Source of the DNA: Candidatus Nanohaloarchaea archaeon | GTDB taxonomy: Archaea > Nanohalarchaeota > Nanosalinia > Nanosalinales > Nanosalinaceae | DNA: 64,000 nucleotides | NCBI GenBank assembly: GCA_047617985.1 | Contig: JBLGBS010000003.1 | Span: 1-64,000, forward strand | Direction of reading: 5' to 3' | In this document: one piece after another, positions 1-64,000 of the stretch | Numbering within the stretch: position 1 is the stretch's first letter | How the letters are laid out: each line of letters opens with the position of its first letter | The notes under the pieces: model-generated | Database searches by the model: none | Seen by the model: only the letters and a program-made list of their open reading frames with translations | What the model was told of the DNA's origin: nothing | Translations under genes and position numbers: made by a program

Positions 1-555
1 TTACCTGCATTACTTCCTCAGTATTTTCCACTCCAAGAGCTTCAAGCATTGATTCAAGCAGGTTTCTATCATTTAACTGGAACCGGACACGATCCATTAG
101 ATCAAGTTTCTCGTAGATTCTTGCAGCTGATGCGATTACTTCTGCATCCGCCTCAACTGATTCAATTCCAAATATATCGAAATCTCCCTGGAAGAATTCT
201 CTGTCCCGACCTTTCTGGACGTTTTCGTACCTCCATCTTTTCGAGGTGTCGTACCATTTGATCGGTGTCTTCAAATCCTTTCTCTGCTGTACAAGTCTAG
301 CCCGAGTAGGAGTCTGCTCCGGTATAAGTGAGATCTCTCGACCTCCTTTATCCTCGAAATTGTACATCTGATCCATTAACTCGTCCCCGGATTTTACCCT
401 GTAAAGATCTGCTTTCTCTAAATTTGGGGTATTGATCTGCCGGAAACCGAACTCTTCAGCAGTCTCATCCACCACTTCAATCAGTTTTTTCCAGCTACTC
501 CATTCATCCGGGTAACGATCATAGAATCCTTTCAGGCTCTGAATATCTGTCATTT
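1..555 (-). CDS. hisS: Histidyl-tRNA synthetase, N-terminal part. The gene runs off the window start; its start codon is at 553-555 on the minus strand.
   Basis: Reverse translation from 555 gives MTDIQSLKGFYDRYPDEW...RWRYENVQKGRDREFFQGDFDIFG. This matches class II HisRS motifs 1 and 2 (RYERPQKGRYREF-type). It is absent from the ORF track because it is open at the window edge. Confidence 0.8.
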
Positions 556-652
556 TTAATTTCCTCTGGAAACGGTTTGATCTCGGAATTTTTTAAGCGG
601 TTTCCTCTCTAACAAAAATGTAAAAACCCGGCCAACGAATCCAGATTTAGTT

Positions 653-1120
653 ATGGGAGATTTCTCTGAACATGTCTTGTTTGGTCTTTTGACAGCGGTG
701 TTAATCGCTTTTCTGACGAAGGATATGTTTAGTTTTAATCCTTTTGAGTCGATTGCTTCGGTTACAGCGGTTTTTGTCGGTTCTGTTCTGCCTGATGTCG
801 ATCATAAGAATTCTTATGTTCATAGAGCTGTTAAGTCGATGGTTTCGCTGGTTGCGGGTTCGGCTACTTTTTTCCTTCCTCTGCCGGTTGTGCAGAAGTA
901 TCTGCTTTACATCACTATCCTGGTCACGGTTTACTGGGGGATTGGGAGGATGAAGATCAGGCACAGAGGTTTTACTCATTCGCTGTCTTTCTGCGCTATA
1001 GCTGTGTCTATGGCTGTTGTAGCTTCAGTTATATCTCTTGGTAGTCCTGTTCCAGGTGTGGCGTTGGGTGTAGGACTTTTCTCCCATCTTCTTTTGGATG
1101 GGGAGATCAAGATAGAATAG
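653..1120 (+). CDS. Membrane-bound metal-dependent hydrolase (DUF457/YdjM-like)
   Basis: Several TM segments. His/Asp motifs PDVDH, HRGFTHS and HLLLD are typical of the LexA-regulated inner-membrane hydrolase family. Confidence 0.5.
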   Translation: MGDFSEHVLFGLLTAVLIAFLTKDMFSFNPFESIASVTAVFVGSVLPDVDHKNSYVHRAVKSMVSLVAGSATFFLPLPVVQKYLLYITILVTVYWGIGRMKIRHRGFTHSLSFCAIAVSMAVVASVISLGSPVPGVALGVGLFSHLLLDGEIKIE

Positions 1121-1567
1121 TTAATTTATATCTGCTACATCTTCCATTGTCGCTTTTCTGTTGTCGACTTTGTTGTCGGTGTCGTAGTCCGCGACCTCTG
1201 GATTGGTGTAGAGCGTTACTCCGAACTTTTTCGAGAGTTTGTCGGCGAGCGGTTTGTCAGGTTTGAGATCCTGTTTCTCGATCTTTGCGAGCAGTGATTC
1301 TTTTTCGTTTAGATCGTCCGCGACTTCTGCTATAGAAAGCTGTTCTGATTCCCTTGCGCTCTTGATCCGGTCTCCGTAATCGTTTACCAGAACGTCTTTA
1401 CTGCTTCTTTTCTTTCGCTTCTTCTTTTTCTTCCTGCTCTTCTTGGAGCCGGTCTTTACTTCTTCTCCCATTTCGGCGCAGGAGTCACATGCCTTGAGTG
1501 TTGCTCCCTCGATTTTGACTTTTTTTAGAGAATCTACGTCTCTTCCACAGAGTTCACAAGATGTCAT
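1121..1567 (-). CDS. Archaeal MBF1-like protein: N-terminal Zn ribbon plus HTH
   Basis: The CxxC...CxxC pair (CELCGRD...CDSCAEMG) is followed by a K-rich linker and an HTH resembling the XRE/MBF1 helix (LSIAEVADDLNEKESLLAKIE). Confidence 0.6.
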   Translation of the reverse strand: MTSCELCGRDVDSLKKVKIEGATLKACDSCAEMGEEVKTGSKKSRKKKKKRKKRSSKDVLVNDYGDRIKSARESEQLSIAEVADDLNEKESLLAKIEKQDLKPDKPLADKLSKKFGVTLYTNPEVADYDTDNKVDNRKATMEDVADIN

Positions 1568-1665
1568 TTCGGTGGTTCACATCAAAGTTGGTACAAAGGT
1601 TCTGAAAGTTTCAGTTGAAATTTCGGGCTGAAAGTTTAATAAACTAACAGCAGTCCCTGCTGTTT

Positions 1666-2205
1666 TTAACCGGAGAGCCTGTTTATTGTGAAGGCGTACA
1701 GCACTCCCAGGGCTGAAAACGTGAGGAAACCTGCTCCCACGAAAAGAAGAATTTCAGGTGAGAGATTCATCAGGGTTGATGGTGCTTCCTGAGCTGCTGT
1801 ACCGGCTGATTCCTGCCCCATAGTCATCGCATCCATCGTTCTCTGCTCTGACTGGTAGCTGTCCCGGAAAAGTTCCTGGGCTCCGGATCCCATTGCTACT
1901 AGAGCTACCATCATTGAAAGCGCTGAGGAAGCGATTGTGAAACGTACTTTTCTCTCCCGGCCTTCAACTATAGCTCTGGCCTTTCTTGTCGGGGAGTATG
2001 AAACTCTTTTCCGTCCTTCTTCCTGGTCTTTCTCTACAAGCCCGGCTTTGTGAAGTGTGGTTAGGTGGGATGAGATCGTTGACTTGCTCTTGTCTAGGTT
2101 ATCGCTTAACTGTGTTGGTGTTGATTCTTTCTCAAGAACTTGGTGAAGTATTTTTACTCTTGTCGGCGATGAAAGCGCCTTAACAGCTTTGAAATCCAGT
2201 TCCAT
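1666..2205 (-). CDS. ArsR-family winged-HTH regulator with a C-terminal transmembrane segment
   Basis: The N-terminus LSSPTRVKILHQVL...PTQLSDNLDKSKSTISSHLTTLHKAGLV is a classic ArsR HTH. A C-terminal hydrophobic helix is present. Confidence 0.6.
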   Translation of the reverse strand: MELDFKAVKALSSPTRVKILHQVLEKESTPTQLSDNLDKSKSTISSHLTTLHKAGLVEKDQEEGRKRVSYSPTRKARAIVEGRERKVRFTIASSALSMMVALVAMGSGAQELFRDSYQSEQRTMDAMTMGQESAGTAAQEAPSTLMNLSPEILLFVGAGFLTFSALGVLYAFTINRLSG

Positions 2206-2299
2206 ATGAATGAGTTACAGCTGAAGTATTTTTTAATTAACCCTGGTATGTTCGATCTAGAGCGAACGATTGAAGCTGGTTTATATTTGAACAGACGAA

Positions 2300-3172
2300 A
2301 TGTATTATTTAATGGAGTTAAAACAGCGTATACCCGAAGCCAGCCAAAACGTGAAAATCGTGTCGATTCTATCTTTTGTCCTGGTCGCGGGCTTTCTGGC
2401 TACTAATCCGCCAGCTCTTCAGGACAGCTCACAGGTTCAAACTTTTGATAGACCAGCAGGTTCATCAGGAGGTGTTTCCTATGATGCACCGGCCCGGACA
2501 GAATCAGAGGGCGGAGGACAGCCGAACGCCGGTTCGGATAGAAAAGTTATAACTACTGTTAGAACCACTTTGAAAGTTTCAGACGTTGGATCAGCCATGA
2601 AGTTAATTGAATCAGATGTCAGATCCTACAACGGTTTCATCGAGTCCAGCTCCATAGATACCGGTTCGGAGAACACAGGCAGCATGACCGTTGCAGTCCC
2701 GGCAGATGATCTGGAAGAGTTTGAGGCAGGCCTTGAGGACAGCTGGGATGTTGAATCCAGAAACGTCGATCGGGAAGATGTAACTGATTCCTACAACCAG
2801 CTGGAGACTGAGATAGAAAGCCTTAAAACTGAGCACCAGAGGCTCAGAGAGCTGATCAATCAGACAGATGATGTTGAGAATCTTATCAAGCTTCAGGAGC
2901 GGATGTCGCAGGTCAGAAGCCAGATAAATTACAAGCAGGACAGGCTTGACAGATTAAGTGAAGACATCGAATATTCAAAAGTTCATATAACACTGGAAGG
3001 CCCGAAAAGCTTTGAATCAAGATTTGAGCTGAGAGAAACCCTTTCAGATGCTTACAGCGCATTGTTTGACTCTGTAAAGCTGATCATAGTTGGTACAGCA
3101 TATCTTGTCCCGGTTGCACTCCTGTACGGAGCTTATAGAATTGGGATCAGGGTTAAGAGGGAGAGGCTTTAA
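2300..3172 (+). CDS. DUF4349-like membrane-anchored coiled-coil protein. The start is uncertain; an alternative ATG lies at 2312.
   Basis: N-terminal TM, central coiled coil (LETEIESLKTEHQRLRELI...), C-terminal TM. This matches the DUF4349 architecture. Confidence 0.45.
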   Translation: MYYLMELKQRIPEASQNVKIVSILSFVLVAGFLATNPPALQDSSQVQTFDRPAGSSGGVSYDAPARTESEGGGQPNAGSDRKVITTVRTTLKVSDVGSAMKLIESDVRSYNGFIESSSIDTGSENTGSMTVAVPADDLEEFEAGLEDSWDVESRNVDREDVTDSYNQLETEIESLKTEHQRLRELINQTDDVENLIKLQERMSQVRSQINYKQDRLDRLSEDIEYSKVHITLEGPKSFESRFELRETLSDAYSALFDSVKLIIVGTAYLVPVALLYGAYRIGIRVKRERL

Positions 3173-3305
3173 AACCCTCTCTACCCTTAGTTTTTTACAC
3201 TTCTGTAGTAAAACCTTCTAGACTAGGTCTGTTAACCCCTTTTTCAGGTAGAAAAAGCCATACCTATAAAAAAGAGGCCGGACAATACTTTCTTGGTTGA
3301 TTACC

Positions 3306-3473
3306 ATGGTAGATGTACTTAAGAAATCTGGCGTTCGTGACGCTGCAGACGGAGTCAACGTAGGTTCTGACTTCTATGACGCACTAGACGATGAGGTAAA
3401 AGACCTTATCGACAGAGCAGTCGAAAGAGCAGAAGAAAACGGACGCAGAACAGTCAAAGCAAGAGACGTTTAA
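3306..3473 (+). CDS. Small histone-fold-like protein (DUF1931-like), 55 aa
   Basis: MVDVLKKSGVRDAADGVNVGSDFYDALDDEVKDLIDRAVERAEENGRRTVKARDV. The C-terminus resembles the archaeal histone/DUF1931 motif (A..NGRKTVKxxD). It is below the 60-aa ORF-track cutoff. Confidence 0.5.
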   Translation: MVDVLKKSGVRDAADGVNVGSDFYDALDDEVKDLIDRAVERAEENGRRTVKARDV

Positions 3474-3532
3474 AGTCTCGCGCTTTAACCTTCAATTTTT
3501 CCTTCTTTTTATTTTAAAACTGATTTGTTCCA

Positions 3533-4012
3533 ATGAAAATTAGAAAAGCGGAGCCGGAAGACGCGGAGTATATAAAGGAAGCTGCGGAGAGGACGTGGAA
3601 GGAGACCTACATCGAGATTCTTGACACTGAGACTATTGAGAGGATTATCAATGACTGGTACAAGGAGGAAAGTCTTAAGAGACAGATCAGAGAACATGAA
3701 CATTTCTATGTTATTGAAGAGGAAGGCGGGCTGGCAGGTTTCATCAACGCGACTGTGGAAGACGGTTTAGCCGAGCTTCACAGGCTTTACATCTATCCTG
3801 AATACTGGAGACAGGGATTTGGAACAGAGCTCTACACCAGGCTGGAGCAGAAGATCGGTTCAGAAGTGGAGAAAATCCGGCTGAACGTGATCCCGGAGAA
3901 CGATCCTGCGGTAGATTTTTACCGCAAACACGGCTTTGAAACTGTTGAGAAAAAGACTACAGAGCTGAAAGGAGAGGAAGTTGAGCAGGAAGTTATGGAG
4001 AAGAAGATCTGA
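3533..4012 (+). CDS. GNAT family N-acetyltransferase
   Basis: GNAT acetyl-CoA-binding motifs are present (RLYIYPEYWRQGFGTELY; ...FYRKHGF). Confidence 0.75.
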   Translation: MKIRKAEPEDAEYIKEAAERTWKETYIEILDTETIERIINDWYKEESLKRQIREHEHFYVIEEEGGLAGFINATVEDGLAELHRLYIYPEYWRQGFGTELYTRLEQKIGSEVEKIRLNVIPENDPAVDFYRKHGFETVEKKTTELKGEEVEQEVMEKKI

Positions 4013-4018
4013 GCATTT

Positions 4019-4234
4019 CTAGAGCTCTTCCTTTCTCCTCTCCATCTCCTGAAGATGCATTTCGACCTTATCCAGAGCCTCTCTTAACTCTTCAACGGTT
4101 TCCACGTTCTCGATCGGAAGTCTTCCCAGATCTCCGTCGTTGATCTCGATTAATGCTTTCCCGTCATCGGTTTTTACCGTGAACTCCAGGACGTCGTAAG
4201 GCCCCTGTTTGAATTCGTGAAGTATCTCTGTCAT
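4019..4234 (-). CDS. Hypothetical small acidic protein
   Basis: 71-aa ORF with acidic composition like its neighbours. No recognisable motif. Confidence 0.35.
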   Translation of the reverse strand: MTEILHEFKQGPYDVLEFTVKTDDGKALIEINDGDLGRLPIENVETVEELREALDKVEMHLQEMERRKEEL

Positions 4235-4259
4235 AGTATATTTTTGGTCTGAGAGGGTT

Positions 4260-6041
4260 TTATGTATTCCGGATAAGATTCTCTGCTTCCTGGACAGCTT
4301 TCTCCGCTTCCTCGCTGTTTTCTGCTTCCGCTGTTATTCTCAGTTTATGAGAGGAACCTGATGACCGGATCAGCACTCTTGAACTCTCTGACTCGTACTT
4401 GATGCCGTCGATTTTCGACAATACGCGGAAGTTTTCTTCCACTTTCTTCTTCAGTTTCTCCATCACCAGGTTCTTATCTTCCACCTTGACCGATTTCTTC
4501 TTGACCTCTATCTCAGGTAGTTCATCTATTATCTTCTCCAGATCGGCTCCAGCTAACATAAGACCGGAGAGGGTTCCAGAGTTATATGGAACGAATTTCG
4601 TGAAACAGTAATGACCGTTCGGCTCCCCTGAAAACTCTGCGTCTGTCTCCAGTGTTCTGTCGATCACAAACGGGTCTCCTACCCTGGTGTACTCTATTTT
4701 CCCGTATTTTTCGGCAGTTCTCCGAACTATCTCGGTGGAATCTATCGACGCCACGACTTTCTCAGGCTTAACCACCTCAATCAGGACAGCGAATACCTCA
4801 TCCCCGGTAAGCCACTCTCCATCGAAGTAGACCGCAACCCTGTCAGCATCCATATCGGTCGCTATACCAAGATCTGCATCCGATTTTTCCACTTTTTCTT
4901 CAACATGGCTTAAGTTCTCCGGCTTCGGGTCAGGGGGGTTGATATCCGGCTTTTCGGATGATAAGTTTTCGACTTCCGCCCCGAGTTCCTCCAGTATTTC
5001 GGCCAGTCTGCTCGACTGTCTTCCCCCCATGTTCTCCACCACGACTTTTCGGTCTACTTCATCGAAATACTCTCCAAAAAAGCTCTCCATCCTACTGAGG
5101 TACTCCTTGCCGTAGCTTTTCCGGGTCAAGGATCCTGTTTCTTGTTCTTCAAACCGGTTCTTCCGGAATATCTGCTTTAGCCTGTCAAGATCCTCGTTCA
5201 TGAAACCGTTGCCTTCCGGGTAGACAAGTTTGAAGCCGTTGAAGTTGAGAGGCATGTGAGATGAGCTTACCTGCACTCCTGTAGATTCTTCCTCTACTGC
5301 AGAAAATGCTGTGTAGTCTGTGGGGCCTGTCCCGCAGTCAATCACATGTATTCCCTGGGAGGTTAACCCTTTTTTCAGGCATTCCTTGAGATTTCCGGAT
5401 GTTTCTTTCGGGTCTTTCGTTAAAACTGCTTTTTCTTCCCCTCTTTCTGTTATAAGCCGTCCCAGTGATTCTCCAAGCCGGTAGGCGAAACTTTCGTTCA
5501 GCTCTTCCGGGTAACTTCCTCTTATATCGTATCTTTTGAATACTTTCTCGAAATCCGGAGGTGTCAAGTGTTCGAGTATCTTTTCGATGTTTTTGTCATC
5601 AGGATCAACCTGGATACCAGGGATGTTAACTCTTTCAAGCTCTTCCTTCCAGTCATCTACCAGGAAGTCAATGTCCGCAACTTCTTTGGTTCCCTCCGTT
5701 ATTATCTCGTATCCGTCCACATACTCTAGAACACCTGAGTACTGCAGTTTTTCCTTCTGAATTACAGGATCTCCACGTGTAACAACGATTACTTCATGCT
5801 CCTTCCTCAGTTCTTCCAGCTTTCCGACATCGCTGTACAGGTATTCACTGCAGTTTCTCATCTCGTCTAGGAGCTCTTTTTGATCGACTTCCATTATCTC
5901 TGCGTGTTTTTCCAGGTTGTAGAAACCGTCTTGTTTGGCCTGGTCGTATGTGTCGCCAAAACGAGGGAATTCTGTGTTTAGATCTTCCTTGAAGCGGTCG
6001 GTGTCGAACAGAACGCGGTCGAAGTCTATTCCTATCTTCAT
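4260..6041 (-). CDS. Phosphomannomutase/phosphoglucomutase (alpha-D-phosphohexomutase) with an N-terminal HAD-like extension of about 165 aa
   Basis: The PGM/PMM core starts at KRYDIRG. It carries the active-site Ser loop GVQVSSSHMP (a TASHNP variant), the metal loop ATDMDADR and the sugar-binding loop SGEPNGH. The N-terminus has a HAD motif I-like IGIDFDRVLFDT. It overlaps the next gene by 4 bp (ATGA). Confidence 0.8.
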   Translation of the reverse strand: MKIGIDFDRVLFDTDRFKEDLNTEFPRFGDTYDQAKQDGFYNLEKHAEIMEVDQKELLDEMRNCSEYLYSDVGKLEELRKEHEVIVVTRGDPVIQKEKLQYSGVLEYVDGYEIITEGTKEVADIDFLVDDWKEELERVNIPGIQVDPDDKNIEKILEHLTPPDFEKVFKRYDIRGSYPEELNESFAYRLGESLGRLITERGEEKAVLTKDPKETSGNLKECLKKGLTSQGIHVIDCGTGPTDYTAFSAVEEESTGVQVSSSHMPLNFNGFKLVYPEGNGFMNEDLDRLKQIFRKNRFEEQETGSLTRKSYGKEYLSRMESFFGEYFDEVDRKVVVENMGGRQSSRLAEILEELGAEVENLSSEKPDINPPDPKPENLSHVEEKVEKSDADLGIATDMDADRVAVYFDGEWLTGDEVFAVLIEVVKPEKVVASIDSTEIVRRTAEKYGKIEYTRVGDPFVIDRTLETDAEFSGEPNGHYCFTKFVPYNSGTLSGLMLAGADLEKIIDELPEIEVKKKSVKVEDKNLVMEKLKKKVEENFRVLSKIDGIKYESESSRVLIRSSGSSHKLRITAEAENSEEAEKAVQEAENLIRNT

Positions 6042-7234
6042 TTCACATCGCCGTCTTTCAGAGTCTTTCCGGAGGGTACGTTTTCTGCCACTTTTTCTCC
6101 ACTGTCCGTTGCTGATCTGAACCCTATCTTTCTTCCCGGCTTTATCGAGTTGTTTACACCTATCTTTGCTTCAGAACCTATAATTGCTCCCAGTTTCTCC
6201 CTCCCGGTGTCGTGCATATCTCCCTTCACAATCATCTTGACACCTTTTTCATCGGCTCTGAGATTGGCGGTTTTCGTTCCTGCCCCGATATTCACGTTTT
6301 TCCCTATGTAGGAGTCGCCGATGTAGCTGAAGTGTGGTACTGCGGAGTTTTTCCGGATGACAGAGTTTTTGATCTCGGAGTTTCCGATCTCCACGTTTTC
6401 CTCCAGAACCGTTCCGCCTCTAATGTAACTGTTCGGCCCAAGTTCACAGCCTGACTTTATTATCGCCGGGCCTTCGATCACGCAGTTCTCACCGATTTCA
6501 ACACCGTCTTCTATCTCAACTTTTCCTCTGACAACTGCTGAATCCGGTAATTCGGATTCTATAGTTCTATCCGGTTTCAGAAGTTTTTCGTTAGCATTGA
6601 TTAACTGCCACGGGTAACTGCAGGGTATCCACCTGTCCGCCTTAACTACTTCCACGGTCTTGTTTTGGATATATTTTTTGAGCGCATCAGTGATCTCGTA
6701 CTCTCCTCTCTCCGATTTCCCCACATTTTTCAGGGTCTCGAAAAAACCTTTGTCGACCGAGAAACAGCCGGTATTGACAAGCTTTGAAGGCGGATCGTCA
6801 GGTTTCTCAGTTAAACCCTCGATCTCTCCATCATTTTCATCGTAAACTCCGTAGTTGCTCGGCTTCTCTGCTCTAGAGGCCAGCACCGAGCTGGGATTCC
6901 GGATAACTTCCATTATTTTCTCGCCGTAGATATCATCCCCGTTGAGCAGAACCGCAGAATCCTCGATATAATCTTCTGCCTGAAGTGCTGCGTCCGCAGT
7001 TCCAACCGCTTCCTCCTGCTCTACTATTTTCACTTCCGTACCGGAGAAATAATTTTTGAACTGCTCTATCCTATATCCTGCGACAACTATGATTTCGTCA
7101 ACTTCACTCTCTATAAGATCTATGTTGTGCTGGATTATCGGCTTCCCTGCGACAGGTAGAAGAGGCTTTGGAGTGTCTTCAGTTAAAGGCCTCATCCTTG
7201 TTCCCTTTCCCGCTGCCAGAATTACTGCTTTCAT
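6038..7234 (-). CDS. Bifunctional sugar-1-phosphate nucleotidyltransferase/acetyltransferase (GlmU-like: NTP-transferase domain plus left-handed beta-helix)
   Basis: N-terminus MKAVILAAGKGTRMRPLTEDTPKPLLPV is the canonical G-x-G-T-R NTase loop. The C-terminus has hexapeptide repeats (IGENCVIEGPAII..., VEIGNSEIKNSVI). Confidence 0.8.
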   Translation of the reverse strand: MKAVILAAGKGTRMRPLTEDTPKPLLPVAGKPIIQHNIDLIESEVDEIIVVAGYRIEQFKNYFSGTEVKIVEQEEAVGTADAALQAEDYIEDSAVLLNGDDIYGEKIMEVIRNPSSVLASRAEKPSNYGVYDENDGEIEGLTEKPDDPPSKLVNTGCFSVDKGFFETLKNVGKSERGEYEITDALKKYIQNKTVEVVKADRWIPCSYPWQLINANEKLLKPDRTIESELPDSAVVRGKVEIEDGVEIGENCVIEGPAIIKSGCELGPNSYIRGGTVLEENVEIGNSEIKNSVIRKNSAVPHFSYIGDSYIGKNVNIGAGTKTANLRADEKGVKMIVKGDMHDTGREKLGAIIGSEAKIGVNNSIKPGRKIGFRSATDSGEKVAENVPSGKTLKDGDVK

Positions 7235-7272
7235 ATTCTGTTTTTAGATGTTTGATAGTTTAATATCTCAGG

Positions 7273-8130
7273 CTAAATCAGGATCAAAAGAACCGCCGCT
7301 AAAATTGTTATTGCTCCTAGTGCTTTCCGGATTAATTCCTTCTCTCTGAAGTATCTTCCTCCTACAAAAATCCCTAGAATACCGGAGATCTGTTTGATTA
7401 TAGTTACTTCAGATGCTGAAATATACGAATATGCATATATTGTTACAACAGCTCCCAGAGATGTTAAAACGGCTAGAAGAATAATATTTTTGTCCAAGTA
7501 GTACTCTTTTTGAATACTTATCGATCTCTTCTTCTTCCATATCCAGAATCCTAATAGACCTAGTACGAAGGTAAAGTATGAGAAAAGATATGGATCTGAG
7601 TTGGTAGCTCCAAATCTTGATACAATCGCCCAGATTGCGAATATTATAGCCACGAGAATCGAAAGCATTCCGCCTTTGTTCTTCATGTTCTCAACAGGTT
7701 CGAGTAAGCCATCGTCAGCAACTAGTATGTATGAGCCTAGAGCTCCTAAAAGAGCACCAAATATCATTACTGGCTGAAAAGTTATTCCGAGAATTAGAGG
7801 TTCTAGAAATGCTACAAAAATAGGTGTTGTCTGTCTTAAAGACTCTGTCACAGAAAAATCCGCAATTCTCATCGCCTCTATATATAGGTAGGTAGTAGAG
7901 ATTACTACCCCAGTCGATATTAGTAGTGCCGTAATAACTCCTATAGACCAGTTAAACCCGTTTAGATAATAAATAAAAGCTGCAATTGGGGATAGAAATA
8001 TGGTGCCGTAGAGCTGTCCCAAATATCCAATTTCGATAGACCTCAGATCTGAAGACACTAACTTTCTAACTGACTCTCTTAACGTTGATGTTACAGCTGA
8101 GATAAGAGCAATAATTACTCCAATCTGCAT
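7273..8130 (-). CDS. DMT/EamA-type membrane transporter
   Basis: About 10 predicted TM helices and a two-repeat topology. It is embedded in the nucleotide-sugar operon. Confidence 0.55.
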   Translation of the reverse strand: MQIGVIIALISAVTSTLRESVRKLVSSDLRSIEIGYLGQLYGTIFLSPIAAFIYYLNGFNWSIGVITALLISTGVVISTTYLYIEAMRIADFSVTESLRQTTPIFVAFLEPLILGITFQPVMIFGALLGALGSYILVADDGLLEPVENMKNKGGMLSILVAIIFAIWAIVSRFGATNSDPYLFSYFTFVLGLLGFWIWKKKRSISIQKEYYLDKNIILLAVLTSLGAVVTIYAYSYISASEVTIIKQISGILGIFVGGRYFREKELIRKALGAITILAAVLLILI

Positions 8131-8160
8131 ACTATAGAACTCACTTAATCGGATTTATAT

Positions 8161-9261
8161 TTACTTGCTGATCTCGCCGAGGTCAGTTCTTGCATCTGGT
8201 ACGAACTTCACGCCGTAGATCGAATTGTTCATTTCGACGAAGCTTCTTGGGCCGATAAAGGATTCTCTGATAGCTGTGTTTGATTTGATGTCGGCTTCCT
8301 CTGCCAGGACACAGCTCTCCACATGGGTGAAGGGGTCGACTATATTTTTCTCGAAAAGAAGCGAGGTGTCGATACTGCAGGATCTTATCTGACTGCCTCT
8401 GGAAACTGTGGAACTCCTTACTGATGTGTTGGAGCCGATTACAGAGCTTTCCCCGATAAAGGTTTTCCCTTCTATAACTGTGCCAGCTTTGATCTCTGCG
8501 TTTTTCTCCACTACTGCTTTTCCTTCTATCTCAGCTTCTTCATGCACCTCTGCATCTTTGTGTATCTCTGTTTTAGTTATCTCATTTTCTCTTTTAGCCC
8601 TATCTGCTTTCCAGAGTTTTCTGTTTGAACCGATGTCAATCCAGTAGTTTTCAACCATTTCAAATCTGACTTCGTGGTTTTCGACCATTTTCTGGACTGC
8701 ATCGGTTAGATCTTTCTCTCCTTCCATCTCTTCAAGTATATCGAATATTTCCGGGCTGAAGACGTACATTCCTGTGTTAACCAGTGTGTTTTCCGGGTCT
8801 TCCGGTTTCTCTGTTATGCTTTCCACTCTGTCATTTTTTATGCTCAGAACGCCGAACTTTTCAGGGCTTTCCTCGGTATCCGCCAGAACTGTGGCGTCGG
8901 ATTTGTTTTCCCTGTGTTTTTCGAGAAGTGCGGATATATCCTGGCTGGAAGTTACTACATCACCGTTTATGACAGCAAAATCTTCCTGTATGAAGTCGCA
9001 TGTCTCGACGGCTCCGCCTGTACCGTTAAGCTCTTCCTGGGTTACGACGTTAACGTTTGTGTACTCTTCGAACTCCTCTCTGAAGTTTTCCTCCCTGTAG
9101 TTCGCAACTATGTATATGTCGTCGACTCCTTCTTCCTGTAGGTCGGATATCAGGTGTTTTACTATAGGTTTACCCATAACCGGTATCATCCCTGTCGGCT
9201 TTGACTCGGTGAACGGGTAGAGCGATTCCTCTTTTTTGGCGCACGGTATAACTGCTTTCAT
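8161..9261 (-). CDS. Second nucleotidyltransferase plus left-handed beta-helix paralog with a degenerate G-loop. The ORF-track start at 9318 is probably too far upstream; MKAVIP starts at 9261.
   Basis: MKAVIPCAKKEESLYPFTESKPTGMIPVMGKPI aligns to the NTase N-terminus, but G-x-G-T-R is replaced by C-A-K-K-E-E-S. The C-terminal hexapeptide repeats are retained. Confidence 0.6.
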   Translation of the reverse strand: MKAVIPCAKKEESLYPFTESKPTGMIPVMGKPIVKHLISDLQEEGVDDIYIVANYREENFREEFEEYTNVNVVTQEELNGTGGAVETCDFIQEDFAVINGDVVTSSQDISALLEKHRENKSDATVLADTEESPEKFGVLSIKNDRVESITEKPEDPENTLVNTGMYVFSPEIFDILEEMEGEKDLTDAVQKMVENHEVRFEMVENYWIDIGSNRKLWKADRAKRENEITKTEIHKDAEVHEEAEIEGKAVVEKNAEIKAGTVIEGKTFIGESSVIGSNTSVRSSTVSRGSQIRSCSIDTSLLFEKNIVDPFTHVESCVLAEEADIKSNTAIRESFIGPRSFVEMNNSIYGVKFVPDARTDLGEISK

Positions 9262-9265
9262 TCTG

Positions 9266-10540
9266 TCATCCTGCGATTTTTTCAGATTCCTCAGCTTCAA
9301 TAACCTTTCCGTCCTCAACTACCAGGCTTTTGATTTTGTCTTGAGATTTCTCCAGCTCTTCGAAGTAGTCTCTATCGTAGTTTATAGAGTCTTTAATATC
9401 AAATAAGCCGTTCATGAAGATGTCTATCTCCTTGTCTCCGATTATTTCCTCGTCTTTTCCACCTGCATGGAAGACTGCTTTCTCCAGCACCCGGTAGAGC
9501 TGGTCGTGCAGAAGGTTTTCCAGTTCTATCTCCTCACCTGTTTCGAGATCGAAAAGCTTGCTGTGGAGCATATCTCCGGCAAGGTTTCTATCTCCTCTTA
9601 TTATGAAGAACCTGCATTCCTCGTTTACGTATGCTTTCTGCTTTATTTCCGAGTACTGTCTCCTGAAGAATCTGTGGCCGGTTTTCTCCTTCAGGCTCTG
9701 TGAGGCAAACATAGCTTCCTCGCTCAACCCCATCCAGCTTGAGTGCAGTTTAAGTTTCGAGTTCCCGCATGAAAATTCGGCTTTTGTCATTCCTGTTGCG
9801 GTTTCCTGACTTACTTTCTCGGTGTAACCGCTGTACATGCCGGTAAGTTTCTCGCTTTCAGGGGTTTTCGGGTGGAAGTAACGGCATTCGGTGCTTTCAA
9901 GCTCCATGTCCAGGTCTACTCCTGCTTCTTCCAGCAGGTCAAGCGCGTAGATTTCGTGAACCATTTTGTCGAGAATGTCTCCACCTTTTACTCCAAGTCT
10001 GGCGGTGTTGTCGAGGGCTTTCTCTACGCCGATGGAGCTTTCTCTGAAGACCTCTATCTCCTCGATATCTCCTTCTTCAATTAATTCAACTGCCTTTCTA
10101 ACTACAGGACTTTCCCGCTCAATGAAGTCGGCTTTCCACATCGCCTCACCGTTCTGTGAGAGCTTTTTCTCTCTCATATGCTCTCCACGGTTCATTGAAG
10201 GCGGTTTTTCAGCTAGATGGAAGAAATCATTTTGCATTGACTGATAGATATGCTCGGCATGGTCGGTTGTCGATCCGGCATCGTATATCATTACCTGTGT
10301 TTCAGGCTCCTGACCATGTTTTCTAGCGTCGGAGTACATCTCCTCGGTTCTCTGGAATGTCTCTATCTCTATACCGTTTATCTCAGCGAACTGCTCCGCG
10401 CTCTCCAGAAGTTCGTAATCTTTTTCGCATACACCGCAAAGCTGTATTTTATCGAATTCACGGGAAAGCTCTACGAGCTTGTCGAAACCGTGTCGGCCGA
10501 AGTCTCCCAGCCCTATCTGGTAGATTTTTACTTCATCCAT
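9266..10540 (-). CDS. NAD(P)-binding Rossmann oxidoreductase (Gfo/Idh/MocA-like), probably a sugar-nucleotide dehydrogenase
   Basis: N-terminal IYQIGLGDFGRHG is a Rossmann GxGxxG. It sits at the head of the nucleotide-sugar operon, 4 bp from the next gene. Confidence 0.5.
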   Translation of the reverse strand: MDEVKIYQIGLGDFGRHGFDKLVELSREFDKIQLCGVCEKDYELLESAEQFAEINGIEIETFQRTEEMYSDARKHGQEPETQVMIYDAGSTTDHAEHIYQSMQNDFFHLAEKPPSMNRGEHMREKKLSQNGEAMWKADFIERESPVVRKAVELIEEGDIEEIEVFRESSIGVEKALDNTARLGVKGGDILDKMVHEIYALDLLEEAGVDLDMELESTECRYFHPKTPESEKLTGMYSGYTEKVSQETATGMTKAEFSCGNSKLKLHSSWMGLSEEAMFASQSLKEKTGHRFFRRQYSEIKQKAYVNEECRFFIIRGDRNLAGDMLHSKLFDLETGEEIELENLLHDQLYRVLEKAVFHAGGKDEEIIGDKEIDIFMNGLFDIKDSINYDRDYFEELEKSQDKIKSLVVEDGKVIEAEESEKIAG

Positions 10541-10776
10541 GTCTAGAAATTGGAACTGATCGGTTTAAAATGAACGGCTCAGGGGGAGGTGTTTCACCTC
10601 TTAGCTTTCTTCTCCTGAGCGACTTTTAGAGCTGTCTGGTAGTGCCTGACACAGAGAACGGAGATATCCTGCTCTGTCTCATGCACATGAACTCCTCTCA
10701 TTTCACATCCGTTTATACTGCAACTCACCACACACCACTATGTTGTTATTAGTGAGTAAACAATAAATAAGTGTGG

Positions 10777-11199
10777 TTATTTCAGCTTCTCAGCAGTCTC
10801 CTGGGCAAGTTCTCGGTCGTAATTTTCATCTTCAATTTCAGAGATTATATCATCTACAGAATTCATCCTCTTGCTGTAAAGGTGTGATAAGGAAGCCAAT
10901 CCTAGAGCCCCCGTGAGAGAAGCGGTTGCGGCTATAAGGCCTATTTCATCAGGACTGTATCCTGCTACAGGCTTCATTACTTCGGGTAGGTATTTGTGAC
11001 TGACTACTCCGGCTGGAACCCCCAGGGGCGATGCCAGGCCATATTTCATACTGGTCTCTCTGGAGTCTCTTGATTCATCATCTAGAGCTGTCTTCACCTG
11101 TTCCAGAGATTCAAACCGCCTTCCAGCCCCCCTGATACCTAGTTCAAGATTAATCATTTCCAAGTAATCTTCCTCTTCAAAGACTTCAAGATCTTCCAT
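10777..11199 (-). CDS. Hypothetical acidic protein
   Basis: 140-aa ORF with no recognisable motif. Confidence 0.4.
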   Translation of the reverse strand: MEDLEVFEEEDYLEMINLELGIRGAGRRFESLEQVKTALDDESRDSRETSMKYGLASPLGVPAGVVSHKYLPEVMKPVAGYSPDEIGLIAATASLTGALGLASLSHLYSKRMNSVDDIISEIEDENYDRELAQETAEKLK

Positions 11200-11249
11200 A
11201 GCAGAAATTTAACCTCCAGATATTTATCTGTTGTCACTAACTGATAGGC

Positions 11250-11624
11250 ATGGCCAAAACTCTCAGTGCTAGGGGATACTCTGAGGAAGAAGTTCGGATC
11301 ATCGAGAATATTGTTGAGGATTCAGACTATCTTGGGAGTAAATCAGATTTCATAAGAACCACATCTCAGTACGCGGTAGCCAAGAACTTAGAGTCATTTG
11401 AGCCGACTGTAGACAATTTTGAGGAAAAAATCGATGAACTGGGCCTTGACCAGCTTAGTTTCGATAAACTTAACTACTTTGATACCCTAACCTCGGCCTA
11501 TACATTAGCTGAAGATCCCGATATCACTGATGGGGAATACAGGAATATGATGGGTGAGCTGGCGGAGCGGAGGCTAAAGGAAGATTTTCCGGACAGCAGT
11601 CTAACAGAAAATTTACTTGAATAA
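11250..11624 (+). CDS. Hypothetical acidic protein
   Basis: 124-aa ORF, divergent from the previous gene. Confidence 0.4.
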   Translation: MAKTLSARGYSEEEVRIIENIVEDSDYLGSKSDFIRTTSQYAVAKNLESFEPTVDNFEEKIDELGLDQLSFDKLNYFDTLTSAYTLAEDPDITDGEYRNMMGELAERRLKEDFPDSSLTENLLE

Positions 11625-11680
11625 CTCCAACCCTATTTAAAACTTAAGCCCCCGTTCTTGGGTATAAGAGGTAGTTTAAA

Positions 11681-12202
11681 ATGGGAGATAGACCTGCAAG
11701 CATCTACAGAGAGAAACCGAACCAGCCGTACACAAGACAGTCACAGAAAGGAAAAGATAATTATATCAGCGGAGCACCGGCTCCGAGAGTCACACAGTAC
11801 GACATGGGAGCACGAAACACAGAGTTCGAGAAATCCGTAGTCCTACAGGTAGAGGAAGGATGCGGAATCAGATCAGAGGCTCTCGAGGCTGGAAGAATCG
11901 CAGCTAACTCCCACCTCAGCAAAGTTCTGGATCCTGAGGAGGAGTACTACATGAAGATTCTGCCTTACCCGCACCATGTTCTCAGGTACCACCCTCTTGC
12001 CGGTATCGCACAGGCAGACCGTTACTACGAAGGTATGCGTAAACCGTTCGGACGGCCGATCGGAAGAGCAGCACTTGTAGACGACGATCAGACAGTTTTC
12101 CGGGTAAGAGTAGATGAGGGAGACCAGCAGGAAGCAAAGAAAGCTCTCGAGCGAGCTAACCACAAGATGCCTGTATCCTGTAGAGTCAAGATCGAAAAAT
12201 AA
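11681..12202 (+). CDS. rpl10e: 50S ribosomal protein L10e (uL16)
   Basis: N-terminus RPASIYREKPNQPYTR... and ...GMRKPFGRPIGRAA are typical of archaeal L10e/eukaryotic L10. Confidence 0.9.
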   Translation: MGDRPASIYREKPNQPYTRQSQKGKDNYISGAPAPRVTQYDMGARNTEFEKSVVLQVEEGCGIRSEALEAGRIAANSHLSKVLDPEEEYYMKILPYPHHVLRYHPLAGIAQADRYYEGMRKPFGRPIGRAALVDDDQTVFRVRVDEGDQQEAKKALERANHKMPVSCRVKIEK

Positions 12203-12274
12203 ATTTTCTTCCTCATTTTCCAAACTCTTTGTTTTTCCCACAGTTATTAATTTCTCCATTCTCCAATACTGGCT

Positions 12275-13834
12275 ATGGTTGAATGGAAAGGCCGGCTGGA
12301 AGGAGAAGTGGGAGAAAAAGCACAGATGCTTGATAAAATTGAACGGTTTCCGGTTCCCAACTTCTTTGTGATAACTTCAGAAGAGCTTGAGCAGATCTTC
12401 AATGGAAAAGCATCCTCAGAGCAGATACTTAATGCAAGCATAGGATCTGAGCAGAAAGGCGAGATCAAGGACGCCTACAAAGACATCGGCATGAGCTCCG
12501 AGGTCAGAAACGCAGCCGGAAGAGCGAAAAACCTTGTAGGCGGTCAGAGGAATAACCAGCTGGTCTCCATCAGAGTATCAGAAAACGGAAGGAGTTCAAA
12601 GTACAGATTGAATATTGGATCTTCCAACCTGTTTGACGCTATAAAAGACGTGGCAAGCTCCTATTATGGAAAAGAGCAGGAAATGCCTTCGCTGATAGTT
12701 CAGAAAATGGTTGAGCCTGAGTTCTCCGGATCAGTTATTTTAGGTGAACGCGGTGAACCGGATCTTGTGGAGGTGGTTGAAGGACTTGGAACCTCGCTTG
12801 AAGAAGGTGAGAACCAGCCGTATTTCTACACACGCGACGCCGGAGAGATCGATTCCAAGAAACCGGAGGAGCATCTTAAGGTCTCCAGAAATCCGATTAA
12901 CGGAGATGACAGGGAGAAAAAGGTTGAACCGGAACTGCCATTCGAGAAAACTGATATCGACGATCTTCTTGAAAAACTGGGGTCAGAAGGACTGAATATC
13001 AAGTTCGCTTACAAGAGAGGAGATTTCCATATTGTTGACGCCTGGAAGGAAGAAACCGAGCATGAGGTTCTGAAAAATCCTGAGATCCAGGGTGTTAAAG
13101 TTTCAGAAGGTGATATTAGCGGGACAGTAGGCCAAGAAATAACTTATTCCGAGAAAACACTGCCTCCAGAGGATTACAGAAAACATTTGGTTGCCCGCAC
13201 AGGCGGTTACACCAGCAGAGACGCGGAAAAGGCTCGACAGCAGGGAAAAACAGCAGTCTTCAGCTTCACGGAGAAGCTTGAGCCCGGTCAGAGGATAAAC
13301 ATGCAGGAGGATAAAAACTCCAGGAATGAAAGACAGTCCAGAATGGATGGCGGGAAGAGCGATGACTTCCCTTTCTCACAGAAACCTGATTCCTCCGGTA
13401 AAAAAGTAGAAAATCCAGAGGCAGGTGTTCTGGCGACAGAGGTACTGCCGTTGAACCCTAGAAACGGAAGAGGTGTTTTCACATCACCGCCCTACGGAGA
13501 AGGATACAATCTGACGGATCGACCCTCGGACGAAAACGATTTCTCCAGGAAAAGCTACGTCGACAGCTGTGAGAAAGCTTTCCTGTTTGAACAGGATAGA
13601 CTGATGCTTGATGTAAGAAAGCTCGGAAAGGAGAAGAAAGAAGTTATGGCCTATCTGGATGCAGATACCAAGGTTTTGATCGTCGGAAACCCGGAGCTAG
13701 AGGTGCTTGTGGAAGCTGTTCGGAATGGTTTTGAAGCGGTTTCATGTGAGAAACGTTTCATCGACGATCTGAAAGCAAAAATGGCAAGAGCGGAGAAAAA
13801 ATTCATGCTGGAGAAACTTCAGGAACTGAACTGA
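12275..13834 (+). CDS. Stand-alone PEP-utilising-enzyme N-terminal (PPDK_N, ATP-grasp-like) domain protein with a long low-complexity acidic C-terminal region
   Basis: GEVGEKAQMLDKIERFPVPNFFVITSEE..., QKMVEPEFSGSVILGE and EVVEGLGTSLEEG match the PEP synthase/PPDK nucleotide-binding domain. No phospho-His or PEP-binding domain follows. Confidence 0.55.
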   Translation: MVEWKGRLEGEVGEKAQMLDKIERFPVPNFFVITSEELEQIFNGKASSEQILNASIGSEQKGEIKDAYKDIGMSSEVRNAAGRAKNLVGGQRNNQLVSIRVSENGRSSKYRLNIGSSNLFDAIKDVASSYYGKEQEMPSLIVQKMVEPEFSGSVILGERGEPDLVEVVEGLGTSLEEGENQPYFYTRDAGEIDSKKPEEHLKVSRNPINGDDREKKVEPELPFEKTDIDDLLEKLGSEGLNIKFAYKRGDFHIVDAWKEETEHEVLKNPEIQGVKVSEGDISGTVGQEITYSEKTLPPEDYRKHLVARTGGYTSRDAEKARQQGKTAVFSFTEKLEPGQRINMQEDKNSRNERQSRMDGGKSDDFPFSQKPDSSGKKVENPEAGVLATEVLPLNPRNGRGVFTSPPYGEGYNLTDRPSDENDFSRKSYVDSCEKAFLFEQDRLMLDVRKLGKEKKEVMAYLDADTKVLIVGNPELEVLVEAVRNGFEAVSCEKRFIDDLKAKMARAEKKFMLEKLQELN

Positions 13835-13912
13835 TCCAAAAGCCCTGACTAATATCTAATTCTTCTCAGGTAATCAGATCTAACTAAAAAAGTTGCTGAT
13901 CCAGTTCTAAGT

Positions 13913-14920
13913 ATGAGCCAGGATCAAAAGCAGGAGAGAGCACAGTTCAACTATGAAACTTTTGATGAAATCCTTGAAGAGATCAAGGAGAAAGACTACG
14001 ATAAAATCGGGCTTCAAGGGCCTGATGGAATCAAACCACAGATAGTTGATTTTGCATCAGATCTTCAGGAAGAAGGTTTTGAAACAGTGATTGTAGGTGC
14101 TTCAACTTTCGGTGCCTGCGGGATCGCAGATGAAAAGGTCAAGAGAATGGGTGCGGATGCCCTAATCCATGTCGGTCACACAAGATTTCTACACCCTGAG
14201 AAAGCGGATATGAAGGACTACGATGTTTTCTACCTGCCTTACAGAGAGAACCGTGATCTGATGAGTGTCCTGGAGGAGCACTATGAAGAGATTCCAGAAG
14301 ATGAAACACTGGGTTTAGTAGGAGTTACTCAGTATATGGATAGAGCTGAGAAAGCACGCGACTTCCTTGAAAGCAAAGGCTACGAAGTTGTTGAAGGTAA
14401 GACAGGGCTTCGAACCTCAGAGCCGGGACAGGTACTGGGATGTGACGCAGGCGCAGCTCACAACATCGCCCACAAAGTCGATGCTTTCGTCTTCCTCGGC
14501 TCCGGACACTTCCACCCTTCACAAGTATCAGAGGCAGGGAAGAAAGTGTATGTAGTGGATCCATACGAAAAACATATCTGGATAGAACCCGCTAACTCTC
14601 TTGACGACGAGATGCAGGCAGAGTACGCCCGCGTCCTGAAACATAAAGACGAGGAAAAATGGGGTATTGTAACCTCCTCGAAAAAAGGCCAGAACTACAT
14701 GAGAGCAGTTGAGATAGCCAAGGAGAAACTGGAGAAACATGGAAAAGATGTCTATGTCTTCGTTGAAGACAGGATTTTTGAAGCAGACTACAAAGGCTAC
14801 GGCATCGATATCTATGTCAACTGCGCATGTCCCCGCATGACAAAGGACTGGCAGGATCTATCATTTGTATCACCTAGAGCCCTTCAGGTTCTGGATGACG
14901 ACTTTGGGGACGAGGAGTAA
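13913..14920 (+). CDS. dph2: Diphthamide synthase Dph2 (2-(3-amino-3-carboxypropyl)histidine synthase)
   Basis: It has the three conserved Cys-containing segments of archaeal Dph2 (TFGACGIAD, GCDAGAAHNIAH, NCACPRMT). Length is 335 aa. Confidence 0.8.
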   Translation: MSQDQKQERAQFNYETFDEILEEIKEKDYDKIGLQGPDGIKPQIVDFASDLQEEGFETVIVGASTFGACGIADEKVKRMGADALIHVGHTRFLHPEKADMKDYDVFYLPYRENRDLMSVLEEHYEEIPEDETLGLVGVTQYMDRAEKARDFLESKGYEVVEGKTGLRTSEPGQVLGCDAGAAHNIAHKVDAFVFLGSGHFHPSQVSEAGKKVYVVDPYEKHIWIEPANSLDDEMQAEYARVLKHKDEEKWGIVTSSKKGQNYMRAVEIAKEKLEKHGKDVYVFVEDRIFEADYKGYGIDIYVNCACPRMTKDWQDLSFVSPRALQVLDDDFGDEE

Positions 14921-14956
14921 CCGGAAGATTTATCTACTGGCGTCCAAATTATAATT

Positions 14957-15241
14957 ATGTCGACGGATACTGTGGACAATTGGGTTTCTGAATGGTCTGA
15001 AAAGGTTGATTCCTTAATTGAAGAGGTAAATGGAGACGAGATTAGAGTTGATCCGGACGATTATTCTGTAAGAGAGCTTCAAAACGGAGATTATGTCATA
15101 AGCACTCCGGGAAAAACATACCTGGTGTCTGAGGATAATATATCTGAACATCCAAAAGGTAGAAAAGCTGAAGGATATGATCTATATGACCAGGATATTG
15201 AGGAAGAGATTCGGGAAATGCTGGAGGATCAACTCCAGTAA
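14957..15241 (+). CDS. Hypothetical small acidic protein
   Basis: 94-aa ORF. It overlaps the convergent downstream gene by 13 bp. Confidence 0.4.
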   Translation: MSTDTVDNWVSEWSEKVDSLIEEVNGDEIRVDPDDYSVRELQNGDYVISTPGKTYLVSEDNISEHPKGRKAEGYDLYDQDIEEEIREMLEDQLQ

Positions 15242-16416
15242 TCTTTATCTAGAAGCTTCTCTCTATCCTCTACCTTTTCTTTTTCTCTAATCAGTCTCTT
15301 GATCTCCTCCTGACCCCGTGTGAAACCAATCATTACAGCTCCAACCAGGCGGTCATCGTTGAAAAATAGTCTGCGGTAATGGTCTTCTCCCTCATACTTT
15401 CTCGAAACCGGTTCGCCGTTCCAGTCGCCAATCGCTAGGAACTGGGCGCTGAAATGACCTACACCGTATGTATTCACATAGTCAAAGTCTTCATCTTCAC
15501 CAGCCATGTTTTTTCCAGCTGTCTCCCCCATCTCCTCTGAGTGATCCCAGGAACCGTTTACAGTTCGTTTCTCGAAAACCGGGGAGTAGTACTCCACCAT
15601 GTTGCCCGCTGAGTAGATATGCTCACTGGAGGTCTGAAGATTTTCATCAGTTTTGATCATCTCCGAACTGTTTTTCTCGACATCGAGTATATCAGAGTTC
15701 GGTGTCTGACCTATAGCAACAGCCACAGCATCACATCCATATTCCTCACCATTGCTTGCCTTGACCTGTTTAATCTCACCGTTCTCGGCTTCAAACTCTT
15801 CTACAACGGTATCAGTTATAATTTCAACGCCTTTTTCCTCAAGTTTTTGATGTATGATTTCGGCGCCTTTCTGATCGAGTCCTCTGCTCCACCAGCACTC
15901 ATCTTTGATCAGATAGTAGGTCTCTGCATCGTTCTGGGCATAAGCCATCGCAAGGTCAATCCCGAGTAAACCTCCGCCGGCAACAACCGCTTTATCTGCT
16001 CCCTCAGCGGATTCTTTGATTGTTTCCGCATCATCCATAGTCCACATGTAGTGCAGGTTGTCAAATCCTGTGTCCTGTGGAAGCTTTCGTGGGGAACCGC
16101 CTGTCGCGATTAAGAGTTTGTCGTACTCAAAGCTTTCTCCATCTTCTGTCTTCACTTTCTGATTATCTTTATCGACATTTTCTATCCTTGTTTCGAGGCG
16201 GAGATCGATATCTCTCTTTTCGTACCAGTTTTCATCGTGAACCCGGGTGTACTGTTTTGGAAGTGTGCCTTTCATGTAGGTCTTCAGCATGATCCGGTTG
16301 TACAGGGGTTCGGACTCCTCTGTGAAAATCTTTATCTCAGCTTCTTCATCATGTTCTCTGACCTCTTCTGCTGCTGTAGCCCCTGCTATCCCATCTCCGA
16401 TTATCACATGCTTCAT
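15229..16416 (-). CDS. FAD-dependent pyridine nucleotide-disulfide oxidoreductase (NADH oxidase / CoA-disulfide reductase-like)
   Basis: Two dinucleotide-binding motifs: VIIGDGIAGATAA (FAD) and AVVAGGGLLGIDLA (NAD). It also has the central LIATGGSP. Confidence 0.75.
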   Translation of the reverse strand: MKHVIIGDGIAGATAAEEVREHDEEAEIKIFTEESEPLYNRIMLKTYMKGTLPKQYTRVHDENWYEKRDIDLRLETRIENVDKDNQKVKTEDGESFEYDKLLIATGGSPRKLPQDTGFDNLHYMWTMDDAETIKESAEGADKAVVAGGGLLGIDLAMAYAQNDAETYYLIKDECWWSRGLDQKGAEIIHQKLEEKGVEIITDTVVEEFEAENGEIKQVKASNGEEYGCDAVAVAIGQTPNSDILDVEKNSSEMIKTDENLQTSSEHIYSAGNMVEYYSPVFEKRTVNGSWDHSEEMGETAGKNMAGEDEDFDYVNTYGVGHFSAQFLAIGDWNGEPVSRKYEGEDHYRRLFFNDDRLVGAVMIGFTRGQEEIKRLIREKEKVEDREKLLDKDYWS

Positions 16417-16441
16417 ACGGTATCATCTTTTCGCCATCTAT

Positions 16442-17710
16442 TTATTTCCCTTTCTCCACAAGATACCATTCTCCGTTCCATGAAAATACGTATTCTAGAG
16501 CTGCTTTGAGAGCGATCAGGCCGGAAACCAGCAGTATGATGAAAGTGAAAAGTGAGAAGAATCCGATGAAATCTATTCCCTCGATTTTTCTGTCGCTGGC
16601 AGATACTATGATTGGGGCGAGAGCTGTTACCAGTATAGGGAGCAGGTAAAACACTTGGAGCCCAAGCACGACCAGTACAAAGAAGTTGGAGAACAGTATA
16701 AGTATCAGTATCGGGAATGTGAAGCTGAAAAAGGATCTGAGTAGTGAGAAAACTTCTTTTCTTCTCGGTGATTCTCTATAATCTCTTTTCAGGCCTTTAT
16801 GGAAGATCTGCACTACCCCCATCAACCATCTTTTTCTCTGGTTCCAGAAATCTTTCCAGGTATGAGGAGCCTCCATCAGGTTTGTGTATCTTCTGTCGGA
16901 CTTGACAGGAATATCGTGTCTCCAGCATTTGTGCGCGAAATCAATATCTTCCGTAAGCATATCATCGTAGCCGTTCGCTTTCTCCCATGCCTCATCTGTC
17001 AGGATTGTAGACGAAGACTTGGCATACGGGAATCCCAGAAGTCCCTGAAGCTTGTAAGCTGCGTGGAAAATTGCCCGCTCGCAGTAGCTGAATTTTTCAA
17101 CTAACCCGTCCGGTATAGGTACTCTTCTGCCCTGGAAAACCATGTATTTAGTGCCTTTAAGGTATCCTATTCCATGACCTATGAAGTCCTCGCTAACAAC
17201 CTCGTCAGCATCAAAAATAGCGAAGTACTTTGAATCACGTTCCTCAAACACTGTGTTTATAGCGCCGGCTTTTGAACCCGGATATTTATTGATAACAACT
17301 TCGCAGTCCAGCTTTTCTGCTGCTTCGATACTCCTCTCGTCACCCTCTTCACATACGACATTTATCCTCAGATCATTGTAGTTTGACTGTTGAAGACTTT
17401 CTACAGATTTGTGGAGTACATTGTGGTCTCTGTAGACCGGTACTATAGCTTCTACCGGGTCGCTGTTGTTTACAGGCTCTCTCTTTTCTCCCAGATGAAG
17501 TTCCTTGTAAAGAAGGAAGCAGGCGAATAGAGTTGTCAAACTGAACCCTATGCTGGAATAAAGCGCCTCTATAGTGCTTATTCTAACAACAAAAAAGAAC
17601 AGGTCAAGCGATCTAGTAACAGGGCTTAATCCTTCGATAAAACCCCATAGGAGCATGATGACTGAGATAAGTCCGAACATCGCGTACTCCACGGACTTTG
17701 CTAATCCCAT
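16442..17710 (-). CDS. Membrane-integrated family-2 glycosyltransferase (processive, cellulose/chitin-synthase-like)
   Basis: DAD and DxD motifs (AIFDADEVV) plus QRKRW (Q-x-x-R-W). TM helices flank the catalytic domain. Confidence 0.75.
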   Translation of the reverse strand: MGLAKSVEYAMFGLISVIMLLWGFIEGLSPVTRSLDLFFFVVRISTIEALYSSIGFSLTTLFACFLLYKELHLGEKREPVNNSDPVEAIVPVYRDHNVLHKSVESLQQSNYNDLRINVVCEEGDERSIEAAEKLDCEVVINKYPGSKAGAINTVFEERDSKYFAIFDADEVVSEDFIGHGIGYLKGTKYMVFQGRRVPIPDGLVEKFSYCERAIFHAAYKLQGLLGFPYAKSSSTILTDEAWEKANGYDDMLTEDIDFAHKCWRHDIPVKSDRRYTNLMEAPHTWKDFWNQRKRWLMGVVQIFHKGLKRDYRESPRRKEVFSLLRSFFSFTFPILILILFSNFFVLVVLGLQVFYLLPILVTALAPIIVSASDRKIEGIDFIGFFSLFTFIILLVSGLIALKAALEYVFSWNGEWYLVEKGK

Positions 17711-17833
17711 GTTTAACCGTGAGATGGAATGCTTAAAAATATAGATGGAGAACTCGTACCTGCTGGATAGTCCAGCTTTCCGGCTACTCCATTATTATAA
17801 ATGTTACAGCCTAATCCGGTTATACTAGCTTAA

Positions 17834-17908
17834 GCGGAGCTGGTGTAGTCTGGCCCATCATATCACCCTGTCACGGTGATGACCCGGGTTCAAATCCCGG
17901 GCTCCGCG
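17834..17908 (+). tRNA. tRNA-Asp (anticodon GTC)
   Basis: Cloverleaf read by hand. Acceptor GCGGAGC/GCTCCGC, anticodon stem TCACC/GGTGA with loop CTGTCAC, T-arm CCGGG-TTCAAAT-CCCGG, discriminator G. Confidence 0.85.
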
Positions 17909-17922
17909 CTCTTAATTTCTGT

Positions 17923-18705
17923 TCAGGTAAATCCTTCATATCCAGCGTCGTCATCTTCGATATCGACTTCTTTATGATCTGTGAAATCTCTGCTTTCCAG
18001 ATCTGTGTTCTCTTTCTGTTCTTCGGTTTCTACGTATCCATCCATTATATCTTCAATGGTTTTCCTATCTTCTTCAGAACTGTAACCTGGGTTCTCTGCT
18101 CCGGTTTCTTCCTTTTCGTTCTCAGGTTCGAAAGGGTATAGTTCGGTGAGGGATTCACTGAAACAGCTGTATATTTCATCGGTCGGTATTTTTGAGATCT
18201 GCGCCACATACGGGTTGCCGGCGATTTCTTCCAGTTCATCCCTGTATCTTTCTCGGACTTCTCCAATCTGCCAGGTCACAGGTGTGGAGTTGCCGAACTT
18301 GAAATCTTCCTCAAACCGATCATCCGGTATTTCCAGGTAGTTCGATAGATCTGACATTATTTCCCCAATTCTGGGGCTGGAGAACTCTACCCAGTAGCTT
18401 GTTTTCAGCTCTTCTGAGATTTTGTCTGTTTTCTGATAGCTGGAATCGGATTCAAGGATAAATTTTGCCATCACCTGGAATTCGCCGGGATGCTTTCTTC
18501 CTTCTCCAGGCAGGAAGTACGAGTTTGTTTTACCTGACCGATTAACCTCTATTTCCCCGCTTTCCTCAAGTCTCTCAACCGTGCTTTTGACCTTGGTCTG
18601 GCTGAAACTCGCTTCTTCTATCAGTTCCTGCTGTTTCCCTATATAACCGCCTTTCTCATCCAGTATTCTGATTACTTCTTCCCCTGAATTTTCAGATTCC
18701 GACAT
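17923..18705 (-). CDS. Winged-HTH domain protein with an acidic C-terminal tail
   Basis: The N-terminal 70 aa resemble a MarR/TrmB-like wHTH (ELIEEASFSQTKVKSTVERLEESGEIEV). Confidence 0.4.
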   Translation of the reverse strand: MSESENSGEEVIRILDEKGGYIGKQQELIEEASFSQTKVKSTVERLEESGEIEVNRSGKTNSYFLPGEGRKHPGEFQVMAKFILESDSSYQKTDKISEELKTSYWVEFSSPRIGEIMSDLSNYLEIPDDRFEEDFKFGNSTPVTWQIGEVRERYRDELEEIAGNPYVAQISKIPTDEIYSCFSESLTELYPFEPENEKEETGAENPGYSSEEDRKTIEDIMDGYVETEEQKENTDLESRDFTDHKEVDIEDDDAGYEGFT

Positions 18706-19133
18706 ACCGCGTTTATTTTACTTCAAATTATTTATTTCTGTTCGAGGTATCTGACTTCTTTTTCTATCGGAAAAATCGCCAGATAGATTTATGCTTGAGC
18801 ATTTCTAGAAGTTTTGGGAGTCAAGAGCTCTATAGGAAATTTGTGTTGATACTGTTTGCTGTGATAAGGCTGAAGCTAATAACAGGCTAAATAAAGAAAA
18901 ATTTTGGGTGTAAGCTGAAAGACCAGTTTATGCTGTGCTTTCGGCTGTTAGATTTTCAGGTCTCTCCTCTTCCCGGATTTCGACCGGTATAGAAGTTATG
19001 ACCTGTAGTTCTAGTTCCATGTGTTTTCCCCTCCCGGATGGTTGAATTAGGGTCGGCGAAATATAAAGGATGATGTCTTTGTCTACATGTCCAAGAGTAG
19101 TAGAAAAAGAGAAAGAGAAAATGAGGGTATAAA

Positions 19134-19748
19134 TTAGCTGAAAGTAGTTGATATTTTCCCGTAACGGCTCTCTACATCGCTCCAGTCAACTACCTGGAAG
19201 AAATTATCGACGAAGTCTCCTCTGTCAGGGCCGTAGTCATGGTAGTAGCTGTGCTCCCAGACATCGACCGCTAGGATTGGATGCGCACCCCAGACTGCTC
19301 CCTCATCGTGGCGGTCAACCGTGACATTGTGGAGCTCGTCTTCTCGAGGGATGTATACCAGCAGTGCCCATCCAGAAGCGCTTGAAGCTGCTGCTTTGAA
19401 TTCTTTTTTCCAGTTCTCGTAGCTTCCGAAGTCTTCCTCAATTTTGTCTATTAGCTCTCCTTCCGGTTTTCCTCCACCGTTGGGACTCATGTTTTTCCAG
19501 AAAATCTCGTGAAGTACGTTTCCACAGTAGTTGTGGGTGAAGCTGTTTAGGATCGAGCCTGTTGAGGAGAAATCTCCTTTTTCTCTCTGCTCATCCAGTT
19601 TTTTCTCGGCCTTGTTCGCTCCGTCAACATATCCCTGGTGGTGTGTGTCGTGGTGCCATTTCATCACTTGTTCTGATATATGCGGTGTTAGAGCATCGTA
19701 TTCGTAAGGTAGTTCGATTAGTCCGTATTCTGCCATTGTTTGATTCAC
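19134..19748 (-). CDS. sod: Fe/Mn superoxide dismutase
   Basis: HHDTHH..., DVWEHSYY and WALLVY are diagnostic Fe/Mn-SOD metal-ligand motifs. Confidence 0.9.
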   Translation of the reverse strand: MNQTMAEYGLIELPYEYDALTPHISEQVMKWHHDTHHQGYVDGANKAEKKLDEQREKGDFSSTGSILNSFTHNYCGNVLHEIFWKNMSPNGGGKPEGELIDKIEEDFGSYENWKKEFKAAASSASGWALLVYIPREDELHNVTVDRHDEGAVWGAHPILAVDVWEHSYYHDYGPDRGDFVDNFFQVVDWSDVESRYGKISTTFS

Positions 19749-19840
19749 CTGTTGAAGTATTGGCTCCGGATTGTCTTAACATTTGTTATTCAGACTGATC
19801 TAGATAAGACATTTAATTTCTGCAGAGAAGATATTTTTCT

Positions 19841-20602
19841 ATGGATAAAGTGGCAGTTGTTACCGGTGCAGGACAGGGAATTGGAGAAGCTATAGCTCTC
19901 AGGTTAGCTGAAGAAGGTTACAGAGTCGCTGTAAACGATAAATATGGGGAGAAAGCAGATTCAACAGTTAAGGATATAGAGGATAATAGAGGCGAGGCTG
20001 TTGCTGTTGAAGCCGATATAAGCAGATCAGAAGGTAGGGAGAAAATCCTTGATGAAACACTTGAGGCTTTCGGCAGGGTTGATCTGCTCGTGAACAATGC
20101 CGGTGTTCAAACCACTACTCCCTTTCTCGAGCTTGACGAGGAAGAATGGGACAAGGTTTTAGATACTAATTTGAAGGCTACCTATTTTTTGAGCCAGCTG
20201 GTCGCTCGACACATGGTTGAGGAAAATATTGAGGGCGATATAGTCAATATCAGCAGTATTCATGAAGATACACCTCGGCGGAACAGGAACCACTACGATG
20301 CTTCTAAGGCAGGAATTAGGATGATTACGAAAGATATTGCTCTGGAGCTTTCAGACCATAATATCCGGGTTAACGCTGTTGCTCCCGGTTTCATAAAGAC
20401 TCCTATGAACCAGGATGTTCTGGAGTCGGAGGAGGAAGTGGAGCTGTGGGAGAGGAATATACCGGCAGGGAGACTTGCTGAACCGGAAGAGGTCGCAGAG
20501 GTGGTCAGTTTTCTGGCATCAGATAGCTCGAACTATATCACAGGAGAGTCGATCACTGTTGACGGAGCTTTAAGTCTTTCAACTATGGAGAATATTTTCT
20601 AA
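19841..20602 (+). CDS. Short-chain dehydrogenase/reductase (SDR)
   Basis: TGAGQGIGEA (TGxxxGIG), NNAG, and the Y-x-x-x-K catalytic dyad (YDASKAG). Confidence 0.85.
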   Translation: MDKVAVVTGAGQGIGEAIALRLAEEGYRVAVNDKYGEKADSTVKDIEDNRGEAVAVEADISRSEGREKILDETLEAFGRVDLLVNNAGVQTTTPFLELDEEEWDKVLDTNLKATYFLSQLVARHMVEENIEGDIVNISSIHEDTPRRNRNHYDASKAGIRMITKDIALELSDHNIRVNAVAPGFIKTPMNQDVLESEEEVELWERNIPAGRLAEPEEVAEVVSFLASDSSNYITGESITVDGALSLSTMENIF

Positions 20603-20651
20603 ACCTAGTCTTTACAGAAAGAAAAATTGAAAGAAGAAAATGTTTCCGGCT

Positions 20652-21269
20652 TTACTGGGATGTGTTGCCGGAAGGTTGCTGTTGCTGCTGTTGAGCCTGC
20701 GTGATCAGATCGTCAATGTTTCTGTAGGACTGCTGTCCAAATGCGTTTGTTGCAGGGAACAGAAGTTCTCCGTCAGGGCTGATGAAGTAGCTCTGAGAAC
20801 CGGATCTTGTTCCGTTCTCTGTCTCAACTGTGCTGTTTATTGTGGCGTAGAACATACCGTTTCTATCTGTAACGGTGATTGAATCAGGCTGTGTGCCTGT
20901 AGCCTCAAACAGCTGGTTGAGAGAGTTCCTAACTTCTGCCTGGCTTCCGCTGTCCGCCATGTTGAATGCAAATCCAGCGACAAGTCCGATCACCAGTCCT
21001 GCAAGTACTCCTCCGACTAGAACCTTTTCCCTGTCGAAGCTACCTAGAAAACCTCCTTCAGTCTCCTGTTCGATATTCTCTACTACTTGCTCTTCAGCTT
21101 CTTCAAGTTTCTCGATCTTCTTCTCAAGAAATTCCTTAACTGTTTTCCTGTCATCTCCCTCTTCTTCGAGGTCGAGCAGTTCCTGGTAATCTGCGTCCTC
21201 CAAATCATTGATTGCTTCCTTTACATCGTCAACGTTCTGATCCAGAAGCTCCTTGTAGTCTTTAGACAT
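20652..21269 (-). CDS. Hypothetical membrane-anchored protein with a coiled-coil N-terminus and a Q-rich C-terminus
   Basis: One central TM helix (VLVGGVLAGLVIGLVAGFAF) and a poly-Q tail. Confidence 0.4.
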   Translation of the reverse strand: MSKDYKELLDQNVDDVKEAINDLEDADYQELLDLEEEGDDRKTVKEFLEKKIEKLEEAEEQVVENIEQETEGGFLGSFDREKVLVGGVLAGLVIGLVAGFAFNMADSGSQAEVRNSLNQLFEATGTQPDSITVTDRNGMFYATINSTVETENGTRSGSQSYFISPDGELLFPATNAFGQQSYRNIDDLITQAQQQQQQPSGNTSQ

Positions 21270-21388
21270 GTGAATTAATTATCCGGATAACCCTTTTATA
21301 AATTAGGCGCTGTCACGCCGGTTTTACAGGGTTTTTATATCTTTCTCGCGCCCGGGCAGGAGAATTGGTGAAGACTGGAAAATGGTTT

Positions 21389-21583
21389 TTAAGCCATTAT
21401 CTTGTCTTTCCAGTCCTTGCTGTCAAGTTCGTCCTCAGTGTCTCTGTCTCCCTGTGTCTCTGCATTGTACTCTCTGATGCACTTAGTGCATTTGTTCATG
21501 CCCTGGTGTTCGGTTATTTCTGCTCTGTTTCCGAACTCCTCTTCGAGTTCTTCGGTTGTTCTTCCACATACTTTGCATTTCAT
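21389..21583 (-). CDS. Small zinc-ribbon protein. The ORF-track N-terminal extension to 21649 is unlikely; start at MKCKVCG.
   Basis: CKVCG...CTKC gives two CxxC pairs in 64 aa. Confidence 0.45.
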   Translation of the reverse strand: MKCKVCGRTTEELEEEFGNRAEITEHQGMNKCTKCIREYNAETQGDRDTEDELDSKDWKDKIMA

Positions 21584-21660
21584 GGTTACATACACAGGTT
21601 TGACCGCAACACTTAATAATCTTTCATTGTTTTCCAGTAACAACAACATCTGGTTTAAGT

Positions 21661-22059
21661 ATGTATCCGTCTTCCTGTGATGTGAAAGGAGAAATTTTCA
21701 CAGGTGAGGGAAAGGCATCAGAGTTTCTCCAGATAGAAGAGTACCAGAATTTCATCGAGGAAGAGGCCGGCTTCGAACCCTTTCCAGGCACACTAAACCT
21801 GAGAGCGGATGTTGAGACGGTTGAGAAGTTCAAGCAAAAGGCCCGGATTCATAAGATGGACGGATTCACTAGGGAGGGGAAAGAGTTTGGAGGCCTGAAA
21901 ATTTTTCTTGGAGAAATTAAAGGCTTGAAATGCTGTATAGTGGAGCCAGAGCTTACCAGGTACGGTGAAGATGTGGTTGAGGTGTGTGCTCCTGTCAAAA
22001 TCCGATCCCGCTTCGATTTAGGGGATGGAGACAGTGTCAAAGTTGAGCCTATCAGCTGA
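21661..22059 (+). CDS. ribK: CTP-dependent riboflavin kinase (archaeal RibK, MJ0056-like)
   Basis: PFPGTLNL matches the conserved PYPGTLN motif. The size is about 130 aa and the N-terminus has the glycine-rich ...GEGKASEFL. Confidence 0.65.
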   Translation: MYPSSCDVKGEIFTGEGKASEFLQIEEYQNFIEEEAGFEPFPGTLNLRADVETVEKFKQKARIHKMDGFTREGKEFGGLKIFLGEIKGLKCCIVEPELTRYGEDVVEVCAPVKIRSRFDLGDGDSVKVEPIS

Positions 22060-22330
22060 TTCCGGCTTTAAGCGCTCTTAAAAGTTGATCCAGCTAGTTC
22101 ATTTAGAAATCTAATAGAGAGTGATCGAACTGAAGAAATGTGCTAGAAAAGGATGCAGTAACCACAGCCTTCTCGGTCTCTGCAACCGCTGTACAGATGA
22201 AAGAGTTGATCTCCAGATCTAGGGATCTGAGCAGTCACGGATAAAGCCACAGTTCCAGCATTTAAGCTCGCAGGCAACAAACTTCCCCATCTGTGAACCA
22301 CACCGCCAGCAGTTTTTCTCAGCCATTTTC

Positions 22331-23485
22331 CTACAGAACCGGTTCGATTAAACCCCCATCTTCCGAACTATTCGAGCTATCCGAATCACCGCCGTCCAGC
22401 AGACCTCCAGAATCCGACTCCGAGTCATTACCTGATCCACTGAATCCAAGGCCGAGCGACTCCTCTTCACATCCCTGGAACTCTGAATCAGTCTCCTGAT
22501 CATCTACAAGTATACCTGTCTGGAAATTGAACCCACAGCTCAAACCCCCATTTCGAGGTATCTGAAGTGTCTGACCGGCTACATCAAAACCAAGCCTGAA
22601 GTTGATCTCTCCCTCGGTCTGCTCATCCTGGGCTGCGTGGCTTACAAACCATTCATCGATCTTCTCGTTAGACATATCAACACGCAGAGTAACTTCTTGG
22701 GTTTCTCCCGGCGGTATAACACCGTTTTCAGGAGCTTTTGTAACTGTTACCTCGTTCGCCTGCCATTTTGCTAGTTCGACAGAGTTCATGTTGAGCTCCC
22801 CGTTGAACTGTGGAACCGGTATAGGGTAACTGTTCGGGTTTCTCAGCTCAAGGTCGACAATCAGCGGTGTGGATTTTCTAGTTACCTTTCCAAAGCTTGC
22901 GCTTCCATCAACTATCTCAATATCTGTCTCCGTTATTTCAGCGCCTGTCGGACTCCAGGAGTACGTTCCCTCGATCTGGCCTACAGCCTGATTCATCTTC
23001 GACTCCAGATCTGTCTCAATCTCGTCGGAGTAGCTTATCCCATCTACCGTAAAGGAACGGTTCAGAGCCATGAAGTCAATGGTAAGCGGGACCTCAAGCT
23101 GTGATACCTCACCGTTTCTCATGTGGCTGACCCACCATTCCGGAACTTTCTCCGGCTTCAAAGTGGTTTCAACTTCAACAGTGTTATTCTCCTCTGAATC
23201 TATCTGAAGTCCTTCCTTGAAACCTTCAGCCAGCGCTATATCATTCATTTTAACCCTGTAAGCTATACTCAGGCTGGACATGTTCACACCGAAGGAGTTC
23301 GGGTTGTAAACGTATCCCTGACTTGTGATATTTATTGAATCCTCGGTCACAGCACCCCAGTCACCTCGATCCTGAAGGCCGTACTGAGGTTTGTCAACAG
23401 CCACTGCAACTCCGCCTCCTATAACAGCTAGTACTCCGAGCGCTCCGAGAACTTTCTTTGAAAGTATCATATTTACTTTTTCCAT
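22331..23485 (-). CDS. Secreted or membrane-anchored tandem LEA-14/WHy (LEA_2) domain protein with a G/S/D-rich C-terminus
   Basis: N-terminal signal or TM segment. Two repeats carry the NPN signature (LELRNPNSYPIPV) and W-x-SH segments typical of the water-stress/hypersensitive-response domain. Confidence 0.55.
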   Translation of the reverse strand: MEKVNMILSKKVLGALGVLAVIGGGVAVAVDKPQYGLQDRGDWGAVTEDSINITSQGYVYNPNSFGVNMSSLSIAYRVKMNDIALAEGFKEGLQIDSEENNTVEVETTLKPEKVPEWWVSHMRNGEVSQLEVPLTIDFMALNRSFTVDGISYSDEIETDLESKMNQAVGQIEGTYSWSPTGAEITETDIEIVDGSASFGKVTRKSTPLIVDLELRNPNSYPIPVPQFNGELNMNSVELAKWQANEVTVTKAPENGVIPPGETQEVTLRVDMSNEKIDEWFVSHAAQDEQTEGEINFRLGFDVAGQTLQIPRNGGLSCGFNFQTGILVDDQETDSEFQGCEEESLGLGFSGSGNDSESDSGGLLDGGDSDSSNSSEDGGLIEPVL

Positions 23486-23510
23486 GTAGAAGATTAAAAC
23501 ATCTTTCTGC

Positions 23511-23816
23511 TCAGTACCACTCAGGCTCTGAAATCTTGATATCGCCGTACACCTTTACCTGACATGAAAGTCTGAAATCTCCTTCCAGAACTTCTTCCCC
23601 CTGGAACCGTCTTAAAGTGTTTTTCTCATCTTCCTGCATATCAGAGATATTCTCCGATCCGTCCTCTATCTTGATACGGCAGGTAGTACAGTTGCAGAAA
23701 CCTCCACAGGCGTGCATCCACTCGACTCCTCCTTCCAGCAGAGCGTTTAAAACATCCTGACCGTCCTCACATTCAACTTTCTCGTCCCTGTCGACAACTT
23801 CTATTGTATGAGTCAT
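23511..23816 (-). CDS. 2Fe-2S ferredoxin
   Basis: HACGGFCNCTTC...C gives the C-x4-C-x2-C...C cluster ligands. Confidence 0.8.
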   Translation of the reverse strand: MTHTIEVVDRDEKVECEDGQDVLNALLEGGVEWMHACGGFCNCTTCRIKIEDGSENISDMQEDEKNTLRRFQGEEVLEGDFRLSCQVKVYGDIKISEPEWY

Positions 23817-23855
23817 CTTGCTGTTTTTGATTCTTGGTAGTCAGATTTTTATCCT

Positions 23856-25061
23856 TCAGAGATAGGATGCGGAAAGCCCCAGAAGCAGTGAGAGCAGAAG
23901 CAAAGCCCACATCGCCAGCGAGAACCTGTTAACGTTCTCCAAACCATCTTCTCCTACGAACTCGGTTGTGAAAGTTTCAAGCACAAGCCCTCCATCCAGT
24001 GGCTTGATCGGCGCCATGTTAAACAACCCTATCAGGAAGTTGAGGAAAGCTACAGTGGTCAGCATGGAAATAAACCAGCTTAAACCACCTTGATAATCTG
24101 AGTACTCCTCGTTTATCGTGTTCTGCTGACCCATCAGTATACCGATATAGCCATTTTCGTGGCCTTCTCTTTCAACAGCTGTTAGTGTGAAATTACCTTC
24201 AGAAGTCCACATGCTGACTTCTTCACCAGCTTCAATTTCCCCGGTTATTGATCTTAGCTGGTCGAATGATTCAATTTTCTCACCGTTCACAGCGATTATT
24301 GTTCCGTTATCCATACCAGCTTCTTGAGCCGGATACCCGTCCTGTGCGTTGTAGAACAGTGTTGGGGATGTAAGTCCGGCTGTTAGACCTGTAGCCAGAA
24401 CAAAGAATAGCACCGCAGTGATGTAGTTCGCAAAGCTTCCGGCACATAGAACTTTCAGTCTCGACTTCCAGTTACCTACATCCCATGTGGCTTGAGATTC
24501 TTCTTCGTCTCCATCTTCTTTACCATACTCATCTTCGTCATCAGGCATCATCTTCTCGCCCTCCGGCTCAACGAAAGCTCCAAGTGGGAGTATCCCGACT
24601 ATAACCCAGCCAACCGATCTAAGTTCGATGTCCTCGGCTCTCGCTACAATTCCGTGGCTGAGTTCGTGGACTGTCATCATTACAATTATTGAGATAACCC
24701 AGTACTCTGCCGGTACAAAACTAACTCCGGCCTGGAAAGTAGTTTCAGAAACAGTTCCAGGAAGAATAAGCGATGGCCCGTTCTGCGCTGACTGTCTAAC
24801 CGCCATGTCGTAGAAAGTATACAGAAGCATAGCTAGAGCTGCAAAAACACTGACCAAACCTGTGAAAACACCTGCCCAGCCGTAGAAATTCCAGAACCGC
24901 GGGAATCTTTTAGCAATCCGATCAATTGTTTTTATTCCCTTCTTGGTTCTCCTGATAAATAGTATAGAGTGTCTCTCCAGCTTCTTATCCCTCCAAACGT
25001 ATAGTGCTACTGCTGCGAGAAAACCAAGCAGAAAGATAAGGCGGGCATTTACTTCTATCAT
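23856..25061 (-). CDS. Site-2 protease family (M50) intramembrane zinc metalloprotease. The ORF-track start at 25136 is possible, but MIEVNARL at 25061 is more likely.
   Basis: HELSHG (HExxH) lies in a TM helix, a central acidic/PDZ-like region follows, and LDGG sits near the C-terminus. Confidence 0.75.
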   Translation of the reverse strand: MIEVNARLIFLLGFLAAVALYVWRDKKLERHSILFIRRTKKGIKTIDRIAKRFPRFWNFYGWAGVFTGLVSVFAALAMLLYTFYDMAVRQSAQNGPSLILPGTVSETTFQAGVSFVPAEYWVISIIVMMTVHELSHGIVARAEDIELRSVGWVIVGILPLGAFVEPEGEKMMPDDEDEYGKEDGDEEESQATWDVGNWKSRLKVLCAGSFANYITAVLFFVLATGLTAGLTSPTLFYNAQDGYPAQEAGMDNGTIIAVNGEKIESFDQLRSITGEIEAGEEVSMWTSEGNFTLTAVEREGHENGYIGILMGQQNTINEEYSDYQGGLSWFISMLTTVAFLNFLIGLFNMAPIKPLDGGLVLETFTTEFVGEDGLENVNRFSLAMWALLLLSLLLGLSASYL

Positions 25062-25096
25062 GTGAAGTTTTCGACTATTCAAGTTTAAAAACTCGA

Positions 25097-25399
25097 TCAA
25101 TGATTCTTTCGGTGTTTTTCTGCGTACTTTTTCCAATTGTTTTTGAGAAAATCATAGGCTGAAAAAGCATCTAGATCTGGCTTCTCAATCTTAGGTTTCC
25201 TTGATTTGAAAAGACAGTCCATGTGGACGTATCCGTGTGAGTAGTCTATTCTAACTATTTCGATTTCTTCCTGAGATGAGTCAGTAAAGTGTATTGTAAC
25301 TGCAAAATCTCTTATATTCTGGAATGATGGCTTAACTTTTCTAGTAATTGAATAAAATCTTCCTTTATATTTTCCAAGCAGTTCTGTATTCTTTTCCAC
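25097..25399 (-). CDS. Small basic protein in an AT-rich islet (possible DUF6516-like / toxin-like)
   Basis: 100 aa, rich in K/R/H, unlike the surrounding acidic proteome. Local GC is clearly lower than the neighbours. Confidence 0.4.
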   Translation of the reverse strand: MEKNTELLGKYKGRFYSITRKVKPSFQNIRDFAVTIHFTDSSQEEIEIVRIDYSHGYVHMDCLFKSRKPKIEKPDLDAFSAYDFLKNNWKKYAEKHRKNH

Positions 25400-25486
25400 A
25401 ACTTTAAGATTAATTTTTATCTTTAATCAATCTATTGATGTGGTAAAGCCACAACAAATATAAGCATTTGAGAATAAAGTAAGAGT

Positions 25487-25816
25487 ATGGAGTCAGAAAT
25501 AGAAGAAAGAAATTCTAGCGAAGAATCATTCGCCAATAAACTGGCTAAAGCAGGTGAAACCGATTTTTATGTTATCAGTCTTGAAGATGCAGAGAAATTG
25601 TTAACTGAAAAAAGAATGGAAATCATTTATGTTCTCAAAAATCAAGAAGTATCTTCTAGTAGAGAGCTTTCTAGGGTTTTGGATAGAGATATTAAACAAG
25701 TCTCAGAAGATCTCAATCTATTACATGAGATATCAGTGATTGAGTTTAAACAAAAAGGCAATAGGAAAATACCGCAGCTCAGGCACAAGAATATTTTCAT
25801 ACAGCCAGTAGTTTAG
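25487..25816 (+). CDS. Small HTH DNA-binding protein (in the AT-rich islet)
   Basis: 109 aa. The central SSSRELSRVLDRDIKQVSEDLNLL resembles a winged-helix recognition helix. It is divergent from the basic protein. Confidence 0.45.
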   Translation: MESEIEERNSSEESFANKLAKAGETDFYVISLEDAEKLLTEKRMEIIYVLKNQEVSSSRELSRVLDRDIKQVSEDLNLLHEISVIEFKQKGNRKIPQLRHKNIFIQPVV

Positions 25817-25842
25817 TAGAATATTAAAGAATAGGTCTGATA

Positions 25843-27462
25843 TTGGTTTGTATGTCTCAGGAGAACAAACAGCCGTTATTCTGGAGCGATCAGCTTGCTT
25901 TTGGAACTACTAGAAAATTTGATGAAGAGGATGAGTACGTGTGTGCTTCGGGAATCTCTCCTTCTGGTCTTGTGCACGCAGGGAATTTCCGGGAGATAAT
26001 AACCACCGATTTTGTTGTGAAATCGCTGAAGAATATGGATGAAAACGTCCGTTTTATCTATTCCTGGGACGACTATGACCGATTTCGAAAAGTTCCGGAA
26101 AATGTTCCGGACGAGTTCGAGAAATACATCGGTCTTCCGCTGAGCAAGGTTCCTGATCCTGAAGGATGTCATGACAGTTACGCGGAGCATTTCGAGTCGA
26201 AGCTTGAGGAAGAACTGGAAGGTATGCACATGGATATCGAGTTTATCCGGCAGACAGAAATGTTTGAGAAAGCGGAGTATGCCGACTTAATCAAGAAATC
26301 GATGAATAACAGGCAGAAGATAAAAGCGATTCTGGATCAATACAGAAAAGAACCGCTCGAAGAACCTTATTACCCGCTGAGGGTTTACTGTACAGAGTGC
26401 GGGAAGGACTTCACTGAGGTAAAAGATTACGATGGCGAGTACACTGTAGAGTACTACTGCGAGGAATGTGATGACACCAGAGAACTGAACTTCCGTGAGG
26501 AAGGCAATGTTAAACCTCCTTGGAGGGTTGACTGGCCGATGCGGTGGCACTACGAAGGAGTTAACTTTGAACCGGCCGGGAAAGAGCATTCGGCAGCAGG
26601 AGGTTCCAGAGATACAGCTAACGAGTTAGTTCAGGAGGTTTACAATGATGAGTACCCGGTGCATCAGATGTACGAGTTTGTGACTAAGGACGGTGCCAAG
26701 ATTTCCTCCAGCAGTGGAGAAAATATTTTCACGGTTTCAATGCTGAAAGAAATTTACTCGCCGGCAATCATCAGGTTCCTTTTCGCCGGTACAAAGCCCA
26801 ACAAAGCTTTTGAGATCCCATTTGAGACCGAGGAGATTTTCCAGAGGTACGAGAACTTCGACAAGATAGAATCAGCGTACTACAATCCGGAAGAAGCGAA
26901 GGACGATAAACAGAGGGAGCAGTGGAAACGTATCTACGAGCTCTCAATGGTTGAAATCCCTGAGGAACAGCCGGTCAGAGTTCCTTTCAAGCATGCATCC
27001 TTTATTGCTCAGACAGTTCCAGAGAATCAGTGGAAGGAGAAAGCGGTCAAGTCGCTGAAGAGAACCGACCACATACCGGAGGATATCGATGAGAAAGGTA
27101 TAGAGCAGATTCTGGATAGACTGGAAAGAGCAAAGAACTGGGCTCAGGACTACGCGCCTGAGGAATACAGATACTCGATCAATTTTGAGGTTCCTGAAGG
27201 AGTAATTGAAGATCTTTCAGAAAACCAGGTAGAGGCGGTAAAACTACTGGCTGAAGCTCTAGAGGAGAATGAATACCAGAGTTCTGATGAGCTGGACAGC
27301 CTGATCTTCGATGTGAAAGACGAATCAGAGCTGGGAACCGGGGAATTCTTCTCAACAGTATATACCGTGATGCTTTCACGTGAGCAGGGCCCGCGTCTTT
27401 CAACCCTGATAATGTCTCTGGGCAGGGAAAAATCAGTAGAAATACTGGAGCAGGTGAATTAA
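25843..27462 (+). CDS. lysS: Lysyl-tRNA synthetase, class I (archaeal type)
   Basis: HAGNFRE is the class I HIGH-type motif and KISSSSGEN is the KMSKS variant of class I LysRS. The zinc-binding CTECG...CEEC insertion is present. Length is about 540 aa. Confidence 0.8.
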   Translation: MVCMSQENKQPLFWSDQLAFGTTRKFDEEDEYVCASGISPSGLVHAGNFREIITTDFVVKSLKNMDENVRFIYSWDDYDRFRKVPENVPDEFEKYIGLPLSKVPDPEGCHDSYAEHFESKLEEELEGMHMDIEFIRQTEMFEKAEYADLIKKSMNNRQKIKAILDQYRKEPLEEPYYPLRVYCTECGKDFTEVKDYDGEYTVEYYCEECDDTRELNFREEGNVKPPWRVDWPMRWHYEGVNFEPAGKEHSAAGGSRDTANELVQEVYNDEYPVHQMYEFVTKDGAKISSSSGENIFTVSMLKEIYSPAIIRFLFAGTKPNKAFEIPFETEEIFQRYENFDKIESAYYNPEEAKDDKQREQWKRIYELSMVEIPEEQPVRVPFKHASFIAQTVPENQWKEKAVKSLKRTDHIPEDIDEKGIEQILDRLERAKNWAQDYAPEEYRYSINFEVPEGVIEDLSENQVEAVKLLAEALEENEYQSSDELDSLIFDVKDESELGTGEFFSTVYTVMLSREQGPRLSTLIMSLGREKSVEILEQVN

Positions 27463-27711
27463 TAATCTCAGAAAGCCTTTACACTGTTTTTCAGAGGTTA
27501 AATGAAAAACAGTTCGAGATAGGTGAAGACCCAGAGCTAGCAGAGCTCCACATGAAGGCTTCAAGACACTTTGAGCAGGCAGCTGTATACAGAGAAGAGG
27601 GAACAAATAGACAGCAGGATTACGAACTTGCATCATCTTTGAGGGCGCTTGAGGCCTTCGACGAGGTAGTGGAAAAGGATAAAGGCAGTACAGAACCTTA
27701 CTACTAGTATA

Positions 27712-28362
27712 ATGGAAACTGAAAATTTCAACTTCACTGCCTTGAAGCTGTGCGGGGTTTTTGCTGGAGTTTTCGCTCTCCAGATCTTCACTTCTTTCGA
27801 CCCTGCTTTCAGTGCTTCAAGCTCTCCTTGGTGGAAGTTTTTCACCTCGTTTTTCGGACACGGCGACCTGGAGCATCTAATGAATAATCTGTTTTTCATT
27901 GGTTTGTTCGGCTCGATCTATGAGCGTTTCACTTCCTCAAGAATCTTTCTGGCAACTTTTCTTGTCTCCGCTGTCTTCGCCAATCTTTCAGCGTTCATAT
28001 TCTTTGCTGAAACCTCTATCATCGGAGCATCAGGTGGAGGAATGGGGTTGATGGCTGCGCTGGCAGTTTTCAAGCCTAGAAAGATCGGATTGGCTATGGG
28101 AGTGCCGGCTCCGATGTGGCTGGTTCTTGCAATCTATGTACTGATCAATGTCGCAGGTCTTTCAGCGGTTACCGGCACGGCTTATGAAGCACATCTAATG
28201 GGTCTTCTCTCCGGAGGTCTGATCGGTCTACAGCTGAGAGAGCTTGAATCTGACAGAAAACATTCGGGAAAGAAAAAGTCTGGCGTGAGGAAACAGGAAA
28301 AGGCTGAGGATGACTGGAGTAAGAGAATAAGGGAGTGGGAAGAGAAATGGATGATGAAGTAG
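27712..28362 (+). CDS. Rhomboid family intramembrane serine protease
   Basis: GASGGGMG (the GxSG catalytic Ser) and AHLMGLLSGGL (the catalytic His helix). Six TM helices. Confidence 0.7.
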   Translation: METENFNFTALKLCGVFAGVFALQIFTSFDPAFSASSSPWWKFFTSFFGHGDLEHLMNNLFFIGLFGSIYERFTSSRIFLATFLVSAVFANLSAFIFFAETSIIGASGGGMGLMAALAVFKPRKIGLAMGVPAPMWLVLAIYVLINVAGLSAVTGTAYEAHLMGLLSGGLIGLQLRELESDRKHSGKKKSGVRKQEKAEDDWSKRIREWEEKWMMK

Positions 28363-28701
28363 CTACCGGTTAGGGTTGAAGTCCCGGTTACCTACATCGT
28401 TTTCCCCTTCCAGAAGCTCGTCGGCATCTTCCTCCGGTTCCGTATCTTTCTGTTCACGGCTTCTCTGAGCGCTCTCGTTTCTCTGCTTCGATTTGTCTCT
28501 GTTTTTCTGACGTTTCTGAGTCTGCTCTCCACCTTCCTGCACCTGCTGGATGAACTCATCTGTATCGACCCCTGCTTCTTCCAGTGCGCTTAGATGTCTC
28601 TGGAGCTGAGAGTTAACGATCTGCAGAATTCTTGAAAGCTCTTTTTTCTCGTGTAGAAGTGTTTCGACTGCGCCTTTGTGTTTACCTATCTGTTCTGACA
28701 T
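28363..28701 (-). CDS. Hypothetical coiled-coil protein with a K/R/E-rich tail
   Basis: 112-aa ORF with no recognisable motif. Confidence 0.35.
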   Translation of the reverse strand: MSEQIGKHKGAVETLLHEKKELSRILQIVNSQLQRHLSALEEAGVDTDEFIQQVQEGGEQTQKRQKNRDKSKQRNESAQRSREQKDTEPEEDADELLEGENDVGNRDFNPNR

Positions 28702-28742
28702 AGGTTATTCTCTGCCTTGAAGTCTTTAACTATTTTTGCCGG

Positions 28743-29879
28743 TCAAGCAGTTGCCAGGATTGAGGCAATGTAACCGGCTCCTGCAAACGTTGCAACTGCG
28801 CTTCCAATGGAGACAAGTACAAATGTCAGGATGATTCTTCCAACCTGGTTGCCCCACAGTTCGGAGTACTTCTCGATGTAAACTATTTCTTCCAGTTCGC
28901 CAACTGAAGGTGGATAGAACTTGGCCTCGAAGTATCCAGCGACCATACCCGCTCCCAGAGCCGGGTAGAGAGAGGTTAGAGGTGCTGAAACAAATGAAAC
29001 CAGCCAGGTAGCGGGATGTGATCTTGCGATTATGGCACCTATCATGGCAGAAATCCCGTTTGCCAGTATCCATATTGCTGTTGCTCTGGTACCGGTGGAG
29101 AAATCAATTCCCAGGAAGGCATAAGCCAGCATCGCGATCACAGCTACCGGTACACCGAATCTGACTGCTTTAAGCCACGGCAGACTAGAAGATTTCTCAA
29201 CCTTTTTTCTCTCGAAGCTCTCCTGCCTCAGGTTTTCAATTAATCCTTCTACATGTGCAGCACCCACGAAAACCACTGCGTGCTCAAAATCTTTCTCCAG
29301 TATTTTTTCTGCCATGTAGTCGTTTCTCTCATCAAGTAAAACCTTCTTCAGCTCGGGAAACTCTTCCTCAAGCTCCTCGACTATCTGGGATAGCATATCG
29401 GACTGTTTCAGCTCTTCAACCTCTATATCAGTTCTCTCGAAAACTATAGATGAAAGAAGCAGTAGTTTGTCCAGAATCCCGAGCTCCTCTTTCACACGTT
29501 TGAGGGTGATGCTGATATCCTGGTCTATAACACCGTATTCAATACCTTTTTCCTCAGCTGTTTCCACCGCTTCAAGAAGCTCTGAACCAGGTTCAACACC
29601 CTGCTCCATACCGATTTTTCTCTGGTAAATAGACATCAGCAGGTTCAGAGCAAGAACTGAGCCTCGTCCCTCACGCACTGCTTCCTTGATATCAATATCT
29701 TTCCAGCCTTCCCTATCTCTTATCGATTCAAGCCTCTTCTCGTCCAGCTCGACACCTACAAAATCCGGGTCGAGATCATTTATGGATTCTCTAACCGCCT
29801 GAACACTTTCATCCGAGACATGGGCGGTTCCGATAACAGTAATTTTCCTATCTCCCAGGTTTACGGTCTCCCTGACCAT
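28743..29879 (-). CDS. TraB/PrgY family protein
   Basis: N-terminal ITVIGTAHVSDESV...PDFVGVELD matches the TraB signature, and GAAHV recurs later. The C-terminus is a multi-TM region. Confidence 0.7.
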   Translation of the reverse strand: MVRETVNLGDRKITVIGTAHVSDESVQAVRESINDLDPDFVGVELDEKRLESIRDREGWKDIDIKEAVREGRGSVLALNLLMSIYQRKIGMEQGVEPGSELLEAVETAEEKGIEYGVIDQDISITLKRVKEELGILDKLLLLSSIVFERTDIEVEELKQSDMLSQIVEELEEEFPELKKVLLDERNDYMAEKILEKDFEHAVVFVGAAHVEGLIENLRQESFERKKVEKSSSLPWLKAVRFGVPVAVIAMLAYAFLGIDFSTGTRATAIWILANGISAMIGAIIARSHPATWLVSFVSAPLTSLYPALGAGMVAGYFEAKFYPPSVGELEEIVYIEKYSELWGNQVGRIILTFVLVSIGSAVATFAGAGYIASILATA

Positions 29880-29933
29880 GTTAAACTGTTTAATGCTGGA
29901 GGCTTTTTATACTCCTTAACCTAAAAACAGGTT

Positions 29934-30479
29934 ATGAAAAAAGCGGTAGCTCCGGTTCTGATAGTTTTCTTCACAGCAGTGGTTCTTGGACATGGAGGAG
30001 CTCACCAGTCGCTTCCGGAGCCGGGCCATTCGCCGGGTTCGATGATGTACGGACTGGAGCAGGCATATGAGTCGGTAAGCCTTGCGCTGACTTTCAGTCA
30101 AGAGGAAAAAGTTAAGAAGAAGATCGGTTTTGCTGAGGAAAGGCTTTCAGAATCAGCTCACCTGGCACAGGAAAACAAGACAGAGCTGGCCTTCAGGGCA
30201 TCAAACAGGTACCTGGAGACGATTAATGAAGCCGAGCAGATGGCAAATCGGACAGGAAACGAAAACCTGACCGAACTCGTTGATAACCATAGACAGGATA
30301 ACACAGAAATCCTTGAGGATCTACAGGAAATTCTTCCCGAGGAAGCTTCACAGGGGCTGGATACAGCTCTTGAAAAAATGGACAGAGCTCAGAGAGAAGA
30401 TAACCGGCCTGAGAACAGCTCCGATCAAAACGGAAGGGAAATGGCGGGATTCGTTGCGACCGGTAGAGCTATGAACTAG
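29934..30479 (+). CDS. Secreted hypothetical protein (signal peptide)
   Basis: N-terminal hydrophobic signal MKKAVAPVLIVFFTAVVLG followed by a helical acidic domain. Confidence 0.4.
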   Translation: MKKAVAPVLIVFFTAVVLGHGGAHQSLPEPGHSPGSMMYGLEQAYESVSLALTFSQEEKVKKKIGFAEERLSESAHLAQENKTELAFRASNRYLETINEAEQMANRTGNENLTELVDNHRQDNTEILEDLQEILPEEASQGLDTALEKMDRAQREDNRPENSSDQNGREMAGFVATGRAMN

Positions 30480-30849
30480 ATTCTTCTTTTTCCAGAAATC
30501 TGTGAAGCTCAGCCAGATCGTAGATATTGGATTCGCTGAAATCATATTTTAGGTGACCGGAATCGGTTTGTTCCATGACACCGATATAGTCTCTGTCTCT
30601 AAGGTACTCCATCGAATTGCTTAGATGCCTCTGATTTACTTCTCCGTCAATCTTGCTTACCCGGATGTTGGCAACTTTATTCTTGAACTTTCCCCACTCA
30701 GGCTCTCCCGTCTCGTAGTCCCATGAACCTATGCAGTTCACGATAGCAGGTATAAGGTCATCGTAAACTTCCTCGAGAGCGTTTCTTGGGTCGCTTCCAG
30801 GCTGTAATTTTCCGCCTTTGTAGGGTTCAAGCTCGTCTATTGGACTCAT
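30469..30849 (-). CDS. Hypothetical protein
   Basis: 126-aa ORF. Confidence 0.4.
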   Translation of the reverse strand: MSPIDELEPYKGGKLQPGSDPRNALEEVYDDLIPAIVNCIGSWDYETGEPEWGKFKNKVANIRVSKIDGEVNQRHLSNSMEYLRDRDYIGVMEQTDSGHLKYDFSESNIYDLAELHRFLEKEESSS

Positions 30850-30892
30850 CTACCATTTTTTATCCGGCAAAGTATTTTACAGTAACCCGGGT

Positions 30893-31747
30893 TTAATCCT
30901 GGTTTGATTCGTCGGTTATTTCGTCTAGGCCCTCTTTGATCTCGTCACTGCTCATGTTCTCCACGTTGCCTATATCGAAGTTTGAGAGATCGATGTCCGA
31001 AATCTTGTCGAGAACGTCCTGCAGACCCTGCTCGCTTTCACCTGAGCTCATACCTCCGATCAGCTCTGTTGGGAAGGTGACAATAGTCGAGTTCTCCGCA
31101 GCGACACTATCAAGCGTCTGAAGCGTTCTCATTCTGTAGCCTTTATCACCAATAATTTCGGAAGCCTGACGGAGTTTAACCGCTGCCTCAAGCTCTCCTT
31201 GAGCATTGGTTCTTCTAGCTCTTCTATCTCTTTCAGCTTCTGCCTCTGCAGCCATAGCTCTCTCCATTTTTCCAGGCAGGTTGATGTTCTGTATCTCGAC
31301 ATCAATCACGTTAACGCCAAAGCTGTCAGTCTTGTCATCCAGCTTTCTCTGGATCTCATCTCCGATCTCATCCCTTCTCTGAAGAAGATCATCCAGCTGT
31401 TTCTTTCCGACAAGATCTCTGAGGATAGAGGTTGCGTAGTTCAAGGTCTGCTTCCGGTAATCGCCGACATTTACAATCGAATCCTTTACATCTTCAGTAG
31501 TATCCTTTATCTCGAAGAAAACTACTCCATCAACCTCTACAGGTACGTTGTCCCGGGTTATAGCTTCCTGCTTCTTCACATCCACGGAATCCTCGTAGAC
31601 AGGTACAGTAACCGGTTTCTCGATAAACGGGATCTTGAAATGCAGACCTGATTTTCTACTGCGTTTATAGCTTCCAAATCTCAGAATAATGCTTCTCTCC
31701 CACTCATCGTTCATGAAAAACGGGAAAGGCCCAGAAATAGATGTCAT
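30893..31747 (-). CDS. SPFH/band-7 (stomatin/prohibitin-like) protein
   Basis: SPFH core (RFGSYKR...VPVEVDGVVFFEI), a coiled-coil segment (AMAAEAEAERDRRA), and an acidic tail. Confidence 0.8.
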   Translation of the reverse strand: MTSISGPFPFFMNDEWERSIILRFGSYKRSRKSGLHFKIPFIEKPVTVPVYEDSVDVKKQEAITRDNVPVEVDGVVFFEIKDTTEDVKDSIVNVGDYRKQTLNYATSILRDLVGKKQLDDLLQRRDEIGDEIQRKLDDKTDSFGVNVIDVEIQNINLPGKMERAMAAEAEAERDRRARRTNAQGELEAAVKLRQASEIIGDKGYRMRTLQTLDSVAAENSTIVTFPTELIGGMSSGESEQGLQDVLDKISDIDLSNFDIGNVENMSSDEIKEGLDEITDESNQD

Positions 31748-31837
31748 ATTATTTTGTTGGTTTTAATCTGTAATATAATCTTCGGGAGAATACAGCACCA
31801 AAAATTTTCAGACGGATTTCAGAATCAGAAAATTGAG

Positions 31838-32167
31838 TTAATTTTCGTTTTCTGGTATATTTTCTTTTAGCTCCCAGCCTTCAAGCGCGCCGTATGGATC
31901 TATCTCGAAATTATGGTAATCATTGAAGAGCTCGATAGCTTCAACCGCGGTAGCCAGTGTGAATTCATCCACTTCACGGATTAAAGTATATTTTATGATG
32001 TACTTCAGATCTGACGATTCCTCTACACTTCTCAGCTGTTTATTTCCATGTTTAAACACTAGCTGTGCGCTTTCATCGACTTTCTGGCTTTTCTGGGCTG
32101 ACAGACGCAAGTTCATACTATTGCCGTGGTTATCCCATTTACCGAAAATAACTGATTCTGACTTCAT
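31838..32167 (-). CDS. Hypothetical protein
   Basis: 109-aa ORF. Confidence 0.4.
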   Translation of the reverse strand: MKSESVIFGKWDNHGNSMNLRLSAQKSQKVDESAQLVFKHGNKQLRSVEESSDLKYIIKYTLIREVDEFTLATAVEAIELFNDYHNFEIDPYGALEGWELKENIPENEN

Positions 32168-32277
32168 AACTTATAGAACAACAATAGAACAGGGACTGTT
32201 AAAACAACCTTTATACTTCAACCATCCATAATTTTCTCAGAAGAGGGAAATTCTAGTCATATATTTAGAAAGGTCTA

Positions 32278-32360
32278 TGCGGGGGACAGGATTCGAACCT
32301 GCGAACCGCTAGAGGACAGGATCCTAAATCCTGCGCCTTTGACCACTTGGCTACCCCCGC
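32278..32360 (-). tRNA. tRNA-Leu (anticodon TAG)
   Basis: Read on the reverse complement. Acceptor GCGGGGG/CCCCCGC, D-arm GCC-AAGTGGTCAAA-GGC, anticodon stem CAGGA/TCCTG with loop TTTAGGA, a long variable arm, T-arm GCAGG-TTCGAAT-CCTGT, discriminator A. Confidence 0.8.
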
Positions 32361-32456
32361 AAACCATTTGGTTTGCTCGGAACGAGAAGACCTTTGAGGT
32401 CTTCGTGCCCCGCGTATTGTCTTGCCTATTGTATTGAGGGAGGTTGGCAAGAAATT

Positions 32457-32470
32457 CTTGGCTACCCCCG
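32457..32470 (-). repeat. Direct repeat of the tRNA-Leu 5' end (14-15 nt), 96 bp upstream of the tRNA
   Basis: CTTGGCTACCCCCG at 32457-32470 is identical to 32346-32359, which encodes the tRNA-Leu 5' acceptor and D-arm. Confidence 0.6.
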
Positions 32471-32598
32471 TATAGGAGCTATGTTGTTGTTTGAGGTGGT
32501 TAATATTTTTAATACAGTGTGCTGTTTCTGTCTGGATTTACAGTAAACTGTTTAAAAACTGGTTTTCAATGAGTTTTCAGGGGAGAAGGGGTTATTTG

Positions 32599-33264
32599 AT
32601 GGAATACAATGGTTTTGATGTTTACTGGGATGGACATGCCTCGGTGAGGGTTGTTGACGAGGGCTTCACTACTGCTGTCGATCCTTTTGGACAGGTTTCT
32701 CCTGATTTTGATGCCGATCTTGTTCTTGTGACGCATGAGCACACCGGTCATTTTGATCCTGTCAAGCTGGAAGAGGTTTGCTCTTCCGGTACGTGTGTTG
32801 TGATACCTGATTCTATGGATCCTGATGATATTCCATGCAGTGATGTGGAGACTATGGAGGAGGGCCAGGAGATCGATATTTTCGGGATAACCGTTGAGGC
32901 TGTTTCAATGTACAATGACAGGCATGAAAGAGGTGAGGGATTTGGCTACAGGTTTGAGATGCGTGGCCACAGTTTTTTCGTTGCCGGGGATACCGGTTTA
33001 ATCGATGAGTTTTTCGATCTGGAGAACAGGGTTAATGTTGCGTTTCTCCCGGTTGAAGGGGATTACACTATGGATGTTGACGAGGCTATAAAGTCAGCGG
33101 TAAGGATTAAACCTGATATGGTTGTTCCATACCATTACGGGAAGCCGTTTTTCTCGGATATGAGTGTTGATCTAAAGGCTTTCAGGAACGAGCTGGAGGA
33201 CAGAAACATTAGATGTGAAATAATTGAGAGTAAATATTTAGACGAGACTGCTCAGGCTGAGTAA
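32599..33264 (+). CDS. Metallo-beta-lactamase-fold hydrolase. It probably starts at MEYNG (32599), not at the ORF-track start (32491), which would overlap the tRNA region.
   Basis: VLVTHEHTGHFD matches the MBL HxHxDH motif. Confidence 0.6.
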   Translation: MEYNGFDVYWDGHASVRVVDEGFTTAVDPFGQVSPDFDADLVLVTHEHTGHFDPVKLEEVCSSGTCVVIPDSMDPDDIPCSDVETMEEGQEIDIFGITVEAVSMYNDRHERGEGFGYRFEMRGHSFFVAGDTGLIDEFFDLENRVNVAFLPVEGDYTMDVDEAIKSAVRIKPDMVVPYHYGKPFFSDMSVDLKAFRNELEDRNIRCEIIESKYLDETAQAE

Positions 33265-33696
33265 CTGCTCGGCTATGTAAGTTCTGAGTGAGTTAACCGC
33301 GCCTTTGCTGTCGTATTCGATTTCTCCGTTTTTCAGCTTCTGGTTCAGCGATTTGATCGGCTGTTCTGAGGCTGTAATGTTTCTTATCTGTTTCCCGGTT
33401 GTATTGACTTCGAGGGTTGCGTTTTCGAAATTCTCCATCTTTATTTCCTGGACGCTGGTTCCGTTCATTTTGACACCTACTTCTTCCGTGGTGTTGTTTG
33501 ATTCAATTCTTGCGTTAATTGTCTGATCTCCGACTAGAGAACCCATAAACTGTGGGACGTCCTGCATGTAGATGTTGGTTTCTTCTTCGAGGTGATCTGT
33601 GTTTTGCTCGTTAAGCATCTCCATGCTGAATGGGTGTGCTGAGACTGCTCCAAGCGAAAGTGCTACTGTCAAAAGTAGAACGGCGGTCTTTCTCAT
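33238..33696 (-). CDS. Secreted hypothetical protein
   Basis: Signal peptide MRKTAVLLLTVALSLGAVSA. Confidence 0.4.
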   Translation of the reverse strand: MRKTAVLLLTVALSLGAVSAHPFSMEMLNEQNTDHLEEETNIYMQDVPQFMGSLVGDQTINARIESNNTTEEVGVKMNGTSVQEIKMENFENATLEVNTTGKQIRNITASEQPIKSLNQKLKNGEIEYDSKGAVNSLRTYIAEQLLSLSSLV

Positions 33697-33750
33697 GTTT
33701 ATCTAATCAGGTAGAACTATATTTATATCTGTCACTCTGAATCTGGTTTT

Positions 33751-35487
33751 TTACTTGACTGTAACGCTTTTTGCCAGGTTTCTCGGCTTGTCCGGGTTGT
33801 TGCCTTTTTTCAGGGATGTTCTGTATGCCAGCATCTGGAAGGGAACTACCTGGAGGATTTCGGAGTTTTGATCTTCAGGTATTTCGATGAACTCCATGAA
33901 TCCATCGATCATGTTCTCGCCTGACGCAATTATGTCGGCGCCTCTGCTTTTGGCTTCTGCGATGTTTGACATCATCTCTTCTGAGCCTTCTTCAGTCATT
34001 ATCCCGACTACCGGGGTTTCTTCCTCGATTAACGCGAGCGTGCCGTGTTTGAACTCTCCTCCCGGGAATGATTCTGCGTGGATGTATGACAGCTCTTTGA
34101 GTTTGAGCGCTGACTCTCTCGCTATATCGTATCCTGTGCTTCTTCCTATGAAGTAGACGTTTTCTTTGTTCTGAAGGTAGTCGCTGAGCTGGTCTATAGT
34201 CTTTCTATTTGATTCAAGCACAGTCTCCACTTTTGAAGCTGTTCGGATAAGTGACTCTCTGCCGGCTTCCAGTTCTCCCTGAACGGTGTAACTTATCATC
34301 TTCAGGACTGTGAGCTGGGCGGTGAAGGCTTTTGTGGAGGCAACCCCGATTTCAGGGCCTGCGTTGACATAAAGGGTGTGCTCTGACTGTCTGTCCAGCG
34401 TTGATCCGACCACGTTGACAACTGAAAGCACATCTGCTTCAACTTCACCTAGGAGTGAGAGGAGGTCAGCTGTCTCCCCGCTCTGGCTTATTGCAATTAC
34501 AAGATCGTTTTCAGTAATCTCGTCTTTCCTGTATTCTAATTCGTGTGACTGCTCTATTTCAACCCGGTTTCCGGTTTCCCTGAGGTATTTTGCTCCGAGT
34601 GATGCTGCGTAGCTTGAGGTTCCGCAACCGGTTAAGTATACTCTTTCCGCTTCTTTGATCATTTCCACTGCTTTCTCCATATCTTTCCTGTCCTGGAGCG
34701 CAGCTCTTTTTATGGTCTTAGACTGCTCATGGATCTCCTTCTCCATGAAATGGCTGTAACCCTGTTTTGAGGCTTCTCCTGCGTCCCAGTCGATCTCCTC
34801 ATAATCTATATCTTTTCTCTCTCCGCCGTTGAAGATCTGGATTTCCTCGTCGATAACTGCGTAGTCGCCGTCCTCGAAGAAGTACGCTGTATCAATTTGG
34901 CTGAGGAAAGGTGTTACATCTGATCCAAGGAAAACCTCGCTGTCGCTCTCTGAAACTACTAGGGGTGAGCCCTGCTTCATCGCGACCATCTCACCTGTTT
35001 TAAGAGTTGCAAGAACAGCGTATGATCCTTCAAGCCGGTTCATCACATTCCGGCAGACCTTTTCCAGATCGTCTGTTTCTTCCAGCTCTTTTTCGATTAG
35101 GTGCGGAATGACTTCTGTATCAGTATCAGACTTCATCTCCACTTCAAGCTCTTTCTTCAGCTGTTCGTGGTTGTTGATTATCCCGTTGTGGACAACCGCT
35201 ACATGCTCGTCTTCTCCGGTATGGGGATGTGCGTTTGTATCATTTACCTCTCCATGTGTTGCCCACCTGGTGTGGCCTATACCGGTTTTTCCATCCAGTG
35301 TTTCAACGGTTTCCTCTGCGTCAAGCACTTCATCGATTGTGCCCTCTCCTTTCTCGATCTTGAGGGATGGATTGCCGACTGTGGCTATCCCGGCTGAGTC
35401 GTATCCTCGGTACTCAAGCTTTTCAAGCGCTTCTCTAACAACTTCAGATGCGCTGTCTTCTCCTCTGTATCCTACGATTCCGCACAT
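33751..35487 (-). CDS. glmS: Glutamine--fructose-6-phosphate aminotransferase (isomerising)
   Basis: N-terminal MCGIVGY supplies the Ntn-Cys glutaminase. Two SIS domains follow, and the C-terminus ends ...KSVTVK (a KSVTVE-type end). Confidence 0.9.
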   Translation of the reverse strand: MCGIVGYRGEDSASEVVREALEKLEYRGYDSAGIATVGNPSLKIEKGEGTIDEVLDAEETVETLDGKTGIGHTRWATHGEVNDTNAHPHTGEDEHVAVVHNGIINNHEQLKKELEVEMKSDTDTEVIPHLIEKELEETDDLEKVCRNVMNRLEGSYAVLATLKTGEMVAMKQGSPLVVSESDSEVFLGSDVTPFLSQIDTAYFFEDGDYAVIDEEIQIFNGGERKDIDYEEIDWDAGEASKQGYSHFMEKEIHEQSKTIKRAALQDRKDMEKAVEMIKEAERVYLTGCGTSSYAASLGAKYLRETGNRVEIEQSHELEYRKDEITENDLVIAISQSGETADLLSLLGEVEADVLSVVNVVGSTLDRQSEHTLYVNAGPEIGVASTKAFTAQLTVLKMISYTVQGELEAGRESLIRTASKVETVLESNRKTIDQLSDYLQNKENVYFIGRSTGYDIARESALKLKELSYIHAESFPGGEFKHGTLALIEEETPVVGIMTEEGSEEMMSNIAEAKSRGADIIASGENMIDGFMEFIEIPEDQNSEILQVVPFQMLAYRTSLKKGNNPDKPRNLAKSVTVK

Positions 35488-35620
35488 AACTACATCCTGT
35501 AAAATTGTTCGAGGGACTTATAAACAGGCCAGTTTAAGCCGTTCGACAACGGAAGGCGATATGCTTATTACTTCAGCGGGGTATGAAACAGGGTTTGAGG
35601 GAAAAGCAGTAAAAGATTTA

Positions 35621-35634
35621 TATTACCGGTAATA
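35621..35634. promoter_or_regulatory. Perfect 14-bp palindrome TATTACCGGTAATA overlapping the TATA-like element of the HTH/Mrr-like operon promoter
   Basis: Read directly from the sequence. It lies 12-25 bp upstream of the ATG at 35646, inside TTTATATTACCGGTAATAAATA. Confidence 0.5.
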
Positions 35635-35645
35635 AATACACTCCA

Positions 35646-36548
35646 ATGGCAAGGGTTTTGAGAGATGACCGAGAATCCGTGGAATCGGCTGAACTGGAAG
35701 CAGAAGAGATCAAGGCACTCAGCGATCCTACACGGGTGAAGATACTGAAGAAGCTGGGGGAGAGCGCATCTTACCCTGCCAAGGTCTCGAAAGAGCTTGA
35801 CTTACCAAAGCAGAAAACTTACTACCATTTCAGGATACTTGAGGAAAACGGACTGATAGAGGAAGAACGCAGGGAGGAGCGATCCGGCGGTCTGGCAACC
35901 TTCTACACACCTGTACAGAAATCTTTCCACCTGGATCTGGGCGGTGAAGGAAATAAAACAGCGTTCGAATCTTTTGCCGAAGCCGAAACATTTCTCAGAC
36001 CGCTGGTGGAGGAGGGAAAACTCAACGGGAAGATAGTTGTCGGCTCCCCGGATGAGCACGGCCCGGATCAGGTTAGAGCCAGAGACGGTCATCTGGCAGG
36101 AGAGATAGGTTTAAAGTTGGGAAAGTACGCAAACTCCTCAGGGTCATCTGTACGGCTGGACACAGAGATTTTCCGCTCCGAGTCTTTTGACCAGAACCTG
36201 TTAATGCTGGGCGGTGTTCTGACCAACACGGTTACAAGAAAATACAACTCGGAGTTCCCGGTGAGCTTTGAAGGAGAAAGCTTTCCATACCGGGGATTTG
36301 AGACGCCAGAGGGGAGCTACACTGATGCAAAGACCGGTGTTATCGCGAAAACAGAGCACCCTGAAGCAGAGGGAAAGTATCTTTACATGGTTGCAGGTGT
36401 ACAGAGCGATGGCACTCGATCTGCGGTGAAAGCGTTCAAGGATCTGGATCAGCTATTTGAAGAAGGGCAGACATACACTGTTATCAAGGGGCGCGATATG
36501 GATGGAGACGGGGAGATTGACGAATACGAGGTTCTAGAAAAAGGATGA
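35646..36548 (+). CDS. Winged-HTH (ArsR-like) regulator fused to an uncharacterised C-terminal domain of about 190 aa
   Basis: The N-terminus LSDPTRVKILKKLGESASYPAKVSKELDLPKQKTYYHFRILEENGLIEE is an ArsR-type HTH. The C-terminus has a glycine-rich IVVGSPDEHGPDQ... segment of unknown family. Confidence 0.5.
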   Translation: MARVLRDDRESVESAELEAEEIKALSDPTRVKILKKLGESASYPAKVSKELDLPKQKTYYHFRILEENGLIEEERREERSGGLATFYTPVQKSFHLDLGGEGNKTAFESFAEAETFLRPLVEEGKLNGKIVVGSPDEHGPDQVRARDGHLAGEIGLKLGKYANSSGSSVRLDTEIFRSESFDQNLLMLGGVLTNTVTRKYNSEFPVSFEGESFPYRGFETPEGSYTDAKTGVIAKTEHPEAEGKYLYMVAGVQSDGTRSAVKAFKDLDQLFEEGQTYTVIKGRDMDGDGEIDEYEVLEKG

Positions 36549-37762
36549 GCGAATGGGAAGTATTCCAGAGAGATGTTCTTGATGTTCTGAGGCAGTACGA
36601 AGGATACTTTGACTACTTCGAAAGAGTTGGAAGCTTGAGCGATGACTCACGTCCGGACTGCTTCGGCAGAATCTCGAGGGAAGACAAGAAAGAGATCTGG
36701 GTGGTCGACGCCAAAAACAAGGGAGAGATAGATGAGGACGATCTGACCCGGATGAAAAACTATATTGAAATGCTTAAAGCCAACCCGATCGACGCCGGTC
36801 TGGAGATTTCTGAAATCTCGGACTACAGGTTTAGAGGAGTATTCATCACCTCATCGGAGTCCCGCGTAGACAATTTCGAATCCGTACCGTTCAAATCGCT
36901 CCACCAGTTCCTGCAGAACGAGCTTGTATACACCGATACCGACAGAGTGGTTCGGGATGTCTCCAAGATGATGGAGCGCCAGGAACTGAGCCAGAGCCAG
37001 GCACGTCTCCTTTTCCGCTCGCTGAAACCCTACGAGAACCGGTTCAATGAGGGAATGGATCTGCTGAAAGATATAGAATCGGATTACATAGGACTAAATG
37101 TTAAGGAACCGCCTCTGGAGGAGTTTGATCACAAGATTCCGGTAGATGCTGTAGTTACGCACGAGGAGAGAGATATAGCGTTTCTGTTCGATATCCCGTA
37201 CTCCTGGGACGCTGTGAAATCAGTTGAGGAGAAAGCTGAGGAGATTAAATCCATACTTGAAGATATCGATAGAGAGGTGTACTACGCAGCTATAAACACT
37301 TTCCAGCCTCATGATTCAGATTACCTTGTCAGACCTGAGGAAGTTGAGAAAGAGATCCGGGAGACTGCAGGAATTCTCTCGCCTGAAGCCGTAGTTGAAA
37401 TGTTCAAACCGAAGATCAATGTGGAAAAAGAGTTTCACGACGGTGAGATAAGACTGCGATCTGAAGAAGTGAGCTTCCGAATGGCTGTCTCATCGGAGAA
37501 CGATATAAGACACAGGGTTGAAGCAGTTCTGCCGGAAAAAGCTGCAAGCGAGATCAAGAACAGCTTCATGAACTCCCAGACAGAGCTGGGTAAAGTGCTG
37601 GATAACCGTTTCGTCCTTGAGTTCCGCGTGACTGAAGATTTCAGCATTCAGACATCACAGGAGCAGGGATTCAATGATTTCAGAGACTCTGTGAAAAGCA
37701 TTTTCGGTTCAGCAGTTAACCCTGTTCTCGGAAAGAAGGTGTCCGCAACAAAGTCAATCTGA
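36545..37762 (+). CDS. PD-(D/E)xK restriction-endonuclease-like (Mrr-cat-type) domain protein with a C-terminal extension of about 300 aa
   Basis: RPDCFGRISREDKKEIWVVDAKNK gives PD...(E)-x-VVDAK, i.e. the D/ExK signature. Its start overlaps the upstream HTH gene by 4 bp (ATGA). Confidence 0.5.
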   Translation: MSEWEVFQRDVLDVLRQYEGYFDYFERVGSLSDDSRPDCFGRISREDKKEIWVVDAKNKGEIDEDDLTRMKNYIEMLKANPIDAGLEISEISDYRFRGVFITSSESRVDNFESVPFKSLHQFLQNELVYTDTDRVVRDVSKMMERQELSQSQARLLFRSLKPYENRFNEGMDLLKDIESDYIGLNVKEPPLEEFDHKIPVDAVVTHEERDIAFLFDIPYSWDAVKSVEEKAEEIKSILEDIDREVYYAAINTFQPHDSDYLVRPEEVEKEIRETAGILSPEAVVEMFKPKINVEKEFHDGEIRLRSEEVSFRMAVSSENDIRHRVEAVLPEKAASEIKNSFMNSQTELGKVLDNRFVLEFRVTEDFSIQTSQEQGFNDFRDSVKSIFGSAVNPVLGKKVSATKSI

Positions 37763-38371
37763 ATTACTTTCCTGCTTGAAACCGACAAATCTCACTCTTC
37801 CATGCCTGGTTACCTCACCGCTCTCTGCCCGGAACTTTTTCACCACCTGTGTTCCATTTTCCTCAACCGGAGCCACGAGAACACCTTTTTCTGTCAGCCT
37901 CTTCTTCGCGCTTTCAAACTTTTCAGGCGGTACAGCACAGGAGTAAAGTATCCTATCAAACCCTCCTTTCACCGGCTCTAGACCGCTCCCCCGAATAATC
38001 TCTACATTTTCAATTCCAGCCTTCTCCAGGTTTTCACGTGATTGATCGACGAGATCCATATTTATCTCGATTCCTGTCACCTCATCTGCTATCTCAGCCA
38101 GTACCGCAACCTGATAGCCTGAACCGGAGCCGACCTCAACAATCCTGTCATCGGATTCAGGTTCAAGCAGCTCCGTGTTTATCGCAACCATGTGAGGAGC
38201 GGAGATTGTCTCTTCCTCACCAATCGGTAGAGGCTGATCTTCATAAGCACTCATCCGGTACTTTTCAGGCACAAAGACAGCTCTGTCAACGTTCCGGAAA
38301 GCTTTTTCTACCTCTTCCGACTTGAGGTGGTTCTTCTGTTTCAGCCGGTCAACCATGCCGTCCAGATCCAT
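37754..38371 (-). CDS. pcm: Protein-L-isoaspartate O-methyltransferase
   Basis: FVPEKYRMSAYEDQPLPIGEEETISAPHMV plus the SAM-binding motif VEVGSGSGY are classic PIMT. Confidence 0.85.
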   Translation of the reverse strand: MDLDGMVDRLKQKNHLKSEEVEKAFRNVDRAVFVPEKYRMSAYEDQPLPIGEEETISAPHMVAINTELLEPESDDRIVEVGSGSGYQVAVLAEIADEVTGIEINMDLVDQSRENLEKAGIENVEIIRGSGLEPVKGGFDRILYSCAVPPEKFESAKKRLTEKGVLVAPVEENGTQVVKKFRAESGEVTRHGRVRFVGFKQESNSD

Positions 38372-38407
38372 GTTTTTAACTGTAGAGTTCCAACTTTCAT
38401 TTAGTTT

Positions 38408-38839
38408 ATGGACAAGGAGAAGTTTAGAGAGCGGAAGAAGCTGATTGAAGTAACTGAAAGGCTTAATAGAGACCTTGACGCACTTGTAGTCGAGGGGTTC
38501 TGCGACAAACAGGTGATGAGAAAGCTTGGTTTTGAAGGAAAAATATTCCTGTCAGCTGAAAGAAACAACGAGCTCCTGGCCGAAGACGTAGAGCGGGGAG
38601 CTGAAAGAGTTGCCGTGTTAACCGATTTCGACTCTCATGGAAAAAAGCAGAACCATGAAATCAGACAGGAACTTCAGGGCAAAGTAGATGTCATCAAAGC
38701 ATCCAGAAGAGAATTCGGAGCCCAGCTGACCTCAACTGGAAGGAGAGCAATCGAAGATATTGAACCACTGTTCCACTCGAAAGAAGAAAAATTTGTTGAT
38801 GCAGCACTCGACCAGATCTACATTGGAACCGGAAACTAG
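38408..38839 (+). CDS. Small Toprim-domain protein
   Basis: Conserved Glu in ALVVEGFCD and the DxD in VAVLTDFDSHG match the Toprim fold. Confidence 0.5.
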   Translation: MDKEKFRERKKLIEVTERLNRDLDALVVEGFCDKQVMRKLGFEGKIFLSAERNNELLAEDVERGAERVAVLTDFDSHGKKQNHEIRQELQGKVDVIKASRREFGAQLTSTGRRAIEDIEPLFHSKEEKFVDAALDQIYIGTGN

Positions 38840-38844
38840 ATTTT

Positions 38845-39834
38845 TCAGAAATCCGTCAGCGAGCTCTGGTTGCTTTTCAGCGCCCGGGCGTTGAAGCCTT
38901 TTTCCCGTGAGAGATAGGATGCGAATGCTTCGTCGAAACCGTGATGGGTGTAGACTTTCTCTGGATCAACTTTCTCAACTAATTTAACCAGCTCATCGAA
39001 GTCGCAGTGGTCGGAGAAAGGGAAAGCTCTATCATATCCTCCTCTGTATTTGAAAGAATTATCAACTGCCCAGCCCGAGAAACCTGCTTTCAAACCAGAA
39101 TGTTTTTCCACTAGTTTCTCAATATAGTTTGCTTTTGAGGAGCGGGAAGGTGCTACCATTATCCCGTTCTGATCCAGAATGGATTTATTGTTTTTGTAGT
39201 TTTTCGCTCTGAACTCTAACCCGGTGTTTTCCTCGATTACATCGTTCATTTTCTTGACTGCACCGTGAGCTATTATCGGTCTGTCGGTTGTTTTCTGTAT
39301 CAGATGCTGTATTTTCTGAGCTTTCCCCAGCGAGTAGGCGAACAGGAAAAGAGGTCTCTGTGTGTCTTTGATCCAGTCCATTATTTCTTTCTCTACCTGT
39401 TTCTGGTCTGGGAACCGGTAGTTCGGTATACCATAAGTTGACTCTATTATAAGCTCTTCAGCTTTCACAGGTTCAAAACCGTCTATGTAGGCACGGTTTC
39501 GTGTTGAGACATCTCCGGTGTACAGAATACTGTTGTCTATTAGGGAAGCGGTCGATCCCAGAACATGGCCGGAAGGTATAAGCTCTACAGTTTCGTGGCT
39601 GGCTGTATCCAGCGAGACATCAAATCTTGTCTCTGTAATTTTCCGGGTGAGATCGGAGCAGATGATCTGATCCGAGTCATTCTTTAGGGCGTGGTCGGCG
39701 TGCGCATGTGATACCACTCCGTAATCCATATCCTTTCTCCGGCTGTCAAGAGCCAGACTGAGGTCTCCCTCTACTCTTATCCCGTTTCTGTGCTTGATAC
39801 TGGTCATTGTGTTAGTTTTAATACCGGGCTCCAC
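38845..39834 (-). CDS. Beta-CASP family metallo-beta-lactamase nuclease
   Basis: MBL motifs HAHADH, GH and TGD, plus beta-CASP motifs A (E in IIESTYG), B (His in IAHGA) and C (His in SDHCD). Confidence 0.6.
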   Translation of the reverse strand: MEPGIKTNTMTSIKHRNGIRVEGDLSLALDSRRKDMDYGVVSHAHADHALKNDSDQIICSDLTRKITETRFDVSLDTASHETVELIPSGHVLGSTASLIDNSILYTGDVSTRNRAYIDGFEPVKAEELIIESTYGIPNYRFPDQKQVEKEIMDWIKDTQRPLFLFAYSLGKAQKIQHLIQKTTDRPIIAHGAVKKMNDVIEENTGLEFRAKNYKNNKSILDQNGIMVAPSRSSKANYIEKLVEKHSGLKAGFSGWAVDNSFKYRGGYDRAFPFSDHCDFDELVKLVEKVDPEKVYTHHGFDEAFASYLSREKGFNARALKSNQSSLTDF

Positions 39835-39860
39835 AAACCTTGTCTTAGGTTTAGAAAAAC

Positions 39861-40151
39861 ATGGTAAGCACCAGTATAGATTTAGCTGATGAAGATAAGC
39901 TTATAGAGATTTCCAAGCCACTATTCTACGGATTCACATTTCTCGCTGCTCTCACAATAGGGGTTTCACCGGCTTACGCAGGTACATTGCTCGGTGTCGC
40001 GGTTATGTCCTCGATCTGCTTTGTCTCAATCGGGCTTTCAAGCACGGTGAACGAAGACTGGCAGAGAGTTCTGCAGATAATCGCCGTAGTCAGCCTGCTT
40101 GGATCGCTTCTCGCAGGAGCTTACATCTCAGCTATGCTTTCAATGGTTTGA
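39861..40151 (+). CDS. Small membrane protein
   Basis: 96 aa with three hydrophobic helices. Confidence 0.35.
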   Translation: MVSTSIDLADEDKLIEISKPLFYGFTFLAALTIGVSPAYAGTLLGVAVMSSICFVSIGLSSTVNEDWQRVLQIIAVVSLLGSLLAGAYISAMLSMV

Positions 40152-40264
40152 TCAGCAACTTCTTTTCTTTTTTATTTTCCCATTAGAAACCTCTGCTTTC
40201 GGAATCTAATTTAAAGCTGAGGTTTGAACCATAAATTACTGGCTGACGGATTTAGCCGGTATAC

Positions 40265-40397
40265 GGGGTCGTAGCTCAACTTGGGAGAGCGTCCGCCTCC
40301 AGAAATTTATGGAGGAATGAAGGTCTTGATTGACCTGATGATTAAGTCCTAGTTCGGAGCTAGCGGAAGGTTGCGGGTTCAAATCCCTCCGGCCCCA
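40265..40397 (+). tRNA. tRNA-Trp (anticodon CCA) with a 59-nt intron at canonical position 37/38 (intron 40303-40361)
   Basis: Exon 1 (40265-40302) is GGGGTCG-TA-GCTC-AACTTGGGA-GAGC-G-TCCGC-CTCCAG. Exon 2 (40362-40397) is A-GCGGA-AGGTT-GCGGG-TTCAAAT-CCCTC-CGGCCCC-A. The intron carries GGAGG segments complementary to the anticodon-loop CCUCC, as needed for a BHB helix. Confidence 0.8.
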
Positions 40398-40400
40398 AAC

Positions 40401-40793
40401 TTATTCTTCGAAACTTTTCTTTGGATGTCTGTAAAACCCTATCTTTCTCTCCAGGTCTCCCCGTTCATCTATAAGTTCGTTCCTGTCCTCTCTCATTTCT
40501 GCGATTCTACCCCTGCAGTACCCTGTCAGCTCTCTTACCTCTCTGGAGGTAATTTCGTCTTCAAGAAATGTGTCAATTAATTCGTCTTCCTCCACCAGAT
40601 CGGCGTGATCTGATTTAATGTATTCCGCATCAAGAACCCGGCCTCCGTTAAACCTGTTCCGGCATCCCTCACCGCATTCATCAAAAGATTTTTTTACAGA
40701 TCCCAGGAAATCCTGGTAGCTCTGTATATCTTGTTCAAGTTCTTCCAGCTGTCCAAATATTTCACGGTATTCCTCGGTAATTTCCTGAACCAC
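40401..40793 (-). CDS. Hypothetical protein
   Basis: 130-aa ORF. Confidence 0.4.
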   Translation of the reverse strand: MVQEITEEYREIFGQLEELEQDIQSYQDFLGSVKKSFDECGEGCRNRFNGGRVLDAEYIKSDHADLVEEDELIDTFLEDEITSREVRELTGYCRGRIAEMREDRNELIDERGDLERKIGFYRHPKKSFEE

Positions 40794-40842
40794 AGGAACA
40801 TTTGACGGTTAAAAATAAAATTTCTTTCGGTCAAACAGGGTT

Positions 40843-41163
40843 ATGGTTTCACCGCTGGAAAACGAGATAAAAGTCGGTAAGGTAAAGGAAGCTGAAAACT
40901 TCGAGGAATCCAACAAACCTGAAATGTTCAAGCTCTGGATAGAAATTAATGGAGAAGAGCTCCAGTCAGCTGCACAGTTAGGATACAATCATTCGACTGA
41001 AGAGGTTGAAGGATCGCAGGTTCTCTGTGTAACAGATCTTGGAGAGGTCAGAATTGCCAGTTTCAAATCTGAAGTTTTGACAGTCGGGGTTCCTGACGAA
41101 GATGGAAACCCTGTTCTTGTTTCCCCGGACAGAGATGTACCTGATGGCGGGAAGCTTTACTGA
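40843..41163 (+). CDS. tRNA-binding OB-fold protein (Myf/EMAP/CsaA-like)
   Basis: IKVGKVKEAE...LWIEINGEELQ...GSQVLCVTDLGEV matches the tRNA-binding domain found at the PheT/MetG C-terminus and in CsaA. Confidence 0.55.
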   Translation: MVSPLENEIKVGKVKEAENFEESNKPEMFKLWIEINGEELQSAAQLGYNHSTEEVEGSQVLCVTDLGEVRIASFKSEVLTVGVPDEDGNPVLVSPDRDVPDGGKLY

Positions 41164-41263
41164 ACTAACTTTTTTGACGAAAAAACTGGCTCCAGCCATT
41201 CATAACAGAACAGAGTAAAAAACTACTGTAAAATAAAAAGAATCTTTTTCCAACTCAAGAACT

Positions 41264-41827
41264 ATGGAAGAAAGAAAAATCACTGATACCGAAAAAATCG
41301 CACAGGACAAGATCGAAAGCAACTTTGACTATGTTCTGAGAACTACTCCAAGAGCCATCGAAGAATTTGAAGAAGAACATCCGGATATCTGTGAAATAGT
41401 CAACCGGAAAGTACAGGAGCAGGGTGTAGAAAATCTCGGCAATGTATTTAGGCCTGGTGTACCGGATTTTCTGGGATTTAATGAGGATGGAAGCTACCGG
41501 TTTATAGAGGTTAAAGGCGGTGGAGACGGTTTAAGACATTCACAGCTGAAATGGTTCAGAGATTTCCAGGATCTGAAATGCGAGATCTGGTTTACCGACA
41601 GCAACGAAGGGATAACCGAGAAAATGAAGTCAGACAAGTTAGAGCTTTACAGCCTGAAAACAGGTTCTGTAAACACAGGAGAAGCCAAAATAGAGGACTC
41701 CAGCAGAGAAGGTTTTCTATCAGTTCAGATACCGGAGACACTGGCAGCGATGATGGAACTCGACTCTGGTGACAAGGTAAACTGGAGTGTGAAGGATCGG
41801 AAAACACTGGAACTTGACACTGACTGA
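41264..41827 (+). CDS. VRR-NUC (PD-ExK) nuclease domain fused to a C-terminal AbrB/SpoVT-like swapped-hairpin domain
   Basis: PDFLGF...YRFIEVKGGGDGLRHSQLKWFRDF is the VRR-NUC E-x-K ...S..Q..W pattern. The C-terminus LSVQIPETLAAMMELDSGDKVNWSV resembles AbrB/MazE. Confidence 0.5.
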   Translation: MEERKITDTEKIAQDKIESNFDYVLRTTPRAIEEFEEEHPDICEIVNRKVQEQGVENLGNVFRPGVPDFLGFNEDGSYRFIEVKGGGDGLRHSQLKWFRDFQDLKCEIWFTDSNEGITEKMKSDKLELYSLKTGSVNTGEAKIEDSSREGFLSVQIPETLAAMMELDSGDKVNWSVKDRKTLELDTD

Positions 41828-41847
41828 ATTCACGAAGGTAATAAGAT

Positions 41848-42531
41848 TTGAGGAGGAAAGGTAAATGGATGGATGAAAGCCTAGAGACGAAATACACTGA
41901 GGATGATTTCCTGGAACTGATGGACGAACTAGCTGGCGCAGTAGTTACATTCGGACAGAACACTGATGAGTACATCGATCTCCTGGAAAGCTATACCGAT
42001 GGAGAGATAAACGACTATAGGCTGAAACATGGTATAGATGATGTTATAGGTTCTCTTGATATACTTTACAGTTCTCTTGAGCCTGTCGACAAATTAATTG
42101 AAGACGAGGTAATGGTAGCACGTATTGAAAGCGGTGAAAGAAAAGGTCTCTGCGATCTGGAGGAAAGCCTCGCTGAAATCTCGAACGGGATCTATTCAAG
42201 AGTTGAAAGCCTAGATCATGTAGTTACTGTTCTGCATTACATGGATGAAACCGGTATAGAAGCAGATGAAAGATATCTTAGATCAGGAAAGGAAATAGGT
42301 GCACCGACTAGAATGATAGCTGAAAAAGACCGGATTCTGGATCTCAGTGAGAAAATAGATACACATTACGAAAAACTTGCCTCTAATGAAGTAAGGGCAC
42401 GACAGCACACAGAATCTGATGAACTGCTTGAAACATATTCTCCAGAACCACCAATATTCCGTATGCTGGGCAATGAAGAACACTCACAACGAGTAAAGAA
42501 GCTGAATATAGAATTCAAAGAAGCGAGATAA
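41848..42531 (+). CDS. Hypothetical acidic protein
   Basis: 227-aa ORF. Confidence 0.4.
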   Translation: MRRKGKWMDESLETKYTEDDFLELMDELAGAVVTFGQNTDEYIDLLESYTDGEINDYRLKHGIDDVIGSLDILYSSLEPVDKLIEDEVMVARIESGERKGLCDLEESLAEISNGIYSRVESLDHVVTVLHYMDETGIEADERYLRSGKEIGAPTRMIAEKDRILDLSEKIDTHYEKLASNEVRARQHTESDELLETYSPEPPIFRMLGNEEHSQRVKKLNIEFKEAR

Positions 42532-42623
42532 AAAAGGTTTCTACTTCAATCCTTATCTTCTCAAACAACCATCTATATAAAAATTAACCTCAATTTACTA
42601 CTTATTAGAAACAACTAAAGGTT

Positions 42624-42872
42624 TTGATTATGAAAAAAGAATTCCGAAACAAACTGACCTCAATCTGCCGTGAAACAGCCAAGACACTGGACATGGCAAG
42701 AAACGGGCCAAGATGGCTGTGCGAAGTAACAGATCTACAGATAGTCGGAGAAGGACGGAAAGTATACCAGTTCTACATTATGGACAAGAACTCCGGCCAC
42801 GAATACCAGGCACAGGCGTCCGTTGAAAGAGAAGAACCAGCAGAATGGGACATCGAAAAAGTTTCCGAGTAA
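42624..42872 (+). CDS. Hypothetical small protein
   Basis: 82-aa ORF. Confidence 0.35.
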   Translation: MIMKKEFRNKLTSICRETAKTLDMARNGPRWLCEVTDLQIVGEGRKVYQFYIMDKNSGHEYQAQASVEREEPAEWDIEKVSE

Positions 42873-43001
42873 ACCCGTCTTAACCCTTTATAGGTAAACT
42901 GAACTAGTCTGAGAGACCTTTATATGATGGAGACTGATGAGGATAAAGAGGTCTACCAGAAAGGAACACCTGAATACTACCAAGCCTGGAATAAATAGGA
43001 T

Positions 43002-43820
43002 TTAAAGCTCCAGCCTCGTCTTCAAACCTTTAACCAGTTTATCGCTGAAAATTGACTTGTAAGCATCCAGAGGACGGAAATCTCCATCCCCGGAGAAGAT
43101 CATTGCACGGTATTTATCTTTTCGTGGTAGTTTCGTAGCTTCAAAATAGAAATCACCGAACTCCGATTCAAACCTGTACATATCTCCATCGAAAACCTCT
43201 TCCTCAAACTCGAAGAAGTATTCTATATCCTCGGAATCTACAAAGTACAGTTCTCCTTTGTAATTGGCTTCATGCAGGTGCGGAGCAGGATTTATTTTTT
43301 CAAGGGAGTTGAAGAGTGTCAGAAGCTCGTCTTTTTCAAGAGGCTTGGCCTCTGTCTGATACCAGCCATCATTGTGCTCCTGAAGCCAGATATCCTTACC
43401 TCTCTCCTTTAGATCTGTCTCCGCAAGATAGCCTCCAGTAAGAGGAACAAAACGATACTCCCTTGGAACAGATAATTTTTCAGCCAGAGATAAACTCCGC
43501 AGATCACCGGTTCCTGATATTTCGGGTGGGTTATTCCAGTCCTGACCACTCCATCTCTCAGCCAGATTCACCATTTGTCCAATCGTGTAATCCTGTTTTG
43601 TGGAGGCCAGATGCTCGAAAACTTCTTCCGGCGGAACATTATCTAACCTTGTAGAATCAGCGATGTACTCAAGATCTTCAGCAAAACCATCTCTGTCAGC
43701 CCACTCCTCAAGAAACTCGGCCATTTCCTCTCCAGAATATATTTCACGAGAATTAAGAGTTAAACCTTCCAGAATCTCCTCCGGCATCAACTCCTCATCT
43801 TCCTCAGAATTCCTGCTCAC
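43002..43820 (-). CDS. Hypothetical acidic protein
   Basis: 272-aa ORF with the composition of the native proteome. Confidence 0.4.
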   Translation of the reverse strand: MSRNSEEDEELMPEEILEGLTLNSREIYSGEEMAEFLEEWADRDGFAEDLEYIADSTRLDNVPPEEVFEHLASTKQDYTIGQMVNLAERWSGQDWNNPPEISGTGDLRSLSLAEKLSVPREYRFVPLTGGYLAETDLKERGKDIWLQEHNDGWYQTEAKPLEKDELLTLFNSLEKINPAPHLHEANYKGELYFVDSEDIEYFFEFEEEVFDGDMYRFESEFGDFYFEATKLPRKDKYRAMIFSGDGDFRPLDAYKSIFSDKLVKGLKTRLEL

Positions 43821-43897
43821 ACCAACTAAATAACAGGTAAAAAACTAAATAAGCAACCCGATCGCTATATATCCAGCTACCAAGCCATGAGTAAAAA

Positions 43898-44371
43898 CTA
43901 ATAATTAATCTCTTTTACAAGAGTATCTAGACGCCTTATTATAACGAAAATAAATAGAAAGTACTGTATTGACATTGACCAAAATAGAACTTCGATTGCC
44001 CAATAAACAGTAAACAATCTCATTAACACGATTACGGAAACTAAGCTAACGACTAAAACTACACTGTATGAAGTATATAGACGCAGACTCCTAAAGAAGT
44101 CCTGAATTATATCCTCATCAGATCCAGTATGAGCAGCTAAGGGGCGTACCAAGCTAAAAACCGTCGTTATAGAAAATCCAGCCAATATAGAAAAGATGGT
44201 TCCGAGGAGGCTCAGATTGGACTGATTTATTTGGGTAAAAGTCGTAACTATAAGACCCATTATTATAGGAAGAGCTATGAAATATTTCAAAAAATATCTC
44301 TCTGATTCTTCATCTGCTATTTCCGTGTAAGCGTTCTCTATTATTGTTTTAGGATTTATTATGCCTGACAT
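43898..44371 (-). CDS. Small integral membrane protein (about 4 TM) in an AT-rich islet
   Basis: Four hydrophobic helices. Its start overlaps the stop of the upstream 315-aa gene by 1 nt. Local GC is markedly lower than the flanks. Confidence 0.45.
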   Translation of the reverse strand: MSGIINPKTIIENAYTEIADEESERYFLKYFIALPIIMGLIVTTFTQINQSNLSLLGTIFSILAGFSITTVFSLVRPLAAHTGSDEDIIQDFFRSLRLYTSYSVVLVVSLVSVIVLMRLFTVYWAIEVLFWSMSIQYFLFIFVIIRRLDTLVKEINY

Positions 44372-45318
44372 TATCTGAAGTTAGTAATCTTTTCACCTTG
44401 ATAAGATTTTTCTAAATCGTCTACTAGGCCTCGAGCATTTTTAGCTAAGCTCCATTGCTTCACCCTACCATCCGAAATTTTAACATGGCTCTTATTTGTA
44501 TCTAAAACTTCTACCATCTTCACTGTGTCCCCATCGTCCAGCGATATAGTCCTTTCCGAACCTTTATCATTCACTACCGCACTTATATCTGCTATATCAA
44601 AATCTTCTAATCGAGATATACCTATCTCCTCATCCTGCTCTAGTGCATCTGCTAGCCTATTCAACCTATATGGAAACTCTCCTCCTTTTCCAGGCTTTAT
44701 TTCTATCATTTGGCGTGTTCTATTATCTAGCTCATCACTAACACGTTCTCCATTTAGTCTTTCTTCATGGTTTAACTCAATTTTTGGTGCTTTCTGAGTT
44801 TCTAATTTAAATCTAAGGAGATTATCCGACTTCCTTAACTGACGAACTACATCTCTAGTATAAACCGGATCGATCTCTATTTTTATCTTATCAGACTCGA
44901 TAGAATCTGATAATTGTTTCTGAAACTCGGTTTTAGCTCCTTTACCTTGAAATTCTTCTAGAATAAGAACTGCTGAGTCTTCAGGAAGTCCATCTGTACG
45001 GGTTAACAAGAAGAAAAAATCCATTTCCATAGAATCGTTGACATCTCGAGCGTTTTCCTCTCTTTCACCTGTTTCAACATTATACCTGTCTTCCTGATAT
45101 CCCCATTCTCCCGTCCGAACTCTACCAATAATTAGCTTCTCTCCTTGATGTAAGCGTTTAACTGAAAATGTCTTTTGCCTAGACTCAGCTACTCCTGCTT
45201 CCTCTAACATCTCAGAAAGTTTAGTGTATATAAACTCTTCGAAGGACTCATAATCTCTTACTACGGGTATATTTTCAGGTTCTATTGAGATTGCAAACAT
45301 ATCCTCCAGATCTTTCAA
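44371..45318 (-). CDS. Hypothetical cytoplasmic protein (315 aa) in an AT-rich islet
   Basis: Its K-rich, less acidic composition and AT-rich codon usage contrast with the neighbours. No family recognised. Confidence 0.45.
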   Translation of the reverse strand: MKDLEDMFAISIEPENIPVVRDYESFEEFIYTKLSEMLEEAGVAESRQKTFSVKRLHQGEKLIIGRVRTGEWGYQEDRYNVETGEREENARDVNDSMEMDFFFLLTRTDGLPEDSAVLILEEFQGKGAKTEFQKQLSDSIESDKIKIEIDPVYTRDVVRQLRKSDNLLRFKLETQKAPKIELNHEERLNGERVSDELDNRTRQMIEIKPGKGGEFPYRLNRLADALEQDEEIGISRLEDFDIADISAVVNDKGSERTISLDDGDTVKMVEVLDTNKSHVKISDGRVKQWSLAKNARGLVDDLEKSYQGEKITNFR

Positions 45319-45396
45319 TCTGGATTTGATAAGGTACTATTTTGTGAGTTGTCATGTTATCACATAGAAAAGGAAAGAGAAGTTAGACCTTTCGGC

Positions 45397-48354
45397 CTAA
45401 CACTTGCTGAACCCGCAGTCAGGGCACTTGTTGCATCCCTCGACTAGCTGGAGCATCCCCCCGCATTCTGGGCATTCCGGGTTTCCGCCGTTCTGAATGA
45501 TTGCTGCGGCGTCCGCCTTTTGCTCTTGGTCTGTCTTTGGCTGTGTTTCTCCGGTTGCTTCTGTGTCTGTTCCACCGAAGTTTTCGACGGTTTGCTGTGT
45601 GTCGTGCCCCATATGCCTTTTCATGGCTTCTGCGATTGCGTCAGGTACTGAGTGGATCTGTGTTCCCTGATCCCATGCGATCTGAGGTGACCGGATGTCG
45701 TCCAGCTGTTTCACTACTTCGTCTGCGTCCGCTCCAGTTCGAAGTGCCAGTGAGGTCATTCGGCCTAGTGCCTGTGTAAACGACTGTGTGTAGCCTCCTG
45801 ATTTTCCTAGGTTGGCGAAGACTTCGAACGGTCCGTTGTCTTCTGCGTCGTTGATTGTGACGAACAGGTCGCCGTACGCAGTCTCTATTTCCTGTGTGGT
45901 TCCTGAGACTACCTTTGGTCTTTCTTTGACTCCTTTGTTGGCTCCCATGCTTGTGTGGTCGCCGTTGCCGGAGTCATCTGCCTGGACATTTTCCTGTGTT
46001 ACTTCTTTCTCCAGTTCTTCCTTGTCTTCGACAGTTTCTGCTTCAACCCCGTCCTCTGTGTTGATGACTTTGAGGCCTGCTGTTTCCTTGATGCCTGTTG
46101 CTTCTGCGAATTCTTCTGAGGATACGAAGTCTTCGACTCCTCCTTTCTCTTCTACAAGTTCGGAGATTGCGTCGACTGTATCCATGTCAGTTACAGTGTT
46201 TTCTGCGTTGGTCTGCATAACTTGGACATCTCTTGTCCCGTCTCTGTAGACTGTCATGCCTTTGATTCCTAGATCGTAGGCGAGCATGTATGCTTCTCTG
46301 ACATCTTCTCTTGTTGCTTCGTTAGGGAAGTTGCAGGTCTTTGAGATTCCTGAGTGGTTGTGTGTCTGGAATGCTGCCTGGATCCGGACATGTTCTTCAG
46401 GTTTGACCTGGTCTGAGGTTTTGAAGATTTTCTTGATATGCTGTGGAAGGATCTCATCTGAAATGCTTTCGATTCCCTCCCATTCGTTGTTGCGCATCTT
46501 CTGTTCTGCGTCTTCCTTGACTTTCTCGACATCGACATTGTTTGCTGTTAGAGCTCTGATGAAGTAGTCATCGAACTCGACAAGCATGTCCTCTCCCTGA
46601 ATGTCTTTCGCTACATTCTTGAAGTAGGCGACCTGATAGATTGGTTCACATCCTCCTGAAGTGTTTCCAATCATTGAGGTGGTTCCGGTTGGTGCGATTG
46701 TGACGGTGTTATGGTTTCTCATCTTGATTCCGTCTTCGTACTCCTGTGGATCCATTCCGCCGGTGTATCTTCTGAACCATTCTTCGTGGTCGGTTGGGTT
46801 CGCCCATTTGGATTTCTCCCATTCGTCGAACTCTCCTCTGACATCTGCAAGTCTATTGGATTCTTCGATCGACCATTTTGTGATGAGTCTCTGGATTTCC
46901 TTTGCTGCGACAATTGATTCGTCTGACCCGTACTCGATTCCTAGCTGGATCAGCATCTGTGCGAATCCCATAAGCCCGAGTCCGACTTTTCTCATTGAGC
47001 TGACTTTGTCCTCAATTTCTTCAAGCGGGAAGTCAGACATTGTAACTACATTGTCGAGGAACCGTGTGCCTTTCTTTGCTATTTCCTCGAACTTGTCCAT
47101 TCGGAGTGCGTCCTGCATGTAGTCCTCCATCGCTTCCTCTAAACCTTCCTGTGTTGTGTAGTCGTAGTCCGGGTGGTTGGCTTTCCATTCGATCCAGTCG
47201 AGCCCCATTCCGTCTCCCTGGTCTTCTACCATCAGGGAAAGGTTGATGTGGCCGAGGTTGCATGCCTCGTAGTTTTCAAGCGGCTGTTCTCCACAAGGGT
47301 TTGTTGCCTCGATTCTGTGCTCCGGATGTTTCTCTGTGTCGAATGAGTGTTCTTTGTTAGTCTCATCGTACATGAAGAGTCCTGGTTCTCCGTTTCTCCA
47401 TGCTCCGTCGACAAGTGTCTCCCAGATAAATCGGGCTGGAAGTGTCATCTCTTCTCCGACTTCGAGGTCGAGATCGTATTCTTTGACTTCTTCTGAGAAT
47501 GTGGATGCGAAGTCTCTCCAGAAGTTGTCGTCCTTACCTTGGTCGGATCCTGCTGCTTCAGGGTACCATTCTTCATCGGAGTTGTAGAACTGTGCTGTCA
47601 TCTCCTTGACTTCGAACGGTTCGTCGGTTCGAGGGTTGATCAGTGTGTATTCCTCGTCGTTTTTGACGGCTTCCATGAAGTCGTCTGTTAGTCCTACAGA
47701 AATGTTGAAGTTGGAGAGGTTTCCTTCCTTTCTCTTTGCGGTTATGAATCGAAGGATGTCAGGGTGGTCGACCTTCATAATTCCCATCTGGGCTCCTCTT
47801 CTCTTTCCGCCCTGCTTGATGGTTCCACACATAGTATCGAAGACCTGCTGGAAGCTCATAGGCCCGGAGGATACTCCTCCTGTCGATCCTACAATATCTC
47901 CTTTAGGTCTCATTAAGTGGAATGGATATCCCATTCCTCCTCCTGACTGGAAGATCTTTGCTGCGTCGTGTACTTTGTTGAAGATTGAGTCCATGTCGTC
48001 TTCAGGGTGTACAACGAAACAAGCGGATAGCTGCTGGAGTTCTGCTCCCGCGTTCATCAGTGTAGGGGAGTTAGGCATGAACTCCAGGTTGCTCATCATT
48101 TCGAAGAATTCCTGCCAGCTGTCTTCATAATCGACATCATCGTATTCTTTGTCCGGCTGCGCGACATTTTTTGCAACCCTTTCAAACATTTCCTTTGGGG
48201 TTTCCTGCACTTCGCCGTTCTCATCCTTGATGAGGTAACGGGCAGGAAGTATCCTGTCGTGAGCGTTCTCTGTCAGTCTTTCTTCTACGGTTTCGCCTGT
48301 AACCCTTTTTACAGGTAGTTTAAAATCAGTTTTTTGCTTAGCGTTTGTTGCCAT
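45397..48354 (-). CDS. nrdJ: Adenosylcobalamin-dependent ribonucleoside reductase, class II
   Basis: The catalytic segment [21 protein letters not shown] and the C-terminal zinc ribbon CPECGG...CNKCPDCGF are typical of class II RNR. There are halophile-style acidic insertions and no intein signature. Confidence 0.85.
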
Positions 48355-48431
48355 TAAGAGTGTAACACCTTTTGTGAGTATGATTCTGATGTGAAATATG
48401 TGTGATTAAGTGAGCATGATTTGTGATGTAG

Positions 48432-48872
48432 TCAGCTTTTTTGAAGCTGTTCGGCTTCCCGGAGGAAGCTTTCAGCGTTGTCAAACGAGTCGTAGACCGA
48501 CGCGAACCTCATGTAGGCGACTTCATCTCTTTTCTTGAGTGCTTCTTTAACTGCTTCACCTATCTCTTTTGACTTGATCTCTGTCTCGCCCCGGACCTCT
48601 TTCTTTACTTCGTCTACGATTTCCTCTACTTCTGAGTTCGAAATTGAGGTCTTTTCTGTGGCGCGTGTTACTCCTTCGATAATCTTGTTTTCATCGAAGG
48701 TTTCCTCGGCACCATCTGACTTGATGACTTTAATATCCAGCTTTTCGGCGGTTTCATATGTTGTAAACCGTCTTTCACATTCAGAGCATTCTCTGCGTCT
48801 TCTAACCTTTTCGCAGGTTTCTCTGGTGTCTACTACTTTGCTGGAGTCGTTGTCACAGTAAGGGCATTGCAT
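48432..48872 (-). CDS. nrdR: NrdR-like transcriptional repressor (Zn ribbon plus ATP-cone)
   Basis: MQCPYCDNDSSKVVDTRE...RRRRECSECERRFTTYE aligns with the NrdR N-terminal zinc ribbon. The ATP-cone follows. It sits immediately upstream of nrdJ on the same strand. Confidence 0.8.
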   Translation of the reverse strand: MQCPYCDNDSSKVVDTRETCEKVRRRRECSECERRFTTYETAEKLDIKVIKSDGAEETFDENKIIEGVTRATEKTSISNSEVEEIVDEVKKEVRGETEIKSKEIGEAVKEALKKRDEVAYMRFASVYDSFDNAESFLREAEQLQKS

Positions 48873-48908
48873 CGGTATAGCCTCGTCTAACTGAAATTAA
48901 CATACTAG

Positions 48909-48944
48909 ATGTTGTGGAGAACCTTGTCCCCTCCCCCACAACAT
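48909..48944. promoter_or_regulatory. Perfect 9-bp inverted repeat ATGTTGTGG-N18-CCACAACAT in the nrdR upstream region, flanked by two shorter near-palindromes
   Basis: Read directly from the sequence. Arms are 48909-48917 and 48936-48944. AACAT-N5-ATGTT lies at 48899-48913, abutting a TTAATTT TATA-like element. CACAACATGTCGTG lies at 48937-48950. Confidence 0.5.
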
Positions 48945-49073
48945 GTCGTGCTTCTGTGACTTATTTACTCACGACTTTCTTATAAACCCTTTTGTGTTGG
49001 ATAATATTGAATATTCATTGAAGAGTAGCAAAATAGTGTCATTATTTAAAATCTGGAGTTTCCCGTTTGACAT

Positions 49074-49907
49074 ATGGACGGCGGATCCGCAGCAGAGAAG
49101 ACCATAGAGAAAATAACCAGAGAAAGAATGACCAAAATCGCAGAAATACAGGAAGACAGAAACGAGGTTTCTTCCAAAAACTGTTCTGATTTCAGGGGAG
49201 AAATAAGTTCCATAGTACCAAATATAGAAAAGGTCGAAATTGATACAGATACCGCCGGGCCAGCAGAGGGGAAGAACAGAAGAACATTCCAGGATGAGGA
49301 AAAGACACAGAGACTTGAGTCAGTCTATGAAACTCTTTTCGGGGAAGGCGGATTTGAGATATTAAGAGATCAGGAAGCTGAAGCAGTCCACGATCCTGCA
49401 AAAATGGGATCGCTCTCATATGAAGGGACAAAAGAGAGACTGCATAACTTCGGACTGCTGGAAGACAGCGAAATAACACAGACCGGATCCCTTATATATG
49501 AAAACTGGAGCGGAATAGAGGAATACCTTAGCTCCCAGGAGAGAGTAGAGGATATAAAGGAAGAAATCGGTGAAATGGGTATGCCTGGATTTCTGAGGCT
49601 TTCTGGAGTAGATGTAGAAGATACAGATAGCTACCTCAGAAACAAATCAAGGTTCGAGAATCAATGGATCCGAGAGCATGACGGAACAGTTGAACTTTAC
49701 ATGATCACAGATGCTCTTTACTCGAGCAAAGAAAACGACAGCGAGACATTAAGACTTCTAGAAGATGTTAAGAAAGGAGAAGTCAACCACCCTGAAGGAT
49801 ATGAAGAGATAGGGATCAGAGGAATAAACTCCAAGAAAGAATCCACACTTAACCTTGACGGGGAGAAAATCTACGGAAAAGTATTGGCCGACTACATGAG
49901 TTTTTGA
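49074..49907 (+). CDS. Hypothetical acidic protein
   Basis: 277-aa ORF. Confidence 0.4.
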   Translation: MDGGSAAEKTIEKITRERMTKIAEIQEDRNEVSSKNCSDFRGEISSIVPNIEKVEIDTDTAGPAEGKNRRTFQDEEKTQRLESVYETLFGEGGFEILRDQEAEAVHDPAKMGSLSYEGTKERLHNFGLLEDSEITQTGSLIYENWSGIEEYLSSQERVEDIKEEIGEMGMPGFLRLSGVDVEDTDSYLRNKSRFENQWIREHDGTVELYMITDALYSSKENDSETLRLLEDVKKGEVNHPEGYEEIGIRGINSKKESTLNLDGEKIYGKVLADYMSF

Positions 49908-49957
49908 GCCACCAGTTGGCTTTTCAAACTTGACACTACAGCATAAGATGTAATAAA

Positions 49958-51745
49958 ATGAAAATCGTCCCCGACACCTCGATCATAATTGATGGAAAAC
50001 TTTCCGAACTTGCAGAAAAAGGAGAGATAGAAGGAGAAATAGTTATACCGGAGTTTGTGGTGGACGAGATTGAGAACCAGGCCAACAAAGGACTGGAAAT
50101 CGGCTTCGCAGGAATAGAAGAGATCAAACAGATCAGAGAACTTGGGGAAGAAAAAGGATTCCAGGTTTCTTTCACAGGAAGGAAGCCGACAGATGAAGAG
50201 ATCAAGATGGCTTCAAGCGGGAGGATAGATGCTTTAATCAGAGATGTAGCTGAAGAGATGGAAGCCACCCTTTACACCGGAGATATTGTTCAGGCAAAGA
50301 TCGCTGATGCAAAAGGAATCGACCACAGACTGTTTGAAAAAGAAAGAGTTGAGACATTCTCACTTAAAGAATACTTTGATGATAAAACTATGAGCATCCA
50401 CCTGAAGCAGGGTTCAAAGCCTAAAGCCAAAAGAGGGATGCCCGGCGAGTTCAAACTTGAAGATATCAGCGAAGAGATTCTGGAGAAAGATGAGATCAAC
50501 GAGCTGATTCAGGAGACAATTGAGAAAGCCGAGATGAGCGATGATGGTTTAATCGAGATGCAGAAAGAAGGGGCCACAGTTCTACAGATCGGAAGGTACA
50601 GAATAGCAATTTCAAGACCGCCTTTCTCCGAGGCACCGGAGATCACAGCTGTTAGACCTGTCTCAAAGGTCTCCCTTGAGGACTACGAATTAACTGAGAA
50701 ATTGATGGAAAGACTGGATGAAACCGCTGAAGGAATACTGATCGCAGGAGCCCCTGGACACGGTAAATCGACTTTTGCACAGGCACTAGCGGAGCACTAC
50801 GAGCAGGAAGACCGAATACTGAAGACGATGGAGAAACCAAGAGACCTGGATGTAGGCCCGGATATTACACAGTACGCGGAGCTTGAAGGCGATATGGAGA
50901 ACACCGGCGACTTTCTACTGCTTGTCAGACCGGACTACACGATCTATGACGAGGTTCGGAAAACCAAGGATTTCGAGGTTTACTCAGACATGAGGATGGC
51001 TGGAGTAGGGATGGTCGGGGTAGTCCACGCATCCGAAGCAGTCGACGCTGTGCAGAGGCTGATCGGGCGAGTAGAGCTGGGAATGATCCCTCAGGTAGTT
51101 GACACGGTCGTCCATATCGAGAATGCGGAGGTCGCAGAAGTATACAAGTTAGAGCTAACCGTCAAAGTACCGGAAGGAATGACAGAAGAAGACCTTGCGA
51201 GACCGGTCGTCCAGATACAGGAACTGGAGAACAGCAAACCGGTATACGAAATCTACACATACGGAGAAGAAACAGTTGTCATACCTGTTGATGAGGAGAA
51301 AAGAGAGTCCAGTACCCGGAAACTGGCGAAAAAACAGTTGCTCCACGAACTATCCGGAAGAGTTGACAACCCTGAGATCGAGTTTATTTCAGACGAGCAT
51401 ATCCGGTTAATGGTTGATGAGGACGAGATCTCACATGTGATCGGATCCGGAGGAGAGAACATTGACAGACTTGAGGACGAACTTGGTCTAAACATTACAG
51501 TTGAACCTAAAAGCAAGACTTTGAAGAACGGCATCGACTTCCAGGTGGAGGAGCGAGGTAACTCCCTGATAATAGATGTCGGAACTGGTATGTCCGGAGA
51601 AGACATAGACGTTTACGACGGCGACGAGTTTCTTTTCACTGCTACAGTCGGGAAAAACGGAGAAATCTCCCTGACCAAAAACTCGGATCTGGCCGGTCGA
51701 GTACTGGGAAGCTACGAAGCCGGAAAGCTTGATGTGAAGGTATAA
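49958..51745 (+). CDS. PIN domain / PhoH-like P-loop ATPase / KH domain protein (COG1855-type)
   Basis: N-terminal PIN (MKIVPDTSIIIDG), Walker A GAPGHGKST, and C-terminal KH (VIGSGGENIDRLEDELG). Confidence 0.75.
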   Translation: MKIVPDTSIIIDGKLSELAEKGEIEGEIVIPEFVVDEIENQANKGLEIGFAGIEEIKQIRELGEEKGFQVSFTGRKPTDEEIKMASSGRIDALIRDVAEEMEATLYTGDIVQAKIADAKGIDHRLFEKERVETFSLKEYFDDKTMSIHLKQGSKPKAKRGMPGEFKLEDISEEILEKDEINELIQETIEKAEMSDDGLIEMQKEGATVLQIGRYRIAISRPPFSEAPEITAVRPVSKVSLEDYELTEKLMERLDETAEGILIAGAPGHGKSTFAQALAEHYEQEDRILKTMEKPRDLDVGPDITQYAELEGDMENTGDFLLLVRPDYTIYDEVRKTKDFEVYSDMRMAGVGMVGVVHASEAVDAVQRLIGRVELGMIPQVVDTVVHIENAEVAEVYKLELTVKVPEGMTEEDLARPVVQIQELENSKPVYEIYTYGEETVVIPVDEEKRESSTRKLAKKQLLHELSGRVDNPEIEFISDEHIRLMVDEDEISHVIGSGGENIDRLEDELGLNITVEPKSKTLKNGIDFQVEERGNSLIIDVGTGMSGEDIDVYDGDEFLFTATVGKNGEISLTKNSDLAGRVLGSYEAGKLDVKV

Positions 51746-51750
51746 CTCAG

Positions 51751-52305
51751 ATGGAAGACAACTTTCGAGAAGACGACGATCTCTCTGATGCACCTGCTCT
51801 CCCCGGAGATAGATACGGTTCAAACACTCCTTTTCCGACCGATACCGGCTATAGAACTGACACAGCACAGAACATCGATAAGATAATGGGTATAGTAAGC
51901 GGTCAGCTGACTGAAATTGGAAGTCGGTGGGAGAAGAAAGAAAATAAACCGGATCCAGGGTGGTTTCCAGAAAGTACCTACAGCGGCAGAAACGGAGATC
52001 TTCAGGTAAGCGGAGAGGACGAAACAATCGAGGTTTTCTACTCTATAGATGATAATGCAATCTTACCTGAGAAGCTTTTTGATAGAGCGGAAGAACTGGA
52101 GTACTGGATGAGAGGTATCAACAGCGAACTTCCCCGGCTGTTCGCGACTAGTAACGGGATTTCCATGGTTTTCGGAGATGAAATTGAAGACTATGAGGAC
52201 GAAATGGAGGTATATCTCCGTGATTTCGCACATCTAGCTGACTTTGCTGATAGAGAATCTGAGGTCTACGATCCGGAAACAGATAAACTGGATGAGTTCT
52301 TCTGA
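51751..52305 (+). CDS. Hypothetical acidic protein
   Basis: 184-aa ORF, 5 bp downstream of the previous gene. Confidence 0.4.
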   Translation: MEDNFREDDDLSDAPALPGDRYGSNTPFPTDTGYRTDTAQNIDKIMGIVSGQLTEIGSRWEKKENKPDPGWFPESTYSGRNGDLQVSGEDETIEVFYSIDDNAILPEKLFDRAEELEYWMRGINSELPRLFATSNGISMVFGDEIEDYEDEMEVYLRDFAHLADFADRESEVYDPETDKLDEFF

Positions 52306-52338
52306 TATTCTTTTTAACCAATCTGGATAATTGTCTGT

Positions 52339-53502
52339 GTGAAGCAGTTACAGGTTACGGTTCCGGGAAAGTTCAAGGATGAAGCAAAGGAGATTCTGGA
52401 AGATTACTCGAGCGATGTCTCTGTCTCGGAGGCGGAAAAGAATGATGAAGAGGTTCTTCAGTTCCATGTAACTGTGGAATCCGATCAGATCGATGAATTA
52501 TCCGATGAACTGAAGGATATCGAGGATCTGGAGTCCGGCGATCTAACCATCAATGTGATGAAGCAGGAGTCCCAGATCAAGAAAGGGCAGAAAACTCAGG
52601 GTAAAAGCTCTATTCTTTCTCAGGCAGAGATATACAGTCAGGCACAGGAATCAGCTGTATTCAACCGGGCAGAGTGGAGTCTTGTAGCTCTTTCATCAGT
52701 AATTGCTACTTACGGCTTGATAGCCGACAATGTTATCGTTGTTATAGGTGCGATGATGGTTGCACCGATACTATCGCCGTTCATCTCCGGAGCTCTATCC
52801 CTCAATGTCGGTGACAAAAACTTACTGAAGCAGTCGGTGAAAACAGGTTCTATAAGCTTTCTGCTGGCTGTAATAGTCTCTACTTTAGCTGCTCTTCCTT
52901 TCCCTGTCAGCCTGAATCCGTCACTTGCGCTGGTTTCCCAGCCTTCAATTGTAAGCGTTCTGCTTTCAGTTTTTGTAGGAGCTGCAGCTGCTCTGACATT
53001 TGTAACAGGTATGAGAGATGAGATAGCAGGGGTAGCTGTTGCAATCGCCTTAATACCTCCTATTGCCAGTATAGGTATCGGCTTTAAGATGATGAACCTC
53101 TCAATAATTGCGAACTCATTCGCTGTCGCTCTGATGAACATAGTTTCGATAATTGCCTCCGGATTTGTATGCTTCCACTTGCTCGGCATTCGACCCTCTA
53201 CATACTACAAGAAGAAGCAGGCTGAAGAGATTAGATACGTTATTCCTCTAGCGGTTCTGGTGCTTTCCGTCCTTGCTGTACCTGTCGCGTTCTCATCTTA
53301 TGAAAGCTATCAGAACTATACTTCCGAGCAGGATATCCGAAGTTTCGGTGAAGAGTTCTTTGGCGAAAAGCTTCTTTCTGTCGACGTGGAAAATAACGAA
53401 GCTCATTTCTATGTTGTAGGTAACTACAGCGAGTCGGAGCTGGAAAAACGGAAGCCGGAGAACTCGGATATTGAAGTAACCCAGCTCAGGGAAGCAGGCT
53501 AA
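52339..53502 (+). CDS. DUF389-family membrane protein
   Basis: Soluble N-terminal domain followed by a TM core with VIGAMMVAPILSP (an IGAMLIAPLMGP-like DUF389 signature). Confidence 0.55.
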   Translation: MKQLQVTVPGKFKDEAKEILEDYSSDVSVSEAEKNDEEVLQFHVTVESDQIDELSDELKDIEDLESGDLTINVMKQESQIKKGQKTQGKSSILSQAEIYSQAQESAVFNRAEWSLVALSSVIATYGLIADNVIVVIGAMMVAPILSPFISGALSLNVGDKNLLKQSVKTGSISFLLAVIVSTLAALPFPVSLNPSLALVSQPSIVSVLLSVFVGAAAALTFVTGMRDEIAGVAVAIALIPPIASIGIGFKMMNLSIIANSFAVALMNIVSIIASGFVCFHLLGIRPSTYYKKKQAEEIRYVIPLAVLVLSVLAVPVAFSSYESYQNYTSEQDIRSFGEEFFGEKLLSVDVENNEAHFYVVGNYSESELEKRKPENSDIEVTQLREAG

Positions 53503-53532
53503 TTATTTAAAAAAGGATTTTTAAACGAAGTT

Positions 53533-53889
53533 ATGGCTTTGGATCAAATTATTCTGGCTTTGAACACCGCCGGAACGCTAGCCATCGGAAGCATCTGTTT
53601 CTTCATAGTTTACACCACGTTTCGAGGAATTGAAGACGATATGATACAGGAATTCTCGAAGAGATTCCTCATGGCTATAGCAGTTCTTCTGCTGTATGTT
53701 TCATACCTGATGGTGTACAACACCTTCTTCCAGGGATCAACTATGGCTAGATACCCACTCTACCTTGTACTTGTCGCAGTATTCCTATACATGATTTACG
53801 CAGCAATGGCGTTCGAGAAAATTGCAAAGGAATACGGAATTTCACAGGACAAGAAACTGGAAAAAATGGAAAAGGAAGAACTGGGTTAA
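53533..53889 (+). CDS. Small membrane protein
   Basis: 118 aa with three TM helices. Confidence 0.4.
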   Translation: MALDQIILALNTAGTLAIGSICFFIVYTTFRGIEDDMIQEFSKRFLMAIAVLLLYVSYLMVYNTFFQGSTMARYPLYLVLVAVFLYMIYAAMAFEKIAKEYGISQDKKLEKMEKEELG

Positions 53890-55049
53890 GGCTTTCTCTT
53901 ATCTTTTTTCTTTCTAACTACAGTGTTAAGCTCGTTAAGAGCTTCGTCAACTACTTCGAGCATATCCCAGCCTTCTTCCTCGATGTTGATGTTTCCTAGT
54001 TCGGAGTAAAGCTTCAGCTCGATCTCCCATCTGTGCTTCTTCCCATCTTTCTCAGCTTTCCTGAACCTCATAGTTAGCTCTTCAGGTCTCTCAAGTTTTC
54101 TTCCAAGTGAACCTCTGAGCTGTGTCTTGATCTTGTTGTGGACAGCAGCCTTTTCCTCCGGAACTTCCAGCCCTGTAAGGGACACAAGAACCGTTTCTCC
54201 CGGAGCAAACTTCGCCATATAATCTATGAAATCCTTCACTGTTACAATCGACTCAGGGTATCCTGCGTCAGTGAAAACTATCTCTGTCGCATTTTTCCCT
54301 TTCATCTTCTCCGCAGCTTCATCTGCTTTAAGATGATCGCTCATACTGAAAGGATCACGCGACATAAGCTCTTTAACAGGTATATCCGACATCTCATCCT
54401 TCTCAATACCTCCAGCTATATTGACTTCACGACTGCCTGATCTATCACCTTTGGTTCCTCCAGAATCAATAGAGTCTCGTGGAACCATAGCTCTCAGAAG
54501 ATCTGTACTTCTCAAAATCCCTGTCAGATTTCCGTCTTCATCGATAATAGGCAGTCTTGATAGATTCTTATCAAGCATCAAGTGTCGGGCCTTATCCAGG
54601 CTGTCCTCCTCGAACACTTTCTCCAGCTCGTAGGAATGAATATCTCGGGTTGAAATGTTGTCAAGTTCATCCACCTCTGTCAGGATGTCTCTGAACTCTG
54701 TATCCCCTACAACTCCTTTCAGCTTTCCGTCTTCTGTTTCCACCAGCATCTTCCGACCGGAGTTAACCCTCAGAGAGGCCAGGTCAACTAGACTGGAGCC
54801 GTCTTTGATTTCTGGGGGCTGATGCATCGCTTTCTCAATCTTGGTTCTCTCAGGATTGAACTGGATAAATCTGATGAGCTCTCTGTAGCTGATCGCTCCC
54901 TCAAGTCGGTTCTTTGAATCAACTACAGGGATGGTTCTTAAATCCTCTTCTTCCATCCTGTTCTTGATTTGTGCAAGGTTTTCATCAGTTTCAGCTGTAA
55001 CAGGATCCTCATTGATAACCTTGTTTGCCGGAATGTTCTGTACTGACAT
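53886..55049 (-). CDS. Four CBS domains fused to a C-terminal HPF/RaiA-like (ribosomal S30AE) domain
   Basis: Two CBS pairs. The last 95 aa or so (SLTGLEVPEEKAAVHNKIKTQLRGSLGRKLERPEELTMRFRKAEKDGKKHRWEIELKLYSELGNINIEEEGWDMLEVVDEALNELNTVVRKKKDKRKP) align by pattern with E. coli HPF (LNITGNNVEIT...[37 protein letters not shown]). Confidence 0.55.
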   Translation of the reverse strand: MSVQNIPANKVINEDPVTAETDENLAQIKNRMEEEDLRTIPVVDSKNRLEGAISYRELIRFIQFNPERTKIEKAMHQPPEIKDGSSLVDLASLRVNSGRKMLVETEDGKLKGVVGDTEFRDILTEVDELDNISTRDIHSYELEKVFEEDSLDKARHLMLDKNLSRLPIIDEDGNLTGILRSTDLLRAMVPRDSIDSGGTKGDRSGSREVNIAGGIEKDEMSDIPVKELMSRDPFSMSDHLKADEAAEKMKGKNATEIVFTDAGYPESIVTVKDFIDYMAKFAPGETVLVSLTGLEVPEEKAAVHNKIKTQLRGSLGRKLERPEELTMRFRKAEKDGKKHRWEIELKLYSELGNINIEEEGWDMLEVVDEALNELNTVVRKKKDKRKP

Positions 55050-55055
55050 TTTGTA

Positions 55056-55559
55056 TCACCTGTCAACCAGGAACTTCTCTGGCTTTTCATCCATGTCAAT
55101 AAAGTTATCAGCTGCCTCCCTAATCTCTTTTGCGGAGGATTTACCGAAGCTCATAACTTCTACTCTGCATCCAAGAGACTTCAGGTGATCCACGAGGACT
55201 GCGAAATCACCGTCTCCTGTGACCAGGACAACAGTGTCCAACTTCTTGGCCTGCTGTACCATGTCAACTGTCATTCCTAGATCCCAGTCTCCTTTCTTCT
55301 GACCGCCGTAGAACTCCTTGAGCTCTTTGGCTTTAACTTCATATCCGATTCTTCTAAGTGCCTCGAAGAAATCCTCTTCATCCGGTGTATCAGCTCTGAT
55401 AACGTACGCTGCTGCACGGATAAGATCACGGTTCATCACCGCGGCATCAAGAAGTTTTTCGAAGTCAACTTTTCCGTCGTATAGGTTTTTTGCGCTGTAG
55501 TACATATTTTGAACGTCTACGTAGACGCCTACTCTTTGATCGTTGTGTATATTTGTCAT
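55056..55559 (-). CDS. NYN-domain (LabA-like) predicted ribonuclease
   Basis: VGVYVDVQN...DWDLGMTVD...VVLVTGDGDF match the conserved acidic motifs of the NYN/LabA family. Confidence 0.7.
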   Translation of the reverse strand: MTNIHNDQRVGVYVDVQNMYYSAKNLYDGKVDFEKLLDAAVMNRDLIRAAAYVIRADTPDEEDFFEALRRIGYEVKAKELKEFYGGQKKGDWDLGMTVDMVQQAKKLDTVVLVTGDGDFAVLVDHLKSLGCRVEVMSFGKSSAKEIREAADNFIDMDEKPEKFLVDR

Positions 55560-55635
55560 TTTACTAACTTACCTCTAGTTCAAGAAAATCGATTGAAATA
55601 TCGATCCTTTTCAGTAAAAAAGACTTAGACGATAT

Positions 55636-56565
55636 TTAAAAGCCTATTCTCTCCAGGATTTTTGGCTCGCCGTGAAGATACATGTCAACGAAAACAACAC
55701 CCATTAGCTGACGGACAAAGTAGTAGACACCTACCAGGAGAACCGCTTCTGCTGAAACATGGACAGCTATGAAGAACGCTATCGCCACATTTCTTGAGGA
55801 AGACACAAAACCAATCGTTCTGGACTCCTTCTCATACAGCCCGGAGATAACCCCAAGTACATGGGAGTAACCGAACGTCAGGACGCTGAAAGCCACGAAA
55901 AACAGGATAGCGACAAGCAGCTGTGAAATATAGATAACTCCGTCCGCCTGAAGGATTAGCTTGGCCTGAACCAGAGTGATAAGCGTTATCAGCCAGAAAG
56001 CCAGTTTGGAGAAATGAATTCTTAGATCATCAATTATCTTGTTCTCGTAGCTCTGGGTCACCAAACCGATCAGGAACGGTGCAACCGCGAAAACCGCGTT
56101 CTCCATCATCAGGGAGTAATTGACATCCAGCGGGAAAAGCAGAAGCAGAATTGGGGCAAATACAAGAGCTCCAAAAACACTGAAAGTACCTGTGTAAGAA
56201 GCCAGATCCCCATCCGCCTTCGACATATTAGACCATATTTTCGGCGAACTTAAAGCTGCTCCAGACGCTCCAAGCACCAGAAACACTTCTCCTATATGGT
56301 TCGGGAGGAACGAGAAAATATACGCTATCCCTGGTACGAGAGCATAAATCGCTACCAGCGCTAATGACAACTGCTTACCTTTTGACCGGACAGCTTTGAA
56401 GAAGCTGAGATCCAGGTGAAGACCTACCAGGAAAAACAGTGAGGCCAGCAAAAATGTGAACAAAACATTAGATAAAACCTGCCCTGAGACAAAATAAGAG
56501 ACCGCGCCGGCAGAAATCACCAGCATGGCCAGCTCCAGGTCAGTCTTCAAACCATGAAATGGCAT
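55636..56565 (-). CDS. BASS-family (bile acid:Na+ symporter-like) membrane transporter
   Basis: About 9-10 TM helices with the characteristic two-repeat topology. Assigned from overall pattern only. Confidence 0.5.
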   Translation of the reverse strand: MPFHGLKTDLELAMLVISAGAVSYFVSGQVLSNVLFTFLLASLFFLVGLHLDLSFFKAVRSKGKQLSLALVAIYALVPGIAYIFSFLPNHIGEVFLVLGASGAALSSPKIWSNMSKADGDLASYTGTFSVFGALVFAPILLLLFPLDVNYSLMMENAVFAVAPFLIGLVTQSYENKIIDDLRIHFSKLAFWLITLITLVQAKLILQADGVIYISQLLVAILFFVAFSVLTFGYSHVLGVISGLYEKESRTIGFVSSSRNVAIAFFIAVHVSAEAVLLVGVYYFVRQLMGVVFVDMYLHGEPKILERIGF

Positions 56566-56631
56566 GAATCAAAATGGTCAAAGCCGGTTTATTAATCTAC
56601 AAGCTTAATAGATTTGAGATAAAAATAATCT

Positions 56632-56928
56632 GTGATGGAAGAACTTGAAAGAGAAAAAGAGCTTGAAGACAGGATTAAACTTTACCTGAATGAAAACTTT
56701 GAAGGCAGTTATTCCAGCGGTGTCGATATCGATTACAAGAACAGAAGAGCAGACTTCTTCATAACTTTCAGTGAAGGCGCAGAATTTCCACCCATAGGCA
56801 AATTTGTTGATGAGATAATTGAAGAACTAGGGATAGAGGAGAGGTATCTTAAGTCGGATATCCGGAAAGCCGACAATATTTACAAGCTAACGGTTATGGA
56901 TATAGAAAATTATAAAGAAATAGCCTAG
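56632..56928 (+). CDS. Hypothetical protein
   Basis: 98-aa ORF. Confidence 0.35.
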   Translation: MMEELEREKELEDRIKLYLNENFEGSYSSGVDIDYKNRRADFFITFSEGAEFPPIGKFVDEIIEELGIEERYLKSDIRKADNIYKLTVMDIENYKEIA

Positions 56929-56947
56929 ACTGCGGAAAAGAAGCTTT

Positions 56948-57790
56948 TCAGTCTCTTAACTCCATGATCTTCTTCAAGTTCTCTCTATAGCTTTTTCCGT
57001 CGCTTGTAGGTGTTTCCAGCACCATCGGTAGATCCTCAAGTTTGTCCGAGTTAACCACATTGCTGAAACCTTCCTCACCTATATTTCCCTCTCCAATATG
57101 CTCGTGGTTGTCTTTCTCACTTCCTTTCTCGTCTTTCGAGTCGTTCAGATGCAGTACTTTCACGGTTTCAAGCCCGAGATCCTCTTCAATTTCCTGGATA
57201 AAGTCCTTGAAACCGTCTTCTTCCCTCAGTTCGTATCCTGCTGCATGTGCGTGGCATGTGTCTATGCAGACACCGATTTTTTCATCCGGAGTATCTGCCT
57301 TTTCTATCATCTGCCTTAACTGGCCCATAGACCTTCCAAGCGTTGTTCCTTTCCCTGCAGTGTTTTCAAGTAGAAGGGTTACATTCTCAGGGATATCTAG
57401 TTCATCGATTCCCTCTGCAATTCTTTCAATACCGTTCTCTACCCCCGAACCTGTATGGGCTCCAGGATGGAAAACTACATACTCGACACCGAGCTTAGAA
57501 GCTGCGTCAAGCTCTGACTGAAGACAGTTCAACGATTTCTCGAATAAATCGTCTTTCGGAGTAGCAAGATTAACTAGATAGGTTGAATGGATAACATACG
57601 GATCCTGATTTCCCTTATCGAGAGCTTCCTGGAAGCTTTCTCCGTCTTCTTCCGTGTATTCTGATACGCTCCAGGTTCTCGGCGATCCTGCAAATATCTG
57701 TCCACAGTTCCCTCCGATTTCTTCCTGTCTTTCAACCGCTTTTTCCACTCCGCCTGAGATCGAGACATGCGCTCCGATTCTGAAAGTCAT
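56948..57790 (-). CDS. nfo: Endonuclease IV (AP endonuclease family 2)
   Basis: MTFRIGAHVSISGG..., HSTYLVNLA, VFHPGAH..., CIDTCHAHAAGY and KVLHLND are the Nfo metal-binding motifs. Confidence 0.85.
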   Translation of the reverse strand: MTFRIGAHVSISGGVEKAVERQEEIGGNCGQIFAGSPRTWSVSEYTEEDGESFQEALDKGNQDPYVIHSTYLVNLATPKDDLFEKSLNCLQSELDAASKLGVEYVVFHPGAHTGSGVENGIERIAEGIDELDIPENVTLLLENTAGKGTTLGRSMGQLRQMIEKADTPDEKIGVCIDTCHAHAAGYELREEDGFKDFIQEIEEDLGLETVKVLHLNDSKDEKGSEKDNHEHIGEGNIGEEGFSNVVNSDKLEDLPMVLETPTSDGKSYRENLKKIMELRD

Positions 57791-57869
57791 ATAGTTAAAC
57801 TACGTCCTTCGATTTCAAAAACTCTTCTGACAGCAACTGATTGAAAAAGATTCAACTTGAAGATAGATT

Positions 57870-58292
57870 TTGCCGATGACAAATAGAGATGACAGCATCG
57901 AGGATATAACAGAATACAATCTCAGCCAAGAGATCGTATGTAAGGCAATTGATAGAGATTATTGGAAAGAAACTACTGAAGACTATGAACCTCTAGAAAT
58001 TGAGGAAGAGAGCACGAGAGGAGGCATCGTTGATTACTCTATTGATTTTGAAGGCGAGCAGATCGATTTCAATTTCTCGCTCTCCAACGACCTGCAGTTG
58101 AGCATAATATTTCTCGAAGCTCTTTCTCAGGGGAAAGAGTTTGACTCCTGGGAGGATATTTATGGCGACAGAAGAAACCTTGAGTCTACTAAGCCATCTG
58201 AGTTCCAGAAACTGATCGAAGACAACTACTTGCCAGAGAAGTACCAAGAACCGTTGAACGATTTTCTGCACGATTACATATGGGAGGAGTAA
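57870..58292 (+). CDS. Hypothetical acidic protein
   Basis: 140-aa ORF. Confidence 0.35.
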   Translation: MPMTNRDDSIEDITEYNLSQEIVCKAIDRDYWKETTEDYEPLEIEEESTRGGIVDYSIDFEGEQIDFNFSLSNDLQLSIIFLEALSQGKEFDSWEDIYGDRRNLESTKPSEFQKLIEDNYLPEKYQEPLNDFLHDYIWEE

Positions 58293-58324
58293 ACGGGATA
58301 AAAATAAACTCCAAATAATAGCCT

Positions 58325-58660
58325 ATGGGCGTGTATGAAGATTTAAGGGAGGTAGAAAATCTACTGGAACGGGAGGGCTACGACATCGACTGGTTCGAGA
58401 TAGGGAAAAAAGCTGATACAGCAGCAGACTTAAAGGATTCTACAGCGCCGAGAGCAGTGGGCAGAAACCCGGTTAAAGCCCTGGAGAAATGGCAGAAAGT
58501 TAGTTCTGAAGATGATGGCGTAGAAGATGAAGAGTATTTCATAGAAGTATTTTTCTCCAACAGCCTGGATATAGCAATATACGATTCCGAAGTTGGAAAA
58601 CTTGAGTACATCAAATTCAGCAGTGCAGATAACTCGGTGAAGGAGCTACTGGAAGAATGA
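58325..58660 (+). CDS. Hypothetical acidic protein
   Basis: 111-aa ORF. Confidence 0.35.
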   Translation: MGVYEDLREVENLLEREGYDIDWFEIGKKADTAADLKDSTAPRAVGRNPVKALEKWQKVSSEDDGVEDEEYFIEVFFSNSLDIAIYDSEVGKLEYIKFSSADNSVKELLEE

Positions 58661-59385
58661 AAATAGTATCTCTGGCACCTTCAAACACAGAAATCCTGTA
58701 TAGATTAGGAGCAGAAGACTTTATTGTGGCGACAACCAGTTTATGTGATTACCCGGAAGAAGCTATTGAGAAGCCCAGTGTAGGTGGATGGACAGACTCT
58801 GACCTGGAAAAAATAGAAGAAATAGAGCCGGATCTGGCGCTGGCATCTGATGACCTACAAGATGAGATAGTTGAAAATCTTGAGGAGAAAAATATCGAGG
58901 TAGTGCAGGTAAAGCCTCACAGTTTGGAAGAGGTATTTGAAAGCATTGAACTGCTGGGAAGGGTTGTCGGGAAAGAACAGGAAGCTTCTAAGCTAGTTAA
59001 AAACATGAAGAAACAAATCGAAACAGTTGATCTTGAGGGCGCCCGGATATACTGTGAGGAATGGATGGATCCTCCGATGATTTCCGGCAACTGGATACCT
59101 GATTTAATTCAGGAGGCTGGTGGAAACTACTTTATAGACAGAGGAAGAAGCAGAGAGTTCAAAACGGGAAAACTGAGGAAGTTTGATCCAGAGTATATCT
59201 TCCTGAATGTATGCGGTGCAGGTGAAAATATCGATACCTCAAAAGTTCTGGAAAGAGATAAATGGCGGGAAATACAAGCTGTACGGGAGAAAAATGTGTA
59301 TATTTTAGATGATGCTCTGCTGAACCGGCCGGGTCCAAGACTTGTGAAAGGATTAAAGGAAATAGAAAGAAGGGTTAAAAACTAG
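58657..59385 (+). CDS. Periplasmic-binding-protein-fold protein of the BtuF/FecB (cobalamin/iron-siderophore) class, without a signal peptide
   Basis: MKIVSLAPSNTEILYRLGAEDFIVATTSLCDYPEEA...IEPDLAL... resembles the cobalamin-binding BtuF N-lobe. No N-terminal signal peptide. Confidence 0.5.
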   Translation: MKIVSLAPSNTEILYRLGAEDFIVATTSLCDYPEEAIEKPSVGGWTDSDLEKIEEIEPDLALASDDLQDEIVENLEEKNIEVVQVKPHSLEEVFESIELLGRVVGKEQEASKLVKNMKKQIETVDLEGARIYCEEWMDPPMISGNWIPDLIQEAGGNYFIDRGRSREFKTGKLRKFDPEYIFLNVCGAGENIDTSKVLERDKWREIQAVREKNVYILDDALLNRPGPRLVKGLKEIERRVKN

Positions 59386-59948
59386 GTATCGTGATCCTCG
59401 TAAGGCTCTCCGTACTTATCACTTAGAAGGTTGATAGCTGATTTCGCGCCGTCTCCGATAGCGACCGAGGTCTGGTACTCCCAGGTATTGGCAAGTCCTG
59501 CTGCGTAAAGATTCTCAACTCCGACCGCTTTGTTTGAATCATCGGTTTTGACATGTTTATCCATCATGTAAGGGCCTTCCACACCGTCTTCAAACTCGAC
59601 ATCAAGGTTTTCCAGATAGCTGAGATCTCCAGCTGAGGCGGAAACTATGTACTCTGATTTGTACTCATCTTCTCCTGTTACAATCTTGAAGCCTTCCTCA
59701 GTTTTCTCTACTTCTTCAACTTCTTCCTCCTTGATCTCTCCATCGAAATCATTTAACTTGTCTTCCGCTTTCCTGAGAAGTTCCTGCCCGCTGATCGAGT
59801 CATGCCCGACCAGGTTCTGAATGTTTGAAGTGTTGTGAACCAGTGATTCTCCGGTGTCAAGTACAAGTGTTTCCTCTCCTGCTTTAGCTGTGAAAACTCC
59901 GGCCTGAAGACCGGCGATACCTCCACCGATAACAATAACTGTTCTCAT
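59382..59948 (-). CDS. Small FAD/NAD(P)-binding oxidoreductase
   Basis: VIVIGGGIAGLQAG dinucleotide-binding motif. 188 aa. Confidence 0.5.
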   Translation of the reverse strand: MRTVIVIGGGIAGLQAGVFTAKAGEETLVLDTGESLVHNTSNIQNLVGHDSISGQELLRKAEDKLNDFDGEIKEEEVEEVEKTEEGFKIVTGEDEYKSEYIVSASAGDLSYLENLDVEFEDGVEGPYMMDKHVKTDDSNKAVGVENLYAAGLANTWEYQTSVAIGDGAKSAINLLSDKYGEPYEDHDT

Positions 59949-59972
59949 ACTGAGAAATTGTCAGTTACTTAT

Positions 59973-60575
59973 TCAAATATTTCTCAACCAGGATCGGATC
60001 AATTCCTCGACCCTGTAGCTCAGATCGATTAACCTGTCCACCCAGCTATCTAGATACCGGTAAACCGCTACAGCAACCACTAATCCCAGAAGACCGGAAA
60101 CTACTCCTCCCAGGATATCTAGAGGGTAGTGGAGTCCGACAAAAACCCGACCGAATCCAGTCAAAACTCCGGAGACCCCGAAAATCCAGGCCAGTTTCCT
60201 CCTCTTCAGATACAGAAAGCTCCAGAAAACCGAGAACATCGACGCGGTGTGCTGACTTGGAAACGCATTATCCAGTTCCCCGCCTGAAACTATAGTATTA
60301 TAGGTGCTGAAAGGCTGGTGATGAAAGTAGAGAAGGCCGAGACCATAGGTCAGCGATATCCCCGCAACTGCTGTTAAGAACGTGAAAACCGAGTCTCTCC
60401 TGGCTTCCTCTGATCTAAACCAGAGATAGACCAGTACCGTCGGAATCAGAAAAACCAGAAGTTCTGCGCACATAAGGAAAAAAGTGTCGACAACCCTGTT
60501 ACCTGTGAAGCTCTGTACGAACAGGAACAGCTGGGTATCAATCCCGGAGATGCTGGACATAATACTGGCTTCCAC
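59973..60575 (-). CDS. PAP2-family phosphatase (phosphatidic acid / undecaprenyl-diphosphate phosphatase)
   Basis: The PAP2 motifs are present: PSQHT and GLHYPLDILGG (a SGH...R...H...D-type pattern). Six TM helices. Confidence 0.7.
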   Translation of the reverse strand: MEASIMSSISGIDTQLFLFVQSFTGNRVVDTFFLMCAELLVFLIPTVLVYLWFRSEEARRDSVFTFLTAVAGISLTYGLGLLYFHHQPFSTYNTIVSGGELDNAFPSQHTASMFSVFWSFLYLKRRKLAWIFGVSGVLTGFGRVFVGLHYPLDILGGVVSGLLGLVVAVAVYRYLDSWVDRLIDLSYRVEELIRSWLRNI

Positions 60576-60661
60576 ATCTACAGACTAAAAACCTGCGGTT
60601 CCTGGCTTGAACTTACTTAAAAATAACACCTGAATTGGTCTGTATAAGGTGAATACAAAAA

Positions 60662-60823
60662 ATGGCACAGAGATTTGAAGAAGCCAAGGAAAGAATCTTC
60701 AGCAATGTCTACATCTGCAGAAGATGCAATGCGAAGAACAGGACAAGCAACCCTGAAAACACTTCATGCAGGAAATGCGGTTACAGTAACCTGAGAAAGA
60801 AGAACGAAGAATTCGCAGGCTGA
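60662..60823 (+). CDS. rpl40e: 50S ribosomal protein L40e (53 aa)
   Basis: MAQRFEEAKERIFSNVYICRRCNAKNRTSNPENTSCRKCGYSNLRKKNEEFAG has the C4 zinc ribbon and the basic pattern of L40e. It is below the ORF-track size cutoff. Confidence 0.75.
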   Translation: MAQRFEEAKERIFSNVYICRRCNAKNRTSNPENTSCRKCGYSNLRKKNEEFAG

Positions 60824-60829
60824 TACGGC

Positions 60830-61705
60830 TTGGAGTGGTTCATCGCAACTGTCGGCGCTGCCCTTCTATGGTCTTTCACGGGAATAGTTGCCAAAGAACT
60901 GATGAACCATGAATCCAGTCTTGTCTACTCCTTTCTTTACTCAGTGCTTGCGCTGATATTCTACACCCCTATTTTTCTCTACTTTAGTTCAGCGGAAATA
61001 ACTTTCACACCACTGGTTATCGGCGCTTTTCTAGTCTCAGGGCTCGCAAATGTTTTCGGAATCATGACCTACAACTACTCGATCAAACTCGGAGAACTAT
61101 CCCGGGTCATACCCTTCACAAAGCTCAACCCGGTCTTCACGGCCTTAATCGCAGCATTACTTCTCGGCGAATCAATGACTCCTCTGAAAGTTTCCGGAAT
61201 ACTGCTGGTAACCGTCGGTAGCTACGTGATTCTGGGCGAGCGGAACACCGGATGGAAACAGCCTTTCAAATCATTCATACGGGAGAGAGCACCTAAGATC
61301 GGAGCTCTTTCAGCACTGATTTTCTCGCTGGCTGCAGTAATGGATAGATACGCAACACAGACAGTAGCGCCGGAAATCTACACCTTTATGATATTCCTTT
61401 TCATGACCTCCGGGCTAACCGTCTACATCTCCACCTCGAAAAGAGAAGTCATTCCTGATATAATTCCGAACCTGAAAAACCATCGGTACAAGTACGCAGT
61501 GACAGGAATCGCAACCGCTGCAGCAACATACCTAATATTCTACGCATTCTCACAGGCCCCTGCCTCCAGGGTAATACCGGTTCTTCAGATCCAGGTACTG
61601 ATCTCGGTAATCGCCGGAGTAATGCTTTTTGGGGAAGACAATCTGAAACAGAAACTTGTCGGTTCAGCCATACTCATCGCAGGGGTAGTGCTGGTCGCAC
61701 TGTAA
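60830..61705 (+). CDS. DMT/EamA-family membrane transporter
   Basis: Ten TM helices in two EamA-like repeats. Confidence 0.6.
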   Translation: MEWFIATVGAALLWSFTGIVAKELMNHESSLVYSFLYSVLALIFYTPIFLYFSSAEITFTPLVIGAFLVSGLANVFGIMTYNYSIKLGELSRVIPFTKLNPVFTALIAALLLGESMTPLKVSGILLVTVGSYVILGERNTGWKQPFKSFIRERAPKIGALSALIFSLAAVMDRYATQTVAPEIYTFMIFLFMTSGLTVYISTSKREVIPDIIPNLKNHRYKYAVTGIATAAATYLIFYAFSQAPASRVIPVLQIQVLISVIAGVMLFGEDNLKQKLVGSAILIAGVVLVAL

Positions 61706-61741
61706 CCATTTAAAGAAATTACCTACCTACTACATTCATAC

Positions 61742-61888
61742 GCCCCATTGGCTCAGCGGTAGAGCGCGTCCTTGGTAGAAGTGGTTACGCTCGATTCATA
61801 AGCAACAAACCCCTCTTTGAGGCGCTTTCGAAGACGGAACCACTTTACAAACAGGACGAGATCCCGGGTTCGAATCTCGGATGGGGCT
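61742..61888 (+). tRNA. tRNA-Thr (anticodon GGT) with a 75-nt intron at position 37/38 (intron 61778-61852)
   Basis: Exon 1 is GCCCCAT-TG-GCTC-AGCGGTA-GAGC-G-CGTCC-TTGGTA. Exon 2 is A-GGACG-AGATC-CCGGG-TTCGAAT-CTCGG-ATGGGGC-T. The intron has GTGGTT...AACCAC complementary segments. Confidence 0.75.
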
Positions 61889-61910
61889 TTGTGAAAACTT
61901 GCTTCAACAG

Positions 61911-61929
61911 CCCACAACTCGTGGGTTTT
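61911..61929 (+). terminator. Hairpin plus T-tract downstream of tRNA-Thr
   Basis: CCCAC-AACTC-GTGGG followed by TTTT. It is nested inside an 8-bp inverted repeat GTGAAAAC (61891-61898) / GTTTTCAC (61938-61945). Confidence 0.45.
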
Positions 61930-62033
61930 GAGAAGCGGTTTTCACGCATATTTCGAGGTTACGAACATAGGAAGTTATGGTTTAGAGCTTACATTTGACG
62001 AGGTAATCGACGGAGAATACCGATGATTTCTTT

Positions 62034-62258
62034 CTAAAACCGGTACTGGTAAAGTATCCAGCTGGCCCCGGCAAAGCCTATCAGTAGAAAACCAGCTGTG
62101 AAGAATGACGCAGTAGTGTCGATCAGCCAGGATAAGCCAAGCAGATCCGTTCTTTTGATATATCCAAGACCATAAAATATGCCTATTACAGTTAAGGCCG
62201 CGGTTATACGCATTCCCAGATCTTCAAGGAAGTTTCTGAATGTCAGTTCTCGGGACAT
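62034..62258 (-). CDS. Small membrane protein
   Basis: 74 aa, two TM helices, immediately downstream of the XRE HTH gene. Confidence 0.35.
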   Translation of the reverse strand: MSRELTFRNFLEDLGMRITAALTVIGIFYGLGYIKRTDLLGLSWLIDTTASFFTAGFLLIGFAGASWILYQYRF

Positions 62259-62260
62259 AT

Positions 62261-62461
62261 TTATTCCTCAAGTCTGAAGATTTTTTCCACTTCTGTGTCG
62301 AAAAAGCCGGCCAGCTCCAGCGCCAGCTCCAGGCTTGGGTTGTATTTACCTGTTTCTATGGCGTTGACCGTCTGTCGGGATACATCCATTTCCTTCGCCA
62401 GTTCTGCCTGAGTTAGATCTTTTTCCTGCCGGAGTTTCTTGAGCTGATTTTTTACCTGCAT
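62261..62461 (-). CDS. XRE-family (Cro/C1-type) HTH transcriptional regulator
   Basis: LTQAELAKEMDVSRQTVNAIETGKYNPSLELALELA is a canonical XRE HTH. Confidence 0.7.
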   Translation of the reverse strand: MQVKNQLKKLRQEKDLTQAELAKEMDVSRQTVNAIETGKYNPSLELALELAGFFDTEVEKIFRLEE

Positions 62462-62483
62462 ATCAAACTATTTCCTTCACAAT

Positions 62484-62939
62484 TTATTTGACTCCTCTGA
62501 GTCTTTTGCCTATATCTATTAGAACTGCTAATCCAATTATAATTCCCCAGGAAACGTAGTAGGGCGCAGCCCAGTCCGGGTAATCCCAGTAGTTAAGCCC
62601 CATCCCTATCGAGATAGCAATCATCGCCACCCCACCAAAAGCTCCTGTCCACATAACTGCCTGATGTGTCGATTCTTTCGCGATACTGAGGTCTCTTTCA
62701 TCAAATATTGGTCTATCGCTTTTTTCACCTATCAGGTAAAGTAGTGTTACTGCTGTTATTGTTATTCCTGCTGCGACCAGTTCGTAGCCCATATTGAAGG
62801 TCGCAACCATTGAAACCATTCCCAGGATTAGAACTGTGAAGTATGTTTTCTTGCCGTTTAAACCGTATTTTTCAGTATTCATTATACCACAGAAAGTAAA
62901 GCGAGCTTTACATTTAAATATGTAAAGGTAGCTTGACAC
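62484..62939 (-). CDS. Membrane protein (4 TM), partner of the XRE HTH gene
   Basis: 151 aa, hydrophobic. It is contiguous with the two downstream small genes on the same strand. Confidence 0.45.
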   Translation of the reverse strand: MSSYLYIFKCKARFTFCGIMNTEKYGLNGKKTYFTVLILGMVSMVATFNMGYELVAAGITITAVTLLYLIGEKSDRPIFDERDLSIAKESTHQAVMWTGAFGGVAMIAISIGMGLNYWDYPDWAAPYYVSWGIIIGLAVLIDIGKRLRGVK

Positions 62940-62990
62940 AACCTCGTGGTGACCGTGCCTGATTAAAAACCGGAAATCGAATTAACATCT

Positions 62991-64000
62991 GTGGGAGAGA
63001 GATATCTAAAAACTGCAGTACCGGGTTTCCTTGGAACTGTTTCACTAATTTTACTTATCGGAATGTTTATCTCAACTGCTTCAGCCTCTAACACAGTTTA
63101 TGTAGGCCCGCATCAGGTTGAACCATCCAGCGGTCAGGAAACTTCGCCAGGGATTTCAGCTCTCTCCAGCCAGACAGCTGCTGAGAAAAGAATGATTGTC
63201 AGATTTGAAGAAGTTCCAGACAGCGGTGAAAGAAACAAGATTGAAAGGAAAACAGGTATAGAGTTTCTGAGCTACGCCTCGAACAGAGCCTGGGTAGTCA
63301 AAGCCACAGAAGATCAGATCTCAGGTCTGGAAGAACTAAAAGTCGATTTCACGGCAGATTACAGACAGGAGTACAAGCTCGGCGAACAAATGAGTGAAGA
63401 AGGCCTGCTGGAAAGATCAGTTAACGGCGACGGAACAGCAAGCATTTCAGTCGAATTCTTCAGCGATGTCAGCGAGGAAAGACAGAAAGAAATAATAGAA
63501 AAGCACGGTAAAACCACTGGAAAATCCGTTTTCGGAAACAACTGGAACGCAAAAGTTCCCACCGATTCCTACCTGGAAATCACACAGGAAGAGGAAGTCA
63601 AGAGAATCCGAAACAAACGAAGTGAAGCCCAGCCTTTGAACGACCGAGCTAGAGAAGTGATCTCGGCCGACCGGCTTTATGACCCCCCATTCGATCTGAA
63701 AGGTGACGGCTTCACAGCTTCAATGTGGGACACCGGCTGGGCAGGAAATCACACTGATCTCAGCAGTAAAACCTATATCGGAGATAGAGACGAATGTGTT
63801 AAATGTGAAGTTCAGAGTCATGCCACACACGTCGCAGGAACAATGCTTGGTTCAGGAAATATCAACAGCAATCTGAGAGGGGTAGCGCCGGAAGCAAGTC
63901 TGATCAGCCATGAGGTAGATGATCTGACAGCCTACCCGCTTAACATGAACAGATCAATCAATGAAAACAACTCTATTCTCTCACAGAACTCATACGGAAA
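62991..64000 (+). CDS. Secreted subtilisin-like (S8, halolysin-type) serine protease with a propeptide. It runs off the window end. The start is GTG 62991 or ATG 63063.
   Basis: Signal peptide KTAVPGFLGTVSLILLIGMFISTASASN. An I9-like propeptide follows, then the catalytic Asp (MWDTGW) and His (SHATHVAGT) regions. Confidence 0.7.
   Translation, partial: MGERYLKTAVPGFLGTVSLILLIGMFISTASASNTVYVGPHQVEPSSGQETSPGISALSSQTAAEKRMIVRFEEVPDSGERNKIERKTGIEFLSYASNRAWVVKATEDQISGLEELKVDFTADYRQEYKLGEQMSEEGLLERSVNGDGTASISVEFFSDVSEERQKEIIEKHGKTTGKSVFGNNWNAKVPTDSYLEITQEEEVKRIRNKRSEAQPLNDRAREVISADRLYDPPFDLKGDGFTASMWDTGWAGNHTDLSSKTYIGDRDECVKCEVQSHATHVAGTMLGSGNINSNLRGVAPEASLISHEVDDLTAYPLNMNRSINENNSILSQNSYG

Follow-up and report, generated by a model that had tools for sequence, protein, structure and literature searches.

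A candidate single-K-turn box C/D-type guide directed at C34 in the tRNA-Trp intron of Nanohaloarchaeota

The stretch of DNA analysed in this study (the window, 64,000 nucleotides) has a G+C content of about 45% and encodes strongly acidic proteins. It carries a tRNA-Trp(CCA) gene interrupted by an intron, and the gene adjoining this tRNA is matched best by Nanohaloarchaea MAGs and genomes, at 92% identity for the top match; the same gene also adjoins tRNA-Trp in some relatives. The low G+C content, the acidic proteins and these matches together assign the window to a nanohaloarchaeon. Parsing by stem complementarity placed the 5' exon at 40265-40302 and the 3' exon at 40362-40397, with the anticodon CCA (Table 1). 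The 59-nt intron left between them agrees exactly, in its limits and in its sequence, with the one transcribed in a first-pass annotation of the same DNA, which had also correctly read position 39 of the tRNA as G, not U. The Rfam tRNA match contained a 63-nt insertion within the anticodon loop, and no Rfam family matched the intron itself. ARAGORN did not report a tRNA-Trp at 40265-40397, and the 213-nt intron of a related locus (L046, 6014-6300) was not spanned by the Rfam tRNA model. Given these misses, tRNA-Trp may be under-annotated in nanohaloarchaeal genomes. The T-stem of the window tRNA-Trp (40373-40389) has a C50.U64 mismatch (GCGGG / CCCUC); the T-arm sequence is identical in L007, L008, L028, L029, L031, L036 and L047, and the T-stem is perfect in other nanohaloarchaea.

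Table 1. Features of the tRNA-Trp gene and its intron (positions in the window).
Feature	Positions	Strand	Conservation or support
tRNA-Trp(CCA) gene with intron	40265-40397	+	Rfam RF00005, 47.7 bits; stem complementarity 16/17
Intron, 59 nt, canonical position 37/38	40303-40361	+	Stem parsing; 56 distinct nanohaloarchaeal homologues, 55-268 nt
Predicted target, C31-G37 of the anticodon arm, CCUCCAG (C34 = 40299)	40296-40302	+	Guide pairing predicted by RNAalifold run without constraints
Candidate antisense (guide) element UGGAGG	40310-40315	+	N+7 to N+3 invariant in 56/56; N+2 is G in 55/56
D'-like box AUGA, non-bulged K-turn strand	40317-40320	+	AUGA 55/56, ACGA 1/56
K-turn C-stem hairpin: AGGUC 40321-40325, loop UUGAUU 40326-40331, GACCU 40332-40336	40321-40336	+	Covariation
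3-nt K-turn bulge GAU (L1-L3)	40337-40339	+	L1: G 51, A 4, U 1; L2 A and L3 U invariant
C'-like box AUGAUUA	40338-40344	+	GA, UU and A invariant in 56/56; register from the abutting covarying stem
UCCU, complementary to AGGA 40313-40316	40347-40350	+	75% paired in 12 short introns; N+1 partner AU:3, GC:3
GGAG (40356-40359), central helix of the bulge-helix-bulge (BHB) with C32-C35, then 3-nt 3' bulge C-U/A38 with the 3' splice site (slash)	40356-40362	+	GGAG 50/56, GGGG 6/56

Species-genome and metagenome collections were scanned with a pattern made from 5'-exon bases only, and intron limits were set by the complementarity of the anticodon, T and acceptor stems, so that intron content had no influence on retrieval. 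The scans yielded 65 nanohaloarchaeal-type tRNA-Trp genes with 56 distinct introns. All 56 contain the same module, which consists of UGGAG(G), one base, AUGA, a hairpin and (G/A/U)AU-GA-UU-A. The leader, the hairpin and the 3' region diverge freely, even where the 5' exons are identical and the 3' exons differ at one base.

The hairpin of the module was found to have a C-stem of 5 bp, from A40321-U40336 to C40325-G40332, which directly abuts AUGA on one side and the 3-nt bulge on the other. Over 39 distinct core modules, this stem is 98.4% paired and each of its five pairs changes on both sides. The covariation score was 0.752 compared with 0.253 in shuffles, and none of 500 shuffles reached the observed value; moreover, sliding the register of the stem lowered the pairing to at most 68%, and pairs 1-3 are formed in all 56 introns. 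The stem had first been described as a 4-bp GGUC/GACC helix, to which the covariation adds A40321-U40336 as a fifth pair. Because the covarying stem abuts both AUGA and the bulge, the register of the K-turn is fixed, and the predicted pairs are G40340.A40320 and A40341.G40319 (sheared), U40342.U40318 and U40343-A40317 (Watson-Crick). Both GA dinucleotides, that of the bulged strand and that of AUGA, occur unchanged in all 56 introns. By its covariation and register the module is a K-turn, the sheared G.A geometry being predicted. At the level of sequence, the intron has the internal D'/C' boxes forming a K-turn that characterise an archaeal box C/D sRNA. Both boxes are off consensus, AUGA standing for CUGA and AUGAUUA for RUGAUGA, which counts against a guide function; the two deviations compensate each other, since a U-A pair takes the place of the consensus G-C (RUGAUGA/CUGA).

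The string UGAUGA, which the first-pass annotation had taken for the C'-like box, is indeed present at 40336-40341, at a separation of 15 nt from AUGA and not 14 nt as had been stated. It was rejected as the functional box, which lies at 40338-40344. The first U of the string is a base of the stem and covaries with it, being C in most relatives; its G is position L1 of the bulge, which is variable, while the GA immediately downstream (40340-40341) is invariant. The comparison of the 56 introns likewise identified (G/A/U)AU-GA-UU-A, and not UGAUGA, as the conserved 3' box.

When the window intron was folded alone, no significant signal was obtained (z = -0.70), and the minimum free energy structure was a different, window-specific hairpin; the support for the K-turn is thus comparative. 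In this hairpin, C40325-U40331 is paired with G40340-G40346, which would sequester the C' box, and the pairing is not conserved in relatives. The weak single-sequence thermodynamics, and the fact that the UGAUGA string is a coincidence of the last stem base, could be taken to mean that the box-like strings and the complementarity arose by chance and have no function. This view is already refuted by the comparative data, namely the recurrence of the module in every distinct intron and its strong covariation; in addition, the composite module pattern matches the 64-kb window once, against 0.03 matches expected by chance.

The candidate guide element lies one base upstream of AUGA. Its complementarity to C31-A36 (40296-40301), proposed from the single sequence, holds, and the duplex in the window comprises 6 bp, from N+2 (C31) to N+7 (A36). 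The earlier placement of the C34 partner five nucleotides upstream of AUGA was also borne out by the comparison with related introns: G40312, at N+5, is complementary to C34, all 56 introns pair their N+5 base with C34, and the spacing to the box is constant. In most relatives the duplex extends to 7 bp, through G37, and it reaches up to 11 bp. The intervening base N+1 (A40316) is variable among relatives and unable to pair in the window intron, which fits the structural finding that nucleotide 1 of the spacer is unpaired with the substrate in C/D RNPs (PMC9670817). Characterised C/D RNPs use a guide duplex of 10 bp (PMC9670817), and the 6 bp of the window, like the 7 bp typical of its relatives, count against a guide function. 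RNAalifold run on 12 short precursors without constraints predicts a C32-G37/CUGGAG helix together with the covarying hairpin. Furthermore, the extra 5' domains of 33-124 nt present in long-intron relatives lie inside the loop closed by the guide helix.

The sequence CCTCCA occurs 43 times in the window when both strands are counted, so a 6-nt antisense element is not specific. This lack of specificity, together with the finding that the Haloferax intron RNP acts in trans (PMC4090602, PMC11408192), would suit an excised, possibly circular, intron that works as a trans-acting small RNA with its main target elsewhere, for example in another RNA containing CCUCCA. Such a role appears quite improbable. 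The complement reaches G37 in most relatives and the first bases of the intron in the Micrarchaeota type described below, an extent that fits the tRNA-Trp precursor only, and the element is always found within a tRNA-Trp gene.

The bases facing the candidate guide are also needed for splicing. The GGAG at 40356-40359, two bases upstream of the 3' splice site, is 100% paired but invariant. The 3' half of the BHB (anticodon stem, bulge and 4-bp helix) is canonical. On the far side of the 5' bulge, the helix is weak or irregular, A40304 being opposite C40355, which is compatible with the relaxed splicing motifs that DPANN endonucleases are reported to accept (PMC5829648). C32-C35 can pair either with 40311-40314 in the guide or with 40356-40359 in the BHB, and the two pairings are mutually exclusive. 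The first-pass annotation had suggested that one and the same GGAGG serves the guide and the BHB helix, so that both roles coexist. That arrangement was rejected, because the BHB partner must sit directly 5' of the 3' bulge, a place occupied by the separate 3' GGAG. In constrained folding of eight precursors, the guide-paired fold was equal to the BHB fold or 0-7 kcal/mol lower. Mutually exclusive folding patterns were reportedly described for the euryarchaeal pre-tRNA-Trp by Bortolin et al. in 2003, and the two exclusive pairings found here match what is said of that precursor. The UCCU downstream of the C' box offers a further pairing. The UCCU/AGGA helix may lengthen the NC stem of the K-turn and, in the splicing-competent fold, cover the guide; it is not universal, since at least five introns among the first 31 (L029, L036, L012, L004 and L044) lack it.

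A K-turn in this position might also be a structural or assembly element, for example an L7Ae site and perhaps the relic of a full C/D intron, that directs no methylation. Its roles might then lie in the folding of long introns, in the stability of the excised or circular intron or in the timing of splicing, and UGGAGG might be no more than an intron partner of the anticodon, in competition with the BHB. L7Ae binds many K-turns outside C/D RNAs, the intron has one K-turn only, and its complement to the anticodon loop is short (6-7 bp). In addition, the guide is partly complementary to the YCCY after the C' box, which would produce a rod-like fold continuous with the K-turn. In Haloferax, moreover, the intron and its methylations are dispensable (PMC11408192), so a conserved relic with a structural role only is conceivable. 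However, UGGAGG is invariant, while its YCCY partner varies and is missing in the introns just listed; the invariance of the guide is better explained by an invariant partner, the anticodon loop, than by the variable YCCY. A structural role also leaves aside the spacing, constant in 56 introns and in a second lineage, which puts C34, the euryarchaeal methylation site, at N+5. Finally, G.A pairs followed by U.U and then by a Watson-Crick pair are the signature of a C/D-type K-turn, and the pairs predicted for the module follow this order. A structural role without methylation is accordingly regarded as unlikely, although it is the principal rival to a guide function.

The first-pass annotation had noted that the guide is not preceded by a box C and that the 3' end has no CUGA box. 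The sequence confirmed this: neither RUGAUGA 5' of the guide nor CUGA near the 3' end was found in the 59-nt intron or in its short relatives. No hidden terminal C/D K-turn was found in the short introns, including versions that borrow exon bases, and the nanohaloarchaeal introns yielded no second guide to the 3' exon or junction (position 39), bar a 4-nt palindromic CUAG match in the window. Two box sets have been called the defining feature of methylation guides in reviews, and the single K-turn of the intron counts against a guide function in this respect (PMC9670817). Among the longer introns, a second UGAUGA-like box, (G/C/A)UGAUGA, occurs in 11 of the 20 whose C' box has over 40 nt downstream of it (L019, L028, L035, L042, L045, L046, L023, L052, L065, L092 and L102) and is followed by a 5-7-bp hairpin with the loop UCAG or UCAC and then by GGAG. 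Together with the GGA of the BHB GGAG, this box and hairpin may form a second K-turn; the registers are inconsistent, and two of the sequences have GGGG.

The long introns share further modules, for which no Rfam family was found. An insertion of about 50 nt with two hairpins (..ACCGGCUCG..CGGUUCGAGAAG-hairpin-CUUCG..) occupies the C-stem loop in L024, L026, L029, L030, L037, L045, L046 and L023. The 5' leader in L024, L026, L030, L033, L042, L045 and L023 has a 5' terminal hairpin of the CUGCUGUAGCAG type, and a conserved GAUGG..CCAUCUCU hairpin is also common to the long introns.

The same scans recovered seven tRNA-Trp genes of a Micrarchaeota/Iainarchaeota type (L009, L015, L016, L039, L040, L041 and L043), with introns of 68-71 nt. 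These have the layout GCUCUGGAGC-G-C(A/G/U)GA, a stem of 2-4 bp capped by a GNRA or UGUU loop, and GAU-GA, and C34 is again at N+5. They share the layout of the nanohaloarchaeal introns, with a guide, a single intervening base, a D' box (here CAGA/CGGA/CUGA), a short stem (here with a GNRA loop), GAU-GA and a GGAG for the BHB near the 3' end. The anticodon stem is closed by G31-C39 in the Micrarchaeota type compared with C31-G39 in nanohaloarchaea, and N+2 is C compared with G; likewise, the 4n-4b pair of the K-turn is C-G in six of the seven introns compared with A-U in Nanohaloarchaeota. The compensatory changes fall in exactly the guide/target and K-turn pairs that the proposed model requires. 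Since the target is invariant within the phylum, covariation between guide and target is confined to one position (31/N+2), between the two lineages, which counts among the weaknesses of a guide function.

The Micrarchaeota type differs in its guide duplex, which has 10 bp and runs across the exon/intron junction, and in a second, 10-nt complement to the 3' junction, which the nanohaloarchaeal introns lack. The second complement lies in the 3' half of the intron, where CUUUGGGUCU could form 10 bp with the 3' intron/exon junction AG/ACCCGAAG (slash, junction). It is followed by CUGU, CUGA, CUAA or CUGC, with no conserved D box and no box C, and looks like a degenerate D guide left without a usable D box.

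The proteins that would act on such an RNA were sought as well. Motif and HMM searches for fibrillarin, Nop5 and L7Ae, covering the window plus about 300 kb of loci, found them only in Micrarchaeota-type loci. In L009, L016, L039 and L043, nop5 and fibrillarin lie about 3-4 kb from tRNA-Trp; in L016, the nop5 ORF starts at about 307 and the fibrillarin ORF at about 1209, with tRNA-Trp at about 5384-5527 on the opposite strand. These four loci are closely related, so the proximity amounts to one evolutionary observation. For the Nanohaloarchaeota, the supplementary table of the cultivated Ca. Nanohalococcus occultus annotates a fibrillarin-like methylase (SVXNc_0365), a Nop-domain protein (SVXNc_0367) and L7Ae (SVXNc_0286), each with a numeric value. 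Fibrillarin and Nop5 are also used as single-copy marker genes that are universal in archaea. A search of 277 kb of nanohaloarchaeal DNA for conventional four-box C/D sRNAs gave none, which counts against a guide function of the intron.

Previous studies have established that the tRNA-Trp intron guides Cm34 and Um39 in Haloferax and other Euryarchaeota (PMC4090602, PMC7994747, PMC11408192). Compared with the euryarchaeal intron guide (Haloferax volcanii; Pyrococcus sR50), the nanohaloarchaeal intron interrupts the same host gene at the same 37/38 position, places C34 at N+5 of an antisense element that immediately precedes a D'-type box, and shows the same competition of guide duplex and BHB for the anticodon-loop bases. 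According to the literature descriptions, the euryarchaeal intron has four boxes (C, D', C' and D) and two guides, whereas the nanohaloarchaeal one has the internal D'/C' boxes only, on a 5-bp stem. The nanohaloarchaeal intron further differs in having no guide to position 39, a duplex of 6-7 bp, and AUGA/AUGAUUA boxes with a compensating U-A pair.

Closer in architecture are the half-mer C/D RNAs, made of guide, D box, stem-loop and C box, which work in vitro and, in the holo-RNP, are reported to resemble bipartite RNAs in both activity and specificity (PMC9670817); one such half-mer RNP has also been crystallised. These engineered, monopartite guides have the same order of 5' guide, D box, stem-loop, C box and 3' tail, with a single K-turn (PMC9670817). 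They are laboratory constructs with consensus boxes and guides of 10-12 nt, whereas the intron would be a natural, cis-acting and phylum-wide counterpart with a shorter guide. Another DPANN example is the tRNA-Met intron of Nanoarchaeum equitans, a stable RNA with a single box C and box D and a GC-rich hairpin that has been proposed as a C/D guide (PMC3491384). It belongs to another tRNA and another lineage, its function is likewise only proposed, and the likeness is drawn from its description (PMC3491384). In the literature, no description of a single-K-turn tRNA-Trp intron architecture in Nanohaloarchaeota was found.

In view of these data, the intron is probably a natural single-K-turn (half-mer) box C/D-type guide for the 2'-O-methylation of C34 in its own tRNA-Trp. 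Of the half C/D single guide positioned on C34 that the first-pass annotation had put forward, the antisense element, the N+5 geometry and the box pair closed by a stem stand on comparative grounds, while the box register and the stem length had to be corrected. In the proposed mechanism, the precursor would adopt, or be driven into, the fold in which UGGAGG (N+7 to N+2) pairs with C31-A36. AUGA and AUGAUUA, 3' of the guide duplex and held together by the 5-bp hairpin, would form the K-turn, to which L7Ae would bind and on which Nop5-fibrillarin would dock. The fixed distance from the K-turn would then set the ribose opposite N+5, that of C34, in the active site of fibrillarin for methyl transfer. 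Subsequently, the RNA would refold, the GGAG at 40356-40359 displacing the guide from C32-C35 to create the bulge-helix-bulge, after which the splicing endonuclease would cut and the exons would be ligated. The excised, possibly circularised, intron could act on in trans. The binding of the proteins, the methyl transfer and the order of these events are our inferences from the arrangement of the RNA.

A broader proposal, which we advance tentatively and judge to fall slightly short of even chances, is that the Nanohaloarchaeota, and the Micrarchaeota/Iainarchaeota in parallel form, use a natural single-K-turn C/D RNP assembled on the tRNA-Trp intron, acting in cis with a guide of 6-7 bp, to make Cm34. 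If true, the intron would be the first half-mer methylation guide of natural origin, and the bipartite architecture with two K-turns would not be obligatory in vivo. The need for two box sets in the cell is debated, both in terms of mono-RNP versus di-RNP and of half-mer activity, and a natural, conserved single-K-turn guide would provide a test case. The two mutually exclusive pairings offer a compact model for RNP-driven RNA refolding, and the module is a sequence signature of possible use to tRNA finders. Furthermore, a self-guiding tRNA-Trp intron would be common to Euryarchaeota and DPANN lineages; what has been described as a euryarchaeal system would then reach into DPANN groups whose genomes are very small. 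The retention of the intron in such small genomes argues for a selective value of Cm34 or of a switch between methylation and splicing.

Follow-up and report, generated by a model that had tools for sequence, protein, structure and literature searches.

We found a two-gene islet directly 3' of nrdJ in the window, by which is meant the whole 64-kb stretch of nanohaloarchaeal DNA that was analysed. The islet consists of two co-oriented minus-strand ORFs: gene A, which can be read as 315 codons from a TTG (44371-45318), and gene B, of 157 codons; the TAA stop of A and the start codon ATG of B have a single base in common. From nrdJ (45397-48354) the pair is separated by 40-80 nt, and nrdR also adjoins. 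A sequence-only reading of this DNA had described two coupled, co-oriented ORFs set against the 3' end of nrdJ, and both the coupling and the location are borne out. In the public annotation the start of gene A is placed at ATG 45300, giving 309 aa, and the NCBI entry 'MAG: hypothetical protein ACI8Z7_000269' is 100% identical to the gene A product. The features of the islet are collected in Table 1.

Table 1. Features of the islet and its borders, in window coordinates
Feature	Position	Strand	Basis or remark
Gene A as now readable, predicted RexA-like soluble protein	44371..45300	-	ATG 45300 to TAA 44373-44371, 309 aa
Severed ancestral 5' end of gene A	45275..45355	-	DNA and protein alignments with orthologues
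Gene B, proposed RexB-like membrane effector	43898..44371	-	ORF, AF2 model, hydropathy, family, pairing
Hairpin GTTAGGCCGAAAGGTCTAAC, then T-rich tract	45382..45401	-	Consensus scan and sequence
19-nt motif just 3' of gene B	43877..43895	.	Second copy at 42977-42995

The 1421-bp islet is significantly AT-rich, with a GC content of 0.365, the minimum among same-size windows of the 64 kb (mean 0.4505, sd 0.023; islet z = -3.67), and none of 5974 non-overlapping windows is as low. GC at third codon positions (GC3) is 0.289 in gene A and 0.318 in gene B, against 0.475 +/- 0.057 in the 66 other ORFs of the window, so that the proposed check on codon composition agrees with the AT-rich island that had been claimed. 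Together the GC, GC3 and overlap data therefore establish that the compositional island and the coupled soluble/membrane pair are real. One part of the same proposal has to be given up, namely that the gene A product is rich in K and R, only weakly acidic and out of keeping with the acidic proteome: with a pI of 4.75 and 21.9% D+E it is typical of the window, and its K+R content of 15.2% is at the upper end, yet inside the window range.

The left border of the islet is the hairpin GTTAGGCCGAAAGGTCTAAC, which overlaps the nrdJ stop and is possibly the nrdJ terminator. At the other end, near 43800, GC climbs from 0.28-0.38 to 0.45, and the right border of the AT-rich stretch is the 19-nt motif listed in Table 1. 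The second copy of this motif lies just 3' of the neighbouring 272-aa gene; the two copies are 84% identical and may represent a shared terminator or a scar. A consensus scan gave no clear archaeal promoter for gene A. Near the A-B pair no prophage, integrase, repressor or other recognisable defence gene was found in the window.

A population-fixed frameshift in gene A

The three nanohaloarchaeal orthologues of A are 327-332 aa long, with the N-terminus MSTHKIVPYEIKL...NLQRTNNIPE. In the window the ancestral start is ATG 45355, which opens 26 codons, MTTHKIVPYQIQIERSGGYVCNLNRT, in another frame than that of the 309-aa ORF. DNA alignment with the orthologues in two other loci (L007 and L001) locates a single extra base in the window gene: a T at 45277, creating the TGA at 45277-45275 that ends the frame of MTTHKIVPYQIQIERSGGYVCNLNRT. 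Four other contigs from this population (L003-L006), which come from four separately assembled samples, carry the identical insertion. Assembly error is ruled out because the five contigs from four samples agree and because the site is not a homopolymer; T45277 is a real frameshift, fixed in the population. Programmed frameshifting at the ACC-TGA site is unlikely, there being no slippery re-pairing in the P site (ACC to CCU), and it is further disfavoured by the placement of GGAGG 25 nt upstream of the stop and by the three orthologues, which are in frame.

The fixed +1 insertion therefore leaves either an N-terminally truncated A, starting from ATG 45300, or a copy heading for loss. The severed segment carries the N-terminal strand motif L-x-P-Y-x-x-R, which is conserved in the A-family consensus, and a reduced or lost activity of the native A allele of the window is a serious possibility, which we hold tentatively. 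It is also possible, if doubtful, that the window pair as a whole is a non-functional pseudogene remnant whose AT-rich composition and ORFs are simply left over. The loss of the conserved strand through an insertion fixed in five independent contigs is what would be expected of such a remnant, as is the GGAGG that stands only 2 nt before the internal ATG 45300, a spacing poor for reinitiation. Against a remnant speak the ORFs themselves: the remaining 309 codons of A and all 157 codons of B are open, the downstream A-family motifs are all kept, and B is intact. Since both ORFs are open beyond the single insertion, either the lesion is recent or the truncated product is used.

Families, folds and pairing of the two proteins

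Neither A nor B, scanned directly with HMMs together with 4-5 of their neighbours, had a match in Pfam, PADLOC, PHROGs or NCBIfam. A word-indexed search returned only one homologue of A, at 48% identity, and that homologue too is overlapped at its 3' end by a B-like gene. An exhaustive HMMER search across 1.84 billion cluster representatives yielded 144 relatives of A at E<1e-3, nearly all of 290-340 aa. The 67 A-family members that were aligned have no meaningful match to Pfam or PADLOC, PDB sequence searches with A profiles of 2 and of 67 sequences returned nothing, and no viral contig carrying the nanohaloarchaeal A-B subgroup was found in IMG/VR.

The AF2 model of A, built on the family alignment, is confident (pLDDT 85.7, pTM 0.79). 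It begins with a beta-sheet at the N-terminus, continues through an inserted alpha/beta domain and ends in a long C-terminal helix running back to the first domain. This order of secondary structure agrees with the published architecture of RexA, and the model has the parts of the RexA fold: a split globular beta-sheet domain, an inserted domain of the dimerisation type and a closing C-terminal helix. When the model was compared with the PDB by Foldseek, only lambda RexA and E. coli RdgC matched at E<1e-3, both with probability 1.0 and RdgC second-best; that same set of structural relatives was reported for RexA by Adams et al. (PMC11077077). By its model A has the RexA/RdgC fold, and we take it to be a soluble, cytoplasmic protein.

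At the level of sequence, the 67-member A profile matched gp30 of mycobacteriophage Sbash (hhalign probability 96.4%, E 1.2e-9, 261 columns), and by this profile comparison the A family is homologous to that experimentally validated RexA-like defence protein. The link emerges with the broad family profile only; a profile of just the four nanohaloarchaeal sequences misses gp30. The same profile gave non-significant values against lambda RexA (hhalign E 0.2) and E. coli RdgC (E 0.66), and none of the A-family members matched Pfam RdgC (PF04381) at E up to 10. The sequence-only reading had recognised no known family in either protein.

Gene B had been described as encoding a four-TM protein, and the AF2 model (pLDDT 70) and hydropathy are in accord with this: an N-terminal amphipathic helix precedes four long hydrophobic helices (22-45, 50-81, 86-119 and 124-156), and a conserved charged loop joins helices 2 and 3. 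The B family comprises 460 or more members at E<=0.01, of about 165-185 aa and without Pfam matches. Neither RexB (hhalign E 0.43) nor Sbash gp31 (E 0.26) matched the family significantly. Foldseek search of B against BFVD also gave nothing significant (E 1.2); of the top two matches, both with TM near 0.5, the first is an uncharacterised protein of a siphovirus and the second a 165-aa Sbash protein (TM 0.48). Sbash gene 31 encodes 165 aa, and the rank-2 match, being of this length, is suggestive of a link to gp31. Weak PADLOC matches of B (PDC-M02B at E 0.007, a 2TM effector at E 0.17) were taken as hydrophobic noise. As B has no significant similarity to RexB or gp31, its RexB-likeness rests on size, topology, position and the charged loop; the RexB-likeness of the P. 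putida protein rests on comparable grounds (PMC12894663).

We ran HMMs of the A and B families over every fetched locus, and found A immediately followed by B, with an overlap or a gap of <=11 nt, in 13 distinct loci that span Nanohaloarchaea, Natrinema, Methanothrix, Caldilineaceae, Rippkaea, Clostridium, Pseudomonas and others. The 13 are the window lineage; L001/2; L020; strain M3_22 (CP046106), where B is unannotated and the pair is chromosomal, with no integrase, repressor or phage genes nearby; a Caldilineaceae MAG, among type I R-M, GmrSD, PIN/MazE, resolvase and RHS genes; a 63%-GC contig; L012, beside a divergent cI/cro-like HTH pair, Fic, Vsr and HicA; L013, among transposases, ImmA/IrrE and a P4 cII-like gene; Methanothrix, beside ParE and a nucleotidyltransferase; Rippkaea orientalis PCC 8801; a Pseudomonas Pf prophage, between the integrase and repressor C/excisionase; and plasmids of Natrinema salinisoli and of Clostridium. 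In Methanothrix CP086218, B is kept and A is reduced to a 46-aa remnant. The pair is AT-rich relative to its neighbours in every host checked. The pair is part of a large family, so far without annotation, that travels between bacteria and archaea on prophages and plasmids and in defence islands.

In all four nanohaloarchaeal carriers A-B stands directly 3' of nrdJ. These lineages have diverged to about 50-60% identity in A, and the ORFs are intact in three of the four. Between the window and M3_22, A is 53% and B 37% identical, compared with 76% for nrdJ, 71% for a PIN-KH ATPase and 60-63% for nrdR and a tRNA-binding protein. Among 185,579 GTDB species representatives only one (CP046106) matches the nanohaloarchaeal subgroup. 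Scanning metagenome contigs with the nrdJ C-terminus gave 20 further nanohaloarchaeal loci (nrdJ 60-78% identical); A and B are absent from all of them, and 16 have >1.2 kb of downstream sequence. In two (L037 and L038) nrdJ is followed directly by a homologue of the window's 272-aa gene, constituting an empty site. L029 and L042, both without A-B, are almost indistinguishable from the carrier L020 in the nrdJ tree; their DNA identity with L020, 88-90%, ends 16 nt past the nrdJ stop, and the slot in L029 holds two other unknown genes.

The test of presence or absence in relatives, which the sequence-only reading had proposed, is accordingly positive. The accessory, horizontally mobile module that it proposed is supported. 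The pair is no recent arrival confined to one strain, as the same nrdJ slot is occupied in four diverged lineages. Because carriers closer in nrdJ are also closer in A, we think it more likely that the pair was acquired once, long ago, at a variable slot and has since been lost repeatedly; a hotspot that received it several times is possible. As a separate observation, the fixed place beside nrdR-nrdJ in four lineages could indicate a cellular role. We do not count the 272-aa gene as a third component, since it accompanies A-B at no other locus and follows nrdJ directly in the two empty sites.

A candidate virus-exclusion module

The most economical reading is that the islet is a distant, unannotated relative of classic RexAB. 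We put at roughly 0.6 the probability that it is a two-gene abortive-infection (virus-exclusion) module of the RexAB type. An accessory sensor-plus-membrane-effector system of the antiviral or abortive-infection class had been suggested before; that class is supported, and a Rex-like kinship can now be named. From the work on lambda, Sbash, CarolAnn and P. putida we infer how the two proteins might act. A would dimerise and the dimer would clamp DNA non-specifically, serving as infection sensor by analogy with RexA, Sbash gp30 and P. putida RexA, while B, translationally coupled to A, would be a four-helix effector in the inner membrane. Upon infection, a viral protein or a DNA-protein intermediate of replication or recombination would trigger A, and A, once triggered, would engage B at the cytoplasmic loop that joins helices 2 and 3. 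B may then open, or oligomerise, into a channel; membrane potential and ATP would collapse, and virus replication would halt in an arrested or dying cell. In Nanohaloarchaea the slot of the pair, directly 3' of nrdJ, is a variable one.

The roles could be reversed, in the manner of gp30/gp31 of mycobacteriophage Butters: A would be the toxic or antiviral effector, and B would keep it sequestered until infection sets it free. We consider this rather improbable. The architecture and fold of the pair fit the reversed logic equally well, and the truncating frameshift in A would be an easy way to detoxify the locus; the Butters arrangement is known for one of five Rex-like systems, however, the membrane protein being the effector in the other four of those characterised (PMC12894663). 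B persists, moreover, beside the 46-aa remnant of A in Methanothrix CP086218 and beside the damaged A here, and its retention without an intact A argues against a pure antidote, which should vanish with its toxin.

A cellular factor of DNA metabolism is less probable still. A would then be an RdgC-like modulator of the nucleoid or of recombination, tethered or regulated by B and functionally linked with nrdR-nrdJ and replication. In its favour, RdgC ranks second among the structural matches of A, lambda RexA has DNA-binding roles independent of RexB, the pair always lies directly 3' of nrdJ in four nanohaloarchaeal lineages, and some loci (Rippkaea and L009) have housekeeping-looking neighbours. 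Such a factor would hardly be so patchy, missing from 20 related nrdJ loci including those of near-identical lineages and matched, in its nanohaloarchaeal subgroup, by 1 of the 185,579 species-representative genomes. Nor would it be expected to occur on plasmids, in the immunity region of a prophage and within a defence island, to be AT-rich against every host checked, to have no sequence signal to RdgC or Pfam RdgC, or to tolerate a frameshift in A throughout the window population.

Comparably unlikely is a module selfish to its element, whether for maintenance, for modulation of lysis and lysogeny or for superinfection exclusion, of which the nanohaloarchaeal copies would be relics left by an extinct integrated element: the Pf prophage pair adjoins repressor C and excisionase, the L012 pair is downstream of the divergent cI/cro-like HTH pair, decay is visible both in the frameshift here and in the Methanothrix remnant, and modulation of the switch has been argued as a possible primary role of RexA (PMC11077077), but in neither the window nor M3_22 is the pair flanked by a repressor, an integrase or other genes of an element, and one chromosomal site has been kept across diverged lineages with the ORFs intact in three of four, a long persistence that speaks for selection in the host.

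Historically, RexAB is the prototype of abortive infection. If the pair belongs to a Rex-like immune family of pan-prokaryotic range, this oldest known abortive-infection system would be a widespread and ancient sensor-channel immunity module, and immunity of its type would also serve DPANN symbionts and haloarchaeal plasmids. Our results indicate a sister family far larger than known Rex, one that spans bacteria and archaea (Nanohaloarchaea, a Natrinema plasmid and Methanothrix), with at least 144 A clusters at 50% identity and >460 B proteins; it goes unseen by the models of Pfam and PADLOC and by the Pfam-based ones of DefenseFinder. Systems of this kind are known already; what lies outside the Pfam and PADLOC models tested is the family itself, together with its breadth and its occurrence in archaea, a DPANN lineage included. 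We suggest, tentatively, that with the nanohaloarchaeal pair an archaeal branch of such a pan-prokaryotic immune family is recognised for the first time. DPANN archaea have tiny genomes and few recognised defences, to which the pair would add a candidate antiviral system. A bolder variant has the nrdR-nrdJ position reflect a coupling of replication or dNTP-status sensing to a membrane effector. For the window, the Rex-like pair would explain the compositional island, and the locus would be one of defence type caught between maintenance and decay, a frameshifted sensor beside an intact effector. Family members may also provide many natural variants in which to study how signals pass from a RexA-type DNA clamp to a four-helix membrane effector.

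Comparison with known systems

Kiwa, a defence system of two genes, likewise combines a small four-TM protein (KwaA) with a soluble DNA-binding protein of about 310 aa (KwaB, DUF4868). It was rejected: A and B have no PADLOC or Pfam match to it, its gene order is opposite (KwaA upstream), and the fold of A matches RexA and RdgC. RdgC, a recombination-associated and nucleoid-associated protein, differs from A in that A has no sequence match to it, is always paired with B and is patchily distributed.

Lambda RexA and RexB (PF15969 and PF15968) have no detectable sequence similarity to A or B. The Pfam and PADLOC models of RexA and RexB hit the lambda proteins (1e-61 to 1e-109) and miss the validated Sbash gp30 and gp31; they likewise matched neither the window A and B nor any of 67 A-family and 47 B-family members. 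Lambda rexA and rexB are 15 nt apart and co-transcribed with cI, whereas A and B of the window overlap by 1 nt, and B has an additional N-terminal amphipathic helix of about 25 residues compared with lambda RexB. Whether exclusion is the true function of lambda Rex is debated (PMC11077077).

In the literature searched only five Rex-like systems are described, all on bacterial prophages (PMC12894663), and DefenseFinder has found RexAB in Proteobacteria only (PMC9090908). One of the known pairs, RexABpp of Pseudomonas putida prophage P1 (PP_5643/PP_5644), was compared by its description and is prophage-encoded. The window and M3_22 copies are not carried on a temperate phage or mobile element; their relatives on the Pf prophage and on plasmids are.

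The order and coupling of A and B match those of rexA-rexB and of Sbash 30-31. The closest resemblance in layout is to two Rex-like systems of prophage defence, gp30/gp31 of Sbash and gp44/gp43 of Gordonia phage CarolAnn, in which a soluble protein is followed by an overlapping small four-TM gene, as in A-B. Sbash gp30, of 372 aa, is longer than A, and the Sbash system is prophage-borne in Actinobacteria, whereas the window copy lies in the chromosome of a DPANN archaeon and has no prophage genes near it. Sbash gp31 is a validated four-TM effector in which R70 and D73 of the central loop are needed for defence (PMC6426596), and a charged central cytoplasmic loop like that of gp31 is predicted for B.

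Start and decay of gene A

The annotated 309-aa ORF of the RexA-like gene A now starts at an internal ATG (window position 45300). A GGAGG motif lies just 2 nt upstream of it (45303-45307, minus strand), and derives from Gly-Gly codons of the old frame of the gene. In the Methanothrix contig L015, an intact gene B, for the small four-helix membrane protein, is preceded by a short remnant of A, while its sister contig L016 holds a full-length A of 339 aa. With A taken as sensor and B as effector, L015 is a second instance of a decayed sensor beside a retained effector.

Annotation of gene B and nearby features

Each of the two B-family genes from M3_22 and the Natrinema salinisoli plasmid overlaps its A homologue by 4 nt, and both are absent from the tables and gene calls of their records (CP046106.1 and NZ_CP084471.1); annotation of B seems to be incomplete. 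On the Natrinema plasmid, a second hypothetical pair, with gene sizes similar to those of A-B, follows A-B about 3 kb downstream, and neither of its genes matched the A or B HMMs. In the window a stop codon, that of a 272-aa gene or of gene B, lies just 5′ of each copy of a direct repeat, which may be a terminator motif common to both genes or a rearrangement scar.

Features in the window and in comparison loci
Feature	Locus	Position	Strand	Details
EamA-family transporter gene	window	7273-8130	-	GC 0.379, GC3 0.326
Second islet, small gene	window	25097-25399	-	GC 0.34, GC3 0.31; Pfam DUF7718 (1.4e-12)
Second islet, small gene	window	25487-25816	+	GC 0.336, GC3 0.28; HVO_A0114 family (1.9e-19)
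VRR-NUC nuclease gene	window	41264-41827	+	Pfam 3e-09
19-nt direct repeat	window	42977-42995, 43877-43895		copies 84% identical
B-family gene	L007, CP046106.1, Ca. Nanohaloarchaea archaeon M3_22	10981-11481		166 aa
Intact B after A remnant	L015, Methanothrix sp. CP086218.1	7864-8546		46-aa C-terminal remnant
B-family gene	L022, Natrinema salinisoli plasmid NZ_CP084471.1	7035-7553		172 aa
Hypothetical gene pair	L022, Natrinema plasmid	9882-11341		334 and 149 aa, 5-nt gap
Abutting gene pair	L029, slot 3′ of nrdJ	5798-7186		219 and 242 aa

Other low-GC genes in the window

Two divergent small genes together form a second AT-rich islet (25097-25816), which may be a further accessory or TA-like pair. 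The GC content of the EamA-family transporter gene is also unusually low relative to the rest of the window.

The segment beside nrdJ

Homologues of the VRR-NUC gene (69-73% identity) were found ~2 kb from nrdJ in L030 (NAR1) and L043, and the variable segment therefore consists of the genes between VRR-NUC and nrdJ, which in the window encode proteins of 227, 82 and 272 aa, A and B. In L029, a close relative without A-B, the slot 3′ of nrdJ is filled by another gene pair, with no Pfam matches for either gene, which suggests that this slot is a variable hotspot.

Follow-up and report, generated by a model that had tools for sequence, protein, structure and literature searches.

The stretch of DNA analyzed in this work (the window; 64,000 nucleotides) encodes on its minus strand an NrdR protein and, downstream of it, a class II RNR. 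The DNA upstream of nrdR contains two NrdR boxes preceded by a TATA box. The features of the locus, ordered along the minus strand, are the following:

48980-48986, minus strand: TATA box TTTATAA, the candidate promoter P1 of nrdRJ, conserved in 15 loci
48936-48951, minus strand: NrdR box 1, GCACGACATGTTGTGG, with six of the six conserved positions; PWM rank 3, 14.6 bits
48918-48935, minus strand: linker between the boxes, GGGAGGGGACAAGGTTCT, 18 bp, G-rich and conserved
48902-48917, minus strand: NrdR box 2, CCACAACATCTAGTAT, with six of the six conserved positions; PWM rank 1, 17.5 bits
48894-48900, minus strand: TTAATTT element, at -28 to -22 from the ATG at 48872; not conserved
48881-48884, minus strand: Shine-Dalgarno-like GAGG (GAGGC in the window), AGAGGTAAC in most relatives
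48432-48872, minus strand: nrdR coding sequence, 146 aa, with a Zn-ribbon (residues 1-40) and an ATP-cone (residues 47-131)
48355-48431, minus strand: nrdR-nrdJ spacer, 77 bp, with the Shine-Dalgarno motif AGGTG at 48370-48366
45397-48354, minus strand: nrdJ, class II (adenosylcobalamin-dependent) RNR, 985 aa, with a C-terminal TSCPD domain and a Cys-rich tail

The comparative set comprised 15 nanohaloarchaeal nrdR loci including the window, with NrdR identities of 56-100%, of which 13 were non-redundant. A metagenome scan with the window NrdR as the sole query yielded 7 loci. The best 120 homologues listed spanned identities of 56-100%, and all those with a named source were nanohaloarchaeal, the cultured Candidatus Nanohalococcus occultus and Candidatus Nanohalovita haloferacivicina among them. 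The host of the window is accordingly a nanohaloarchaeon, a member of the DPANN.

The initial annotation had described the upstream ORF as NrdR-like, built of a Zn-ribbon and an ATP-cone, and the HMM searches bore this out. The Zn-ribbon was matched by Pfam PF22811 (E = 1.6e-15) and the intact ATP-cone by PF03477 (E = 2e-19, profile positions 1-86 of 88), and the NrdR equivalog HMM TIGR00244 gave 161.8 bits for the ORF against the curated cutoff of 124.65. The best match among the solved structures was E. coli NrdR (9fvr, E = 1e-33); S. coelicolor NrdR (7p37) was matched with E = 1e-26. The window protein is 100% identical to an NrdR-annotated protein from a Candidatus Nanohaloarchaea MAG; the name NrdR is already in use in genome annotations. 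Both CxxC pairs (C3-x2-C6 and C29-x2-C32) have all four Cys residues invariant in 16 nanohaloarchaeal sequences, as are D15, R17 and R24-R27. Aligned with S. coelicolor NrdR (residue lists from PMC9110341), the DNA contacts R12/D15/R17/R26-29/R37 correspond to K12/D15/R17/R24-27/R35 of the window protein. The nucleotide-site residues V48/K50/E56/F58/K62 and K69/F124/V127/Y128 correspond to V49/K51/E57/F59/K63 and R70/F123/V126/Y127, respectively, and most of them are invariant among the 16 nanohaloarchaeal NrdRs. S. coelicolor R51 is replaced by S52 in the window NrdR, and E. coli NrdR also has Ser there. Judged by its sequence, the ORF at 48432-48872 is a genuine NrdR.

The nrdJ ORF scored 716.5 bits with TIGR02504 (NrdJ_Z; cutoff 399.95) and contains the Pfam domains Ribonuc_red_lgN, Ribonuc_red_lgC and TSCPD. 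The Pfam scan of the 985-aa ORF detected no ATP-cone, which indicates that in these organisms the cone is located on the repressor and not on the enzyme. nrdJ is the sole visible RNR gene. As had been noticed earlier, the class II RNR gene adjoins the NrdR ORF on the same strand, 77 bp 3' of nrdR; in the relatives nrdJ was always found directly 3' of nrdR, at distances varying from 15 to 148 bp, with the Shine-Dalgarno motif AAGGTG as the sole conserved part of the spacer. No NrdR box was present in the window spacer even with one mismatch allowed, and the comparison with relatives revealed no conserved TATA box in it. Since the spacer carries neither a box nor a conserved TATA and only the Shine-Dalgarno motif has been kept, nrdR and nrdJ most likely share one transcript, an arrangement known from the S. 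coelicolor nrdRJ operon. The spacer also contains the GTGTAACAC palindrome (48360-48368) that had been listed among the dyads. With only AAGGTG conserved there, the palindrome is the Shine-Dalgarno motif plus chance.

The NrdR box has been defined as a 16-bp partial palindrome with conserved C4, A6, A8, T9, T11 and G13, and the boxes occur in pairs, mostly 15-16 bp apart (PMC13584703, PMC9110341). The initial annotation had found no dyad upstream of nrdR that cleanly fitted this consensus. The opposite was observed, as both boxes contain all six conserved positions. We took the ten boxes of E. coli and S. coelicolor for which binding has been measured (PMC13584703, Table 1) and derived a PWM from them; of the 127,970 sites that it scored in the window, box 2 came out on top and box 1 third, both within the score range of the training boxes. 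Hence, the operator is not divergent in sequence. Box 2 is identical to the consensus-derived synthetic box ACACAACATCTAGTGG (PMC13584703) in 13 of 16 positions, and its 10-bp core, CAACATCTAG, is the core of the synthetic box. Taken singly, the six-position core CNANATNTNG is at the chance level, with 13 occurrences in the 64 kb. In a search for tandem pairs whose centres lie 30-35 or 40-44 bp apart, no pair in the window other than that upstream of nrdR had a mismatch total of one or zero, and ~0.04 perfect tandem core pairs were expected per 64-kb window. The search for further operators in the window yielded 21 pairs with up to two mismatches, versus 27 expected by chance.

Separately, 72 bacterial loci were used to train a PWM. 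A perfect box pair near nrdR was found in 2 of the 72, and the resulting matrix was meaningless and was dropped.

Every sequence feature listed in the initial annotation was found at its coordinates, and the bare dyads were then compared with chance expectations. In the window we counted five perfect inverted repeats of 9 bp whose loops span 3-30 nt, versus ~9.8 in simulated sequence, together with 230 palindromes of the 4+1+4 type represented by GTGTAACAC and 70 dyads of the 5-N5-5 type; the TGAATATTCA palindrome has no second copy within the window. None of the bare dyads exceeds chance, and it is the match to the NrdR box that does. The 9-bp inverted repeat ATGTTGTGG-N18-CCACAACAT (48944-48909) consists of the 3' half of box 1 and the 5' half of box 2 and is an automatic product of any two consensus-like NrdR boxes. 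The CACAACATGTCGTG dyad (48937-48950, plus strand) is the core of NrdR box 1. AACAT-N5-ATGTT (48913-48899, minus strand), which had also been listed as a candidate operator dyad, is not centred on box 2, and the relatives have not kept its right arm.

The box pair has been kept in the relatives. Alignment of the nrdR upstream regions showed two perfect cores in 13 of the 15 nanohaloarchaeal loci, and in each of the other two, one core had a single mismatch. The earlier suspicion that the dyads upstream of nrdR form an operator is therefore upheld in altered form, the dyads being parts of two NrdR boxes. On the evidence of the sequences, they are likely to be the operator, in the form of a standard NrdR box pair.

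The linker between the boxes departs from the bacterial pattern. Box centres are 34 bp apart (18-bp linker) in nine of the 15 loci, the window included, 33 bp (17-bp linker) in one and 32 bp (16-bp linker) in five. Functional bacterial linkers are 14-17 bp or 24-27 bp long, predominantly 15-16 bp. In vitro, good binding was reported at 15-18 bp for E. coli NrdR and 15-17 bp for S. coelicolor NrdR, the 18-bp linker was bound by the E. coli and L. monocytogenes proteins, and a reporter in E. coli was derepressed with linkers of 18-24 bp (PMC12051234). The 18-bp linker is thus at the edge of the range accepted by bacterial NrdRs. The sequence of the bacterial linker is reportedly neither important nor conserved (PMC13584703), whereas among the 13 non-redundant nanohaloarchaeal loci the linker contains 1.0-1.17 bits per position, close to the 1.2-1.5 bits of the NrdR boxes and above the 0.2-0.5 bits of the flanking non-coding DNA. 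The conserved pattern reads GGGGG-A-GGGG-N4-5-GTTCTCC and has no other occurrence in the window. No start codon was seen by eye within ~12 nt behind the linker GGAGG, which leaves a small upstream ORF unsupported. The conservation of the linker sets the locus apart from bacterial operators without excluding it from the NrdR operators. We tentatively consider that the G-rich linker might be a cis-element of its own, although we would not bet on it: a site for a second factor, an RNA hairpin of the SD/anti-SD type within the presumed long leader, or a DNA-shape element. The DNA-shape variant would have the linker let NrdR bridge 18 bp at molar intracellular salt. If the linker is indeed such an element, the apparently sole RNR would be under two-input control, which bacterial NrdR operators do not have.

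The position of the operator relative to the promoter was derived from the loci alignment. Each of the 15 loci has a TTTATAA, TATATAA or TATTTAA element 26-31 nt 5' of box 1, and in the window box 1 begins 28 nt after TTTATAA; the intervening DNA shows no conservation. Most genes in the window look leaderless, with TATA-like elements starting at -28 to -33. The spacing suggested by these leaderless genes would put the transcription start ~23-25 nt after the TATA box, near 48957-48955, so that box 1 would occupy approximately +5 to +20 and box 2 approximately +39 to +54. The resulting nrdR leader of ~85 nt would be unusual for a genome in which most genes of the window look leaderless. A Shine-Dalgarno motif is conserved ~10-16 nt before the nrdR ATG in the alignment, and motifs of this kind also precede other internal (non-first) genes in the window.

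A different promoter had been proposed in the initial annotation, namely the TTAATTT element as the TATA box of nrdR. With this proximal promoter the nrdR mRNA would be leaderless or have a short leader, and NrdR bound at box 2, which abuts the BRE/TATA region in this arrangement, would block TBP and TFB and not the polymerase. The element does lie at -28 to -22, where the TATA-like elements of most window genes start, and several relatives have an A/T-rich patch at about the same place; its place at the usual leaderless-type TATA position is the reason why we keep it as a minor rival. The relatives speak against it, since TTAATTT has not been kept as a TATA box (locus L062 has GCTGATCT there) and the upstream TATA box recurs in every locus, its separation from box 1 nearly constant. 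Box 2 is followed by the ATG at variable, bimodal distances (25-30 or 42-46 nt), which leaves box 2 often clear of any proximal TATA, and the conserved Shine-Dalgarno motif at about -16 to -10 implies a leadered mRNA. Altogether, transcription from the proximal element seems unlikely. A leader that contains both boxes could, in turn, act through its RNA. The inverted repeats would then serve mainly as a hairpin of the nrdR 5' leader that acts on attenuation, translation or the stability of the mRNA, with the 3' half of box 1 and the G-tract paired with UUCUCC and the 5' half of box 2; such a role could replace protein binding or add to it. The operator can be folded into a hairpin in all 13 non-redundant loci (-12 to -21 kcal/mol), and in 11 of the 13 the sense strand gives the more stable fold (means of -17.2 versus -13.4 kcal/mol for the antisense strand), a difference due to G-U pairs. 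The conserved ends of the linker, GGGA and TTCT, lengthen the stem: the outer linker parts extend the complementarity of the boxes by ~4 pairs, two of them G-U. Set against this, tandem consensus-like NrdR boxes are complementary to each other in any case, and the stability of the 89-nt leader does not stand out from that of shuffled sequences (z = -0.63; in 44 of 200 shuffles the fold was as good or better). Few pairs are changed on both sides (RNAalifold covariation term of -0.58), loci with 16-bp linkers are predicted to fold differently from those with 18-bp linkers, and an Rfam scan of 48200-49200 gave no match. With stability at the shuffled level, little covariation and no Rfam family, the earlier suggestion of RNA hairpins gained little, and we regard the hairpin as the main function of the repeats as quite improbable.

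The origin of the gene pair was considered in the same comparative set. It had been assumed that NrdR is uncommon in archaea and that nrdR and nrdJ may have been acquired laterally together. The first assumption does not agree with the literature, in which 22% of archaeal genomes are reported to encode NrdR (PMC13584703) and Halobacteria are known to have nrdR-nrdAB operons, described as bacterial imports (PMC3019208). That reported bacterial origin, the ~50% identity of the window NrdR to NrdRs of Clostridia and other bacteria, and the bacterial type of the boxes would all suit a recent lateral acquisition of the pair from bacteria. The genomic context points the other way: nrdR-nrdJ and their neighbours (a divergent gene of ~280 aa, a PIN/T2SSE/KH ATPase, DUF389 and CBS) are syntenic across Nanohaloarchaea, including the cultured Candidatus Nanohalococcus and Candidatus Nanohalovita, and NrdR is also encoded on contigs of Aenigmatarchaeota, Woesearchaeota and other DPANN. 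As for phylogeny, in a neighbour-joining tree of this short protein, computed without support values, the nanohaloarchaeal NrdRs formed one clade that was not nested in the sampled bacterial groups. Class-wide synteny and a single NrdR clade imply that any transfer of nrdR-nrdJ was ancient and not recent; a recent one is highly improbable. In the distant past the nanohaloarchaeal nrdR-nrdJ pair may have come from bacteria.

The closest known counterpart is the S. coelicolor nrdRJ operon (PMC9110341, PDB 7p37/7p3f). It has the same gene order, nrdR followed by nrdJ, two 16-bp NrdR boxes upstream of nrdR with cores nearly identical to those of the window, and it is autoregulated (PMC9110341); its repressor shares D15 and R17, which set DNA specificity, the backbone-contacting RRRR motif and the residues of the two-site ATP-cone. 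The S. coelicolor boxes lie over the -35/-10 elements, whereas the window boxes are located downstream of the TATA box, within a presumed leader of ~85 nt, and the promoter of the window host is of the archaeal TATA/BRE type. The S. coelicolor linker is 15 bp long in contrast to the conserved 18-bp linker of the window, and the interdomain linker of the repressor has four residues there versus seven, an E. coli-like length, in the window NrdR. E. coli NrdR (PDB 9fvr) also shares with the window protein the beta-hairpin variant KS(D/N), which in S. coelicolor is KR, and box 2 of E. coli nrdEF, CAACTACATCTAGTAT, differs from the window box 2 in 2 of 16 positions (PMC13584703, Table 1). Unlike in the window, E. 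coli nrdR is apart from the RNR genes, its product controls three operons (nrdHIEF, nrdAB and nrdDG), and the spacers between the boxes are 15-16 bp, an 18-bp spacer being bound in vitro and derepressed in vivo (PMC12051234).

The nrdR-nrdA/B operons of Halobacteria (PMC3019208) share with the window a high-salt archaeal host, nrdR as the first gene of an RNR operon, boxes with perfect six-position cores and the order of TATA, box 1, box 2, Shine-Dalgarno motif and ATG. Hence, this layout is not peculiar to Nanohaloarchaea. The halobacterial operons differ in encoding a class I RNR in place of the class II enzyme and in linkers of 13-14 bp that are not G-rich. Their box 1 begins ~11 nt after the TATA box and would thus overlap the start site. 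They are borne on plasmids or second chromosomes and reportedly came from bacteria; the unit of Nanohaloarchaea, in contrast, is chromosomal and found across the class.

We propose, with considerable confidence, that the locus is an autoregulated nanohaloarchaeal nrdR-nrdJ operon with a canonical tandem NrdR operator placed just 3' of an archaeal TATA box. If NrdR acts like its bacterial homologues, the inner site of its ATP-cone would hold ATP, and a rise in dATP or a fall in energy charge would bring dATP into the outer site. The tetramer loaded with dATP and ATP would then clamp box 1 and box 2 through pairs of Zn-ribbons, with the DNA sharply bent; with ATP alone, NrdR would form larger oligomers incapable of DNA binding. 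Bound NrdR may exclude the archaeal RNA polymerase from the promoter or block its escape, a clash expected from the location of box 1 at about +5 from the predicted start, and both nrdR and nrdJ would be switched off.

The experimental work on NrdR that we found in the literature concerns bacteria only, and our literature search found no description of an NrdR operator in Nanohaloarchaea or other DPANN. The window presents a known kind of circuit in an unusual host, an NrdR-RNR operon with canonical tandem boxes. The unusual points are small ones, the conserved G-rich linker of 16-18 bp and an operator within a presumed long leader in a mostly leaderless genome. For annotation, the bacterial NrdR-box models apply unchanged to these archaea if linkers of 16-18 bp are allowed. 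Together with its 14 relatives, which include co-cultured members (Candidatus Nanohalococcus and Candidatus Nanohalovita), the window offers a clean archaeal case with one repressor, one operator, one RNR operon and a recognisable TATA box. It is a system in which to ask how a repressor that bends DNA by ~180 degrees blocks an initiation complex of the TBP/TFB/RNAP type, and whether the dATP/ATP switch is functional in a DPANN cell that depends on a host and follows the salt-in strategy.

NrdR boxes near nrdR were also found outside the nanohaloarchaea. In the nrdR-nrdA/B operons of the Halobacteria plasmids (L100-L104), two perfect box cores were located about 110 nt upstream of nrdR, 29-30 bp apart (linkers of 13-14 bp), with about 11 nt between a TTTAT-type TATA box and the start of the first box. 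Relative to the bacterial norm, the linkers of these halobacterial operons are shorter whereas those of the nanohaloarchaea are longer. Among other DPANN archaea, the Aenigmatarchaeota, Woesearchaeota and Nanoarchaeota contigs (L006, L023, L053 and L065) carried one clear NrdR box within approximately 20-65 nt of the nrdR start, and no obvious second box was detected there at the usual spacing.

A lone NrdR-like box was also scored elsewhere in the window by the matrix built from experimentally bound E. coli and S. coelicolor boxes:

16039-16054, minus strand: single NrdR-like box GCACTACATGTGGACT, ranked second by the matrix (15.3 bits)

This box sits within an ORF (15229-16416), and the pair search of the window revealed no partner for GCACTACATGTGGACT at any accepted spacing. 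It is probably a chance match.

Variants of both genes were encountered among the relatives. In Nanohaloarchaea archaeon SW_4_43_9 (L062, 6001-6413) the nrdR frame ends after 95 codons, with the remainder recognisable downstream and the operator upstream of the interrupted gene intact; the interruption is explained by a frameshift or pseudogene or, alternatively, by an error of the MAG assembly. The nrdJ of another relative (L094, 5490-9554) encodes 1354 aa including an intein (Pfam Intein_splicing and LAGLIDADG_3), unlike the window nrdJ (985 aa), which is without one.

Across the whole window, the 60-nt stretches preceding 50 long ORFs were surveyed for promoter elements. TATA-like hexamers were concentrated between positions -28 and -33 relative to the start codon, and this position suggests that the mRNAs of the window are mostly leaderless. 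In genes lying close behind another gene, the TATA-like hexamer was replaced by AGGTG or AGAGGTA, located at about -17 to -11.

The neighbourhood on the other side of the nrdR promoter includes two genes on the opposite strand:

49074-49907, plus strand: divergent gene, 277 aa, with its own TATTTAAAA element at -31
49958-51745, plus strand: 595-aa protein in which PIN and KH domains are combined with a T2SSE-type ATPase

The PIN/T2SSE/KH gene adjoins the nrdR region in every relative examined. The TATTTAAAA element of the 277-aa gene occupies a leaderless-type position. Two motifs were distinguished between the divergent promoters:

49008-49017 (minus-strand reading): TGAATATTCA, a perfect palindrome located upstream of the nrdR TATA box at a distance of about 22 nt
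49025-49033 (minus-strand reading): TTTTGYNAC motif, directly upstream of the divergent gene's TATA box

The palindrome occurs only once in the window, and both motifs are retained at the same alignment positions in most of the 15 aligned loci (the window and its nanohaloarchaeal relatives). They are candidate sites for another regulator. The 277-aa product had no match in Pfam or NCBIfam. Most relatives have a gene of approximately 230-310 aa at the same place, and weak or faint HTH-type Pfam matches were obtained for the counterparts in two of them (HTH_23 and HTH_29 in L090, wHTH-PRTase_assc in L096). The divergent gene possibly encodes an uncharacterised regulator.

Follow-up and report, generated by a model that had tools for sequence, protein, structure and literature searches.

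The window, i.e. the complete stretch of 64,000 nucleotides of a Candidatus Nanohaloarchaea archaeon that was analyzed, contains two adjoining genes on the minus strand which raise the question of whether a CBS-domain protein of this organism acts on the ribosome and whether the putative nuclease gene in front of it belongs to the same system. The downstream gene (53886-55049, minus strand) encodes 387 amino acids and is assigned here to hibA/aha on the basis of its open reading frame, matches to the Pfam families CBS and PF02482 and homology to chain H of PDB entry 9sr9. The current public-record label of its product is merely "CBS domain-containing protein". The upstream gene (55056-55559, minus strand) codes for a LabA-type NYN protein (COG1432, PF01936) of 167 amino acids, a predicted metal-dependent nuclease. 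Both reading frames, their common strand and the spacing of 6 bp (55050-55055), as read from the sequence, agree with a first-pass annotation of this DNA. No second CBS or HPF gene was found within the 64-kb window. The base composition is uniform over the region. For comparison, a protein family described in archaea in 2025-2026 is available, whose members are named HibA (Pyrococcus abyssi PAB0961, T. kodakarensis TK1186; PDB 9sr9-9srf; Madru et al., Nat Commun 2026, PMC13324472) and AHA (Haloferax volcanii HVO_2384; Souza et al., bioRxiv 2026, PMC12934967). The two names refer to the same family, AHA being composed of an AMPK-gamma-like CBS tetrad and an HPF domain (PMC12934967).

Four CBS domains had been claimed for the window protein, and this was borne out by the Pfam CBS profile (E = 1.2e-33) as well as by an AlphaFold (AF2) model with a pLDDT of 84.4, in which residues 1 to ~280 (54210-55049, minus strand) form four units of the type beta-alpha-beta-beta-alpha, corresponding to two Bateman pairs. 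With the full-length model, Foldseek superposed approximately 300 columns on four-CBS proteins including SSO3205, MJ1225, AMPK-gamma, SriA/D and Dri. Two motifs of the ribose-binding type, S181-T182-D183 and T270-V-K-D273, are both conserved. The latter (TVKD, T270-D273) is located in CBS4 and is identical in P. abyssi HibA, its residues K272 and D273 being invariant in 68 homologs. CBS3 and CBS4 are connected by a long loop (residues ~190-220; 54390-54482, minus strand) at the position of the PTC loop of HibA, which is called "loop 3" in AHA. Both hhalign and BLASTP aligned this loop with the corresponding region of P. abyssi HibA (~residues 190-207). In the AF2 model, residues 192-218 of the loop have pLDDT values below 50; the positions G197, G198, G201, G213, G214, E216 and K217 are conserved.

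The C-terminal part (53889-54197, minus strand) was recognized as an HPF/RaiA-like domain by its AF2 secondary structure, by PF02482 and by fold matches in the PDB. A search with PF02482, proposed in the first-pass annotation as a check, succeeded with the domain but not with the whole protein. Scanned alone, residues 278-387 reached 24.9 bits (E = 3.4e-5) and thus exceeded the cut-off of 23.7 bits, whereas the full-length scan remained just below it (21.4 bits, E = 4.3e-4, profile positions 10-88 of 88). Domain scans of 30 family members gave a match to PF02482 in 27 cases, the best one with E = 9.6e-9. When a profile of the domain was compared with PDB sequences, mostly HPF and protein Y chains were retrieved, the top six included (best E = 3.9e-4). 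The HPF domains of 9sr9_H (P. abyssi HibA) and of the chain 9l96_a were not retrieved from the PDB sequences at E <= 1 by this nanohaloarchaeal profile, so that the connection of the domain with archaeal HibA is based on the full-length alignments described below. AF2 predicted four strands (288-292, 324-335, 338-349 and 352-360) and two helices (297-318 and 363-385). After the domain had been modeled separately, the best 37 Foldseek matches in the PDB were all HPF, pY or RaiA proteins, with E-values down to 9e-7 and TM scores of 0.50-0.75. The predicted C-terminal fold is that of HPF and, together with the PF02482 score of the isolated domain, these matches confirmed the fusion of a CBS tetrad with an HPF/RaiA-type domain. 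Even the alignment of the C-terminal helix (DMLEVVDEALNELN...) that had been suggested in the first-pass annotation was reproduced by HMMER with E. coli HPF.

The domain shares its fold with the bacterial and plastid HPF/RaiA proteins (YfiA, pY; PF02482), and the kinship is also detectable at the sequence level. However, bacterial HPF occurs as a stand-alone protein of ~95-115 amino acids or with a C-terminal dimerisation domain (long HPF), and we know of no bacterial HPF protein with an N-terminal CBS tetrad. Since the HPF-like domain of the window protein follows a CBS tetrad of 280 residues, the protein departs from the canonical bacterial-type HPF in spite of the homology of the domain itself. 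Published trees place the HPF domains of archaea in a clade apart from the bacterial ones, and archaeal structures revealed a small-subunit binding site identical to that of bacterial/plastid HPF (PMC13324472/PMC12934967).

To which family the whole protein belongs became evident from full-length comparisons. A phmmer search of 1.84 billion representatives yielded many proteins of 360-420 amino acids that aligned from end to end at 20-31% identity; among the homologs are Ca. Nanohalobium proteins with 54-56% identity. Alignment A3, comprising the window protein and 68 of the phmmer representatives, contains the CBS match in all 69 sequences and the PF02482 match in 39 of them. Its profile aligned end to end with P. 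abyssi HibA (9sr9_H, 5.1e-83, positions 7-375 versus 4-379) and likewise with 9l96_a (9.1e-65), a CBS-domain chain of 406 amino acids with an acidic, haloarchaeon-like sequence. The comparison of the nanohaloarchaeal alignment with HibA by hhalign gave a probability of 99.3% (E = 8e-21) over 359 columns, and by BLASTP the window protein itself is collinear with P. abyssi HibA at 22% identity (E = 4e-11). The protein is a member of the HibA/AHA family, and we are confident that 53886-55049 (minus strand) encodes the nanohaloarchaeal ortholog of this archaeal ribosome hibernation factor; on grounds of homology, a function in ribosome hibernation can be assumed for it.

The window protein and P. 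abyssi HibA are similar in length (387 versus 392 amino acids) and have in common the long CBS3-CBS4 loop in the same place, the TVKD motif in CBS4 and a basic C-terminal tail. On the other hand, they are only 22% identical, one originating from a halophilic DPANN symbiont and the other from a hyperthermophile, and the loop of the window protein is glycine-rich and ~10-14 residues longer. Among the listed Foldseek matches of the full-length model (PDB library with releases up to 8 April 2026) the solved HibA/AHA chains were absent, so that this model matched CBS tetrads only. By fold, it matched chains of 9znf, 9zng and 9e7f. Related CBS tetrads with a loop insertion are present in SriA-D / ARC-P + ARC-A (Methanosarcina, Methanolobus) and Dri (Thermoproteota), where they are ribosome-binding. 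Unlike the window protein with its HPF-like domain, the Sri/ARC/Dri factors lack an HPF domain and possess either one CBS tetrad or two, and they seldom co-occur with HibA (PMC13324472/PMC12934967). The dual-factor ARC complex was also considered as a precedent for an NYN/PIN partner but discarded as irrelevant since it is composed of two CBS proteins.

The fusion of CBS and HPF domains is thus real, yet it represents an already known family and not the novel architecture that had been supposed. The HibA/AHA architecture is present in ~47% of archaeal genomes (PMC13324472) and in 17 phyla (PMC12934967), and the search seeds of the AHA survey even included the HPF domain of A0A5Q0UFT2, a protein from Ca. 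Nanohalobium (PMC12934967). Due to this wide distribution, HPF-type domains have to be regarded as a standard component of translation control in archaea, contrary to the earlier statement that they are not. Because the fusion is that of the HibA/AHA hibernation factor, a confident annotation of the gene is possible. P. abyssi, T. barophilus and Hfx. volcanii are the only species for which the binding to ribosomes and their preservation in stationary phase are known (PMC13324472/PMC12934967). The CBS module of P. abyssi HibA has a higher affinity for AMP than for ADP or ATP, and two AMP molecules were seen in AHA (PMC12934967), but neither AMP nor ATP changed the binding of P. abyssi HibA to ribosomes in vitro (PMC13324472/PMC12934967). 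A gating of the factor by the energy charge, as initially envisaged for the window protein, is therefore not established even for the characterized members.

A mode of action may be proposed by homology, as cryo-EM structures are available for P. abyssi HibA and Hfx. volcanii AHA. In these structures, the CBS module is bound to the tRNA sites of the large subunit, and AMP is located at the CBS3/CBS4 interface (PMC13324472, PMC12934967). By analogy, the HPF/RaiA-like domain of the window protein and its basic tail would occupy the mRNA channel and the decoding-site region of the small subunit, the N-terminal disc of four CBS domains would cover the tRNA sites of the large subunit and the long CBS3-CBS4 loop would extend into the peptidyl-transferase centre. 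AMP would probably be bound at the CBS3/CBS4 interface. Idle 70S ribosomes might thereby be silenced and shielded from degradation under starvation or stress. The locus shows that obligate DPANN symbionts with genomes of ~1 Mb retain a full two-module hibernation factor, in keeping with a way of life marked by prolonged host-dependent starvation.

The second part of the question concerns the NYN gene. Its product was matched by PF01936 with 132.5 bits (cut-off 24.2; E = 2.2e-38) and, over its whole length, by the LabA-like protein VPA0982 of V. parahaemolyticus (COG1432; PDB 2qip, E = 1.6e-29), with which it shares the acidic motifs D14 (DVQN), D91/D93 (GDWD) and D116/D118 (GDGDF). In all 38 crown nanohaloarchaeal loci the NYN gene directly precedes hibA, at a distance of -1 to 16 bp except for a single gap of 43 bp, while the flanking genes differ among the loci (SBF ~22, TM118 ~30, DUF389 ~27). 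Beyond this clade the picture changes. In a deeper nanohaloarchaeotal lineage, NYN and hibA were 2-2.6 kb apart in the three of three loci with enough sequence; genes on the opposite strand lie between them, and the two do not form one operon. No NYN gene was present within 5 kb of hibA in four further loci, one from Thermoplasmata, one from an unassigned archaeon and two on metagenomic contigs. The two contigs were the only loci retrieved with 9l96_a in a single-protein scan and encode proteins 58-71% identical to it. The sampling has to be kept in mind here: a scan of genome contigs returned nanohaloarchaeal loci only since its peptide patterns were too specific, and a protein search with a broad profile was again dominated by Nanohaloarchaea, so few distant loci were inspected. 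The publications on HibA and AHA do not mention NYN (PMC13324472, PMC12934967), and in the searched literature there was no link between NYN domains and archaeal ribosome hibernation. The tight pairing in crown Nanohaloarchaea appears to be unreported, and the conserved operon of the two genes is the sole element of the locus that is new to this literature.

It is conceivable that NYN and HibA constitute a true two-component dormancy module whose co-expression has been selected in Nanohaloarchaea, similar to what the first-pass annotation had in mind when it combined a ribosome inhibitor with an RNase. The NYN protein may cleave ribosome-associated RNA (mRNA, tRNA or rRNA ends) at the entry into or exit from hibernation or, in a variant of this scheme, ribosomes covered by HibA may be protected from it. 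The pair has indeed been kept in 38 of 38 crown loci despite varying flanks (SBF, TM118, DUF389), the genes are still only 2-2.6 kb apart in the deep-lineage loci, and the NYN protein is unusually constrained, with identities of 79-98% among the crown loci, and possesses the acidic motifs of VPA0982. Moreover, bacterial NYN genes have gene-neighbourhood ties to tRNA and rRNA processing (PMC5499597). Against this, the deep-lineage pair is split by opposite-strand genes, the four other archaeal and metagenomic loci lack a nearby NYN gene and the association is absent from the HibA and AHA papers and the literature searched. The description of the NYN protein as a ribonuclease partner is also weakened, as nuclease activity had been shown for no LabA-type (COG1432) protein as of the 2017 classification (PMC5499597). 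A further objection comes from genome organization. In the small genomes of DPANN archaea, gene order is preserved and genes without a common function share operons, and a conserved pair may simply reflect this habit. We consider a functional link, for which synteny within one clade speaks, rather unlikely, and the module in the proposed sense would be an unexpected outcome. If it were true, a cellular role would be assigned to a COG1432 NYN protein for the first time, and archaeal ribosome hibernation would gain a nuclease arm, linking RNA cleavage with hibernation. The pairing is treated here as lineage-specific and, unless shown otherwise, as an operon of convenience.

Another reading leaves the ribosome aside and takes the window protein for a CBS-tetrad regulator, e.g. 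an HhpR-like (CM-3) transcription factor or an adenylate sensor, whose C-terminal domain mimics HPF. In favour of it, the protein weakly matches the NCBIfam model of HhpR (NF053603; E = 1.6e-10), besides other matches driven by the CBS domains, and its PDB sequence match 2yzq (PH1780) is a CBS tetrad that stands alone. However, the HhpR score of 40.6 bits is far below the cut-off of 520 bits. Being made up of one CBS tetrad (PMC12934967), HhpR has no HPF-like domain, whereas the C-terminal domain of the window protein is HPF-like in both sequence and fold and the protein as a whole aligns collinearly with ribosome-bound HibA. The regulator reading is disfavoured and seems highly improbable. 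Defence islands usually show a patchy distribution. That the two genes form an anti-phage pair, as might be read from a weak NCBIfam match to the CBS-domain anti-phage protein DS11 (52.5 bits, far under the cut-off of 260 bits) and from the match of the NYN protein to the generic LabA-like NYN model of PADLOC (3.2e-15), was rejected after the PADLOC check, in which HibA had no match, and is barely credible for a single-copy core feature of every sampled crown nanohaloarchaeal genome lying in a region of uniform composition.

For the hibernation factor encoded within a lineage-specific operon, possible expression signals were identified. In crown Nanohaloarchaea, hibA would very probably be translated from a transcript shared with the LabA-type NYN gene, a bicistronic mRNA beginning upstream of the latter. 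On the coding strand, no terminator-like site was detected between NYN and hibA, but the scan applied was made for bacterial promoters and terminators and is uninformative for an archaeon. A candidate TATA-like promoter element, TTTTAAATA (55633-55641, minus strand), lies ~80 nt upstream of the NYN start codon ATG, and it is followed, before the NYN start, by a palindromic element, TCGATATTTCAATCGATTT (55586-55604, minus strand). The motif TT[TA]TAA[AGC] was found 67-107 nt upstream of NYN in 28 of 37 loci, as opposed to none in equivalent windows upstream of hibA. Ten distinct loci share the arrangement TCGAT-N6-11-ATCGATTT 35-45 nt upstream of NYN. Within the window, an SD-like GGTGA (55056-55060, minus strand) overlaps the NYN stop codon and is placed 6 nt before the hibA ATG, where it may serve translation of the second gene; GGTG also occurs in the NYN-hibA gap of several other loci.

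The hibA gene (53886-55049, minus strand) encodes a 387-aa protein with a clear Pfam CBS match (E = 1.2e-33), for which the first-pass annotation had proposed a C-terminal HPF domain. Searched as a whole against PF02482 (Ribosomal_S30AE), the protein scored 21.4 bits, below the cut-off of 23.7 bits, in a near-full-length match (residues 303-386 to profile positions 10-88 of 88). Residues 278-387 scanned alone reached 24.9 bits (E = 3.4e-5), and 27 of 30 homologous C-terminal domains matched the same profile (best E = 9.6e-9). When all PDB sequences were searched with a profile of the C-terminal domain, mostly HPF and protein Y chains were retrieved, the top six included, and the pairing of the last helix with E. 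coli HPF, suggested in the annotation, was recovered. An AlphaFold2 model of the complete protein with 68 homologs as input (pLDDT 84.4) resembled the four-CBS proteins SSO3205, MJ1225, AMPK-gamma and the ribosome-bound SriA/D and Dri. The 37 best PDB matches of the separately modelled C-terminal domain (pLDDT 88.4) were all HPF, pY, RaiA or long-HPF N-domains (E down to 9e-7, TM 0.50-0.75). Absence of a PF02482 match or a fold other than that of HPF had been named as evidence against the fusion; the match was found and the top structures were all of the HPF type, and therefore the CBS-HPF architecture, correctly recognised at first reading, is confirmed.

This architecture is not new, contrary to what had been claimed. 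It was published as HibA, discovered by cryo-EM of P. abyssi ribosomes, in which four CBS domains (1-269) precede an HPF/RaiA-like domain (270-392) and which 47% of archaeal genomes encode (Madru et al., Nat Commun 2026, PMC13324472). The same family was described as AHA in Hfx. volcanii, with 3,160 homologs in 17 phyla, and a Ca. Nanohalobium protein provided, with its HPF domain, one of the PSI-BLAST seeds of that survey (Souza et al., bioRxiv 2026, PMC12934967). A scan of 1.84 billion representatives yielded many proteins of 360-420 aa aligning end to end with the hibA product at 20-31% identity. In an alignment of this product with 68 of them (A3, 69 sequences), CBS was detected in all members and PF02482 in 39. 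The A3 profile matched the P. abyssi HibA chain 9sr9_H with 5.1e-83 (positions 7-375 against 4-379) and 9l96_a, a 406-aa CBS-domain chain of acidic, haloarchaeon-like sequence, with 9.1e-65. Pairwise tests, for which the HibA sequence was reconstructed from the A3 profile-9sr9_H alignment, gave 99.3% probability for the nanohaloarchaeal family (hhalign, E = 8e-21, 359 columns) and 22% identity for the hibA product, collinear across both modules (BLASTP, E = 4e-11). Identity to it is 53-100% among the 120 closest homologs listed, and all of these carrying an organism name are nanohaloarchaeal. The protein thus belongs to the known HibA/AHA family, of which it is a so far uncharacterised nanohaloarchaeal member.

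By homology to HibA/AHA, the HPF-like domain and the basic tail would occupy the small subunit's mRNA channel along with its A/P region, while the CBS disc would cover the tRNA sites of the large subunit and one of its loops would reach into the PTC. Idle ribosomes would be silenced and protected because these elements fill the mRNA channel, the tRNA sites and the PTC; the ribosome-silencing role first put forward agrees with later findings on the family. A disordered loop (residues 192-218; conserved G197, G198, G201, G213, G214, E216 and K217) lies at the position of the HibA PTC loop (190-207) and of AHA loop 3. In CBS4, the motif TVKD (T270-D273) agrees letter for letter with the P. abyssi sequence, and none of the 68 homologs departs from K272 or D273. 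The protein may plausibly sense energy. The CBS module of HibA binds AMP with a Kd of 12 uM, its affinity for ADP and ATP being lower; ribosome binding of HibA was unchanged by nucleotides in vitro (PMC13324472). Two AMP molecules were seen bound to AHA (PMC12934967).

Upstream of hibA, separated by six bases (55050-55055), lies the gene of a 167-aa NYN protein (55056-55559, minus strand; PF01936, Pfam E = 2.2e-38). A GGTGA overlaps its stop codon and precedes the hibA ATG by 6 nt. Among PDB entries the NYN protein matches VPA0982 best (2qip, E = 1.6e-29); the two have the acidic motifs in common. Function and nuclease activity of this LabA-like COG1432 group were still undemonstrated in a 2017 classification (PMC5499597). 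At the other end, hibA and a convergent 118-aa ORF (53533-53889, plus strand) share 4 bp at their 3' ends. This ORF has no significant Pfam match, the weak ones (E >= 0.014) being membrane-protein families, and about 30 of the 38 loci have it next to hibA.

Five local genes were compared by tblastn with 38 species-level nanohaloarchaeal genome loci (the crown clade). NYN directly precedes HibA in all 38, with gaps of -1 to 16 bp and one of 43 bp, several containing GGTG; the flanking genes vary more. Identities (L003-L040) were 79-98% for NYN, 46-88% for HibA, 37-86% for DUF389 and 32-84% for SBF, an unusually strong constraint on NYN for a protein without assigned role. Of 37 loci, 28 have the TATA-like motif TT[TA]TAA[AGC] 67-107 nt upstream of NYN; the corresponding windows upstream of HibA all lack it. 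Given the fixed adjacency, the short gaps and a TATA-like motif upstream of NYN alone, the two genes are likely co-transcribed in this clade. Between the candidate motif and the NYN start codon lies a palindromic element, TCGAT-N6-11-ATCGATTT (55586-55604, minus strand), which occurs 35-45 nt upstream of NYN in 10 distinct loci (besides the window, L003-L006, L009, L013, L014, L016, L018 and L036) and could serve the unit as an operator or as a hairpin in its 5' leader. A contig labelled 'MAG: Colwellia polaris' (JBLGBK010000010.1, bases 1-4391) also carries HibA (61% identity), the 118-aa ORF and DUF389; it is probably a nanohaloarchaeal contig mis-binned in a bacterial MAG.

In a deeper nanohaloarchaeotal lineage, including a MAG labelled QJJ-7, HibA is 37-41% identical and the NYN ortholog 63-66%. 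By contrast to the crown order, HibA precedes NYN here, both on one strand and 2-2.6 kb apart, in every one of the three loci (L043, L044, L048), with opposite-strand genes in between, among them a Pfam-annotated DUF389 in L043 and L048. The operon seems to have arisen, or been broken up, through a local rearrangement. No NYN was found within 5 kb of HibA in one Thermoplasmata and one unassigned archaeal locus, nor within 5 kb on two metagenomic contigs found with 9l96_a (58-71% identical to it). NYN is a lineage-specific, probable operon partner of HibA, and the general dormancy module once envisaged does not hold, as the link dissolves outside the crown clade. That both proteins form a functional module is improbable: the case for it is synteny within one clade of small, syntenic genomes. 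NYN is mentioned in neither hibernation paper (PMC13324472, PMC12934967), and a literature search found no paper tying it to archaeal hibernation. The ARC dual-factor system was rejected as a CBS-NYN precedent, being a pair of CBS proteins. An HhpR-type regulator was excluded by 40.6 bits versus 520 and by the HPF domain, and a defence system is without support, HibA having no PADLOC match and NYN-HibA being a single-copy core feature.

Elsewhere in the window, a 133-nt tRNA (40265-40397, plus strand; Rfam, 47.7 bits), not reported by ARAGORN, probably represents an archaeal tRNA with an intron. A further predicted RNA-directed nuclease lies about 2 kb from the HibA locus: a 595-aa protein (49958-51745, plus strand) in which a PIN domain is joined by a T2SSE-type ATPase and a KH domain.
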